NCBI GenBank assembly: GCA_904063045.1
Contig: CAJFCJ010000052.1
Coordinates: forward strand, 28,110 to 92,109
From: Dimorphilus gyrociliatus
Taxonomy: Eukaryota > Animalia > Annelida
Direction of reading: 5' to 3'
Length of the DNA stretch: 64,000 bases
In this document: in pieces, positions 1-64,000 of the stretch
Layout: each line of letters opens with the position of its first letter
Position numbering within the stretch: the first letter of the stretch is position 1
The notes under the pieces: generated by a model
What the model saw: the letters and a program-made list of their open reading frames with translations, nothing else
Told to the model about the DNA's origin: nothing
Databases searched by the model: none
Program-made: the position numbers and the translations under genes

Positions 1-60
1 AATAGTTTCAAACATGGAAAATTTTTCAAAAAATCATGTTTTATATCAGATTTCATTTGT

Positions 61-2616
61 CTAGAAACAGTTATTACATTTTCTTATGATAGCAATTCTG
101 GAATGTTTTTCAGGCAAAATATTCGTAATTACATCTTTAATAATGATTAATTTCTGAAATTTTGAAATATTTGTCAAGTTAATTGATGGAATTTGATTAA
201 ATGATAAATCAAGGTGTAAAACTGAAAATTTGCCGAACAGAATAGAATTCAATTGTTTTAAAAAGTTTCCTTTACCGTAGAATATTTGTAATTTTAAAAG
301 GTAGTCAACACTTTTCCTATAAAAAATACCCTTGTCTTGTGTAACTGATATCATGAATCACTAAATTTTGAATATTTCTAACAACATCATCAACACTCAT
401 TAAACTTTGAGTTAAATTTTAAAAAGTATCGTAATGTTTTTCAATTTTTTTAAGAAGAAAATTGAAAATTGTCGCATTTTTTATGTTTATTAAATACAAC
501 TTTTTCGCGAATAATCGTTTTTCATAATTTCATGAAATTTTCATTTGAAGTTTTAAAATTGCATTCAATTTCAAAACGAATTCTGCAGACACATTTTATT
601 GGACATTTGAAAGGTTTACAATACAATTCGTCGCTTCCATCTATTTGTCCATCGCAAACTTGAGTTTTACTTAATAAGATTCCATCTTTACAGGAAAAAT
701 ATCCAATTGGATGAAAGAATTCGTCTAAGAAATTTTTTTTTCAATAGTGAAATGACGTCATCAATGAATTTTTATCTATACCACATCATACCACAGAAAT
801 TGTCATCGTCTCCATAATCGCAGTGTTTTTCTCCATCGCATACATTTTTAATTGGAATACAAAAATTAGCAACATAGCATTGATATTCTCCGATATTACA
901 CTCAGTTTTATAACAATTGTATAATTGTTTAAATGAATAATGGATTTCTGATGTTAATTCACACATAGAACTCAACTTTAGGTGACAATTCTCTCCATTT
1001 TCACAGCGAAGGGCGCTGAAATACTTCGAAAAGACAAGGCATTCCTCCTTTATCATATCATTCATTTGGTTGATTATTCTAGTCAGCTACATAATAATTT
1101 TTTACTTGCAAAGAATCCATTTTGTATTCGAGTCCAATAAAAATGTGGATAATTTTCACATACAGCTGCTGTTTCGTCATTGTATCCTGTACAATTCGAT
1201 CTAACATCGCATTTGTAAGACTCATCTAAGCATCTATTATCGCAATGAAACCAACCAGATTGGCAATCTTCTTCATGACAGTCTTCATCAGAAAAGTCAA
1301 TACAATTTCTTTACCTTTTTATCTATCGTTTTTCATTATACATTGGTCATTTTTACAAAGAAATCTATTTCCTAAATTACAATTTCTGTAAACTAGAAAA
1401 AAAAAATTGTTGTTTTTTTTTAATTAATTATTATCTGTTTAAGGAAAAATAAAAAAGAGATTTATTTAACTGCAACCTTTCTCATCTTGACCATCTGGGC
1501 AATCTTTGATATGATTGCAAACTCTATATTTGAAAATTCTTTGTTAATTTTTCTGTGAAAAAAAATCGAAAAAACGGAAAATATAAAAAAGTAGGTCAAC
1601 CGACGATGCGTTTAAAAAAATAACATGTCTTACTAATATCAATAGTTTTTTGGCAGATAACTATAGATAATATTAAACCGTTATATTGAATAGATAAAAA
1701 TTTTGATTTCATATTAAGAGCAGACAATATCGATTGGATCCAATTTCTTTTATTGTATGAAAACATTGCCTATTTCAATGGTTTTGTCAATTGTTTATTG
1801 GTTTTAAAAAAAATTGCGTTTATTTCTTTACTTTAAAATATTACGATCAAATGAAGAGCCTATCATATAGAATGGGGTTTTTTTATCAACAGCTTTCTGA
1901 AATTTAGGGGAAGTTCTCCTTAATGGATTATCTGTTGAGAAATTGTACAAAAAAATGGGAAAAATGTTGAAGTTTCATTCCATACCCAATGCTATAAAAT
2001 CTTCATGAACATTTTTCCAATTATCACCTTTTAAATCACTTCTATCATCTTCTTTTTTCAATATTGAAGGTATAACAATATTTTGAATGAAAAGTCGTTC
2101 CTTCAATGAGGACAATTCAAGAACTGATAGGTTGTATTTTTTACAGAAATGTGTTGCTTTGTTCTAAGAACTTTAAAACATTTATTCTGAAATTTATAAG
2201 TGTTTGACTGCAGACAAATATCATTATTGTTATCTAATTGATTAGAATTGAAAGAAAGGAATTGAAAAAACTTATCTATTTCATTAAAAATAAAACAAAA
2301 GACAATTTACTAATCACACTTGTATCTGAACTATTATAACAATGAAATTTTGGAATATATTTATCAGCCCTTTCAAACCATTCAACATCATTTGGATATA
2401 TATATATATATAGCAATCAGAGAGATTTTTTGCAACTTTACAATCAATTTCCAATTCAACAGGATAAAGATAATTCAAATCTCTTATTATTTCATCAACC
2501 TCTAAATCAATTTCATCATGTTTATATCCAAAACGACGACAGATAATCTGATAATCATTCACATATAGTGGTCGACAAAAAAACCCAGACACCATAAATT
2601 TTGATAGGCCGAACAT
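61..2616 (-). pseudogene. GRL101-like receptor paralog 1, N-terminal part (SRCR-like, LDLa repeats, LRR); continues off the window start and appears decayed
   Basis: 2314-2616 SRCR-like (YQIICRRFGY...EIDC). LDLa repeats at ~1150-1390 (containing an in-frame stop) and 772-1065 (CNIGEYQCYVANFCIPIKNVCDGEKHCDYGDDD). LRR at 61-354 (VLHLDLSFNQI). Same domain order as the 7231-14961 gene. Confidence 0.65.
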
Positions 2617-2809
2617 TATAAATCTTTTTCACCAGCAAAAAAGATTCTTTTTTTTATTTTTCAAGTATAAAATATTAGTTTAAGGTTTGATATATACATG
2701 AGTTTCTTTTAAATATCATTTAGATAAGTTTTCACATAAATGTTTTTGTTTTCTTATTTGGCCATGAGACATTATTACTCGGATGATGGTTTGGGGATTA
2801 ATATTTTTA

Positions 2810-3400
2810 TTATTTTTGAATATGACAACCCTCATTTACAATACATTTACTAATCCTACCTCCCATCCCTGCATATAAATTTAGTAGCAAGTCAGGATTT
2901 TGAGTTATAACCTGGTATGAACATTTTTTTATTTTCTCCCACAGTTCATCCCCAGATTGAAATTGTGCCCCATCATAAACTAAATTTTTTGTCAGGTGCC
3001 ACATATTTTCTATAGGGCTCAGGTCAGGGCTCTTTGCTGGCCAATCAATTGGATTGATACCATTCATTCTAAAGGCCCTCCTAGTTGCTCTTGCTGTGGC
3101 AGCCTGTGTTATCTTGTTGGAAGATGTAATTCCTGCCCATTTTGAGTGATATCTCTTCAATGACAGGAAGAACATCTTCCACAACAAAACAGCTATAATT
3201 TTTGACTTATCCTCCAAACTTCAAATACCCCATCTGAGGTTATTAATCCCCACACCATCACTCCACCTCTTCCCATATTTTTAGTGACTCTAAAATTTTT
3301 TTCACCATCTTTTGTCCACATTCTGAAATCATCAGGCCCACTCAGAGAGAATCTGGCCTTGTCTGTGAAAATCACTCTTGACCAGTCCAGATTTTCAGCA
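2810..3400 (-). mobile_element. Tc1-like DDE transposase remnant (frameshifted), with imperfect inverted repeats at ~2750-2780 and ~3603-3632
   Basis: LDWSRVIFTDKARF, GGVMVWG, FQQDN and WPAKSPDLSPIENMW motifs spread over different frames. TTCTTATTTGGCCATGAGACATTATTAC is nearly the reverse complement of GTTAATAACGTCTCATGACCAAATAAAGAA. Confidence 0.9.
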
Positions 3401-4379
3401 ATTGTTTTGAGGCCTAACCCTGTTCTAGAATCCTAACGTCTTTACCCCATGCAGTAATTAAGTAAATAGAATTTAAAGTTAACTACAGTAATTAAAATAG
3501 ATCAAAAGTGATTACATAACTTTGAAAATTAGTTTGGTTAAAAAAAATTTCTGTTTAGGATGTTAATTTGAATCCAAAACTGGAAACAAAACGGATGTGC
3601 GGTTAATAACGTCTCATGACCAAATAAAGAAAAAATTAATTAAAATTATTAAAAAAAATTTTCCTATTAGTATTCACAAATATGATAATTTTGTCATTTT
3701 TTTTTAATATTACATAAATATAACCCTTTATCAATGTAAATTTCCTAAAAAAACTAATTTCAAACAAAAAAACACCACTATATATACATATATAAATTTA
3801 TATAACTATATATATATACTTATAATTCTAGTGAAGAACCTTGATTTGTTTTGAAGAAAGATTTGAAAAAATAACAGAATTCCATGTTTTATTATAGCAA
3901 ATTGCTAAATATCCATATTGTCCAACATCAAGTGTAGATTAAGTAGAATTGTATTCATTACTTTGATTTTTTAGGTAAATTGAATCTCTTAATTGAAATT
4001 TATCATCTAAGTTTAAAGTAAAGTTCAAATGCTATCCATCCATAATTTCTACGTGTTGATCTAAAAAACTAGAAAAAAAACTACACCTTCATTTGTACAA
4101 TTTTCCATTTCACATTTTTGAAAAATGCTTAAATAGTTAGAATTAATTAATTGGTAGGATTCTTATTATTGAATATAGGATTGTTAAAATCACACGAGAT
4201 GCATACAAATAGTAGTTTCTTTTTTGTAAAATAAAACAAGTGGGATTCATCCAAATTATTATAGTAAACTCCCTTGATATGATCTTTCAGTCATCCAAAC
4301 AGCTAATAATCATTACTGTATGGGGGATACAGGCATATAGAATATTTCTATGCTTTCCTTTCATATTCATTAATTTTGC

Positions 4380-4644
4380 GAGCAGCTTATATCTGGATCC
4401 AAGGACCTGGGAAGATAACCTGGAAACAATCCATCTACTCCTCAACATTGGAAGACAGTTTGGTAATTTGGCAACCTGCTATTACGAACTATCTATTCTG
4501 CTATTGAACTCTCATATTACTACTTGCTTAAGTATTATTATTGCGAATAAACTGTTTTAATTTAAACATTTGTTTAAAGGTTCGAGTAGAACCAGTATTG
4601 TTATAACTTGCAAACGCATTGATTTTGCCAGCAAGAGCAGTACA
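4380..4644 (+). mobile_element. Partial LTR (3' part) of the Gypsy family at 58054
   Basis: Near-identical to the 3' ~270 bp of the 58054-58688 LTR; ends GCAAGAGCAGTACA. Confidence 0.9.
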
Positions 4645-4879
4645 ATATCTATGAGGAAACTTTTTAACTTAAGTTCACATATATTTTTGAACTTTAGTTT
4701 CTAGCTAAAATCGTAAACACTTTAACCATGGTTAGTGGGTATCCTTTAAAACCACGAAATTAGTCAATTTTTAATGGAAGCTCACAAGTATTTGAACATG
4801 GGAAAGAATATTTTTTTCTACATGGGTAAATTGAGTATCATTTTTCTTTCAATGAGTTATGCTTATTTTTTTCATTTTA

Positions 4880-5560
4880 GCTCTGATAATTGCGAATCAA
4901 ATTGCAAAAGCTCAAGCTAATGGTTCTGGTAATACAAGCTTTTATTTACCTTCCAATAAAGTGTCCAGCCAAAATGTAAATTGTACATCAGTGGCTACGG
5001 TCCTTTGAATGGTTGTAACATCATCTCTTTTTGTAATACCACTTGCAGCAGTATTAATTATTGCTTGTGTAGCTAAATGCAGATGATAAGCCTTTTGATT
5101 ACATTACTGGAATTATTCCTATCATGTACCTATTTGGAGGATCTTCTCAAAAAATCAAACATTTTAACACAGGAATAGTTAAATTATTTATTGTGCGTTT
5201 TCTCACTAATTTATTGTCTTATCTCACAGTTTTAAATATAAACAGATAAATTACAACTGATTGTAATACTTAAATATTGGAATTCCATCCATATTTATTT
5301 CAAAATCTAAATCTCTTCAATGCTTTAGTCATATACTCTCTTTATATCTGGAAGCCTTTCTTCTTAGTGATTCTAATTCTGGCAAGTCTTCAATATTGTC
5401 GTGAAATTTAAGGATAATATCTTCTGCTATTCTTTTGTTCAGTTGTTTCATTATCACCATTTGCATTTCCTTCAAATCTATTCCTGATTCAAAAACTTTT
5501 TCCAGATTTCCAAGTAGGTCAAAATGCCCTTAAATGGGCCAGCAATAGACTTGTTCATTT
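4880..5560 (-). pseudogene. Degenerate DNA-transposon transposase remnant (possibly CMC/EnSpm-Mirage type)
   Basis: Broken frames contain INMDGIPIFK and an IC(D)LATQAIIN-like segment; many stops. Confidence 0.35.
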
Positions 5561-5809
5561 AAATATATTTTAGAGATTGTTTTTTTCTTGCTGTGCATTT
5601 TAGTTCATTCCACTTTTATTAAAAAGTATGAACTACTACATACCTCAGACTACCATTGCTTTTAAATGAAAGAAACAAAAGTAATCCTTCAAAAAAATTC
5701 TAATTGTCATGATTATCAATTATTTTGTGCTAAAACTGTCTTCATGCGAGGCACAAAGGTGTGACCCATTTATAATTCAATTAACCCTTCTAAAGATTGG
5801 ACTTTGTAA

Positions 5810-6175
5810 CACCCTGTTAGTAAAAAAAACATGAACTAAATTGTTCACCAACTGCAAAGTGATGAATGGATACTAGAGGCAAACCTCAAAGTATATAAAT
5901 CCTGACTGTTTCATTCCAATCATTTAATCTCAATGTAATCATTAGAGAAGATAATTTGAAAACAAGCCTCTACTCTTTAATATTGGATACTAATTTGGTA
6001 ATTTGGCACCCTGCTATTTGAACCATCTACTCTGCAATTGAACTTTCATATTGCTACTTGCTATGTATTTTATTTTGAATGAACCATTTAAATCAAATGT
6101 TTGTTTAAAAACTGGCGTAGAATCAGTACTGTTGTAACTAGCAAACAAATAAATTGGCCATACAAGAGCAGTAGA
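5810..6175 (+). mobile_element. Diverged LTR fragment (subfamily B of the same LTR family)
   Basis: Shares GGCAAACCTCAAAGTATATAAATCC, TTTGGTAATTTGGCA-CCTGCTA and CAAGAGCAGTA with the main LTR, but the middle segment differs. Confidence 0.8.
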
Positions 6176-6249
6176 GCATCATCCTAGGGAGATATGTTGT
6201 ATAAAGAGTAACAGACAACACATGGGCACACTTTTATTTTTGTAACTGT

Positions 6250-6279
6250 TATATCGGAAATGACTATATCGGAAATGAC
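6250..6279. repeat. Tandem 15-bp duplication (TATATCGGAAATGAC)x2
   Basis: Direct reading of the sequence. Confidence 0.9.
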
Positions 6280-7230
6280 TCCAACAATCTCAATGTAAAT
6301 GATAAGACAGACCCGATAGTCTTTTAAAGGTTCATGGTTGACAAATTTCAATGATCACAAAAACAAAAGTACAAAAAAAGAAAAATAAAAGTTGTAAATA
6401 TGGTCATATTTATATTGTTTTCCTTTTCTAAATAATAGTTGAAAACTGCTTATCTCTATCAGCCAACCAATACAATGTTTTATTAATATATTTCATGTAG
6501 AAGAGAGGGGATGAATATGACATTGTGAGGAAATTAATGAGCTTAGTCTTCCTGCTCACTAAATTTTTATAAGCAGCATTTCAGGTTAATTAAGAAATAT
6601 GTCCCTTTGAAGTGAAGTCTCTAATTATGTTCATTGAAACGCAGAAAGTCAGGGGTATAATTTTTATATGGGAAGGCTTTAAGGATTAATAACAATCATG
6701 CTGACGGGCATTACAAGCTAAATAAGAATATTGACACTCACTATGCGTTCTATATTCTTTTTTATGATCTAAAAAGAGAAGCAGGTTTGATATTTTTTTT
6801 TCCAAGTGTGTTGTGGTTTGTTGACAACGATCAATAACTGAAAAATGGAAAATTTGAGATGCATTGGATGGATACTTCATTCCGGATCTTATGCTTTATT
6901 ATAGAGATTTTTGATATAGTTAAAACAGGGGCATGATGAAACTGTCTCAAGAAAAATGGTGCGACTATGTGGAAAAAGATGAAAAGATTACCTCAGCAGT
7001 ACAAATATTAAAGAAATTTGAAACTTAAGTGACATAAGCGAAATCTTAATCTAGACTTTTCCTGAAAGCTTTAAATTAATTAGATTCATTCACTTTTGAA
7101 ATCCTATACCAATATAATAAAATGGATTCCTTTCTATGTAAAAGCAAGACAATATAAATAATTTTTAATTAAAATCTTTGAATATCACAATTGAAAATTG
7201 TTTTCTTTTCCCCTCTAATCAATTTTAGAA

Positions 7231-10200
7231 ATGCTGTTAATCTACTTTTTCTTTGAATTTTTAAATTTTTGTCATTCATTTCAAATTACATTTAAAACTA
7301 TTGAAAAAGATGATATTTTCCATAACAATTTGGCCGTAATTTTTGATAATTATTCACAAAAATATTATCCAATATTATTAGACGGTTGCAATATGTACAA
7401 TTTGACATCTTTATGCAAATTACACGGTTTTGATGACTATCACTCTGAAATGGTTACTTGCTTTGGAAACCGTTTTGGTAATTTATCAAATCTCTTCATT
7501 AAAACTGTGTACTGGACAAAAAAATTTCGAATATATTCAACAAAAATGTCAATAATTTGAAATTTTTATGTCCATTAATCATGGTTTTTGTGATTGCTTT
7601 GATGCATTTAAAAGAAAAATATTTTATTATTTTTTCAATAGAAGAAGATAAGGCATATGAAAACTACAATGGAAAATATATTTTGAGGAATTTAAAAGAT
7701 TTAAATTCAAAAATTCCTCAAAATTTTTTGTGCATTAAATGTTGGAAAAAAAGAGATTGTTTAGTTTTTTTTTAATTATTTTCAACAAGAAAATTTTTAA
7801 ATTGTTCTTTTATTCTTTTAGATATATTTACTGTTGTAAATTTCAATACATTCACACCTATTTACAGGGAAAATAATATCAATTATAGATTAGAGAAAAC
7901 TATCAGAAACTTTTGCACAGAGGGTCTATTTTTTGTAGCCAAAAATATCTCATTAAATCCTGAAAAATTATATGTTAGAAATAGTCGAAATAAAAAATAC
8001 CAACTTTTAAATGTAACCAAATCCAAAAAAGAGATTTATTCAAATTGTAAAATTCCAAAAGTCTTTTTACAAAACAGAAGTTTGTTATCCTTTTAAAACA
8101 AAGAACATAAAAAATTGTTTTTTTAAACATTCATTAAATTTAGATTTCTTTAAAAACTTTAATTTCAATGTTTTTATTAAAAAACATGATTCTGAAAAAA
8201 TTAAACATTTGTCCTATAAATCAAGATACTTGAATTTTTTAGTATATTCTTTAAATGATAAAAGTGTTGAATGGAGAATTATTGTGGATTATTTATGTTC
8301 ACATTATTCAAAATATGTCAACTATGACACAATTTTAATTAATGAAACACAGAAAAATAGTGAATGTTTCAAAAGAGATACATTCAATTGCAAAAATTTG
8401 ACTTCTCCATCTTGTATTTATACATCATTTGTAATGGAATCAGTAAAATTGTACTGTAAAACAGAAACAAATGATGTTTTTAATTGCTTTGCTATTAATT
8501 TCTATGCAATGGGAATAAAATACTTTAATGTGAATTTTACTTGTTCATATGATGTGATTCCACTTGGTATTCAATTAAATATAAATTTATAAATGATTTG
8601 ATAGCAATTTGACCTAGATTTAGATATATTTATTAAAATTTCTATATAGCTAATTTCTTTAATTTAGACTGATACGAGGATATCTTGTATTTAGCAAAAA
8701 AGCAATTCTATATCTCGCTCACACTCTCTCACATTAATTTTTTTTCATAAAAGGTAGTCAAGATTTTCGATTTGTTAATAATCAAAATCAAGTTGTCTCT
8801 AAAACCACAAGTGGAACTCATACAAATGTTGTCATTATCAAAGATTTAGAAATGAATATAAATGATTTTTGGTTGAAAATTTCATTATTGTCTGTGAAAA
8901 GTTTTGAAATTAAACTTATTTGTCAGCATTTTGGATTTTCTTATGGTACATTTATACCAATGAAAAAATCCTTTGAAATAAGGAATCTTGGGTTAGAATG
9001 CAAAAAAAGTTATTCATTTCTTATTCAGTGTAAGATAACATATTCTCTGTAAGTTCTTTAGAATAAACAATTTGTTGATATAAGCAAAACAAATTAGGCC
9101 TATTCTTGAAAATTATCAATTCATATACTGTACTGTACATGAGTAGTTTTTGTAGGATATGAGTCCTATCGAACAGTAAATCTAATAAGAAAATCACTTT
9201 TGGTGGTCTGTTAATGTAGTTTATAAATTATTTGATTAGGTTTTGATATGAAATCGTCCATATTGTTGGCAGTTGATTTAAGTGTAGAAAAAACACTTTT
9301 CAATTCGTTTGAATCAGTTAAGATGTTTTTTTAAAAAAAAATCGTATTTGCTTTATGTCAACAATATTTAAAAAGAAACAAACAAATGATATATTATCAT
9401 TTATTTTTTGCTTTCTTAAAGAATTGTTAGTTATTATGTTTATAATGATATTGACAGTTTGTTTGCAATTAAATGTTCAAAAGAGAGAATTCAAGGTAAT
9501 TTTTTTTATCTGAATGAAAAAATAAAACAATTTAAAAGTCTCTTTAGATTGCACTGATAAAAATGCCTTAATAATTGCTGATGTATGCTATTCTATCTTT
9601 GGCAGTAATACTTTTAAATCTGCAATTGCTGTTAATGAACATTGTAAGAAAAGAAATCTAACAACTTGGGATAATTTACTGCAATATAAAACTGAAATTA
9701 TCGAATTTTTAAAAAACGAAAATTCACGAATTAAAATAATTACAGGTTTTTTCGTCTTTAACATTTTCACATCTTTTATTATGAAACTTTACCAGTTGTC
9801 AATGAATTGACACCTACAAATCGTCCAATTGAATTATTTGACGAAGTTTACAGAAAAGTTGGTTTTTTTTAATTTGTTAAAGAAAAGGAAAGTTTTTCTA
9901 TTTTCAAAAAAAGGAACCAAGCCATTTTAAAAGAGAGTTAATATATAAAACTAAATCTAGAGAAAATATTAAAGAAAAAGAAGATATTTGTTTAGAACAT
10001 TATCTTGCAGAGCGTCAAGAAGGTGGAAGACTGATAAATCAAGTAACATTTTCATTTATTATTTGTTCTGTGGAAACTATTCAATATTTTGCTTGCCAAA
10101 TGATACCTAGTATGAATTTTTGTGTATTAATTTCTATTAAATAAGACCTTTTAGGTTGAGCCCTTTTAATTTTTTTTTTTGATATTTAATATTCGGACAC

Positions 10201-13200
10201 GACAGAAAATGTCCACAAATGAGTGCTGTTACCCTAACCCAGCCCTTAGCTGTACCTAACCTTTTCCATTACCCCTAACCCTCAGAGGAGACCCTCCTAA
10301 CTGCAAATCAGTTACTGTTTTCTTTTGCCTAACCATTTCTCAATCCAAATTTTTGTCTTGAAATTTCTCATTTGTGGACGTTTTCTGTCGACCCCTTAAT
10401 ATTCTTGCCATCAGGGACTGTCTAATTTTATCTCTATAACTGTTACTCCACTTTTTTTTACCCTAAAATTATCTTTACAGAGATGAACTATCTTCAAAAC
10501 AAATATAAAATCTGGAATGATGATCTAACGTCTAAAAACTACTCATCATTGTGCCTATCAAATGAAAATAATTGCAGTACAAATGGTAAGTTAACACTTA
10601 TTAATTAAAATTAAAAAAAAAGCATTTTCCTTGTTTTAATATAGGCTTTCATTTATTCAACTATAATATAAATTTAAAAACTCTATTCCAATGTCCCAAA
10701 TTTACATATGAATGCAATATATACAAATTTTGTATAAGTATTTCTGCAGTTTGTGATGGTGTTAATGATTGTCCAAATGGTGATGATGAAAAAAATTGCT
10801 CATACAATTACTTTAAATGTTTCAATGGACAATATAAAATTTCAATAAACCAGCTTTGCGACTTTGTAAGCGATTGCAATGACAAATCTGATGAAAATTT
10901 TTGTAATATCAATTCAGATATTTCTCTACAAAGAATGTCCTTGTTAGTTATATTTTACATTTAGCAATCATTTCTTATTAATGGACAAGGGATTTTTTTT
11001 TAGAAATTATACAATTTGTGCTTTTGGAAAGTGTGAAAGGGTTTTAAATTCGTTCACAAAAAAAGACCATTGTCTTGAGACAACAGATACGATAATATGC
11101 CAAGATAAATGTTTTCCTTCTAACTTGAACACTGTTTGCTTCCAATCGCATAGGGATTTCTTTACATATAGGTAAGTAGCGAATTGTATTTGAAAAATGA
11201 TTTTAGCCTTTATGATATGATCACTTTACAGTTTAGCAAATTATGCACATTATCTTCGCCCTTTTAAGAGATTAGTAAACTTTATTGAGGTAAATTTGAA
11301 AGAATGTTTTTCATTGTATTCAGCTAAAAAGTAAAAGAAAAAATATATTGATAGTTTTTCATTTGTTCATTAATTTTCCTTAACATTTTGTTTTTATAAA
11401 AAAAAAGTTTGACTAATAGAGCAAGAGTACAGAAAATTAAGACATGTATTAAAACCACGCCATTGTTCATAAATTTGTAAGTAGGGGAGGCGATAAAACA
11501 ATAATTTCAATATAATTCGTTTTTTCTTATAGGGCAATTAATATACTTTACTTTCCAAATTCACCAAAAACTAAAAGAAAAATCAGACAATACACCAACA
11601 AAATTTACAAATGTGTTAACAAACTTAAGTAAGTTCGCACCCCCACCCAATTTAAATATTAATTTATTCATGTTTTTTATATTTTTAAATTTTTTAAATT
11701 TTAAATTTCCCTTTTTTGTTTTTTGAAAATGTTAGAAATTATAATGAAATTAATTTTGAACGTATTTTCAAATGCTTTAAATTTCGTGAGAAAATTGAGT
11801 TTGTGTTTTAAATTATTCTTTTTTAAACTTTAATAAAAAGATATTCTTTTAAAAATTCCTTAGAATTTTTCGAAGTTTATATGAATGCAATGAAATACTT
11901 GTTGGACTATAGTAAATATTTTCTAGACAATGATGCATTAACAGTTATATATAAACCTAATAGGCCTACACAATTTTACTCATATTTTATAATAATCTAA
12001 AACTTTATAGCATTCCAGATTTTGCATATGCAAACCATGCTGATCAAAACAATTATTATGGGACTTGCAAAAGATTTTTCAACATTATTGATAAGTAGGT
12101 CATTCTATTTAGATTTTTTTTTTATAAAATACTTTTCTATTTTCTTTCTTAGACTTTTAACAAAGAATTCTGTAAAAAACGATATCAGATATTTTTATCC
12201 TACAAAGTGTAGATTGACCTATGATATAGGCTATAATTTGAGAAATAGAATGTATGCACCATATAATGACTTAGCAGTTTGTGAGAATATCTCGTGTTTT
12301 CCGGGAGAGTATCGATGTAAATATTTTGCATATTGTATATCAATCGAGCAAATATGTGATGGAAAAAATCACTGTTGGTATGGAGATGATGAATCTGGAT
12401 GTGGTCAGATACTTTATCTAAAAATTCTTTATTACAAATTTTAAATTCTATCCCATTTTTTTCATAAATAGATCAATATTTTCCAGCTGGATATTTTAAA
12501 TGTAAAAATGAAAGTAAATTCATTACAACAAATAAAGTTTGTGACAATACTTTGGATTGTCAATTGAAAAATGATGAAAACTTTTGTCCAAAATCTTATA
12601 AATGTCCTTTAAATTGTATTTGTACAAATTACGCAATGGCGTATTGTTCAAATGTATCAAAAACTCAATTTATTATTGATTTAAAAAATGATTTTCAAAA
12701 AAACATTTGTTTTAAAATTCTTGAAATTAGAAATATTTATTCTTTAAAATTTCAATTATCCTCAATTTTCATAATGAAATTAATAATAGAAAATTCAACA
12801 ACTGTTCTTCCATTTGATGATAAATTTTTTGTACCAAATATTGTTTTTTTAACTTTGAGAAAAACAAATTTAAAAAATTTATATTTTGTTCAAAAATATA
12901 AAAAAAACTTACTTCAACATTTAGATTTGTCAAACAATCCTTTAGATGGTTTAAATAATATGTCATTCAGTGTCTTTCCTCAACTTATTTCATTGGATTT
13001 ATCAATTACAAATTTACGGATAATAACCATTTATACATTTCAAAATCTTTCAAAACTTGAAAAATTAAATTTATCATTGTCAAAAATTTATTCAATATCT
13101 TCCAAATCATTTTTATCCATGAGCGATATTAAAGAAAATGATGCTAATGGAATAGAATTGAATTATAAAACAATGAAATTATTTTGGAAAAGTTTTCCAA

Positions 13201-14961
13201 ATTTAACAACATTTTCAAGCGATTATTACGAAATATGTTGCTTTTTAAAAAATCTCAACAAAACGGCTACAAATCTTAATTGTTTACCAAAATCATCAAA
13301 ACTTTTTTCGTGTAAAATATTACTTGGAAGTAGAGTAGTGTCATTTCTGTATAGAATAGTAGCAGTATGTTGTATTATTCAAACAACACTGTTATTCGGT
13401 TTCCGGATATATAATTATCATAGATTTTCTCAAATATTCAATTTATCTTCATCATTCCATCATGCAATTTCAACATTATGCCTTTTAGTGATTATTTATC
13501 AAGATATTATATTTAGGGATGAGTTCTATAAGTATTATAATCATTGGAAAAATCATTCTCTGTGTTCAGTTATTGGAGTTGTTATGACATTTTCAATTAT
13601 TTTAAATTCTGGAAATAATTTGCTTGTTAGTTTAGATCAATTTTTAAATGTCTATTCTCCATTTAAGAAAATATTAACAAATAAATTAGTCCTATGTGCA
13701 TTTATTTTTAACTATATATTTTCATTGGCGTGTTCAAGCTTTCCAATTGTTTTTTATCCAGTAAGCCTTTAAAAATAGAAATATGGCTATCAACTTTAAA
13801 ATTGTTTCTATATAGATTTTTTACTTTTTCAGATATTCTATTCAAAAACACCAATTTGTTTAAATTTAATTATGTATGATAATAGCTTGAATGATTGGTT
13901 TTTTGTTTATTTTAACTATGGTGTAATACTATTTGTTGAAAATGCATTATTATCTATTTTCTACATTATAATATTTAAAATAATACTGAAATCTGATTCT
14001 CAATTTAGTAACAGTACTTCAAAAAAAAGAAACATTTCAATGTCACTTCTTATTGGTGTATTTTTAAATTCATTTTTTTGGTGTTTTTTAACAATAACAG
14101 GTTAAAAAGTATTTCAAAATTGGAAATATAACATAATGTAATTATATATTTTCAATCATCAAAATTAGTTTTAATTAGAAAACTATTCTTATTCAATTTG
14201 ACCTATATTGAAAATTTATTAATAGTTGTTCTCGTGATTATATTTTCATATTTTATAATTCCATTTTGCTTTTCAATTAATGAATGGCAAGAAATTGTTG
14301 CAAAGAGATGTCAAAGAAAATACGAAATGAAACTTAAATTAGATGAACATGTTCAAACAGAAATTTTGAAAACATGTAATAAACACATTAGCCATCCATT
14401 TATCAATTCTATATATTTTAAACTTGAATGATTTTTTCTCAGCTATTAGTATACTGGTTGAAGAAACAAAATATTCTGTCATGCCATTTGCTGAATCGAC
14501 TAACATTTTAAAATTCACTTTTCACAAAGATCATTTCTCTAAATTCAGATATTTCTATTGTTTTAAATCTGTTACAATTGCAATTGACTATTTACACAAA
14601 AAATATATTTCTCTAGATGGAAAAATTGATTGTCAATATATTTTTTACGAAGTAAATTATTTGTTCCTCAACAAATTTAGCTTTTGATCATTTCAATATT
14701 AGGCCAGAAAATCTTAATAATGAAGAAAGTTTTATTGAAATGGTCAATTAACTGATAATTTTCACACATTCATGCATTCAACAAAATACTCTGATCATCT
14801 CTTTTTTCACTTAAAAGATTCTGAAATCTGGAAAATATAAATATTACCTAACGGCATGCAACAGTGTTGCTAAGGCAAACACCAATGAAAGTTCTGATAT
14901 ATATTCTCTTGGAAAATTTCTTAGAAAATTACTGCAACAACATCATTTATTGAAAAGATAA
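7231..14961 (+). CDS. GRL101-like LDLa-LRR-7TM receptor with N-terminal SRCR-like/CTL-like modules and a C-terminal pseudokinase-like domain (multi-exon; integrity of 5' exons uncertain)
   Basis: Signal-like MLLIYFFFEFLNFCHS. SRCR-like exons at 7231, 8209 and 8852; CTL-like exon at ~9548-9745; LDLa exons at ~10750-10915, ~12160-12406 and ~12470-12590. LRRNT/LRR/hinge and TM1-4 lie in 12552-13760. Phase-matched exons 13833-14100 (TM5-6), 14169-14375 (TM7 and tail), 14443-14651 (AIDYLHKK) and 14818-14961 (SSDIYSLGKFL). Confidence 0.75.
10195..10395 (+). mobile_element. MITE family A (TIR GGA(T/C)(G/A)CGACAGAAAA(C/T)GTCCACAAATGAG) with 9-bp TSD TTAATATTC
   Basis: TTAATATTC at 10186-10194 and 10396-10404; ~28-bp terminal inverted repeats; internal CCCTAA motifs. 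Confidence 0.92.
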
Positions 14962-15749
14962 AATATTGCTCTTTTTTAAAAATACATATGTTTAAAAATT
15001 GAAAGTTTTGTAATATATAATTCACAATTTTTAGGATCAAGTCAAAAATGAGAACCAAAATTCTACCCTTGCAAGAATCTTATTTGATTTTAGAGAGCAG
15101 TTAAAGATTAAAAAAAACATAAAATAATATAGCCATTAATTCTAAATTGTTATCTGTTACATTAAGTGTTGTAATGATGTTTCATGTTTGCGAGAATATT
15201 TGTTACATATGAAATACGAAATTGTTTCTATTAATATTTATTGGGCAGTCCAAAAATTGGCCCACTACCTAGTGTTCAAGAAATTTTTAACCCTGACTTC
15301 TACCTGGAACATGATGCATTGATGAAAGTTGTTGATAAGTTAGGAGAAAAATTGATAGAACAATACACTTAGAGACGCTGCATATACGTGTAACTGCTGT
15401 ACTTTTTTTATCGCAATTGTATTTGTCTTTTCCAATCATTTAGCAATTGCCCAAAGTACTCAAACAAATAGAACCTTTCAAGTTTGTCCTCAAGTAGTCT
15501 TAATAGATTTATAGGTTAATCAACTGTATTATTAAAATTTAAGATGTAAATAACACTATTTGTCTACAATTTGATAGAATTTTTTGCTGTACACTCTACC
15601 TACACATTGCTTATGCGAAACTAGATCAATACTGCTTATCTCTGTCAGTGCATCAGTACTGTGAGCATTGCTAGTGATACTTATCCAATTTACAACCAGC
15701 TGACAAAAATGAGCAGTACTGTCTACAAATCGAAATATATCTATTATCG

Positions 15750-15970
15750 CTCTAGGCAAACCTCAAAGTATATAAATCCTGGCTGTTTCATTCCAATCAT
15801 TTAATCTCAGTGTAATCATTAGAGAAGATAATTTGGAAACAAGCCTCTACTCTTTAACATTGGATACCAATTTGGTAATTTGGCACCCTGCTATTTGAAC
15901 CATCTACTCTGCAATTGAACTTTCATATCGTTACTTGAATGAACCATTTAAATTAAATGTTTTGTTTACA
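15750..15970 (+). mobile_element. Diverged LTR fragment, subfamily B
   Basis: Close match to 5880-6100 (GGCAAACCTCAAAGTATATAAATCCTGGCTGTTTCATTCCAATC...). Confidence 0.8.
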
Positions 15971-16284
15971 ATTGGTGTAGAATTATATAACTGTATTCTA
16001 AAGTAATGCTAGACCTGTTCACTAAGAGGGTTGATTCGGGACTGAATACTTGTTACTATCTATGGCCTGCTTTTATACAATTCCTTATCAGTTGTTTATG
16101 CCTTAGCTGTCAGCAACAAGAGTCTAACCCCAGATAAGGATTGTTCACAACAAACAGGGTCAAGGGTTATCAAATTATGCAATAGTGATGTAAGCAAAAA
16201 GGGAAAATAAGGGCAACAGCAAGAGTTTTAGGAATGGCACCATAATTAGCTAGTAACATCTTGAAGTTTAAGCAGACAGAGCAA

Positions 16285-16410
16285 GACAATAGGGATGGTT
16301 GATAACCTCTGATGGTGTAATTGAAGTCTGGAGGATAGAGAGAAGGTTGAATGCCAAAACTACAGCTCCTTCATTATGGAAGATGTTCTTCCTGACATAG
16401 AAGAGATTGA
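16285..16410 (+). mobile_element. Tc1 transposase fragment related to the 2810-3400 element
   Basis: ATAACCTCTGATGGTGTAATTGAAGTCTGGAGGAT and GGAAGATGTTCTTCCTGACATAGAAGAGAT match the reverse complement of 3160-3250. Confidence 0.7.
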
Positions 16411-17002
16411 GGAAAAAAAAACCTTTGGTAAGTGTATAAATGAAGATGCACTTCCCGAGTTCATTAGTCTATAATCTCCTAATCATAGACTATACTCTAC
16501 TGTAAGATTGGTACTCATTTACTTAATACACGTAGTTGATGATCATATCGTTTGGCTCAATGGCCAACTTTTCTTATTATTACCATTGTAGACGTTACAT
16601 GCTTATATTTAAAATTATAGCTTTCATTCTTTTTCTTTCTCCGTGTTGAGCAAAGATCAATGCAATGGAGGATAGAATGACGACATCTAAAAAATTCAAT
16701 AGTGTCAATTACCAGAATTTCTGTAAAACATGATTGTTCCATTCTTACGGAGTAGGATTCTTTCTAAACTTCTATCATTCTTATTTTTTTAGATTTCCTT
16801 TTAAAGTTGCTTTATATCTAAAGTCTTAATATCATTATGTCATTATTTCTAAGTGTAGATATAGTTTAAAAACTATGCGAAAAAAAGAGATATAAATCAT
16901 GCATGATTTTTTTTATAATGGCTGAAATAGATATTTGAAAAGAAAATTTCACTATTGAAATAGCTTTATTGCTATTATTGAAATTAGTTATACAGATAAA
17001 TC

Positions 17003-17212
17003 GGGGGGGTCGACAGAAAACGTCCACAAATGAGAAATTTCAAGACAAAGATTTGGATTGAGAAATGGTTAGGCAGAAGAAAACAGCAACTGATTTGTAC
17101 TTAGGAGGCTCTCCTCTAAGGGTTAGGGGTAATGGAAAATGTTTGGTACTGCTAAGGGCTGGGTTAGGGTTAGGGTAAAAGCACTCATTTGTGGACGTTT
17201 TCTGTCGTATCC
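17003..17212 (-). mobile_element. MITE family A copy
   Basis: TIRs GGGGTCGACAGAAAACGTCCACAAATGAG / CTCATTTGTGGACGTTTTCTGTCGTATCC; degenerate 9-bp TSD AGATAAATC/AAATAAAGC; internal GGGCTGGGTTAGGGTTAGGG. Confidence 0.9.
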
Positions 17213-17379
17213 AAATAAAGCAATAAAGTTAATAACATTATAACAAATGGCAATAAAAAAGTAAATATAAATTTTTAAATATAGTTCACTTTTTTCTTTT
17301 ATCAATGATTGTCCTTTTATTGTTAATACAAAATATTCAAATACTTTTTCAGTTATCATATTCCAGTGGAATATTAGAA

Positions 17380-17580
17380 AATGGTGGAAAGTATTCCAGG
17401 AAACTAATGATCATATTTAAGGATATTTAAAAGTTTTAATTGGAAAAAATTCTTATCGTGTTAATTATTTATGGAAAAGAAAACAATTTTCAAATGAAAT
17501 ATGTAAATTAATTGGATGCGATCATATTTATTCCGTGATCTACTCAACTGGTAGAAAAATTTTGGGAAAATTTGTCGACC
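17380..17580 (+). pseudogene. Possible SRCR-like exon remnant of the receptor family
   Basis: GYLKVLIGKNSYRVNYLWKRKQFSNEICKLIGC resembles the family's SRCR-like exons (cf. GVLQIYYEDDW...VVCKYFGY). Confidence 0.35.
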
Positions 17581-18729
17581 TAGTTAATATTAATAACAAA
17601 TGCTGTTCAATGTAAGGTTAAATTCTTAAAATTTTAAAAAATATTGAAGAAAACCAATGTTCTCTTAGAAAACAATTTCATAATGAATTGTCAAGAGTTT
17701 TGTCTGAAGGTGCTACCCCATTGATTTTCATTATTAGCCTTTCCATATAAACTTAGACTTATTGATCTAAAACCATTTTGAAGGGTTGATGGAAGGTTAT
17801 AGAAAACTGCTTGGTCATTTTGAATAATAAATATTTTTCCTAGTGAATCTAATTTAGGGTATAAACAAGTATAAATCAGTTAGGCTTATTTTTTTTAGTA
17901 GATCCCTCTTTTTTGTCTATTAACTATAAAAAATTGAAAAGATTTGACCTAGTACCTTTTATAAATACTTGAACAATACTAAATCCAATACTCTTTGTGC
18001 TTGCAATTTAAATAGCTTCAACTTATATTCCGGTTTCTATGTATTTGTCACTATATTCAAAACATTGTTGATGTGTATGCTGTTCCAAATCCAAAAATTT
18101 TTCTAAACCGGAAGTTCACTTTACCTTGACCTTTGTAATAAATTTTGCGATGTGTTGCTTATATTATAAGAAAATGGAAAATTTAATTTAAAATTAAAAC
18201 TTTTAAAAATTGGACTAACCGATTCATAAGACAAAATTTAATTGCCTTTCCATAAATCTTGAAAGATAAATTGTCCAATACAATCATTCTCACTACAAAG
18301 TGCTGACCATTCATAATTTATATTTATTAGACTGCTAAGTAAATCTAAGGCTTGTTGGCATGTAAACTTATCAAGTTGAGATGATGCATTACAATTAGCT
18401 CCATGTTCTAGAAGTGCAATACTAGTTAAATAATCCAAATCATGAATATCTTGTGAAATTTCTCTGAAAACGAGAAAAGAGCAAGGATAGGCTAAATTTG
18501 TGTTTAAAACTAGATTTTTTTGAACTAACCTTTATAGGCATAAATCAATATCGAATTATATCCAGAATAATAAGAATCATATTGAATTGGTATGAAAGAT
18601 ATAGTTTTTAAATTATAATTATAGTTTAATTTTGGCAAAAAACATTCAATTCTCTCTTCTAAATCCAATTCTTAAAAATACGATTGTTCGTTTACAAGAC
18701 TGCATTTATATAGTTAGTTAGGACTTTTG

Positions 18730-18936
18730 GGATGCGACAGAAGACGTCCACAAATGAGTGCTTTTACCCTAACCCTAACCCAGCCCTTAGCTGTGCCTAA
18801 CCTTTTCCATTAGCCCTAACCCTTAGAGGAGACCCTCCTACGTACAAATCAGTTGCTGTTTTCTTCTGCCTAACCATTTCTCAATCCAAACTTTGGTCTT
18901 GAAATTTCTCATTTGTGGACGTTTTCTATCGACCCC
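18730..18936 (+). mobile_element. MITE family A copy with 9-bp TSD (G/A)GACTTTTG
   Basis: GGACTTTTG at 18721-18729 and AGACTTTTG at 18937-18945; TIRs; ACCCTAACCCTAACCCAGCCC inside. Confidence 0.92.
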
Positions 18937-19353
18937 AGACTTTTGACATTTAAATTTAACTATATCTAGATAATCCAAAAATCAGATAATCCCTAATTGT
19001 CAGATCTAAACAAGCATAAATCAGCCTTTTCTATTCATCTACTAAACAATCAAAATATAATGGTCAAATAAGATCTTGTATTGAGTAATACTGACCTATA
19101 TTTTTGACACTAGATTTAGACAAAATATAATTTCATTTGTTGAATTCAACAATTAAGAATTGAAATATTCTAAAAAAAAAGTGTATTATAAGCACTTCAA
19201 ACTTTTCAAGCAACGCTATTGTTAACATTTTCAAAACACAATTGTATTTGGTCTAAAACAGAATTTCTAAAATTTACACGCAGAAAATTTTAATAGAAAT
19301 TTGTTTTAATCTAAATCTTTAAACCTTTGCTATTTCTACTTTTTTTATTTTTA

Positions 19354-20571
19354 TTAATCTAGTTCTAGTTTGTAGTTGTACAATTCGTGATAAACATCCA
19401 TACTTTCTCTAATAGCTTCCTGATAAATTTCCGGAAGATTCATTTCTTGCTCTTTTCCTTTTAGAGTATCTTCAAATTTCTTTGTAGTAATAAGATTTTT
19501 ACGCCACGGATGCCATTGTTTGCTAAAATTAATAAGATTTAAAAAAAGATTGTATTTTCAGATTTTGTCGTAGAATTTTTTTTAATAATATTTATTTTAC
19601 TTGTGAAGCTTTTGAAAACTTTTTGCTGATTCGTCCCATTCCACCATACTATCTTTATAGTCCATTCCGACCTTCTGACAGTACTTTTTGAGTATACCAA
19701 CTGAAATAATTAAATTAGTAAAAAAATAAGAAAATTTTCTATGTAACTTCAAAACACTATTTCTTTACCTGAATTATTGATTAAATCATCGGCTTCAATT
19801 ACTATTGGCTCATGTCCTAGAACTTTAGTAATGTGTTTAAAAAGTTCCATTAATTGTTTAAATCCAACTTCTGTCTTGTTGAAACTAGTCCAATCGGGGT
19901 CCTAAATAGTTATTCATACTAGGATTAATCTTCTATAACTAACTATTTAAAAGAAGAATATAACCTCTCCTTTCGTTATTATACCATGAAGTGATCTGAC
20001 AGTTTTATTTGGATTCCTAATGAGAAATGTGTGTTGAAATCCGTCTGGAATAGCATCGTATCTTCCTCCTAGCTGATAAGCCATATCTTTGATGAAAACG
20101 TATTTCTCTGAAATATGTAAGCATAGTTATATTAAGTAGTTACAAGAAACAGCATACCAGACGGTTCCTCTTCACATAATTCCTTACATTCTTTGAAAGT
20201 ATAACCTTCGTGTGAATTTTCTTCATATCTGCAAAAATATTTGTTGAATAATTTGAATGATTACACCTTAACAACTCAGTTATTTATAGCTAATTAGTAT
20301 TTTTTTACTAAAATGAAAAGAATATGTTAAAAATTTCTGGCATAAATATCAAGATACCTGTCGCTTTGTTTCTCAGATGAATAGTAGTAGCATGAAACAT
20401 ATGGTTCTAGTATAACCTGTTGAAATTGAAAATTAAATAAATCTTAAAATCTATCATTCTAATTAAACTAACTTTTGTATCATGTCTTGCAGCCATTGCT
20501 CTTGCAAATGCTGTTGAACATGATCTGGGTGTTGTCCACAGGAAAATTTTCTTCTTAGTACCTTCCGCCAT
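19354..20571 (-). CDS. Sulfotransferase-like P-loop protein (BCAT-like-2 N-terminal / Sulfotransfer_5 type), about 7 exons, apparently intact
   Basis: Exons read MAEGTKKKIFLWTTPRSCSTAFARAM, VILEPYVSCYYY, YEENSHEGYTFKECK, VFIKDMAY...HTFLIRNP, PIVIEADDLINNS, ILKKYCQKVGMDYKDSMVEWD and WHPWRKNL...KLELD*, joined by short GT-AG introns. Confidence 0.8.
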
Positions 20572-21175
20572 TTCTGCTGAAGTCGTACTGAACACAGCGT
20601 TAGTGTTAAAAATAAACTTGACAATGCAATCTAAGCCATTTTAGAATAATTTATTTAAATTGTATATCCCCTTCGTTGTATTGTATTTTGCAAGACTTTT
20701 TAAGGATCCATGTAATAGGCAACCATTGTTAACAAATCGTTTGATCAATTTACTAAAGTATTCACCAAAAATGGTCTCAATAAATAAAAAGAAAACATGT
20801 TTTCTATTGATTAAGATAGGCGAATTGGACATGTTAAAAAATCAGAACATATGAAACTTAAAAATTTACTTGATATTTTGGGAGCTAACAATGCAACGTT
20901 GAAAATTGGGTCAAAATCTACTCGTTTTTGTCAGTTTACCAAATCAATTTTTGCTCAATACTAATTCATTACTACTTATTTGTATTTAATGATTTATTCC
21001 ATAGGTGGCGAAATGAGGGATATTTGATAGATGGAGTTTTTAGAGCAATTTGACAGGAAAAAATGAATAATAAGAATTACAAATATTTAAATATTAATAT
21101 ATTGATTAAGTAAAAAGAAGCATTATAACAAGAATGATTGACAACAGTGTAACAACATTAAAGAATAAAGGTACT

Positions 21176-22953
21176 TTAAACTGGTGAATAAATGTCAGAA
21201 GCTTTATCAAGTAAGTCCAGGGAGGTAATTGAGGCAATTTCAAATTGTTCCCATAAGCTGAATATTTTGCTTTGAATATTCTGATATGCTTTTCTTTGCT
21301 GTCTACAAATTTTCTTTTCACTCAGTAATTTTTTATATAGCTTTATCAGATCAGCTTCTCTTTTCAGTTCATCTAAAAGCAAATAGAATGCAGTGTTAGA
21401 GCAAAGATTCTTGTTAAGCCTGTGATGCCAGCCTTCAATATCATTATTTGTCCTTATAGCCTCACCATATACAGACCATACCTCTGGTTTATAAAATCCA
21501 TTTATCCATTGTGTCTCAATGTACTCCAATAGAGACTTCATTTCAATAGGACTTATTTCTTTAATAGTCTTAAATGTTGGTTCTATCAGATCAGAGGGCA
21601 GGAATGGTAATGCCATTAATTTCTTCATGATTCTATATTCAGCTTTTTTCTCCTTGTACATCTTACATAATCCTAATTCCTGGAAATAAATAGTATTACT
21701 TGAATCTTTCTGTATATTGCCTGTGTCCAATGAAAAACACACCCTTTAATGTTTGCTTCAGGATAAGTGAATGATGGTGCTTTCCAAATAGCTTTTTCAA
21801 AGTCTACAACAACTTTTTTGGGGCTATGCCCATTTGTTAAATCTTGAGATTTAAGATTATTCAATTTAAAATGCAAAATTATTGTACCTTAAATAATTTC
21901 TTGTAGGCTGTCTTTCTCTGGGATCCCATAAAAGCAAAAGCCATTGGAATTTGTTTTATTTCTCCATTTTTTTTATAAATCCATGAATAGAAAAAAGTTG
22001 ATAAAAAGGGTCTTTCACACATTTAAATGTGCCATCCATAAACCATATTTTGCCTTTAGATAATAATTCAATTTGCTTTGTGGTTGAAAATATTAGTATT
22101 CTATCATTCTCCACGGATGTGGTAGAAAACGGCCATAAATCTATGGTTTTACCCTAACCCTAACCTAGCCCTTGTTTTTGCCTAAACTTTTTCAATGCCA
22201 CTAACCCTTAGATAGGACCCTCCTAAGTACATATCAATAGCTATCCTATTCTCCTAACCATTTCCCAGCCTGAAATCTGACCTTCAAATATTTCATTTAT
22301 GGCTGTTTTCGACCGGTCCCATTCTCCATTTGTATATCCATTTGTAAAAAATCATCAGGAATAAAAGTTTTAGCAGAGTTGAAGTGAATACTTTGATGTT
22401 CAGCTGATCTAAACTTCTTTCTTGTCCAGTTTGCCAGTCTTGTACAATTATCTAGAGATGGAATAACTTCACTAGAACTACAATGCTGACTAACTGTTGC
22501 TGAACATTTATTTCTTTTGTTCCTAACACTGCATATCCAGAATGTTGTCTTGTTTCTTTTTTCTTTAATATTGTAGCAGAAATTGTTGAAAAGTAGCAAA
22601 TCTTTTCCTTTCTGGCTCATTCCCTTTAAGATTTTAAATGAATAACTTTCTTTCTCACAATCTGATTTTGGAGAAACTATAAATGAAACTTCCATCATAT
22701 TATTTTGTTGAGCTGGAAGATCTTCAACTAAAACATTGTTTGATTCCATAATACTGCCATTTGTATCATTTCCACTTGAATTTCCACAATGATTTTCACA
22801 AACAATAGTTTGCTCATTTCTATTATTTGCGGTATGAAAATTTGGTGTTTGACTTATTTCTTCATTAACAGATGCACTAGAAGGCAGCCTTTGCAGTGTA
22901 ACAATGCGTTTCTTCATTGATATGTCACAGCAATTAACAATAATGATAAACAA
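21176..22953 (-). mobile_element. MULE (Mutator-like) transposase with FLYWCH-like N-terminal domain; inactivated by a MITE insertion and frameshifts
   Basis: FLYWCH-like KGKDLLLFNNFCY...FWICSVRNK...CSATV. Catalytic motifs WFMDGTFK, VVVDFEKAI, GCVFHWTQAI, KLMALPFLP and RTNNDIEGWHHRLN. One-base deficit in the A/T run at ~21967-21974. Confidence 0.9.
22115..22320 (+). mobile_element. MITE family B inserted into the MULE transposase, 9-bp TSD ATTCTCCA(C/T)
   Basis: TIRs GGATGTGGTAGAAAACGGCCATAAAT / ATTTATGGCTGTTTTCGACCGGTCCC. Removing it and one TSD restores QMEN-DRILIFSTTK. Confidence 0.92.
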
Positions 22954-23239
22954 AAATAAAGCTAATTTATAAATAAATCATTTCAACACAATATGTGTTT
23001 TCTCCATAATTCCGAAATGAGGTGTGTTTACAAGGAATATAGTAGAAAACACCCATTTATTTAACAATTTTAATTAAAATATTACATAGTTGGGATATTA
23101 ACTAATTGTTATATGTTAAACTATAGGGTGTGTATATTATTTTCCTCTGTATAATAGATGGCTTCAACTCAATACTAACTCACTTCTTTAACATTTTTTA
23201 TTCCTAAAAAGGTTTAGAAAGTTTGTTAACTGTCTGTGC

Positions 23240-24900
23240 TCAACTGTTTCTTTTATAAGACAAAAATAGTTCAAACCAACAGAGATTAGGAGGACATTTA
23301 ATCATCAATTAATATAATCTATTTTTGAAAGATTTTTCAACAAATTTCTAATGCAAATAGATTGATTTTCATTTAGATTGCAATCACTCGGGTTAATTTG
23401 CTTTAATGCATTTGATGATTGAGCTAGTCCATCACAAATTTCTATTAATCAATTTCCCATTTCTCTATTTCCAATGTAAGAAGATTGATAATCAGTTAAT
23501 TTACAATAAGTAAAATTAATTTCTTTTAAACAATTTGATGACTCAGCAAATTTTTATTAATCCATTTCCAATATTGCTATTCCATACTAAATTAATATTT
23601 TCCATTTTAGATCAATTTTTCGGCAGTTTTCCAAAAAGTATGGATTGATATTCAGTTAAATCACATTGAAAAAAGTTAAATTATTTTAAATAATTTGATG
23701 ATTTAGTAAGTCCATTACAAACTTCTATTAATCCATTTCTCATATATTCATTTTGACATAAATTAATATTCTCTATCTTATAACAGTTTTTCAGTACATT
23801 TCCAATATGTTTAGATTGATTTTCATAAAGATTACACTGGCTAATATCCATTTGTTTTAATGTACTTGCTGATTGAACCAGTCCATCACAAATATTCATA
23901 AATCCATTTCTGTGTTCCAGTGTAACTCAATATTTTCAATTTTTTCAATTTTAGAACATTTTTTTAACATTCTCCCAATGTATGAAGATTGATAATCAGT
24001 CAAATTACAACAGTAAAATTAAGTTGTTTTAAACAATTTGATGACTCAGCAAGTCCATTACAAATTTCTATAAATCCATTTCCCATTTCCATATGAATAG
24101 GGGTGAAATCGTACCTGAATGAAGTTTTAACTGTCAATGTGACAAAATTAAGAAATGAAATAATTAATTTATTTGTTTTAACAAATATGTGATATACAAG
24201 TACCAGTTTTTTTCAGGAGAGGACTGGAGAGACCTGAGGAAGTTGATGGCTTTACCTTTTCTACCTGCAGATATTATTACTCCTAGATTTTTAGCTTGAA
24301 GAGTCAGCTGGAAGAAAAGAGAAAATTTTCAGTATAACCAAAAGGATGATCTATTTGTAGATTGATGAATTGAAAAGAGAGGCTGATTTGGTTTTTATTT
24401 TTGAAAAAACTTCTCTCTGAGAAGGAGATTATGATATATCAGAGAAAGAAATATGATGATATAGAGAAGAAAATATTTGAACTCTGGGATGATTATAGGC
24501 TTGGAAGGATATTAGCTGATAAATTATTAATCCAGAATTCTTATATTTATACTCCATAGTTGTTATTATCTATTATGTTATTTAGTTAACATATAGTATA
24601 ATAGCTTTTCAATACATACATTAGCATATTTTTTTTATTTCCATATGTATCAACAGCAACAGTTTTACCTGGTCATAGCAAGAGATTCACCACCAATGGG
24701 TACGATTTCACCCCAGTATGGTTTCACCTGTCACCCTCCATATTTCTACATATATTGATACTTTCCATTTTGGAACAACTCTAGCAAATTTCCAATGCCC
24801 GTTCACTGACTTTCACTTAGATTACAATTTTCTAAATTAATTTGTTTTAAACAATTTGATGACTGAGCAAGTCCATCACAAATCTTTATTGATCCATTTT
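23240..24900 (-). pseudogene. Decayed NLR-type (ribonuclease-inhibitor-like) LRR array, interrupted by a MULE derivative
   Basis: ICDGLVQSASTLKQMDISQCNL...IENINLCQNEYM repeats of the same family as 46703-49750; multiple stops and frameshifts. Confidence 0.8.
24095..24737 (+). mobile_element. Internally deleted MULE element
   Basis: Inverted repeats GGGGTGAAATCGTACC (24100) and GGTACGATTTCACCCC (~24699-24714). Internal KLMALPFLPAD, DELKREADL and KIFELWDDY segments match the C-terminus of the 21176 transposase. TCCATAT occurs on both flanks. Confidence 0.75.
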
Positions 24901-25199
24901 TCATATTTTGTTTGTTATTAAAGTAAAAGAAGCAACAGTGTTTTATGTTTCTTTAAAAATTGCTGATATTTTTATAACCGCAAGAAATAAATTAAAGATT
25001 AAAGGATGGTTATAATCATGGTCTTAATTTCTAATAGTATTTTACAACCATATTTAAATATACTTATGATAATTTAGATATATTAATATGAAATAGGCTC
25101 TCATCAAGGGATTCTTTATATGTTAGTTTTGCCTGGGAAAATGAAAAAAAAATATTTGCATTGTTGACCTTGACCTTAACTATATTCAAATAATCTCAT

Positions 25200-25834
25200 T
25201 GTACAACTTTGGTTATATTTTACATGCTTGAACTCTATTATTTGATGCAACATATACATGTACATCTTAAAACCTACGCAAGAAAATGCTATAACATTGG
25301 CCAAACATAAGTCTGATTAGTCAGCTTGAAGGCTCATCTTTAATTACCAATAAAGGTTTGGCCAAGTTATAATTTAATTAACTTGCCTAGGGTGTCGCCA
25401 AGTTATAATTCAATTAGCCTTCCTAAATGTTGAACCTTGTAACATCCTGTTACTAAACATAAATATGAACTACACATTTCGGCAACTGTAAAGTGATGAT
25501 TGGATGTCAGAGGCAAACCTCAAAGTATATAAATCCTCACTATTCTCATTTGGTATGCAGCTTCCATCTGGACCCAAGGACCAGGGAGAATCATCTGGAA
25601 ACAACCTCCACTGGAACCATCCATCTAATCCTCAACATTAGAAGACAGTTTGGTAATTTGGCAACCTGCTTTTACAAACTATCTACTCTGCTATCGAACT
25701 CTCATATTGTTACTTGCTTAAGTATTATTATTGCGAATAAACCGTTTTAATTTAAACATTTGTTTAAAGGTTCGAGTAGAACCAGTATTGTTATAACTTG
25801 CAAACACATAGATTTTGCCAGCAAGAGCAGTACA
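25200..25834 (+). mobile_element. Complete solo LTR (635 bp, TG...CA) with 4-bp TSD TCAT
   Basis: TCAT|TGTACAAC...GCAGTACA|TCAT; same length as, and near-identical to, the 5' LTR at 58054-58688. Confidence 0.95.
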
Positions 25835-25959
25835 TCATTAGTATATTTTAAATGATTACTGTTAAAGAAAATTCTTGAATTTACAGAAGAAGCAGCTGAA
25901 AGCAGCAACAGCAGCAAATGAGAAAGAAACCAAAAATAATTTCTATTTTTCCTTTTATT

Positions 25960-26516
25960 TTTCAAATATTTACAAAATACATGCTGAACAAAGGTTGATT
26001 GTGAGGAACGTCCCCAAATAGATAAATATGACAATGCCAGACTTCATACCAGTTTGTACACAACAGATTTCATAAGAAATCAGGAATGCTTTATTGTTTA
26101 GAACAGAGATAATAAATGAAATATTTGACGTCTTTATACACTTTAGTTGATTATTTAATATGATATTTATTGCTTTATTGATACTATTATTATGGCTTTA
26201 GCTACTTTTAAATTCTATTCGTACTTTACTTTCAAATAATTAAAATCAGAATTTAAATCCTTATAGTTTCTATTAACGAAAGAAAATCATTCTCTTCTGC
26301 TAGATTTTTCAATGGTAAAAACTTACCACCTAAAACAGCAGATGAAATGAGCATGGCACCTATACGAGAAATTCTTAGATGGTTCCATTCAAACTTTTTC
26401 AAATATTCTATGTAGAAAATTCCATAGGAATAAACAATTGAAGTAGCTATTGATTGAACACTAAACGATGCAGCTACTAAGAACCTTTTAAATATGCCTT
26501 TTTCATCAGCTGCCAT
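25960..26516 (-). pseudogene. SLC16/monocarboxylate-transporter (MFS)-like 5' fragment
   Basis: MAADEKGIFKRFLVAASFSVQSIATSIVYSYGIFYIEYLKKF...IGAMLISSAVLGG resembles TM1-TM2 of MCTs; no complete downstream exons found. Confidence 0.55.
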
Positions 26517-28312
26517 GGATACTTCGTATAAAGTAAACTTCATAAAAATTGGAACACCTCGAATTTTGAATAGGCTAACATATTAAAAATGTTTTTCACT
26601 AAGAAAAAGATTTTTTTTTAATTTTTTCTGCATAAAATGTTAGATGAAGCTTAAATTTATATATAATTTTCTTTCAAATATAATTTAGATAAGATTTTAT
26701 ATCATTTTTTTGTTTATATTATGTTCTGTTTTAAAGCAAGAGCTTTAGGAATGGCCAAATTTTTTCAAAGATGAAAATGACCAAAAATATTTTGCTTATA
26801 ATATTCATAAATATTATCACTTTGTCAATTTTTTTTCAATATAACGTAAATATAACCCTTTTTTATAGAAATTTAGACCAAAAAAAATAATATTACAGGG
26901 AAAAAACAATTTTAACCATTAATTAAAAGTTGGTCTATCAAAATTTATGGTGTCCATTTTTTTTATGAAGTCTACTTTATTGCCTGATTAACCAATTTTT
27001 GGGTTAAATTCTTTTGAACAGCTCTGCCATAAGGATTTGGCCTGGTAGTGCTCAATGGATTGTGAACAAAACATTGTGTACCAGCAATGTTGTGTGTCAG
27101 TGAGTGTATGTCAGTGTGCGTGTGTGTGTCAGCAAGTGTGTGTCAGTGAATGCTATCATATCTGGTGGGTGACCTAAAGCTTCACTCCTAAAGTCGGTCT
27201 GACTTGATATCAAATCAGATCGCGAATGTGACAAAGTCAACAGATGAGTAGAATCAAGTGCACACTTAAATGACAAGAGTAACTGTGAAAGGTATATGAG
27301 GGAAAATGTGTGACAGTACAGTGTGAGAGCCAAACAAACGTTTAAAAATAAATTGTAACGAAATTATTATTAATTTCGTGATACAAGTAACCATAAATCT
27401 TGTAAAGATTGTATTAGTGTATTTGATCTAACGTGCCATCTGGAGACCAAATTATTCGTATTGTTATACTTTTATATCAAATGCCCAAAGTATTTTTAAC
27501 CGGAAACTATTAAAAACAAAGATCTAATAAGTGTATTATATTTATTTTTCACAGAAATATGATAAATAAATAAATTATTTGCAAGTTGGAAGCATCTCTT
27601 CCCAGTAGTTTAGTAATATAGTTGTATAGTAGGTAAATAATCTCTTAATAATTAGCGACCAATGGTACTTAAACTTTTAAATTTAGTTAATCTGTCTTTA
27701 ATTTGTATAATATTAACTTGAACATTTATTCAATTCATTTTAATTATTTTGTTAAAAATTTGTTAATGTCAGTCAAAATATGTAAAATTTGAATATGCTG
27801 AAGATAAAGATATAGATAGAAACATGTAATAGTTTTAAGAGTCTTCTAAGAGAGAGAGAAAAACAAGCAGATATTGTTTTTCAAACGAAAATCTGGATAT
27901 AAATTAAAAGTAAGTAGAGCAGATTTCTAATGGTATAAGATGTTTCTAATGTAAATGTTATAATTACTAGATGTTACATCCGACAAACGGAGTTTGTTAT
28001 TTCGGCTTTAATCCAGGTCAATATGTGCAACCTATTTAATTATTAAAATGAAATTGATGATTCATAATAATATTATCGGATGTTTGTACTTACTTAAGCA
28101 GTCTACAGTCAAATTTTAATATTATATTTAAAAAATTATGTAATATGTGTGATTTGATTTCTTATAAACGCATTTTTTCGTTCAATATTTTCACCTCTTT
28201 TGTTCAATAAAAATGAAAACTGAGATCAATTTTAAAAAGTTGTTCAATTTCAAATTACATTTTATGGTGTAATTGAAAAATTTGTTGTAAGAATTTCATT
28301 TGTTAAAGTTAT

Positions 28313-31300
28313 ATGCTACAGAGAGTGAGAATGTTGCTAGTGAAATTCGTTTCAATAATTCTAATAGAAAATATACTAGCTGGAGGTCTCTTCATTTTCT
28401 ATTTCTATACATTTTTTAAACATTTCTACTCTAGATTTCATTTTTAGATTCGCATGTTAGAACTCATAGCGGAGTAGACACGGACAATGGTCCCGACCCC
28501 TTTCTTATATCTCTTGCTACTGGGAATGATGCTAATTGTCAATTTCCTTTTCATGAAGGAAACAATCTCTATTTCGGTTGTCAGACAAGTGGTACTGCAC
28601 CTTGGTGTGGCGTAGTTGAAGATTTAGAAGACGACAACAAGTGGGGCTACTGTATATTGGAGGATTGTAAACTGACCGAAACTGCTGATGGATATGGTGG
28701 CAATAGTTTTTTGGACGATGACAATTATGCTTGTTATTATTGGGAATATGCAGGCTATCAAGCTAATCGATTTCCAGAAGACAATGTGAGAGACGCGTTA
28801 AATTATTGTAGAAACCCGGATGAATGGCCCTATCCGTGGTGTTATGAGGGTCCTGATTTCTATTGGTGGTACGGTTGTGGATCCAATATACCTTACTGTA
28901 CAGGTTTGAAATATACATGTCAAGATCATCTTCTTGCAACTTTACCAGATGGAGCGTTTACGGCTTCTACTTCAGCAGTGGAAGGAGGGACTACCTATTC
29001 ACCAAATTTTGCTAAGTTAAGTAAGGCATTTGCTTGGTGTGCAAATATATCAGATACAGACCAGTGGTTAGAAATAGATTTACTTGAAGACAAAGCCATT
29101 GTTGGTATTGCTGCAAAAGCACTTCCTGCATCATCTGACTATGTTACAAAATACAAATTACAATTTAGCTTTGACAAAGTGACATGGATAGACTCTAGTC
29201 AAGCTGACTTTACCGGCCCTTCTTCGTCGACCAAGTTCAAAGCACATCCACTGAACGAATTTGGCAGATATTTACGACTTATCCCTTTAGAATGGAGTAA
29301 TAGAATATGTATAAAGTTAGAAATTGGTGGTTGTTATTGTAAGTGTATAACTATTTTAAAATTGACCATTTTATGAAGAGAAATAATAGAAATAAAGCAT
29401 AATATATATGTTTTTTATTCATTTGTACAGATTCTGATCCATGTAGAGTTAATCCTTGTTTCAATAACGCAACCTGTTCTGGAGATGGATTAACTGGAGC
29501 ATTTGACTGCTTTTGTACACCAGATTTCACCGGTTCCCTGTGTACTATTCACACAGACTACTGTGCTAGTATTCCTTGTAAGAATGGTGGCAATTGCACG
29601 AATACAAGGCTTATCGGACTTGGCGTTGCCAAATATACTTGCGAATGTGATAGTCAAGGTATTTATACAGGAGAGTTCTGTGAAAATGGTGAATCTACAA
29701 CCTGTCTTCACTTGAAGTCTCTGGGATTTACTACGAATGCTTTATATAAGTTAACTTTGGTAGAAACTGCTGAACCCTGTCGTATGGAACAAGTACTTAG
29801 CGGTTTAGCTCAAAATGATAATATTACATCAGTATATACATTACAATTCACTAATGAAAAAGAATGTGGGGATCTTTGTTTGTCAACTGCAAATTGTACC
29901 TCCATTAGCTGGTATTCAGATACAAGAACATGCTTTTTTCATGACGTCATTAACGATATTATAGATTTCAATACTGGCTTGACCCTAAATCGAGAGTACT
30001 ATGTCAAAGTATGCGACACTGCCGGAGAAGTTTATTGTGAATTCGTTAATGAAAATGTGACTATTACTAAAATGATACCAAATATAGGAGTAGATCCTAT
30101 AGATGCTGGGAAAACAAATATTGAACCAACAGCAGGATATAAAAGAGCAATTCTATACACACCGTTTTCTAATCGTCAAATAGAAGCTCTAAAGAATTCT
30201 TCACATCTATGCAAACAATATTTTGAATTTAATTGTTATAGAGTTACTGCTAGAGATTGGTTTCTAAGTTTTTATGATTTATCTGTCCATAGATTGACAG
30301 CTCCATCGTTTCAAGGTGGATGTCCGCTTTGTATTCTCTCCGACAATTGTGATAGTGATGGCGAATGCAAATGTGATTCCAATGCAGGAACATGGTATAA
30401 AGATAGTAGAGAGTTTACAGACAAGACGCTCATACCACTTAGGGAAGTTAGAGGAGGAGATATGGGAAGCTCATCTGAGAAAGCTAATTATGTCGTTTCT
30501 GCGCTTACTTGTGAAAATAGTGTGTTAATTGCTGACATAAATGAATGTGCTTCAAATCCTTGTGTAAACGGAGATTGTGTTGATGAAAGTTATGCTTATA
30601 GATGTGTCTGTTTTGCTGGTTATGATGGGATGAATTGCGATAATGATATCGATGATTGTGCAAGTCAACCTTGTGTATTGAATAGATTTATATCATGTCA
30701 GGATGGAGTTAACGATTATACGTGTTCTTGCAATCCGGGATATACAGGAAAACAATGCGAAATTAGTAAATTGTTCATAAATTACCTCAATTATCGAACT
30801 AAAATCAATGTTAATTGTTAGATATAGATGACTGTGCATCAGATCCTTGCCTCAATGATGCATCCTGCATTGATTTGGTTAATACTTTTCAGTGTGAATG
30901 TACATCTGGATATTTTGGATCTCGTTGTCAAAGCGGTAAAAGTTATAAGTTATAATGTTGTTAGTTTAACTATTAATTTGTTCAGATTACAATGAATGCT
31001 TATCGAATCCGTGCGTAAATGCCATCAACTGTACTCACTATATTGGAGATTATAAGTGTTTTTGTGAAAGTGGTTGGACAGGAAAGAACTGTGATGAAGG
31101 CATCTATTTTCATTAAATATGAACAATTAATCAAATTACTTTTGCTACTACAGACTTTTCGGAATGTCAAAGTGATCCTTGCTTATATGGCGGTACATGC
31201 CAGGAATTTAATATTGACGATTATGTTTGTGCCTGTCCTCCAGGATTTCAGGGAAAGCGCTGTGAATTAGGTATAATTAAGCAATGATATACTAAAATAC

Positions 31301-33309
31301 TTTTTATACGGATTAAAGATATTCTATTTTCCTCTAGATCTTGATGATTGTGCTGGAAAACCCTGTAGAAATCATGGTGTATGCCTAGACGGAGCTAACT
31401 CATATACTTGCGAATGCGCAACAGGTTTTACAGGAAAAGATTGTGCAGAAAGTTTGTCTTTATTTAATTTTATGAAACATTGAGAAATAGCTGATTTAAA
31501 ATTAAAAAAACACCTTTTTCTTAAAGATATCGACGATTGCTTTAACGTAGAGTGCAAAAATGGAGGAGAATGTGTAGATGGTATCAATTCTTGGACTTGT
31601 GTATGCTTATCAGGTTATTCTGGAATAGTTTGTGAGAGAGGTATTTTCAAATTTTTCATAATAAGATATACATACACATAGACTGTATATATACTGTATG
31701 TACTTATATTTATGTATCTAAATGTAGAAATTAAAGAGTGTATAATCAATCCCTGTCTTAATGGTGGAGTGTGCACTGAGAAAGCACCTGGTAGTCGAGA
31801 CTGTTTATGCCCAAGTGGTTTTAAGGGTACTAGTTGTGAATTTGATAAAGATGAATGTGAAGACGAACCATGTTTGAATAGCGGAGACTGCGTAAACAAT
31901 ATAGGTAGTTATAAATGCCTGTGCAAGTTGCCCTTCACCGGATTTAAATGTGATTTAGGTAAGCGAGTTAAATAAAACGAAAAAGATTTTGTGAAGGTAT
32001 TGTTTAATTTAGTTATAAGTGATGGGCAGTGGAGTGGGTGGAACGGATGGTCACCTTGTTCAGTTCCTTGTGGTACAGGAGTAAAAACGAGATCACGTTT
32101 ATGCAATAATCCTTTACCATTGAATGGAGGTAAGGCTTGTGAGGGTAATGTGAACGAAGTTCAATTATGTGAGGAGGAAGCTTGTTCAGTTAGAGATGGT
32201 AACTGGGGATTGTGGTCAGCTTGGTCTCCATGCAGTTCAACATGTAGCAAGGGTCTTAGAACAAAAACTAGAAAGTGCGATAATCCAACGCCTATAAATG
32301 GTAAAGATTGCGAAGGAGCTAACGAAATAGTCGAGGTGTGTAAAGATAGAGAATGTGGCGAAGCTGTAAACGGAAATTGGGGTCGATGGAGCGCTTGGTC
32401 TACCTGTGACAAGACATGTGGCCCTGGAATAAGAATTAAACAAAGACTATGCGACAGCCCACCTCCTCAATGGGGCGGAGGCGATTGCATAGGTAACGGC
32501 AATGTTATAGAAACGTGTCAAATTGAAAAATGCTCTTTAACAAAAACTTGCGGAGAATTTGGACTGTGGAGTGAATGTGATAAGGACTGTGGAATGGGAA
32601 TGCAAACAAGAGAGAGATTATGTACTCTTAAAGATGATTCTGTCAATAATGCTAATGGTTCTAGTACAACAAAGCGAGAATTTTTAAATTACGAGCACAA
32701 ATTTTGTTCAAATAGAAAATGTGAAGGTTTCTGTTTCATTTAATTCTTTTTATACTATATCTATTAAAAATGAATTTAATTATGCTTTTTACAGAAATGT
32801 ACTGCTCTATTTGTAAACAAACTTTTACAAATATTAATGATTTGTTCAAATGTAGAGGAGTACCAGTGGCTTGCAAAGCAACTGAAACTGCTTGTATATA
32901 TAGACTTGGAAAGAAAGATGGAGTATATAACTTTGAGAAAGGATGCGCTAAAAAAGCTGAATGTACGCAGAAACAGTCGGATTTATGTACACGTTTAAGC
33001 AAATATCTTGTTGATACAGTAAACAAGTAAGCTTTATATAAAATGACATTGTATGACATAAAATCTATTATTTTTATCTCTCCTAATAGCGATCAACCAG
33101 ACGTAACAAAAGAAGATATGGAACCTCACTCTGATACAGTAATCGAATTGTGGAATAGGTTAGAAGAAGAAAATTGTTACATGTGCTGTCCAGAATCATA
33201 CTGCAATGTAGCAATTTTACCTCCAGCAAATATGTTGGGATCAGAGGCGAATAGAAAACTACCTTCTAATCTTTTCTTTATAACATTTCTTTTTTTCTAT
33301 TTATATTAA
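28313..33309 (+). CDS. Secreted/GPI-anchored mosaic protein: SP, FN2, kringle, F5/8 type C, EGF x2, CASPR-type fibrinogen-like domain with nested PAN, EGF x9, TSP1 x4, Ly6/uPAR-like, GPI signal
   Basis: Signal exon 28313-28385 (MLLVKFVSIILIENILAG), 62-nt intron, exon from 28448. FN2 CQFPF...PWC...KWGYC; kringle NYCRNPD..PWCY; F5/8C AWCA...QWLEIDL...YVTKYKL...RYLRLIP. cbEGF DI(N/D)(E/D)C repeats; WSxWSxCSxxC TSP1s; CCPESYCN followed by a hydrophobic C-terminus. Confidence 0.88.
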
Positions 33310-34479
33310 GCTATACTCTGATTCTGTTTTTATTCTATTCGATATCCAACTAAAGTAATATACCTATAGTTTTGTAACAATGTATTTATTATGTCTCCTG
33401 GACGATATATTTAAAACACCTACAAATAGAAATTAATGAGAATATTTGTTTCATAAACCACTGATTCCTTGAATCATAGGAAATTATTATATTATGACCT
33501 AATACGAATAAAAAAGACTACCACTTTCGTAATGATAGTCTAAATGGAAAATTAGGATCTTGAAAATTATCCAAATCTAAAAATCGAACATTTGAATCGT
33601 ATTCTGAAGTGAAAACAGGTAAAGAAAAATGGAGGAAAGAGATGAAATAATTTAAGAGAAAGTATATCTCCCATATTTTTTATTCCCAACCTAAATCGGT
33701 TATAAGAGGTCTATGAGATCCAGAAAATTCTAATTGATGTATAGATTCTAAAGAAGATGAAAGAATTATTAAATATATGATTTTCATATTTTATTGCATA
33801 TATATATATATATATGTATATATGTAGTCGATAAGCATATCTCCTAAATTTGGCAGCGAGCCAAATTATTCGTTATACCAAGTTTACGTTCGCTATGTTA
33901 TAGTTAAAAATCAATTGTTTTTACACCCGCTTGTCATTTCTTTGTGTACGTGTGTTACTTATAATTACTGCTATATCACCAGTATAGACTTTAAAACCAA
34001 ACGCGCTGTACTGATAAGTTGTTGTAATAGCGACAACTTATGTCCGCAACCCGCTCAATGACTACATATAAACAGTCGCGATATTAAGTAATTATAACAA
34101 GAGTAAAAATGTCTAAAAATCGAAATATTTTGTTTTACAGACAAAGTGTATGGTTGTGAATAATTTTTTCTGTAGGATAGATGACTTGTGAAACATCATG
34201 CAAAATTTCAGATAAATATCTATATTTTAAGAATCACTTTTTCACTCTTTTTTACAATACTATGAATTTAGACAGCTATTAAGTAATTATAACAAATCAA
34301 TCGAGTTCGTGAAAAGTATTTATTTTAATTTATTTATGCATTTTCAGCTGGGTATACAATTTTATATGGCAAAATTATAAGTTTTAATATTTTGTATGCT
34401 TACCCCGTGCCTTTTTTATTGCATTTAGCCTTCTTTCGATAGAGGCATATAATGCTTGAATTTCGAAATTAGAAATTTT

Positions 34480-34810
34480 GAAGAATTCCTCCCTAAAAAT
34501 TTCTCAAAGCTCTTTTATATTTTTAGGTTGCCTAAGCATAGTTTTCTTCTTACAAATACCCCAAATGGGTTCAATAATATTGATATCTGGGCTATTTGGG
34601 GGCCAGTTTTGTAATAATTTCATTTCTTTTTTTATAAAGGGGTGCTAAATTAATAAGATATACTTTATTTTCATAACTTAACAACTGGACGGTAACTCTT
34701 ATTTCAGGTTGAAAGTTCTTAGCAGCTATTACTCTTAGAATATTAGAAGCATCTTCTTCATCTCTATCAACAGCTTGAGGATTAGCTAATGGTAAGAAGG
34801 CGTCGGCTTC
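34480..34810 (-). mobile_element. Tc1-like transposase fragment (second family)
   Basis: Reverse strand encodes NWPPNSPDINIIEPIWG at ~34550-34610. Confidence 0.7.
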
Positions 34811-35264
34811 TTTTAACTAAATGAAATAGAATTTCTCACTTTTCGACTATGACTTTATATTATGATATATAATATAATTTTAAGTTGAAATTATTAACCT
34901 TAACTCTTTCAAGATCGTTTGAATTCATTGGAGTATCATTAAAAAATAATTTTAACCAAAAAGCCCATTTACAATCAGCGGCAACAAACTATTTAATAAA
35001 AATTAATTTAATACAAAAAAAAGTCTTCCTGTCTTTTTGAAAAATTGAGGGAAAGAAGAGGTTGCCAAAAAAAAATAGAAATTAACAACTTAAAGAAAAA
35101 ACTATGTAACCCAAATGAGCCCTTTCTTTGTAAAACAGAAAATTGAATTAACAGGGAAAGAATTGATTTTAAAGCAATTTCGAGAAATTGTTGTTCAAAG
35201 CTGTGACGTTATTCCCTAGCAACCAGCTAAAAATATCCAAAAGATCCAAGTTGTTTTTTGTTAT

Positions 35265-35360
35265 TGTACTGCTCTTGCTTGGCAAATGTATACATTTGCA
35301 AGTTACAACAGCCCTGGTTTTACTCAAACCTTTAAACAAAGTGGTTAATTTAAATGCTTT
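35265..35360 (-). mobile_element. LTR 3'-end fragment
   Basis: Reverse complement reads TTTGTTTAAAGGTTTGAGTAAAACCAG...GCAAGAGCAGTACA. Confidence 0.75.
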
Positions 35361-35361
35361 T

Positions 35362-35484
35362 CAACAGCTCATTTGTACTTAGGAGGGTCTCCCCTAAGGG
35401 TTAGGGGTAGTGGAAAAGGTTAGGTACAGCTAAGATCTGGGTTAGGGTAAAAGCACTCATTTGTGGACGTTTTCTGTCGCATCC
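35362..35484 (-). mobile_element. Half copy of MITE family A
   Basis: Ends CTCATTTGTGGACGTTTTCTGTCGCATCC; TTAGGG motifs inside. Confidence 0.85.
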
Positions 35485-36224
35485 GTAAAAATGAAACAAA
35501 CTCTTGTAGCTTTTTATTCTCTTTCTATTAAATTGTTCAACAATTTCTTTCAATTCTATCCCATAATTCCTACTAATTAGTAATTGAACATCTATCATAT
35601 ACAGCATATTTAATCATATGTCAAACTTTTTCTATGGGTGACAGGTTAGGAGAATATATAGATTTTTGCTAAGATGAACAATATTCCATAAATAATTTAA
35701 ACAGTATAAATTTATAAAAGATGCTTCTGGAAAATGTGTATTAGTCATAGATTTATTCAATTCTACTTTATCAAAAATATAATCTAGAATATTCAAAATA
35801 AATTTGACCTCACTGTTTCAAAATCCTGCTTTTCAGAGAGGAGGTTCATTTGGGTTGCATAATTTTTTTCTTCCGTTTTTAAATTCTCTTCTTGGTGGGC
35901 AATCTCTTTACCATTTCTCTTTCGTTTTGAATCATAGAGATGATTTCGTCATAGGGAATCTCCCAGATTATAATTAAAAGGTATAAAAATGGTCAATTCT
36001 AACTCTCATACTGGCAGTTAGTCTTTTTTACCAAAAATCATTTATTAATGATTACTAATTGTGCTTATACACATTGTATTGACAGATTGTTAAAAAACGA
36101 AAAAAATATGCCTAAAAGGTGGGAGTTTCTACTTTCGTGTTATATCAAAATGGTGAAATTTTTTATCTAATATTTCTTTTATAGAAAAGCGAAAAAACAA
36201 ACAAGTTGACAACACCTTATCACT

Positions 36225-38213
36225 ATGATAGATGATCAGTATTTGTTTAAATTACAACAGACAACAAACCTCCAACTTCTAAAATCAGAAATTACTGTAA
36301 TATTAAAATAGATGAACAGCATTTTTCTCGAATAAGTAACTTTCTTTCTCTCCAGGAATGCATTCGTCAATTGACAATGTTTACTTTGTTTGATCAAGTA
36401 GAAAAAAATGTAAATTTCTTTAAGGTAACGCTAAAAAAATAAAAACACAGACATTTACTTATAAAGACTTCTTCCTCAAAGATATTTATTAAAGAAGTTA
36501 ATGGAATAGTAAACAGAACTCAACATGTGATATCCATCTTTCTTGGAGAGTGTGATAGGTTAAAAAATGAGGAAAGAAACTTTTTTGTAATATCAGTAAA
36601 TCATATAAATGCACTGGATAATGTGTAAGTCAATAATTGCCATTTAAAAAGTCTTGTACAATTTTTAGAATATGTTTTAATATATTCATAAATCCAGAAT
36701 GTCTGAATTCATTAAATCAATACAACACTTTGATATGATCATACAAGACATGACTGAAAATGCAAAAATCTTGAAGTATTCTGATACTCTGAATTGTAAA
36801 GAGTTTTTTATGGAAAAACAGACTTTAATGACTTTAAATGTCGAACTAAAAACAGCTAAAGATACCCTATTTGTTGCCTTGCAGAAGCTAATAAGCCAAT
36901 TTCTTTTTATCCTGTTACCAACAACTGAAACTATCAAATTCGAAAATAGAGCTACTACCACAAATAATCAGTTTGCTTTACGTTTAATGTGCAGTGACAC
37001 TTTGAATGTGACTTGTTCTACAGGAATTTTCCAAATAAACGTTATGGAGAAGAACCAAACATTGAACGAAGCAGAAGGGCAATGGGTTGAACTTTCCTTT
37101 GAACTTCACAAAAACACTCCAATAAAAAAAATCATTTCGAATGGAATGGTTAATTTTCAATTTGATTTGAGCTTGTGTAAAACATCTTCAGGTAAAGATA
37201 GGCATAAATCAGATAAGGATAGTTCAGTTGCATCATTCAGATATTATTTAAGTATTAAATTGGAAAAATTTGAGTGGAATAATCGGGAATTTTATTTGCA
37301 TATCAATACGAGAATGTTTGCAATCATATCACAAACATCGCAAATTTATCAAGGTAAAGCCAATATATGGTGGTTTAACTTCTTTAGAGAAGACACTGAG
37401 AAACCTTGGAATGAATTTAAGAAAGTTCTGTTGGAATATTACCATACTAATACTGGAAAACGTTTAACATCTCAGCAAATCAACTATTTGAGACACAGAT
37501 TCAGTAAGGGTTTAACATTTCACAAACTAAATGATCACTTTTTCTTTATCTTTACTAATGTTGGAAAATGACGACAGTATTATCTCTTTTCATGATTTCT
37601 TAGTGGTATAAACAGAATATTATTCTAAAAATTTCATTGCACTTACCATGCTTTTTTCTATATAAAATAGAAAAAATATCCAGAGAAGCCCATAAAAGGA
37701 GAAAAAGCTCAAAAAACAAATTTTGAAAGGTTTTTTTTCAATTATTCAATCAATTTTATTGCGTTTCTTAATTAGATGAAGGAAATGATTATAATGCAAA
37801 TCGTGTGGAGTATCGAGTTTTTCTCGGAGCAAAACGGTATAACAATTACACTAATATGATAGGATGATTGCTTACTCGTAATGTTTTAAATTTCCAGTAA
37901 TCAAGATAACTTCATCCCGGAATTTGATGGAAGGCAAAGCGTAATTGAGCCATGTACACCTGATGTAAAAAATAAACCTCTTTCTGTTGGGCAAAACTTA
38001 CTTTCGCCTACGCCTGCTGTCCAAAGCTCCCCTACCGCATTCTCTTTAGAAAATAGTTTTTCCCCACAACCCAATAGTAATTTGTTTACAAGTCCGATGT
38101 CAGATTGTAACGTTTTGAAAAGCTTGCGTCTCCAACAACATAGTTCGGATGTATTGGAAACTGATGATTCTTTTAAACAATTTGTTGACAGTTTTGATGT
38201 GTCTTTCGAATAA
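36225..38213 (+). CDS. STAT-like transcription factor (partial coiled coil, DNA-binding, linker) lacking SH2 and most of the N-terminal domain
   Basis: Phase-consistent exons 36225-36296, 36356-~36423, ~36466-36625, 36698-37503, 37776-37836 and 37898-38213. TRMFAIISQTSQIYQGKANIWWFN resembles STAT5 SLPVVVIVHGSQ...ATVLWDN. KPWNEFKKVL...KRLTSQQINYLRHRF resembles the linker VPW..L..AL...RGLT.ENL.FL..KL. S/P-rich acidic tail. Confidence 0.7.
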
Positions 38214-38394
38214 CCTTAATGATAAGGTAAACTATCACTCTGCAGATTTTTTATTTGATCCTATTAATTCAATACAAATTGATTTTTGTGTAACAAAAAC
38301 TACAAGTCATGCATACATGTTCCAATCTATAAAAATATGTTGCATTTTTAGTGTATGTGAGTGTCTCTTCAAGGCAAATTTAAAATAAACGATG

Positions 38395-38490
38395 GTCATT
38401 ATTTTACACCTTTTATATAGCCCTGATTTGACACCATCTGATAATTATCTTTTTGGAAGATTGAAAAGTCATATCAGAGGTATAAACTAT
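38395..38490 (+). mobile_element. Mariner transposase fragment
   Basis: LHLLYSPDLTPSDNYLFGRLKSHIRG matches the mariner YSPDLAPSDY motif. Confidence 0.8.
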
Positions 38491-41400
38491 TAAAATTGTT
38501 TTATTTAAAACACGATATCTTCAAAAAAGAAATAACCCTGTCTTAAAATTGAATTGTGATCAAATTCTCTATTAAAACAGATTCGAGTTTTGTGCAAACA
38601 TTCAATAGTTTGTAAAATAGTTTTTATACAAAAGAAAAATTCAAAATTGTCATGAAAATACTTTTCAAATGTAAACTGATTTCTTTCAATTTCAGTATTC
38701 TTTTTGAAATGATGAAATTGTATCATTCCTGCTACTTCATTTTTTCCTCTCATTTCATTTTGGAAACATTTTAAAACTGTGAGTTTGTGGTAAAACAAAA
38801 CAAAAATAAAAACAAGTTCCTACTTAAATTGAAGAAAAATGAAAAAGAAAATGCATCAAACTTTTTATAATATTTTTTTCAATATTTTTTTCAACTTCAT
38901 TTTTTCTACAAAAAAAGAAAAGAGAAAAAGACTTTTGTCAGTAAACTGAAGGTTTTTTTTGTATATATTTAAAAATTTTTACATTCTCTCCCTTTTTTCT
39001 TTAGTCCTTTTAGCTTTATTATAAATTTCACCAAATATATAAATTATTGGATTTACAGTGGAATTTAATGGTATAAAAATTAATATTAACCAATTATATG
39101 CTTCATGGTTTATTGGTAAATTTTTAAATAATATAAAGATCAATAAGATCAGTACACGAGTTGATCACATGTTTATTAGGTAGGCAAATTTCAACGTTGG
39201 ATGAATAAATCCAAATAAAACAGCATAGTTCAAAGAATAAACTATACACGACCTTGACATTTGTCAAATTTTTAAAAAGTATTTTAATATTGTTCAAGGG
39301 AAAAACTGTATTATTCAAATGAAATTGTTGAACATTGTCGATTCGTCAGACAACAAATAACAATCTTGAAAACCATCGCATTCAATATCCGATGTAAAAC
39401 ATTCTCCATCGCAAAAATACTGTTGATTACCTTTACATTCTGTACAATTTAAGAGTTAGGTAACTAAGTGTATAACATAAATAATATATTAATGATGAAT
39501 CAACTGTTTTGGTCCATACGCAATGGTTCTCATCGGAACTATCAAAGCAATTTCGTTCATTGTTACATATGAAATCTTTACGAATACATTGATTGTTATT
39601 ACATTTTCTGTTACAATAAAAAAATAGACACGCATTTAAATATTTGAAAAGCAAAAGCAAAATAAAAACTCACTTAAAACCTTCGATGCATTCTTGGTAT
39701 TCTGAAGAGAAAAAATGAATTACTCTTTTTCTTCAAAAAATCAACAAACTGACTGCAAAATTTTTCATCCAATTTATTGTGACAATCAAATACAAAATTA
39801 CAAACAAATTGGTATTGAATGATTTGAGTGTTATCACAATAAAAACACAATTTGTATTAGTAGCACACTTCAATTCGTCATCTTTATCTTTACAATCCGA
39901 ATATCCATCACACAAGTATAAAATGTTAATACAAACCTTTGAGGAGGTGCATAGAAAACTATTTAATGGACATTTAGAAAAATTTCCAATGGATAATAAA
40001 TCATTTATTTCCATTCCAAATTTTGTTCCTGAATTAAAATGATTTAAGTTGTTTTGGAAGAAATTATTAATAATTTTTTTTCTTGACCTACTAATTCAAA
40101 ACAGAAAAAATATTTAAATAATCTTCCTGTACAAGATGTTCCAAATGCATAGATATTTTTTACACGATTATCATAACTACCCACAGCATGGCAATCAATT
40201 TGTGGATCTTCAGATGAAAAATGACGATCTTGTATTCTATGAGTTAAACCGCTTGAGTATACTCTATGAAGATGACCTCTTTTATCTCTCGAATTGATTA
40301 GAACTATTATAAGATGTTTTTTATTGTTTGGTGTTTGTGTCTAGAATTATAATTCATTTTCAAAATATTTTTACCACTCGGAATTTCTTGGGATGTCCAC
40401 TATACAGCTAAAATGAAAAAAAAGTGCAAATTGACACTACTCTCAAAATATCTTATTCTCCTTCCAACCCTAACCCTGACAACAGTTGACCTTAATTCCA
40501 TCTGTCTTATTGGCTATTGATGGATTTTTCTTCTAGTCAACTATAATATTCATTTAAAAAAAAAAACCTTGGTGAATGTAATCTTTTGCCATGTCATTAG
40601 ATAGATACGATAACGATAATAGATATCTAAAGACAAAAATTTGTCCAGCTCCGTCGAATATTGTTAAATTATTCCTTTTGCATCTTTCATTGATTTCATT
40701 TATCGATGTCAAATATTTCGATTTAAACATATAAAAACAGTAATCTTGGTATAATAGGCCTTTTTCCTGGGAACAATCTAAAAATTGTTGGGTTAGGGTT
40801 AATTATTATTGTATGTCTTCAAATACAAGCAACCTTTAGAGTATTTTCTATTATCGCATTCGATATATGGTTGAAAATTAACATTAGCTTCAAAACCATA
40901 ATTTCTAAGCACAAGTTTATTACATTAACAGATTATTCTAACTTTTGATATTAAAATCTCTCTCTCTCTCTCTTTACCTTCTTCTATTATCACCCAAGTT
41001 TTTGATTAGAGTTGGATTTTTTTTAAACTGTGAAAACAAAAGAAAAAGTGAAAAAAAAACATAGAAGTTAGGCTTTTGACATTTAAATATTAACAATTTT
41101 GGGTGAATCGCTTAATTTGCGTCTAAACTATTATTTTTATTACAGGAAAATGAAAATAGACTATACGAAAAGTATTCCCTTGTTTTAAATTGTTTTCCAA
41201 ATTTTCCGTATTTATATCCAAAATATTTGCAAACAACTTCAATCACGTGTTGGTATAAATATAAAGGATTTATATTTGACCAATCATCTTCATAATAGAT
41301 TTGTAAGACACCTTTAAAACTTTTTTGTTTCTTTCTAATTCTAAGTTTTCTCCTATAAAGCACCCCATCTTTTAATAATGACCCATGTCTGGAATGGAAT

Positions 41401-42193
41401 AATCTGTAACTCATATCTAGAGAGAGAAAGTGATCAAGATGAAATGCGAAATAGACTAAAAAAAAAACTCAATTTTACTCTGAGTTATTGGATTTTTTTC
41501 TTCGCAGAAAACCCGATAGGAAACTTGAGAAAAATTCGACCATATTGGTTCGCAGTCTACATTTTCATCATTAAATTTCCATTTACAATTTGTCAATTTA
41601 AAAAAGAGTTTAATGTAGAAATTATTTGGAAAAAGTACTCCACAATAATGCTAGAAAAGATAGATATTTTTCTATCAATCAATCAATCAATGTTGAAATT
41701 TTTTGTAAGTTTCTTACATTTTCCTTTATCATATTTGTATTAAAGAATCGATATTTTGCATTTGGCTCTTTGGGATATAAATTCATATTCATTTTTTGAC
41801 ATATTGAATGAATTATCTTATATTGATCATCATTTAAATCGAATGCATAGGGAAGTGGACCATAACTTTTCGACTCAAAATAGAAAAGTATTTTGGTGGA
41901 TATTTTTTAGATTCATCTACTACTCTATGTCCAAAAAGATTAATATAGTAATCACTAGCCAACTTTCTCTCAAGTTCTATAAAAGTATTAACAATTATAA
42001 AAAAAAAATTCCTCTTTATTGAAATTTCAAACCTTTCAATTCTGAAAAATTACAAATTATTTCTTCATAATTCTCTTTGTTGTTATTATTATAGAATATT
42101 TTAAATTCATACAAGTTTAAGAGGCCAATTCTAATATCATTTGAAACATATACTGCAATTTATTTGATATTTATTATAAATATAATTTTCTTT

Positions 42194-42393
42194 GGATGTG
42201 GTAGAAAACGGCCATAAATCTATGGTTTTACCCTAACCCTAACCCAGCCCTTGTTTTTGCCTAACCTTTTTGACTACCCCCAACCCTTTGATGGTTAAGA
42301 ACATATCAACAGTTATCTTATTCCTCCTAACCATTTCCCAGGCTGAAATCTAACTTTCAAATATTTCATTTATGGCCGTTTTCGACCAGTCCC
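42194..42393 (+). mobile_element. MITE family B with perfect 9-bp TSD ATTTTCTTT
   Basis: ATTTTCTTT at 42185-42193 and 42394-42402; TIRs; ACCCTAACCCTAACCCAGCCC inside. Confidence 0.93.
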
Positions 42394-43624
42394 ATTTTCT
42401 TTTTATTTTAGTCCTATACTATAAAATTTTGGTATTAATGATAGAAAATATCCATCACTAACAGACTTGGATTTTACTCTAACCTTTTACAAAATATTAT
42501 GAAACATTTTGGATATTTTCTCTCAATCCTAAGAAATCATTTTTTGAAAATTTTCTTACTTTCTTCTTTTCTTATATAGAATTGAGTTTTACTACAAAAA
42601 AATTGTCTATTTTCTTTTCTAGCAACAGTTTTGTAAATTGTATTATTTTTTTGTTTTCTATAAACTTGAAAATGTTTATAATTTGATGTTAATGCAAAAA
42701 TGTCTGTTAAAATAAAAAAGTGAAAAAAAATACAAGTTATTGTCAAAATATCAAAAAAGAAGGAAAAATTTCATTAAACCCAACATTCTGTTTGTTTTTT
42801 AAAACATTTCAAGCACAAAAGTCCAGGGAAATTGTTACATTTTTTATAATGATAACTGTATAAATATAAAAACATAAGAAATAATTGAAAAATTCAAATA
42901 TTTAAAAAGATGTTGGCTATTTACAAATAAAGCTTAGTATGTAAACCAAGTACATATCTCCAATTTGTCACTAGTTTAGCTAGAAAAAAAATAGATAAAA
43001 AATAAATGTATACCTAGAGTTTTCTTATTTTCCTTTATTTAGTAGATTTGGTGGTGATGGAAAGAATACAAAAAAATTCTACCCTAATCCAAAAAAACAC
43101 CACCACCAAATCTTTTGACGCCATTTTGTGGTGTTTAAATTTATTTGAAAATCTTACAATAATTGTCACCACAAGGCCTGACAAATTCATCCTATCACAA
43201 ATTTTATTTGTATTATTAATCATTATTTGGAAATAATTGATAAAAAACTCTTGTTTCAATGATTTAACAGAAACTTTTAAAATTCCGTATGAGTGTATAG
43301 AATCAGAGTTAATAATATTTAAATTATATTTAAATTCTGTTTTATTGAAAATGCTATAATCTTCAATATGAAAATTTGAAGTGAAATTATTCAGTAAAGA
43401 GAATAATGCAAGATAAATTGTGATTGTCATCATCATCCTAACTATAATTCTTTCTTTTTCATTTCTTTTCTATTCTTTAGTAAAACGCTAATCAATAAAA
43501 TTTTTTTTTCTTTAATTAAATTGTAATTTTATAGTTTAATGATAAAAATTTAATATAATTTTTTTTATCATAATTTTCCACTTGACTGCCAGATAAAAAT
43601 ATTGTTCTATGTGTATCTATATTC

Positions 43625-43705
43625 TAATGTTTGCTTCAGGTATCCAATAATTTTACAGTTAGTGAACTGTTCAGTTTATATTTATGTTTAGTAACAGGAT
43701 GAAAT
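43625..43705 (-). mobile_element. Small LTR fragment
   Basis: Reverse complement CATCCTGTTACTAAACATAAATATAAAC...AACTGTAAA matches the LTR U3. Confidence 0.6.
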
Positions 43706-43799
43706 GTTATTTCAATGATTAAAGTCATTTTATTGTATTTTTCAATCAACTATAGAATATGGCTATAATGCAGAGGGTATAAACTACTAAATTGTTCTT

Positions 43800-43905
43800 A
43801 GATCCCATCTAAGGGTTAGGGGCATCTAAAAAGGTTAGATAAAAATAAGTGCTAGGTTAGGGTTAGGGTAAAACCATAGATTTGTGGCCGTTTTCTACGA
43901 CATCC
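43800..43905 (-). mobile_element. Half copy of MITE family B
   Basis: GGTTAGGGTTAGGGTAAAACCATAGATTTGTGGCCGTTTTCTACGACATCC. Confidence 0.85.
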
Positions 43906-44109
43906 ATAAAATTTATATTCTTAATTTGCAAGTAAATTTAAAATTCATATTTTTCAATATTTCTGTATCAGTAAAAAAGATAATTTCATGTTTACTAATC
44001 ACTATTTTCTTATCACAACATAGCAACAGCAGGCCAACTATGACCAATTTACTTACTAATTTCATTTCTGTGACATCTTTTTTATACGGAAGAAATATTT
44101 AAAAAAATT

Positions 44110-47100
44110 ATGAATTTACATAATCTTAGTAGTAATGAAAAATTGTCTCTTAATTACTACAAGGAAAATATTAAAGATTTACTTAAAGCTCCATCAGCCT
44201 TTTATAGATTGTCCACAAAATTGGACTATTTAAAAATATTAAATACTGATGACAAGCATGAACTACAAAAGCAATATGATGGTGGGCAAAAAAATTTGGC
44301 AATATCTTCAATTTTTGAAAGTTTGTTCCAGCTAAATTTTTGTGATATTTGGGAAATTTTTTTTGATATGGATAATCTGAATTGTGAAAGATTAGCAAAG
44401 TGTTTACATAACAGAGAGATAGCATGGCAACAATTGATTTTTGATACTAAAATACAAAGACAAAAACAATTTACAACAATTCCATTACTCCCTTTTACAA
44501 AATTTGAAGTCAAAATATCAGATATTATAACATCTATTGAAATATCTGAAGTACGTAAAGTTGATATAATTGATTGGGAATTACAGAAAACAGAATTTGA
44601 TTATCAAAATTTCTATAAAATATTTTATACAGAATTCAAAAAGATTTTAATACAAGGAAAACCTGGAATAGGTAAAAGTGTACAGGTTAAATATCTTCTT
44701 TACAAATGGGCAAATGAACAATGGAAAGTCGATTCTCAAAAATTATGTCTCTTCATTATTTTAAGAAAGGTTAAACAAGATTCAAGCATCTACCAAGAAA
44801 TAATTGAACAAAATTTCAAAAATATTCCCTACATCAATGAAAATATAGTGGAATCAATGTTTATTGAAAAGAGAAATGATGTTGTCCTCTTTCTTGATGG
44901 GGCTGATGAGTTATATCAAGCAAATCACCCTCTATATACTTTCTTAGAAGATCCAATATGTAATATTCAAACTGTAATATGGTCTCGTAAATGGAGAGCT
45001 AAGGAATTAAATTGTAAATGTGATATAGTATTTGAATTAACAGGCTGGAATCCTTTTCAAATGACATCATTCTTTCGAAAATGCTTCAATGAGGAGGATA
45101 TTGAAAAATCTTTGGAATTTCAAGAAAGTGTAGTACTTAAAAATCAAAAAATTAACAGCCTGTGCAATATTCCATTATTGGCTATGATATTATTTCATGT
45201 ATGGAAGGAAAAAGAAGAATCTTTTTATGATAAATCTCTTTATGAAAATTATCAAGATATAATAAATATTGCACAAGCAAAACATGGATGCATTGCAATA
45301 AATAATGATGCTGAATTACAAACATTTTACGAACTTTGTCTCAGAAATCTATCACAAAACAAAATTCTTCTAGATGACAAAAACCTAATTGAACTTATTG
45401 AGACAAATTTTAAATGTATATTGCAAATTATTCCTCTTCCAACCAACCAAGTTGAGTTACAATTCTACCATTTATCCTTTCAAGAGTTTTTTGCAGCTAA
45501 ATTTCTAATAACAAAAGTTCAAGAAGTAACAAAGAAAAAAAGATTTTTCCTATGTGAATTTTTCTTTTCATCCAAAAACAGTATGAATAGCCTATTTGAA
45601 GGACTAACTAACGTAAATCTTTTTAATGTTATGGAATTTATACAACATTATTCTTCAGATGTTTTTCAGAAAATTCTTATACATTTTAAAGTTGCAAAAA
45701 ATATGTTTGACTTTAGCAACAATTTAATGAACTTTCTACAAAATGGTTTAGAAACAGATAATGTATTGGAATTACAGAATGAAACTTTAAGTGATGATAT
45801 CCTCAAGATTATCTTTATTAAATTTGGCAAAAATTTAGAGAAGATTATACTGATTGACACATTTGTAAATTTAAAATTAATGATTGATTGCTGTTGTAAA
45901 TATTGTACTAAATTGAGATCTGTAACAGTAAAAGGTTCAGAAGTTACTTATAATAATGAAATATTAACAGAAGATCTATTTTTGGAAAATATTTTCCATT
46001 CACAAATTATAAAATATTTAGAAAGAATAGAGATTGGGAATCAATTTTTGGCTGTGAAAGAAAATAGTTTTTTTGGGAATTTATTTGGATATTTTTGCAG
46101 ATTTACAATTATCTATTCTTCTAAATATATTACAGAATTTATCGATGAATCATTCGACTCAAAAAACTATTTTACAAACATAAAAATTAAATTCTTTGAT
46201 GGTTTGACTCTATTAAAAAGACTGGTTATTGGAAATAAAAAATTTGGAGGAATTGGTCAGAAACGTTTTTTATCAATGATAGAAAAAAAGCTACAGAACA
46301 AACCATTTAGAAAGTTTGAATCATATAACTGTGAAATTATTAATCTGGATATTAATATTTTGGATAAATATCACACACTAATTACAAATCAATATTTTCA
46401 AACACCTATTGGAGGAAAAAAACATAATGAAGAGTTTCCAAATGGATATATCTCTCTTAAAATTGAAAGTAAAAGCCTTTTGACCATTACTTATTCAAAT
46501 CAGAAAAAAAGAATAGTATGGTATTCTGTCATAAAGAACCTGTTTTCAACGGTTATCTTTATTCATCAAATGGCTACTTAAAAGGAAGCCCTGCAAAATT
46601 GAATCTTTACACCTAGTTGGACATTACAGAGATATCTATTCGATAATTCAAATATTTATTAAAGCTGAGAGTCATCTCCTCAGTTTTACAAAAGAGTTAA
46701 ACTTGACTCATTTTAAAATCACAACTAAAATTGAATTTGGTCAATTTATTAGCACCATTAAACTGCTACCTTTGTTAACCTACATTAGCTTAGTAAATGT
46801 ACAAAATGTAAAAGATTGTTTACAACCAATTCTACATGAATTTAATAGAAATTTGACCACCTTGGAACATATATATTGTGACTCCTGTTATTTGACACCA
46901 GTTGAAGCGCAGATATTGGGCCAACTCCTGGAACAAACTAAACATTTGAAGACACTGAATTTGTCAAACAACAAACTGATAAAAGATGGCTTTGAAGCAA
47001 TTTGTCTTAGACTAAAACCTTCTTCCAAAATATTTGAGAGAATTAATGTACAAAACTGTAATCTCAATCAGACACATGCAAATTCTTTTGCAGAGTTACT

Positions 47101-49750
47101 AAGATACTGTTCTAGTTTAGTGTACATCAATTTATCAGGAAATCCAAACATGCACAGAGGACTTTCAATGATCTTTGAAGAGTTACACCAATCTTCAAAA
47201 ACATTAAAAGAGATTAGAGTCAGTAACTGTAGCTTAACTATTGAAGAAGGAAATTCATTGGGAAACTTACTTAAAAAGTGTTCACATATAACAGAAATTG
47301 ACTTGTCATGGAATAAGCATATGGGTAAATCATTTGTAAAAATTATAGAAGGATTAAAATCATCTTTCGAAACTTTGAAAACAGTTAATGTTCATGAGTG
47401 TAATTTGAAAAGGGAACAATGGGAATCATTTAGCAATTTATTAAAAGTATGTTCTCATTTAAAAGATATAGACTTATCATGGAAAACAAATGTAAGCTAC
47501 TCATTTAAAGAAATATTTGACAGATTAAAATTTTCTGCAAACAGCTTGCAAAGAGTTAATGTCCAGGTAGGAAATTTAAATTTAGAAGAAAGGAGTTCTT
47601 TGGCAAAAATGTTTATGAATTGTTCACATATAAAAAGTATTTCTTTGCATGGTAATAAATATATTTATAAATCATTTGAAGAAATACTCGAAGGATTAGA
47701 GTCATCATCAAATACTTTGCAAATTGTTGACCTCAGCTGTTGCTGCTTAAATGATGAACAAGGGAAATCTTTGGGTGAAATTTTCAAAAAGTGTTCTCTT
47801 TTGCAGGACATTAATTTGAGGTCTAATAAAAATATTAGTGAATCATTTAAAGAAATTTTTCATTCATTAGGGTCCTCTTCAGAAAAATTGGAAAAAATTG
47901 ACTTCAGTGACTGCCATTTAAATGAAGAAAATGGATGGTCTTTGGAAAGATTATTCAAAAAATGTTCGCAAATAAAATATATTAACTTGGGAGAAAATAC
48001 TAGTATGACTCAATCTTTGGACGGTGTATTTAAAGCATTAGCTTCATCATCAGAAACAATCGAAAAGATTCTTCTTCATAAATGTAAATTAACAGAAAAA
48101 AATGGAAAATCTTTAGAAAAGTTATTAAAAAAATGTTCACATATAAAAGACATTAACTTAGGAGAAAATGGCACTATGGGTAAATCTTTGAAGGATGTCT
48201 TTAAATCATTAGCATCAACATCAGGGACTTTGGAAAAGATTTTTATTCACAAATGTAATTTAACTGAGAAAGAAGGAAAATCTTTGGGAAGATTACTCAA
48301 AGTGTGTTCATTTATAACAGACATTAATTTGGGAATTAACAGTCATATGAGCAAATCATTTGCAGATATTTTTGTTGGATTGGAATCATCCTCAGATACA
48401 TTGCAAAAGCTAAATGTTAGGCACTGTAATTTAAATGAAAAAAGAAGGAAATGTTTGAGTAGATTACTGAAAAAGTGTTCACACATAGAAGACATAAACT
48501 TTGAAGCTAATTGGTCTATTGGTGAATTATTTGAAGAAATTTTTCATGGATTGAAATCATCCTCAGATACTTTGCAAAGGTTAAATGTTGGGCACTGCAA
48601 TTTAAATGAAGAACAAGGGATGTTTTTGGGTGAATTACTCAAAAGGTGTTCACACATAGAAGACATAAACTTTGAAGGTAATTGGACTATGGGTAAATCA
48701 CTTGAAGAAGTGTTTCAAGCATTGGAATCATCCTCAGACGCTTTGCAAAAGCTAAATATTAGGCACTGTAATTTAAATACAAGACAAGGTAAATTTCTTG
48801 TTAAATTACTCAAAAAGTGTTCACACATTAAAGACATTAATTTGGCAGGAAATAAAAATATCAGTGAATTTTTTGAAATAGTATTTCTAGAATTAGAATC
48901 ATCAGCATTTGCTTTACAAAAGCTCAATGTTACGAACTGTGATTTAAATAAAAGACAAGGGAAATTTCTTGTTAAATTACTCAAAAAGTGCTCACAGATA
49001 GAAGACATTAATTTGACAGCTAATATATGTATTGGTAAATACTTCGAAGGAGTATTTCAAGCATTAGAATCATCTTTACATACTTTGCAAAGACTTGATG
49101 TGACTAAATGTTTTTTAAAAAAGGAACAAGGGAAATCTTTGGGAAAATTACTCAAAAAGTGTCAACGAATAGGAAACATCAATTTGACAGGGAATAATCA
49201 TATTGGTGAATCATTGGAAGAAGTATTTCAAGGATTAGAATCATCTTCAAATACTTTGCAAAGACTTAATGTTACTGAATGTTCTTTAAAAGAGGAACAA
49301 GGAAAATCTTTGGGAAAATTACTTAAAATGTGTTTACATTTAAAAGACATTGATTTGTCATGGAATAGATGTATTGGTGTATCATTGAAAAAAGTATTTC
49401 AAGGGTTAGAATCATCTTCAAATACTTTGGAAAGACTTAATGTTAGTAACTGTTCTTTGAATGAAGAACAAGGGAAATCTTTGGGAAAATTACTTAAAAA
49501 GTGTTTACATTTAAAAGACATTAATTTGTCATGGAATAGATGTATTGGTGAATCATTGGAAAAAGTATTTCAAGGATTAATATCATCATCAGGTACTTTG
49601 AAAAAGCTTAATGTTAGTAACTGTTCTTTATATGAAACAAAAGGAAAATCTTTGGGAAAATTACTCAAAAATTGTTTACATTTAGAAGATATTAATTTGT
49701 CATTTAATAGATTTTCTGATGACGCTTTTGAAGAAATACTCCAAGGATAG
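44110..49750 (+). CDS. Intronless NLR (death-fold-like, NACHT, about 35 RI-type LRRs) split by one +1 frameshift at ~46535-46581
   Basis: Walker A ILIQGKPGIGKS; Walker B LFLDGADEL; CNIPLLAMIL; WHD FYHLSFQEFFAA. The LRR frame is open from 46535, overlapping the NACHT ORF end. The LRRs have a 57-aa (171-bp) period. Confidence 0.9.
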
Positions 49751-51307
49751 AAATCATCCTCAAATACTGTGAAAAAGTTTCATTAGTATGGTTGTTTTTT
49801 AAGAATGTCTAAGAAAAAGAGGTCTATTAGACAAATTTTAAAAAGAAATTGAAACTACTGAAATGTAAAGTTTAGTTTAAGATCTATGAACTATATTTGT
49901 GACATGAAAAACATTAAGGATAAAAATTTTTATAATTCCATTATTGTTGGAAGAAACCACTTTGATATTCATCCTACAAGCTATCTAATTAGTAAAAGAT
50001 TATTTTTGTGAATTGAAAGTCCAAACAAAAGTTTCAATTACAGACAAGGAATAAAACAATATAAAATTGTTAAATTAATTGAAATGCACACAATCAGTTG
50101 AAGATTATAAGACAAAAGCAACTGAAAAAATAAAAATGTATTACCTTTTCAACATTCATGTTTCCAGTGTAAAATTTTTTCAATGAGTAGCCTAGGTGAG
50201 AAAATATCTTTTTTATCATTTAAATCTGTTTCTCAACAACATTTTTGATATTCAAAACAAAGTTTTAGTAGGAAGCTACAATAAAAAATAGATAAGTTAT
50301 AATTTATTACAATGAAACATTGAAAAAAATTAATTCTTTTTATTTGATAAAAAAATATTTTCAAAACAACTTTTCCATTTAATGATATATTTCTTGAATG
50401 GCAAGAAACAAGTGTCTTTGTAATCTGGCTTATTGCTAAAATCATGTCATTATCCAAAAATACCTTCTTCCCTGTAAATTGTTCATATACAAGTGATAAA
50501 TTAATTTGACCAAAAACACAATTTTCTACATTCTCATAAAATTCAACTATTGTTGTAAAATTAAAAAAATGAACACTCTAAATAAACAACAATTCTTGAT
50601 TCTATTTCTTGAGAATCATTATTCAGGTGTTATTTATTAAAAAAACAAGATTTAAAAAAAAGATATTCAACTTGGAATTGTTGAACACTCAAAATAAAAT
50701 TGAGCAGATGATGATCTATTTGATAGATAGATTGATTTTATAGCAATTTATTAATTTCTCCTTTTTAAATAAATGTTCACTGTTCAAGTTTTATTTGATC
50801 AATTAGACATTCAAACTTGAATTGGAATCTTGACATTCAATTTTTCTGTGTAATTTAGATGATATAAAACTATATATATTGTATTCTTAGCGCTAAATGG
50901 TAAAATGAATTTGAATTTGTTTCCTTTGCTTCCAAATATAGTTTTAAATAAAAAATATATAATATCCTCCAAGGTCAGAATAACTACAAAGAATACTTTC
51001 ATAAGAACTTTCAAGGTCATTTATTGATTTAAATAGAATTGTTGGTTTATTAGAATGTTTTAGAGATTTATAACAAACTGTTTATTTTCAATAAAAACAT
51101 ATTTCTTCTGTAATGATCTACTTTGACTTTCATTTGAGATGATGTCTTTTTAGAATTGGCGAGTGGAAAATGAATTTGGACAAAATACTATATAGAATTG
51201 GAGAGATTAGCATTAGTTTTATAAATTATTTTTCAAATTTTATCAAGTAGGTCTATCTAGCTATGCTTCATACCATTTACTTATATTCCATATTCTTCTT
51301 ACATATA

Positions 51308-51583
51308 TTAGGTACCATCAAAAAATTTCAAATTCTGTGCTATAATTTTAAAACGGCTTAACTAATCACACTGATACTTTCTAATAAACTTACTGAATTA
51401 GTAAACTTTCACTGTGTAAACTTTCATTCGATTCTGTCAAGCCATTTCAAATTTATTTTGATGTAAGCAACTACAAGTTATGTCCACACGTTCCACTCAA
51501 CAAAATATCATTGCATTTTTGGCGCATGAGAAGGTCTCTCCAAGGAAAATTTATGTATGGTGAAATTTTTTGATTGTACCTAA
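51308..51583 (+). mobile_element. Internally deleted mariner element (276 bp) with TA TSD
   Basis: TA|TTAGGTACCATCAAAAAATTTCA ... TGAAATTTTTTGATTGTACCTAA|TA. Retains the transposase start MSTRSTQQNIIAFLAHEKVSPRKIY. Confidence 0.88.
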
Positions 51584-52622
51584 TACATACAGAATCTAAA
51601 CACAAAGTAGTTCTGAATGAATGTATTCAAGTCTTTATAATGTAGTGTAGACTTTTTAAAAATTTTGAATACGTTCTTCAAACTTCATTCTGTTTTGAAT
51701 AGTCGTTGGATTAGTTGGCTATATTTAAAAACCTTCGCCTTTTTATTGAACTGTTTAAAGACCACAAAAATAAATCAAATGGCAGAAAGATCAACACAAG
51801 TCAAATTTTTAACTCGATGATCTAGACAATAAATCAATACTTAGCTTTAAACTTGAATTTATGGTTTATGAGATTTCAAAAGAACCCTGTGAGATCTATA
51901 CTGAACAAAAATCATATATTAAAAGTACAATCCCATTTCTCTTGCACCGCAAAATCAATCTTTGGTCATTATCCCTTAGACCGCTGTAGTCATTGGTAAA
52001 ACTACAAAAACATTCGCACACCCCATAGTATATTTTTTAATAATTGAATAGTGTAAGAATTTTAGGAATCAATTGAATAGGATTCAACATTGAAAATCCT
52101 CTTCTGTAGAAATAGAATGAGGATTAAATTGTTGATCTTTAAGTCTTTAAAAAAATGTTAAAACATACTGTTCTGTTATTCTGGAAGAGTAATTTCTTCT
52201 CTGCCTGATTTCTTTTACTTATCGATATCCTACTGCAACAATCTCTCTGCAATAATTTCGTTTAATATTCCAATGTCTCTATCACTTTATTCCTATAGCT
52301 ACTTCCATTTAATAGTCTAATTGTTTATTAGAAACCAGTCTAAACTTATTTATAGTTCTTTTAATATGAAAGCTATTTTCATAATGATAGCTGCTTACTT
52401 TAAATCATAAACTGGATATACAGGCTTGTCCTGCTGCAGCTATTTGCTTGGATTCTTACGGGAAATTGATATTTTTCAGGCATTCAACCTTGCATTCAAC
52501 CCACTTTTCTATATTGACAAAGATAGGGGGCCAGTGACATATTAATGGCCATACCATACCTATTAATTGTTAGTTTATGTTGCACATTTTTAGTCACAAG
52601 TTCTCTCAATTAAATTATCAAA

Positions 52623-53977
52623 ATGTGTGATGATGATACTTCAGCTCTGGTTTCGTTAAAGCTGGCTTTGCTGGTGATAAAGAACCAAAAGCAGTTTTTC
52701 CCTCCTTTGTTGGTAGACCAAAACATTCTACTGCCTTCTACCGAAGAGATTTTGTTGGAGATCAAGCACAATCAAGGAGAGATATCCTACATCTTAAATA
52801 TCCAGTACAACATGGTATTATAACTAACTGGGATGATATGGAAAAACTATGGCACCATACTTTCTACAATGAACTTCGTATTTCACCTGAAGAACACGCT
52901 ATTTTGCTGACAGAAGCCCCCTTAAACCCAAAAACCAAACGTCAAACCATGACACAAGTAAGATAAAACAAAATAAATATTTAGTAGAAGGGGTTATATA
53001 AAAACTTTAAAGTAAGTTGACTATTTTCCCCATACTGTTGTGTTGCAGATTCTATGTTCTGTTGGCCCATCATTTAACAAAACTTTCTGCCTATTATAAG
53101 CCAAGTAATAATTGATGCTGTTTATCTTTTTTTGCAGATAATGTTTGAAACATTCTCCAGCCCATTTATGTATCTAAGTAACCAAGCTTCACTTGCCCTG
53201 TATGGGTCAGGAAGATCAACTGGTGTGGTTGTGGACTCTGGCTATGGTGTTAGCCATATTGTCTCAATCAATGAAGGTTATGCCCTTCCTCACGGAACTT
53301 TGCGTCTTGATATGGCTGGAAAGGATTTGACCAATTACTTGATGAAACTACTTTCTGAAAAAGGTTATGTCTTCACCACTTCAGCTGAGAAGCAAATTGT
53401 AAAAGATATCAAGGAAAAATTAGGCTATGTGACACCTGATTTTGAGGAAGCAATGAGAAAGTATGATTCATCTGTTGAAATGAAGTACAAATTGCCTGAT
53501 GGACAAGAAATAGCTATTGGAAAAGAGGCATTTCGGTGTCCTGAAAGCCTATTCAAACCTTACTTTTTAGGAATGGAATCAGATGGTATACACAGAACAA
53601 TTTTCAATTCTATAGTGAAATGCGACGTTGACATCAGGTGATTTAAATTTTCTTTTTTATTTATAATTCTATTATTGAGCAAACTTAACATAGTAAACCC
53701 TTTGGCTTTTGTTTACAGAAAGATATTGTTTGCTAATATAGTACTGGCTGGAGGTAGTAGCATGTTTAGAGGTATTGAAGACAGGCTGCATAAAGAGATA
53801 AAGAATTTAGCTCCATCTTGGATGACCACTAATATTATTGCACCGCCTGACAGAAATTTTTCTGCATGGAATGGAGGTTCCAGTCTTGCATCTTTGTCTA
53901 CTTTCCAACATATGTGGATCACCAGGAATGATTTTTACGAATATGGGCCATCCATTGTACACAGAAAGTGCTTTTAA
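52623..53977 (+). pseudogene. Divergent actin with an early frameshifting deletion
   Basis: Exons 52623-52957, 53138-53637 and 53719-53977. [44 protein letters not shown] and [15 protein letters not shown] is missing and the frame shifts at ~52652. Confidence 0.85.
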
Positions 53978-54229
53978 ATATTTTCAAACTGTAGTGTCTG
54001 CAAGACAGTATCAGTTTTTGACAGTTTTTACATTCAATATATTCTTCTAAAGGTTTTCACCTATTTAGATAAGATCTCAATCTTGTATATTGTCAATGGT
54101 TACAACTACAAAAACTTGGAAAGTAGCCATGTCTTGCATCGTGCTTTGCTCTTAATACATATATCTAAAGCTTATTATTCATTCTACAGTGCTCATTCAT
54201 ACCATTAGTAATTATTGATAATAATATAA

Positions 54230-54667
54230 TGTACTGCTTTTGCTTGGCCAATTTTGGCAAGTTATAACAATACTGGTTCTACTAGAACCTTCAAACAAAT
54301 TTTTAAATTAAAATGGTTTATTCGAAATAATAATACTTAAGCAAGTAGCAATATGAGAGTTCAATAGCAGAATAGATAGTTCGTAGTAGCAGGTTGCCAA
54401 ATTACCAAACTGTCTTCCAATGTTAAGGAGTAGATAGATGGTTCCAGTGGAGGTTGTTTCCAGGTTATCTTCCCAGGTCCTTGGGTCCAGATAGGAATCC
54501 TTAGAATAAAAATAGTGAGGATTTATATACTTTGAGGTTTGCCTCTGACATCCAATCATCACTTTATAGTTGCCGAAATGTATAGTTCATATTTATGTTT
54601 AGTAACAGGATGTTACAAGGTTGAACATTTAGGAAGGTTAATTGAATTATAACTTAGCCACACCTTG
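54230..54667 (-). mobile_element. 5'-truncated LTR copy
   Basis: Reverse complement matches ~440 bp of the 3' part of the LTR; ends GCAGTACA at 54230. Confidence 0.9.
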
Positions 54668-55149
54668 CCAACATTGGGCAGATGGTACAAAGGATCAATG
54701 GTAAGAGAATTTAAAGTTATCCAGGGAAGATGTTATTTTGCTTTGCGCATGAGAATTGCTAAAAGCAGAAGCAGAAAGAGGCAGAATTTAAATGCAATAA
54801 AAATAAAAATTCATATCATAACTTCCCACTGGAAATGAGAAAAGCTGCCCAAACAAACATCTACCTTATCACATGGAATTCATCAAAATTTTAAGAATTT
54901 AAAAGAATTTACAAAACAATTATCAATTATTCTATACAATCAATTTGAACAACAAAGCAGAATGATAACATTACTTGTAAATTGAATAAATAAAGTAAAC
55001 GACAGGAATATGTGGACACTATAAATTTTGATAGGTCAGCTTTTAATTAAAGGTTAAAATTGTTTCTTTGGGTAGAGAGATAGCCAAGGTGAAAAGGATT
55101 ATGAAGAAACTTAAAGATAACAAGGATAGGGCGACCTCCAAAGATTGCA

Positions 55150-55250
55150 AATGGAGAGAAGAATATCGTCTCAAAATGATTAGCGAAAATCTAGACTGGT
55201 CTAGCATTAGTTTTACTAATGAGGCTAGATTTTTGCTAAGTCGACCAATA
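55150..55250 (+). mobile_element. Tc1 transposase remnant
   Basis: ENLDWSSISFTNEARF resembles LDWSRVIFTDKARF of the 3400 element. Confidence 0.55.
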
Positions 55251-55489
55251 CCATTTAGCAGTGACCTACAACACCTTAATGATATTACTGAAATATTGAG
55301 CCCCTGTGTCTCCAATTGGATAATAATAGAAAATTTTGTCAATGCCTTTCTTATTATTGACATAGAAACTAGGATATACTAGCCAGTGTATTCTGGTATC
55401 AAAAAATGTCTGCAATTGTTTTGCAGCTCCTGGCCCTTATCTGATCAACAGCTGATTGATTATTAAAATTTTTGTTGAAATTCAGTTTG

Positions 55490-56489
55490 TCAAGAATTCT
55501 TTAAAATATGTTTACATAGGAAAATTTGAATAATTTTCCCTAATTGCAATCTCATACTGGGAAATATATAAACATATATAACAGTATGTAAAAACTTACT
55601 TATATATGCAATCCAAAGTAAAAGAAAGCTAATTTGAGTAGTATTCTGCCTGAAATAAGAACTTAACATCTTTCCAGCTAAACAAATATGTATAGGTGTC
55701 CAAAATCCATAAAATGTCACACATGTTAAAATCAATAGTTTAATCACTCTAAAATTTCTATTAGATTTTTTAGAAAATATTTTGAAATTTGCATGAATTT
55801 TTGTATTTTGTTTTCTTAAGTTAAAAATAACTTTAAATGTTGAAAAAAGTATGATTACAGATGTTAAAATTGGTCCAGAAATCATATAAAAAATTACATG
55901 TAAAGTGAATTTAATTGGTGGTGAACAAATAATTTCACTTTTTAAGAAAATGTATGGAGGAATTTTTAAAGCTTCTATCAAAGGTAGACTTGCAAGACAG
56001 ATTAGAAACATCCAAAGAAAACCAACAATCATTTTCACTCTCCTGTCAGTTACAATAATTTTATACCTAATAAACAACAGACAGGAAAAAGATTGTTTAT
56101 ACCATCAAGAAAATGGCTTCTAATACTACTCACTTTTTAGGGTATGTTATGGCAATATAACGATCAGTTGATATTAATGCTATTGTCCAGAATGATACCA
56201 TAGCATTTACTGTCCACACTGCACCAACACATTGGCAATATAAATATCCATAGAAAAATTGTCCATAAATTGAAGTAACAAATGATGTTGGTATAGAAAT
56301 AACATTTGTCATAAAATCAGCAAATGATATACTTATTAACAGAATTTTTGTCACCATAGGTATTTTTTTAACTTTTGGCAAGAAAATTATTGCTGAAAGT
56401 GATGAAAAAAATGACAAAAATACTGGAATACCAATTACAATGGACCTTAGTGGATTTGAAAATGGATGTTGAAATGTTCTGTTATCCAT
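55490..56489 (-). CDS. Rhodopsin-like (class A) GPCR, two exons
   Basis: Seven hydrophobic segments; SISFAD (TM2), C in ECL1/TM3, ISTDRYIAITYP, FYGFWTP (TM6) and HTVIYVY (TM7). One short GT-AG intron joins PK|KYK. Confidence 0.85.
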
Positions 56490-56837
56490 TAAATATGAAG
56501 ATATTAGATTTGTTTTGTCCAAAAAATTCTTTAAACGTACACACAAAAAAAACACACATAAATTGACTTTAATTTCAGCTGTTGCAAATTGTTGATATTG
56601 TAAATATAATTTAATTATTACAGTTTTAAATTACACAAAATTGGTATGTTTTTAATATTTATTATAAATAATTACTGACAATTAACATTTTTCAAAGTGT
56701 AGCATATCATAGAAAGTTGGAGGAGTAATTTTCTCAGTAGAGTCATTTCAAAAGCTTCTTTGTTAGTTTCTCAAAAAAATTTCCATCAAAACAAGCTATT
56801 TTTAGAAAATAGGTCATAGTATATGATTAAAGGCTTA

Positions 56838-57045
56838 GGGATGTTGTTGAAAACGCCCACAGTTTTTCAGTTTGACCCTAACCCTAACCCAGCCCTGGAC
56901 CCTCTTTTTATGGCTTTACTGTTCCTAACCCTTAGTTTGGACCCACCTAATTACAAATCAATTGCTTAAATACTTTTCCTAACCTAATGCCAACCCAAAA
57001 TCTCACCCCAAAAATACACCAAAATGGGCGTTTTCAACAGCCCCC
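56838..57045 (+). mobile_element. MITE family C (TIR GGGATGTTGTTGAAAACGCCCA / TGGGCGTTTTCAACAGCCCC)
   Basis: TIRs and the same internal ACCCTAACCCTAACCCAGCCC scaffold; no TSD detected. Confidence 0.8.
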
Positions 57046-57377
57046 GAATTTTCTTTCATACAGTAATTGTTTGTTGTGTCTGACGTGATTTATCATATTT
57101 TTTTAAAACAGAAATTTGCGTATACTAAAAGTATACTGACTGGAAGTGATGTCACTAAAAAATATGTAGTGATGCCAACCAAAAGTAATGTAATTCGTTT
57201 ACTTTGTCCTCTTTTTCTCTCATAATTTTGGTTTGAAATTGAAATTCTTTTATTCGACGCTGAAAACAGCATCTTAGATACAAAAATATTACATAAAAAT
57301 AGTGAAATAATAGGAATTAAACTATAAAGTGTTGCATGGACTGAAGATTGTATTTTTGTTGTAAAGTACTCAATTCC

Positions 57378-57860
57378 TCATATTTTATATTTATAGTCAA
57401 CAGGAGAACCCCATCTATCAGTTGGATGTTTCAGGATATATGAATGAGAATAGAAAAAAAATCCATATTCATAATAGATAAAAAATTCGAAAATAATTAT
57501 ACAACAAATAATTTTAGCTTTAAATCTTGTATATAAAGCTTTAGCTTTTGTTGGGTAAATAACAAATATTGTTCTTTCTATTGTAATGGCAACAAGTATC
57601 CATGAACTAGTTAAACTAAGAAAGTATTGTAATTGTTCCTCTAAATATACAGACATAATATAATGAGATTTGAGTATTTGTAAGAAATGAGTCAATATGT
57701 CTTGTACTTTGAAAAAAACTTCATAAAATCAGATATCCAGTGTCAATAACTGATAAAAATATTAGATAGATTGATATTGAACAATTTTTCATAGATGATT
57801 TATTAAATATTATAAATGAACAAATATTTCCAAACAGTCCAAATGTAAAAATTATTATAT
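57378..57860 (-). pseudogene. Peptide-receptor-like class A GPCR fragment (TM2-TM4)
   Basis: SIYLIFLSVIDT, then TSSWILVAITIERTIFVIYP...KAKIIC; in-frame stop; ends abruptly. Confidence 0.7.
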
Positions 57861-57992
57861 TTGAAATTATTCTAATTATTAAAATGCTTCTTGGACTCTA
57901 AAGATCAAGGTCAGGATTGAACCACAATGTTGTATTATTCATCTCTTCTGTCTTTACCTTCACTCCATCACTCTCCTCAAATCCTGCACATT

Positions 57993-58053
<61 letters not shown>
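57993..58053. repeat. (CA)n(TA)n microsatellite directly abutting the Gypsy 5' LTR
   Basis: Direct reading of the sequence. Confidence 0.97.
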
Positions 58054-58056
<3 letters not shown>

Positions 58057-58688
58057 ACAACTTTGGTTATATTTTACATGCTTGAACTCTATTATTTTAT
58101 GCAACATATACATGTACATCTTAAAACCTACGCAAGAAAATGCTATAACATTGGCCAAACATAAGTCTGATTAGTCAGCTTGAAGGTTCATCTTTAATTA
58201 CCAATAAAGGTTTGGCCAAGTTATAATTTAATTAACTTGCCTAGGGTGTGGCCAAGTTATAATTCAATTAACCTTCCTAAATGTTGAACCTTGTAACATC
58301 CTGTTACTAAAGATAAATATGAACTACACATTTCGGCAACTGTAAAGTGATGATTGGATGTCAGAGACAAACCTCAAAGTATATAAATCCTCATTATTCT
58401 CATTTGGCATGCAGCTTCCATCTGGACCCAAGGACCTGGGAAAATCATCTGGAAACAACCTCCACTGGAACCATCCATCTACTCCTCAACATTGGAAGAC
58501 AGTTTGGTAATTTGGCAACCTGCTATTACAAACTATCTACTCTGCTATTGAACTCTCATATTGTTACTTGCTTAAGTATTATTATTGCGAATAAACCATT
58601 TTAATTTAAACATTTGTTTAAAGGTTCGAGTAGAACCAGTATTGTTATAACTTGCAAACGCATAGATTTTGCCAGCAAGAGCAGTACA
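58054..58688 (+). mobile_element. 5' LTR of the Ty3/Gypsy element (635 bp, TGTAC...GTACA)
   Basis: Matches the solo LTR at 25200-25834. TATA-like TATATAAA at ~58379, AATAAA at ~58590, and a duplicated GGCCAAGTTATAATT(T/C)AATTA in U3. Confidence 0.95.
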
Positions 58689-58692
58689 AATT

Positions 58693-58710
58693 TGGCGCAG
58701 TCGACAGGAT
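58693..58710 (+). promoter_or_regulatory. Primer-binding site complementary to a tRNA-Ser 3' end
   Basis: TGGCGCAGTCGACAGGAT lies 4 nt after the LTR and is complementary to ...ATCCTGTCGACTGCG-CCA, like metazoan tRNA-Ser species starting GCAGTCG. Confidence 0.85.
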
Positions 58711-58748
58711 ATTCTTTTGGTTTATTCAAAAGTTTTGAGAAAGTAAAT

Positions 58749-61700
58749 ATGGCAGAAGGAGGAAATGGAAACGCCACTGGGGCAGTTACAGACTCTAACC
58801 CTTCAACCCCAGCAACTCCAACAATTACAATTCAGCCAGCAGGAATGTCAGAAAGGCAACAAAGACTAATTGAAGACTATGATAGATTGGTGAGTGAAAT
58901 GAAAAGAAATCGAATCACAATTCCAACAGATCATGGAGATGGAACACATCACCCAGCACAGAACCCAAATGTTGATATCACAACAGTAATTCAAGCATTA
59001 AGGGCTGCTTGGGACCGCCCTCAAAGAACTATTCTCAAGTTGTATGATGGAAGCAAGGAGTGTTCAAAATTCAAAGAAGACTTTAATCAGGCATGTTATG
59101 CTTATGGTTGGATAGGAGAAGATGTTGTGAAAGCAAATCTTTTAGATTATTTAACTGGTCCTGCAAAGGATTTGGTGTTGGCTCTGGATGGAGAGCCTAC
59201 TGTGGAGGAAATATGGAAAGCCCTCCATGACGAATTTGATCTAGATCCTTTGGAGTATCAGGAGAAATTGCTTAACTTAAAGCAAATGAATGGCGAAAGT
59301 GTGGTTCAGTTTGTTAATAGAGCAAAGAAATTGATAAAGAGGTTTTCTCCACCTAGACCAATGGAACCACAATTGCTTGCAACTATGAAAGAAATAAAAC
59401 TGATGGAAGTTTTACAAAGAGGATTACAACAGGATATTCTACATTTAGTGTACACCTTACATCCTAAATGTCAAACATTGGCAGAACTATATGAGGCTGC
59501 TAAGCAAGCAGAAACTTCATTAAAACTAACTCAAAGAAAACCGATCACAATGGTGTCAAAATTGGAAACTCAACAAAGAAAAGAGACCAAAAAGACCCAG
59601 GTAATCAGAAAAGATGCTTCTACAGAAACCCCAAATTTCTGGAATAGAAAGCATGTACCTGACAACAAAAATGCTACTAAAGAAAAGTTTTCAAGCCAAA
59701 AAGTCCAAAAGTATGCACCAACTACAACAAATAGGTATTATAAGAAAAATCAACCAGCAAAGACGATACTGAAAGAGGAACCTAAGCTACAAAAATTAGA
59801 AACATTAGACAATGAAAGCATGTCAGAAAACGACGAAGTTCAAGATATTCTCTGTTTTTCAGATAGTGACGAATCCACTTGTCAGCTGTTACAAAGCAAA
59901 CAATCTGAGCGAAATGCTTCAACATTTATTGGACAATTTGAAACTAATACAGGTTTTAAGTTTGATGCCTTGATAGACTCTGGTAGTGACAGATCTTTCA
60001 TTTCAAAAAAGGTATTAAGACAAGTTCAAGGAAAAGCATCCTTCCCAGAACAAACTGTGAAAAATGCTAGAGATGCTTCAGGAAATAGCATCGAGATATG
60101 TGGAGAAATCATTCTCAGACTTTATTTTAATGAAAAGATTATTAAACAACGCTTTCTGATCAACAAAATCATTACACAACAATGTATTATTGGGTGTGAC
60201 TTTCTACAACAAAATGGAGCTACCCTTGACTTTGGCAAGAGACAGATTATACTCCAGCCAGGTACAGAAAAGAATTACCCTGTTGGAACACAACACTTAT
60301 CTTTCAAAGGGTTTTACCCAGTTCCTCTTATTATGAAAAAGAATGAGAGTCAAATACATACCCTTCAGACAACAATTGAACAAGAAAATCCCGAGATGAA
60401 GAACAAAGTTACCCAAATTCTGGCAAAATATAAAGAAACTATTGCAGAAGACAGATTTGATATTGGCAATCCAGAGGTACCACCCTTGGAAATAACTCTT
60501 GAACCAGGTTCAACACCATATAGACAAAGGCCATATAGAATGCCTCCTCAAAAACAAGAAGAATGTAAGCAACAGATAGCTGAATTGGTAAAAAGCAAAG
60601 TTATTCAACCAAGCAAGAGCAATTGGGCTTCACCAATTGTTTTCGTAAGAAAGAAGGAAGGTAGTCTACGAATGTGTGTAGATTATAGAAAACTAAACAA
60701 AATGACAGTTAAAAACAAGTATCCACTGCCAAATCAAGATGATCTTTTTGACCATTTGGGAGGAGGAAATAAATTCTTTTCTACAATGGATTTGACAAGT
60801 GCATACCACCACATTAACATCAAGAAAGAAGATAGGTCTAAAACAGCATTTATTACACCTTTTGGCTTGTTTGAATTTATTAAGATGCCTTTTGGATTAA
60901 CCAATGCCCCTCCTCATTTCAGTTATGTAATGAATTCATTTGTGCTAAAGGATGTAAAGCATTTGTGCCTAAACTACCTTGATGACATAATAATATTTAC
61001 CAAGTCGCTGGACCAACATTGGGAAGCATTGGAGACCATTCTTCAACAGATTCAAAAGTACAATTTTAAGATTAAACTAAGTAAATGTGTGTTTTTGAAA
61101 GAACAAGTTCAATTCTTGGACACATTGTATCAGAAAAGGGGATTGAAACAGATAAGTCCAAGACAGATAAATTATATAATTTACAGCCACCAGTGTTTGC
61201 AAATTCACTACTAAGCTTTGTTGCATTTTGTGGCTATTACAGAAAATTTATACAAGATTTTGCAAGAGTAGCTAAACCTCTGTATATGTTAATGAAACTA
61301 CATGGGAAAAAGGATAAATTGCAATGGACTGAGGAAGCCAAGCAATCATTTTTCAAGTTGAGAGATGCAGTAGTTAACCCTCCTGTATTACAACTACCTG
61401 ATTTTGCTAAAGATTTTCATTTAACAACAGATGCATCGAATGTAGCTGTAGGAGGAGTTCTTGAACAAGTTTATGTAGATGAGAATGGGAAGAAAACAAT
61501 GAAACCCATTGCCTACGCTTCAAAACAATTCAACAATAATCAAATGAAATATGCAGCCTATCAAAAGGAAGCATTTGGTGTTTACTGGGTTGTAAAGAAA
61601 TTTTTACATTACCTTCAAGACAAGCCATTCTTTTTATATACTGACCATCAGAGTCTAGTACAAACATTTAAGCAAAACAAATTGAATGTCAGCACAGCAA

Positions 61701-63945
61701 AATGGGTCATGGCTTTAATGGATTTAAAATTTACAATTAACTATGTGACAGGACGAAAAAATAGAGCAGATGCATTAACAAGATTAGAAGAATATACACC
61801 CCAAGGAAAGTAACATTTGAAGAGCTAATTCATGGAAAGATCAAAAAGGAGAATTCTCCCTCTATTTCAGTTAAAATGGAACAGTATGAACATACACCAG
61901 AGTTAACTTTTGTAGCTACCAGTGATAACAGTGAAGAGAAAATTGATTTGTCTTCTGTTGACTTACAGTCAGAGCAAGAAAAAGATGTGAATTTAAAATC
62001 AATTAAAGAATATTTAACATTGGATGGTCAGCTACCTATTCCTTATTTTGGAACTTTTACACCTTTCATAATGGAGATGTTTGTTCACAAGGAAATGATC
62101 TGGATTATCCTTGAAGAAAGAAACATTCTGGTTTTACCTGACCATTTGATGCTAACTCTGCTCCCTAAATTCCATAAAAATAAAATTCACAATCACCATG
62201 GACCCAGAATGACATTACAAATAATTACAAAGACCTTTTGGCACCCAAAATTAAAGATTATGATTGAGAATTCAATAAAGGATTGCACTTTGTGTGAACA
62301 AATGAATGGTAGGAGTAGAGTATACCTTTGGTAGAAACCTTTCACCCTGCATCACCAATGGAGTTGGTAGCCATGGATATAATGGGACCCTTACCCATGG
62401 TTAAGTCATACAGATTCATACTTGTGATAGTGGATCATTTCAGTAGATACACAGTTTTATATGCACTCAAACAGCAAACCAGTAAAGAAATTGCAAACCT
62501 TCTTTTCAACAGATTTTTTCCCATTTTTGGAATTCCAAAACAAATGTTGACAGATCAAGGAAGAAACTTTGTTGGTAAAGCTTTTAAAGAGTTTATGAAG
62601 GTATTAGGTATTGAGAAAATCCAAACAACAGCTTATAGAAGCCAGAGCAATGGACTAGTTGAACGAAGAAATAGAGAAGTGAGGAAGGAAATCAATAAAT
62701 TAGTGGTGGAAGAAAATCAGCATAACTGGGTTGCAAACCTACCCTTGATTCAAGCATTTTTGAATCAATCACCTGTAGGAAGTACAAGACTACCACCCAG
62801 GAACTTCTTTTTGGCACCAGCACAAGAACACTGATTGATGTAACAATGCATACTACCTCTCCTGAAACAAATGTACTATTTGTATTCAATCACCAGCAGC
62901 AATTAGTACAGTTAAGAGCTACAGCCTTCTGTAAATCCATCATGGCAAAAGAACAATATAGGGAAAGAAAGAATAGAAATCTCAATCTTCCAAAATATTT
63001 TGAGGTTGATGATGAAGTATTCTTAAGAAATGATGCTGCAAGAATTGCAATAACAAAAATCCTTCTTTAAAATGGTTAGGCCCATACCGAATAACAAAAG
63101 TCAATCATCAAAAGTGGATATATGAAATACAAATGGATGATAATACATGCAAGTTGGTACATGGTAGCAGATTAAGACTAGCCAATGAATCTAATAAGTT
63201 GGAAACAGGGAAAGAAAACAACAATCTTTCACCTTGTGGAGAAGGAAATAACAACCTCCAATATCTTTCTCAGGTAGAAGGAAGAAATGACTTCCAATTC
63301 CGTTTGAAGAATCAAAAAGGCCAAGAAGTCATTGCCTTGTGTGACACAGGAGCATTGAGATCCTTTATTACTGAAAAAGAAATCAAGTTAATGGATGTTA
63401 CAATTATGGATAAAGAAACAATTGGCTTACCAATTATAACTTCAGCTGATGGGAAAGCTTTAAAGCAAAAAGGAAGCGTAAAGCTGAATATCCAATTTGC
63501 TGGAGAAAGTATGGAACAAGAATTTATAGTTATGGAAAATCTAGACATAGCAATAATACTTGGTTGTGATTTCCTACAAACTGTGGGAGCAAACCTCAAT
63601 TTTGAAGCTAAACAGTGTTCTCTCAAATTTGATAGAAGGAAAGGGAACCTGGCTGAAAGAATAAGGCAACCTCAACTAAACAAAGTCACTATAGCCATGA
63701 TGGGACAGCATGACTCTTCATCAGAAAGTTCAGATAGTGATGACTCAGAGATGGAAGTTACTAATTCTGATACTGGTTATGACACAAGCAATACTTTCAA
63801 AACAGACAGTAATTACAGTCTCAATGAACCTTCAAGCTCATCTGAAAGTGATGACACAGAAACAAATAATGAACTGGATCAAAATACAGATTCAGAGGCA
63901 AACATTATCTCTGATAGAGAAGATGAAATTCTAGTTCAGACATGA
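58749..63945 (+). mobile_element. Ty3/Gypsy gag-pol (capsid, protease, RT, RNase H, integrase, GPY module, second protease, acidic tail) with ~5 frameshifts; 3' LTR beyond the window
   Basis: Capsid LYDGS...F.EDF; PR ALIDSGS (59976); RT WASPIVFV, MCVDYRKLN, MPFGLTNAP, YLDDII. RH LTTDASNVAVGGVL; IN HHCC, AMDIMGP, TDQGRNF, NGLVERRN. KWLGPYRITKV (63070) is in frame with ALCDTGA (63343). Confidence 0.95.
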
Positions 63946-64000
63946 GTCATATTATTGAAAGCAAAATTAATTGATAACCCATTCGGATAATGAGTCATAA

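Follow-up and report, generated by a model that had tools for sequence, protein, structure and literature searches.

A STAT-like gene of Dimorphilus gyrociliatus with a deleted SH2 exon: one transcribed, damaged member of a divergent gene family

Comparison with its paralogues shows that the gene we investigated, at positions 36225-38213 of a 64,000-nucleotide stretch of Dimorphilus gyrociliatus DNA (hereafter the window), is one member of a multi-copy, fast-evolving and very divergent family of predicted STAT-like genes. With a little more confidence than doubt, we read it as a paralogue that was disabled recently and is still transcribed, within a birth-and-death family. The original prediction, made from the sequence of the window, had described an apparently intact gene that makes an in-frame STAT without an SH2 domain. 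That description is not supported: the RNA and the public protein read through the proposed splice donor into a stop, further damage is seen in a 5' break and a lost splice acceptor, and dN/dS on the window branch is indistinguishable from 1. The window consists of AT-rich animal DNA (about 29% G+C) and covers 28110-92109 of contig C52 in the 77.9-Mb, 349-contig assembly of D. gyrociliatus.

Results

Exon chain and broken start

The coordinates of the gene are collected in Table 1. The six phase-consistent exons of the original prediction (36225-36296, 36356-36424, 36482-36624, 36698-37503, 37776-37836 and 37898-38213) were recovered, its exon ends having been 1-2 nt off the RNA-supported ones, and translation of the frame made by joining 37503 to 37776 gave 1467 nt, or 488 codons, free of stops. 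The frame survives this jump because both the end of exon 4 and the beginning of the D-Y-N-A exon are in phase 1. The exon-4 donor (CA/GTAAGG) is intact, and so is the acceptor at 37774-75 with its pyrimidine tract. RNA contig 4 begins at the exon-4 acceptor, 36698, and the depth of 0 over exon 3 is a hole of the kind that proves nothing. The motif of the Tyr exon is conserved in all paralogues and in one relative from another organism; in the observed RNA form this exon sits 3' of the stop. The tail exon carries the family motifs FIPEF.G, EP.TP and LQQHS.EVLETD, and the 3' UTR continues to at least 38511. An extra frameshift near the end of the tail (~38190-38213), which would cut off the last acidic motif, was considered and set aside, the pairwise alignments being too ambiguous there.

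Table 1. Features of the window copy, and the three exons that its paralogues carry between exon 4 and the Tyr exon
Feature	Position	Strand	Evidence or content
First exon	36084..36118	+	ancestral start ATG 36108-36110; MPK, equal to MSK of the paralogues
Exon 1	36185..36296	+	RNA contigs over 36193-36297, splice 36296>36356; paralogue DNA alignment
Exon 2, coiled-coil region	36356..36424	+	RNA contig 3 is exactly 36356-36424, joint from 36296; gapless paralogue alignment
Exon 3, coiled-coil region	36482..36624	+	48-64% identity to paralogue exons; boundaries conserved
Exon 4, predicted end of coiled coil, divergent STAT DNA-binding domain and first linker half (...QINYLRHRF)	36698..37503	+	
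Remnant region, the intron of the original prediction	37504..37775	+	exon-4 donor intact; alignment with five paralogues
Tyr exon, D-Y-N-A-x-x-V-x-Y motif, candidate phosphotyrosine segment	37776..37836	+	splice 37836>37898 seen in RNA
Last exon, S/P-rich acidic tail	37898..38213	+	stop 38211-38213; RNA contig 5 covers 37897-38511
Exon 5a	paralogues		LENDDS.IS...
Exon 5b, predicted second half of STAT linker	paralogues		KKYPER...NFTPWYWF...
Exon 5c, predicted SH2	paralogues		YGFISKGYAERIL...GTFLVRFAESR..., ~120 aa

The gene cannot be called intact at its 5' end, where the ancestral start is cut off from the frame of the body. All paralogues open with a tiny exon (ATG..AAAAG/GT, encoding MSK), which the window copy retains and which an RNA contig joins from 36118 to 36185 over a GT..AG intron. 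The ATG at 36108 and the donor of this exon are conserved in all five paralogues in the alignment and agree with how the annotated proteins P0002 and P0010 begin. The frame that begins at this ATG nevertheless fails to reach the body, with a 2-nt insertion near 36226 relative to the paralogues. In the run of A at 36192-36197 the genome and the RNA contig differ by one A, and a TGA closes the frame in either version. The first start for the body frame after the break is the ATG at 36225, which directly follows or overlaps a short upstream ORF.

A family of STAT-like genes with SH2 exons

A six-frame search of the genome with exon 4 found five full paralogues with 54-56% identity (one each on contigs C59 and C120, one at 180 kb of C9, and two on C78) and, besides these, two fragments of the family. 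Between the exon that corresponds to exon 4 and the D-Y-N-A..Y exon, all five carry three more exons, 5a, 5b and 5c. The splicing of these exons is confirmed by the public proteins P0002, P0010, P0011 and P0012, and one of the five paralogues encodes exactly P0002 (DgyrCDS14645, CAD5126544.1). Exon 5c scores above the Pfam SH2 cut-off in each of the five, at 21.6-28.9 bits. A relative from another organism in the Logan assemblies (L011) has an SH2-like exon together with a DYRAECAAY exon, which makes an SH2 domain the ancestral state of the family. The comparison shows a predicted family architecture in which a coiled coil is followed by a DNA-binding domain, a linker, an SH2 domain, a Tyr motif and an acidic tail; an N-terminal domain is absent. 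The N-terminal STAT domain, which the original prediction had called largely missing, is lacking in the window copy as it is in the whole paralogue family; ~160 residues precede the DNA-binding domain when counted from ATG 36225, and ~185 do so in the annotated paralogues, which start with MSKRN.. The SH2-bearing members, with an Arg-containing FLVRFAES pocket motif and the conserved Tyr exon, are plausibly regulated by phosphotyrosine. Other members are decaying as well: two are fragments (L009 and L010), and L007 (DgyrCDS14803) has a deletion in 5b and an early stop in the tail.

The original prediction had proposed to look for a canonical STAT and a JAK elsewhere in the genome. A canonical STAT (L001) lies at 2.19 Mb of C6 and matches PF02864 with 143 bits, carrying GTFMLRFS. 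The same genome scan found a second, divergent STAT on C9 and missed the window locus. Domain matches place a likely JAK at C7:1268400-1272300: a FERM_F1 match of the JAK type is weak, and it is accompanied by a kinase-like domain and by a tyrosine kinase domain that scores 160 bits.

Deletion of the SH2 exon

As predicted, the SH2 domain is absent: nothing SH2-like was found in 37504-37775 or elsewhere in the gene in any frame. The alignment with the paralogues also reveals how the domain was lost, and shows that a genomic deletion of about 500 nt took the predicted second linker half and the whole predicted SH2 exon of the window copy. Against the five paralogues, the DNA of the window has a single gap of 493-507 nt, which runs from inside exon 5b (after ...ACAAATTT, window position 37723) to the final base of exon 5c, and so takes in the downstream portion of 5b, the whole of 5c and the intron between them. 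The linker half with FTPWxWF, which the paralogues keep, falls into this gap. The deletion junction, 37723/37724, is confirmed by an RNA contig, independently of the genome assembly.

The 272-nt stretch 37504-37775 is therefore no plain intron, as it had been taken to be; in the paralogue alignment it holds remnants of 5a and 5b beside the junction of the ~500-nt deletion. Read 5' to 3', it begins with what was intron 4; then come the 5a remnant (37559-37605), the old intron between 5a and 5b, the first 53 nt of 5b (37671-37723) and the closing stretch of the intron downstream of the lost SH2 exon. Where all five paralogues have AG as the 5a acceptor, the window reads AA (37557-58).

Transcripts and the public protein

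The locus was found in one public run only (X1, from 2017), as assembled contigs with a depth of ~8. The run behaves as RNA, because its contigs skip 36297-36355 and 37837-37897 at GT..AG borders. Contig 4 runs unbroken from 36698 to 37598, straight past the proposed donor at 37503/37504. Contig 5 starts at 37646, crosses the 5b remnant, the junction of the deletion and the proposed acceptor at 37775/37776 without a break, reaches ~37836 and then splices to ~37898-38511. The junction 37503>37776 that the original prediction had named as its RNA check is not reported in run X1, and the 272-nt stretch is covered by exon-bearing contigs except at 37599-37645, a hole of 47 nt. Assembled contigs drop rare isoforms. 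At intron 1, however, where spliced and unspliced forms coexist, the contigs break at the junction, whereas no break occurs at 37503 or 37776. This suggests that the skipped form makes up a minor share of the sample at most.

The read-through frame stops at the TGA at 37569-37571, and in this form the Tyr exon and the acidic tail are 3' UTR. The 290-aa read-through ORF at 36699-37571 is exactly the protein given for the locus in NCBI, UniRef and nr. Since that protein ends at 37571, the public annotation, too, reads through the donor. Searching for contigs that encode the 290-aa product returned no record.

Selection and the age of the damage

On the branch of the window copy dN/dS cannot be told from 1, as would be expected after a loss of purifying selection. 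We aligned the codons of exons 1-4 (350 codons) from the window copy and four distinct SH2-bearing paralogues and fitted our own branch model by maximum likelihood on the tree (WIN, L004, ((L005, L007), L006)), WIN being the window copy. With one ratio, omega was 0.48. With a separate ratio for the window branch, omega was 0.84 on that branch, with a wide interval of about 0.51-1.5, versus 0.43 elsewhere (2dlnL 5.61, p ~0.018). Fixing omega at 1 was not rejected on the window branch (2dlnL 0.38), whereas for the four SH2-bearing paralogues the same test rejected it every time (2dlnL 5.4-14.6).

Stops and frameshifts inside former exons, which an unprocessed pseudogene would accumulate, are absent from the 488 codons of the window copy. 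Given the rate at which mutations create stops in AT-rich sequence and a branch length of ~0.18-0.20 per site, the chance of finding all 488 codons open would drop below 0.05 if stops had been tolerated for more than ~20-25% of the branch. The window copy keeps 110 of the 138 columns that do not vary among the other four (0.80), and the other four keep 0.83-0.93; in the Tyr and tail exons together it keeps 15 of 17. Because the former exons are all still open and the family motifs are kept, we infer that the lesions are young relative to the age of the copy. The conservation of the Tyr and tail positions and the working splice sites fit continued use and recent loss alike.

Kinship with STATs

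Judged by the canonical order of predicted domains in the SH2-bearing paralogues, by a profile of the family and by a weak STAT2 row in the PDB, the kinship of the window copy with STATs is real but remote. Run exon by exon, Pfam gave no STAT_bind or STAT_alpha match in exon 4, where STAT_linker reached 16.8 bits over profile positions 9-44 of 78, below the cut-off of 27. Pfam matches to Retrotrans_gag and Arc (E 0.008-0.06) overlap the linker helices and were taken as chance. With phmmer, exon 4 retrieved no STAT from the PDB, only chance rows (Arc capsid, C4BP). A profile made solely from the six exon-4 proteins of the family and run against 1.84 billion representatives returned seven proteins. 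Besides the query family itself and P0002, there were two Logan-assembly proteins without a name, and annelid STATs. The latter were matched at E 1.4e-6 and 3.5e-6 (library-wide) over the C-terminal part of the DNA-binding domain and the linker. STAT2 was the best PDB row for this profile (E 0.088), at the matching position across the DNA-binding domain and linker. An hhalign comparison of the family profile with the genome's own STAT was weak (E 0.002 but a probability of 14%). The match of another profile, from alignment A3, to STAT5 at 1.7e-30 was discarded as circular, since A3 contains canonical STATs.

Structure models added little. AlphaFold2 on the 6-sequence family alignment gave an unusable model (pLDDT 44.5), and with 11 sequences (pLDDT 57.9) a low-confidence model with a beta-sandwich at residues 65-213. 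For the latter, Foldseek gave no row at E <= 0.001 and had STAT2, STAT6 and STAT3 among its weak rows only, and a further fold comparison (VIA) of the same low-confidence model found only generic Ig-like sandwiches (Z <= 7). One could assume from the poor models, the generic fold and the failure of Pfam and phmmer to recover a STAT that the gene is no STAT relative at all, and that the resemblance of its big exon is due to chance or convergence. However, its paralogues at 54-56% identity go on with FTPWxWF and a predicted SH2 (GTFLVRFAES) in canonical STAT order, the family-only profile reaches annelid STATs at the position of the DNA-binding domain and linker, and STAT2 tops its PDB rows; we thus consider an origin outside the STATs very improbable.

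Discussion

The disabling lesions found relative to the intact paralogues, namely the 5' break, the lost acceptor, the deletion and the premature stop, support the reading of the window copy as a dying paralogue. A deletion of ~500 nt took half of the linker and the SH2 exon from a STAT-like copy, the 5a acceptor changed from AG to AA, and the ancestral start fell out of frame. Transcription continues, and in the RNA of run X1 the 272-nt leftover is retained and the frame ends at the TGA. The translatable product would be at most 385 aa from ATG 36225 (290 aa in the public annotation) and would comprise a coiled coil, a DNA-binding domain and half a linker, without SH2, Tyr motif or activation tail. 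The message is likely a target of nonsense-mediated decay, because a short upstream ORF precedes the body and a spliced intron lies 266 nt 3' of the stop. Several points speak against a dying gene: the 488 codons are open, the Tyr and tail exons keep most of their family-invariant positions, and the locus is transcribed; moreover, the RNA comes from one run of assembled contigs, and the interval of omega is wide.

An alternative explanation is that the read-through protein of 385 or 290 aa, with its predicted coiled coil and DNA-binding domain, is a functional truncated STAT that acts independently of phosphotyrosine; it would serve, for example, as a DNA decoy or by pairing with the SH2-bearing paralogues through coiled coil and DNA-binding domain. 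The transcript exists, the read-through ORF is the public product, and exons 1-4 have remained open over ~363 codons despite the AT-rich genome. The fraction of invariant columns kept is close to that of paralogue L004 (0.83), and the raised omega could equally reflect a changed function. However, the original start codon is cut off and a short ORF stands ahead of the body, the position of the stop predicts decay of the message, and omega is not distinguishable from 1. Moreover, the downstream exons are still conserved, so too little time has passed for selection to leave a visible mark on the new form, and we know of no STAT that works without SH2. We consider this explanation unlikely, though worth keeping in view. 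The model of the original prediction, in which exon 4 is spliced to 37776 to give an in-frame, 488-aa SH2-less STAT with Tyr motif and acidic tail, would now have to apply to a real, minor isoform. The sites it needs are intact, the introns involved all share phase 1, and the exons further 3' remain open with their family motifs. But no joint of 37503 to 37776 was reported, contigs 4 and 5 cross both sites unbroken, and the public CDS reads through the donor. The intron would measure 272 nt versus 57-73 nt for the other introns of the gene. The joined sequence is also absent among the 160-507-aa proteins of a collection of 5.8 billion, a weak argument, as records of this genome may be missing from it. 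We think such an isoform improbable.

Across both forms, the read-through product and the minor skipped one, we regard it as possible but doubtful that an SH2-less STAT is kept as a working, phosphotyrosine-independent protein that modulates its SH2-bearing sisters, for instance as a decoy or as an antiparallel-dimer partner. The proposed dominant-negative action survives as a possibility, but the candidate becomes the coiled coil plus DNA-binding domain of 385 or 290 aa instead of the protein first modelled. If a truncated protein were in use, it would be a rare natural test of STAT action without SH2. As a recently disabled paralogue, the window copy probably represents an ordinary step in gene death. 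It also serves as a caution that an open chain of exons in consistent phase may conceal a deletion, an unspliced remnant and a start codon out of frame.

The family itself may be of more general interest. A search of the literature found no description of the STAT-like family of D. gyrociliatus or of an SH2-less STAT, and the family appears to be a lineage-specific birth-and-death expansion of STATs, not previously described, with at least five SH2-bearing copies. Its DNA-binding domain is invisible to Pfam, its dN/dS is ~0.43, and it has almost no relatives in public data. Expansions of immune genes have been reported for the D. gyrociliatus genome (PMC7854359), and the STAT-like expansion may be related to them.

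Like canonical metazoan STATs (L001; human STAT1-6), the window copy has a predicted coiled coil followed by a predicted Ig-like DNA-binding domain and a linker, and it shares with them a signature at the last strand of that domain and the first helices of the linker (SQTSQ / W..F / PW..L / G..L...Y L). Unlike them, the window copy has neither N-terminal domain nor SH2 and only half a linker, its identity to them is ~17-18%, and its DNA-binding domain is too divergent for Pfam STAT_bind. The nearest named relatives by the family profile belong to an annelid STAT group whose members include Lamellibrachia satsuma KAI0232091.1 ('STAT1-alpha/beta' according to the source) and the metagenomic P0005. 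The SH2 of this annelid group (GTFLLRFSESSIEAS..) resembles that of the Dimorphilus family (GTFLVRFAESRIEAT..). In contrast to the window copy, the annelid STATs keep SH2 and a full linker; their identity to exon 4 is 25-30% over ~100 residues.

Truncated STATs occur naturally, as in STAT1-beta and STAT3-beta, which are without the activation tail, and in the N-terminally truncated STAT92E of Drosophila. Regulated splicing or alternative starts give rise to these isoforms, none of which loses SH2 or the phosphotyrosine site. By analogy, a shortened STAT encoded by the window copy might interfere with full-length partners; the SH2 of the window copy, however, was deleted from the genome, and its truncation would come about through a retained remnant with a stop. 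With transcribed unprocessed pseudogenes the window copy shares several independent lesions, relaxed constraint, ongoing transcription, and an early stop ahead of an intron. It differs from them in that its former exons are still free of stops and frameshifts. Over exons 1-4 the SH2-bearing paralogues of D. gyrociliatus (DgyrCDS14645, DgyrCDS7166, DgyrCDS14808 and DgyrCDS14803, unnamed publicly) are 54-56% identical to the window copy, and they agree with it in exon boundaries and phases, the start exon, the D-Y-N-A..Y exon and the motifs of the acidic tail. What sets the window copy apart from these paralogues is the loss of ~500 nt and of the 5a acceptor, the broken 5' frame and a higher dN/dS.

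An SH2-bearing family related to the window gene

The gene in the window, which lacks an SH2 domain, belongs to a very divergent STAT-like family that includes at least five SH2-bearing genes in D. gyrociliatus (L004-L008), all of them without the N-terminal domain. Pfam does not detect the DNA-binding domain of this family, and only seven matches to it were found among 1.84 billion representative proteins. The family-wide dN/dS ratio is about 0.43. The public annotation gives these five genes no names, and we found no published description of them in the literature.

Coordinates of STAT-like and JAK-like loci
Locus	Description	Source	Positions	Strand	Remark
L004	STAT-like paralogue	G000, C59	101017-104802		
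L005	STAT-like paralogue	G000, C120	83442-87254		
L006	STAT-like paralogue	G000, C9	179086-182883		
L007	STAT-like paralogue	G000, C78	18974-22750		
L008	STAT-like paralogue	G000, C78	45023-48799		
L009	dead fragment of the family	G000, C121	22693-25965		
L010	dead fragment of the family	G000, C177	55628-58744		
L002	third STAT type of the genome	G000, C9	2044982-2048350	minus	STAT_bind 32 bits
L014	candidate JAK	G000, C7	1268400-1278399		~80-3890 within L014
L011	relative in another organism	Logan SRR23372228, 10.5 kb contig	3429-5450		

The two paralogues that lie about 26 kb apart on the same contig, L007 and L008, encode identical protein from exons 1-4 but differ clearly in the SH2 exon and tail, and L007 (DgyrCDS14803, 537 aa) carries a deletion within exon 5b, which encodes the second half of the linker, together with a premature stop in its tail. 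This pattern suggests partial gene conversion or, alternatively, a recent partial duplication with subsequent decay. In the public model of L008 (DgyrCDS14808), the small intron that separates the Tyr-containing exon from the tail seems not to be spliced out, adding about 22 residues (..YINFYPFKKLDNCLLFLLKNF..) that are absent from the other copies. Of the dead fragments, L009 retains just the 3' half of the equivalent of exon 4, the large exon, before running into unrelated sequence, and L010 is a short piece with an internal TAG.

Ends of the window gene

The run of A at window positions 36192-36197 is six bases long in the genome but five in the RNA contig, a mismatch that reflects either an assembly homopolymer error or a polymorphism; the length of this run alters which short upstream ORF precedes the ATG at 36225. 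At the other end, the 3' UTR contains a C-terminal mariner-type transposase remnant (38392-38493; ..LLYSPDLTPSDNYLFGRLK..), of which a repeat-like RNA contig with loose ends on both sides touches 38444-38481 only.

Other STAT and JAK genes, and a relative elsewhere

The third STAT type, L002, contains the segments ..IVNQPPQILKV.. and ..TLIKHVTQTVDALGTIFWFNLFG... L014 is likely a JAK, in which a weak JAK-type FERM_F1 match (20-22 bits) is followed by a kinase-like region (N-lobe 47.9 bits) and finally by a tyrosine kinase domain that scores 160 bits and contains HRDLAARN.

L011 combines an exon-4-like ORF with an SH2-like exon missed by Pfam (GSFIIRFAESK) and with a DYRAECAAY exon. Because this relative occurs in another organism, the STAT-like family predates D. 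gyrociliatus.
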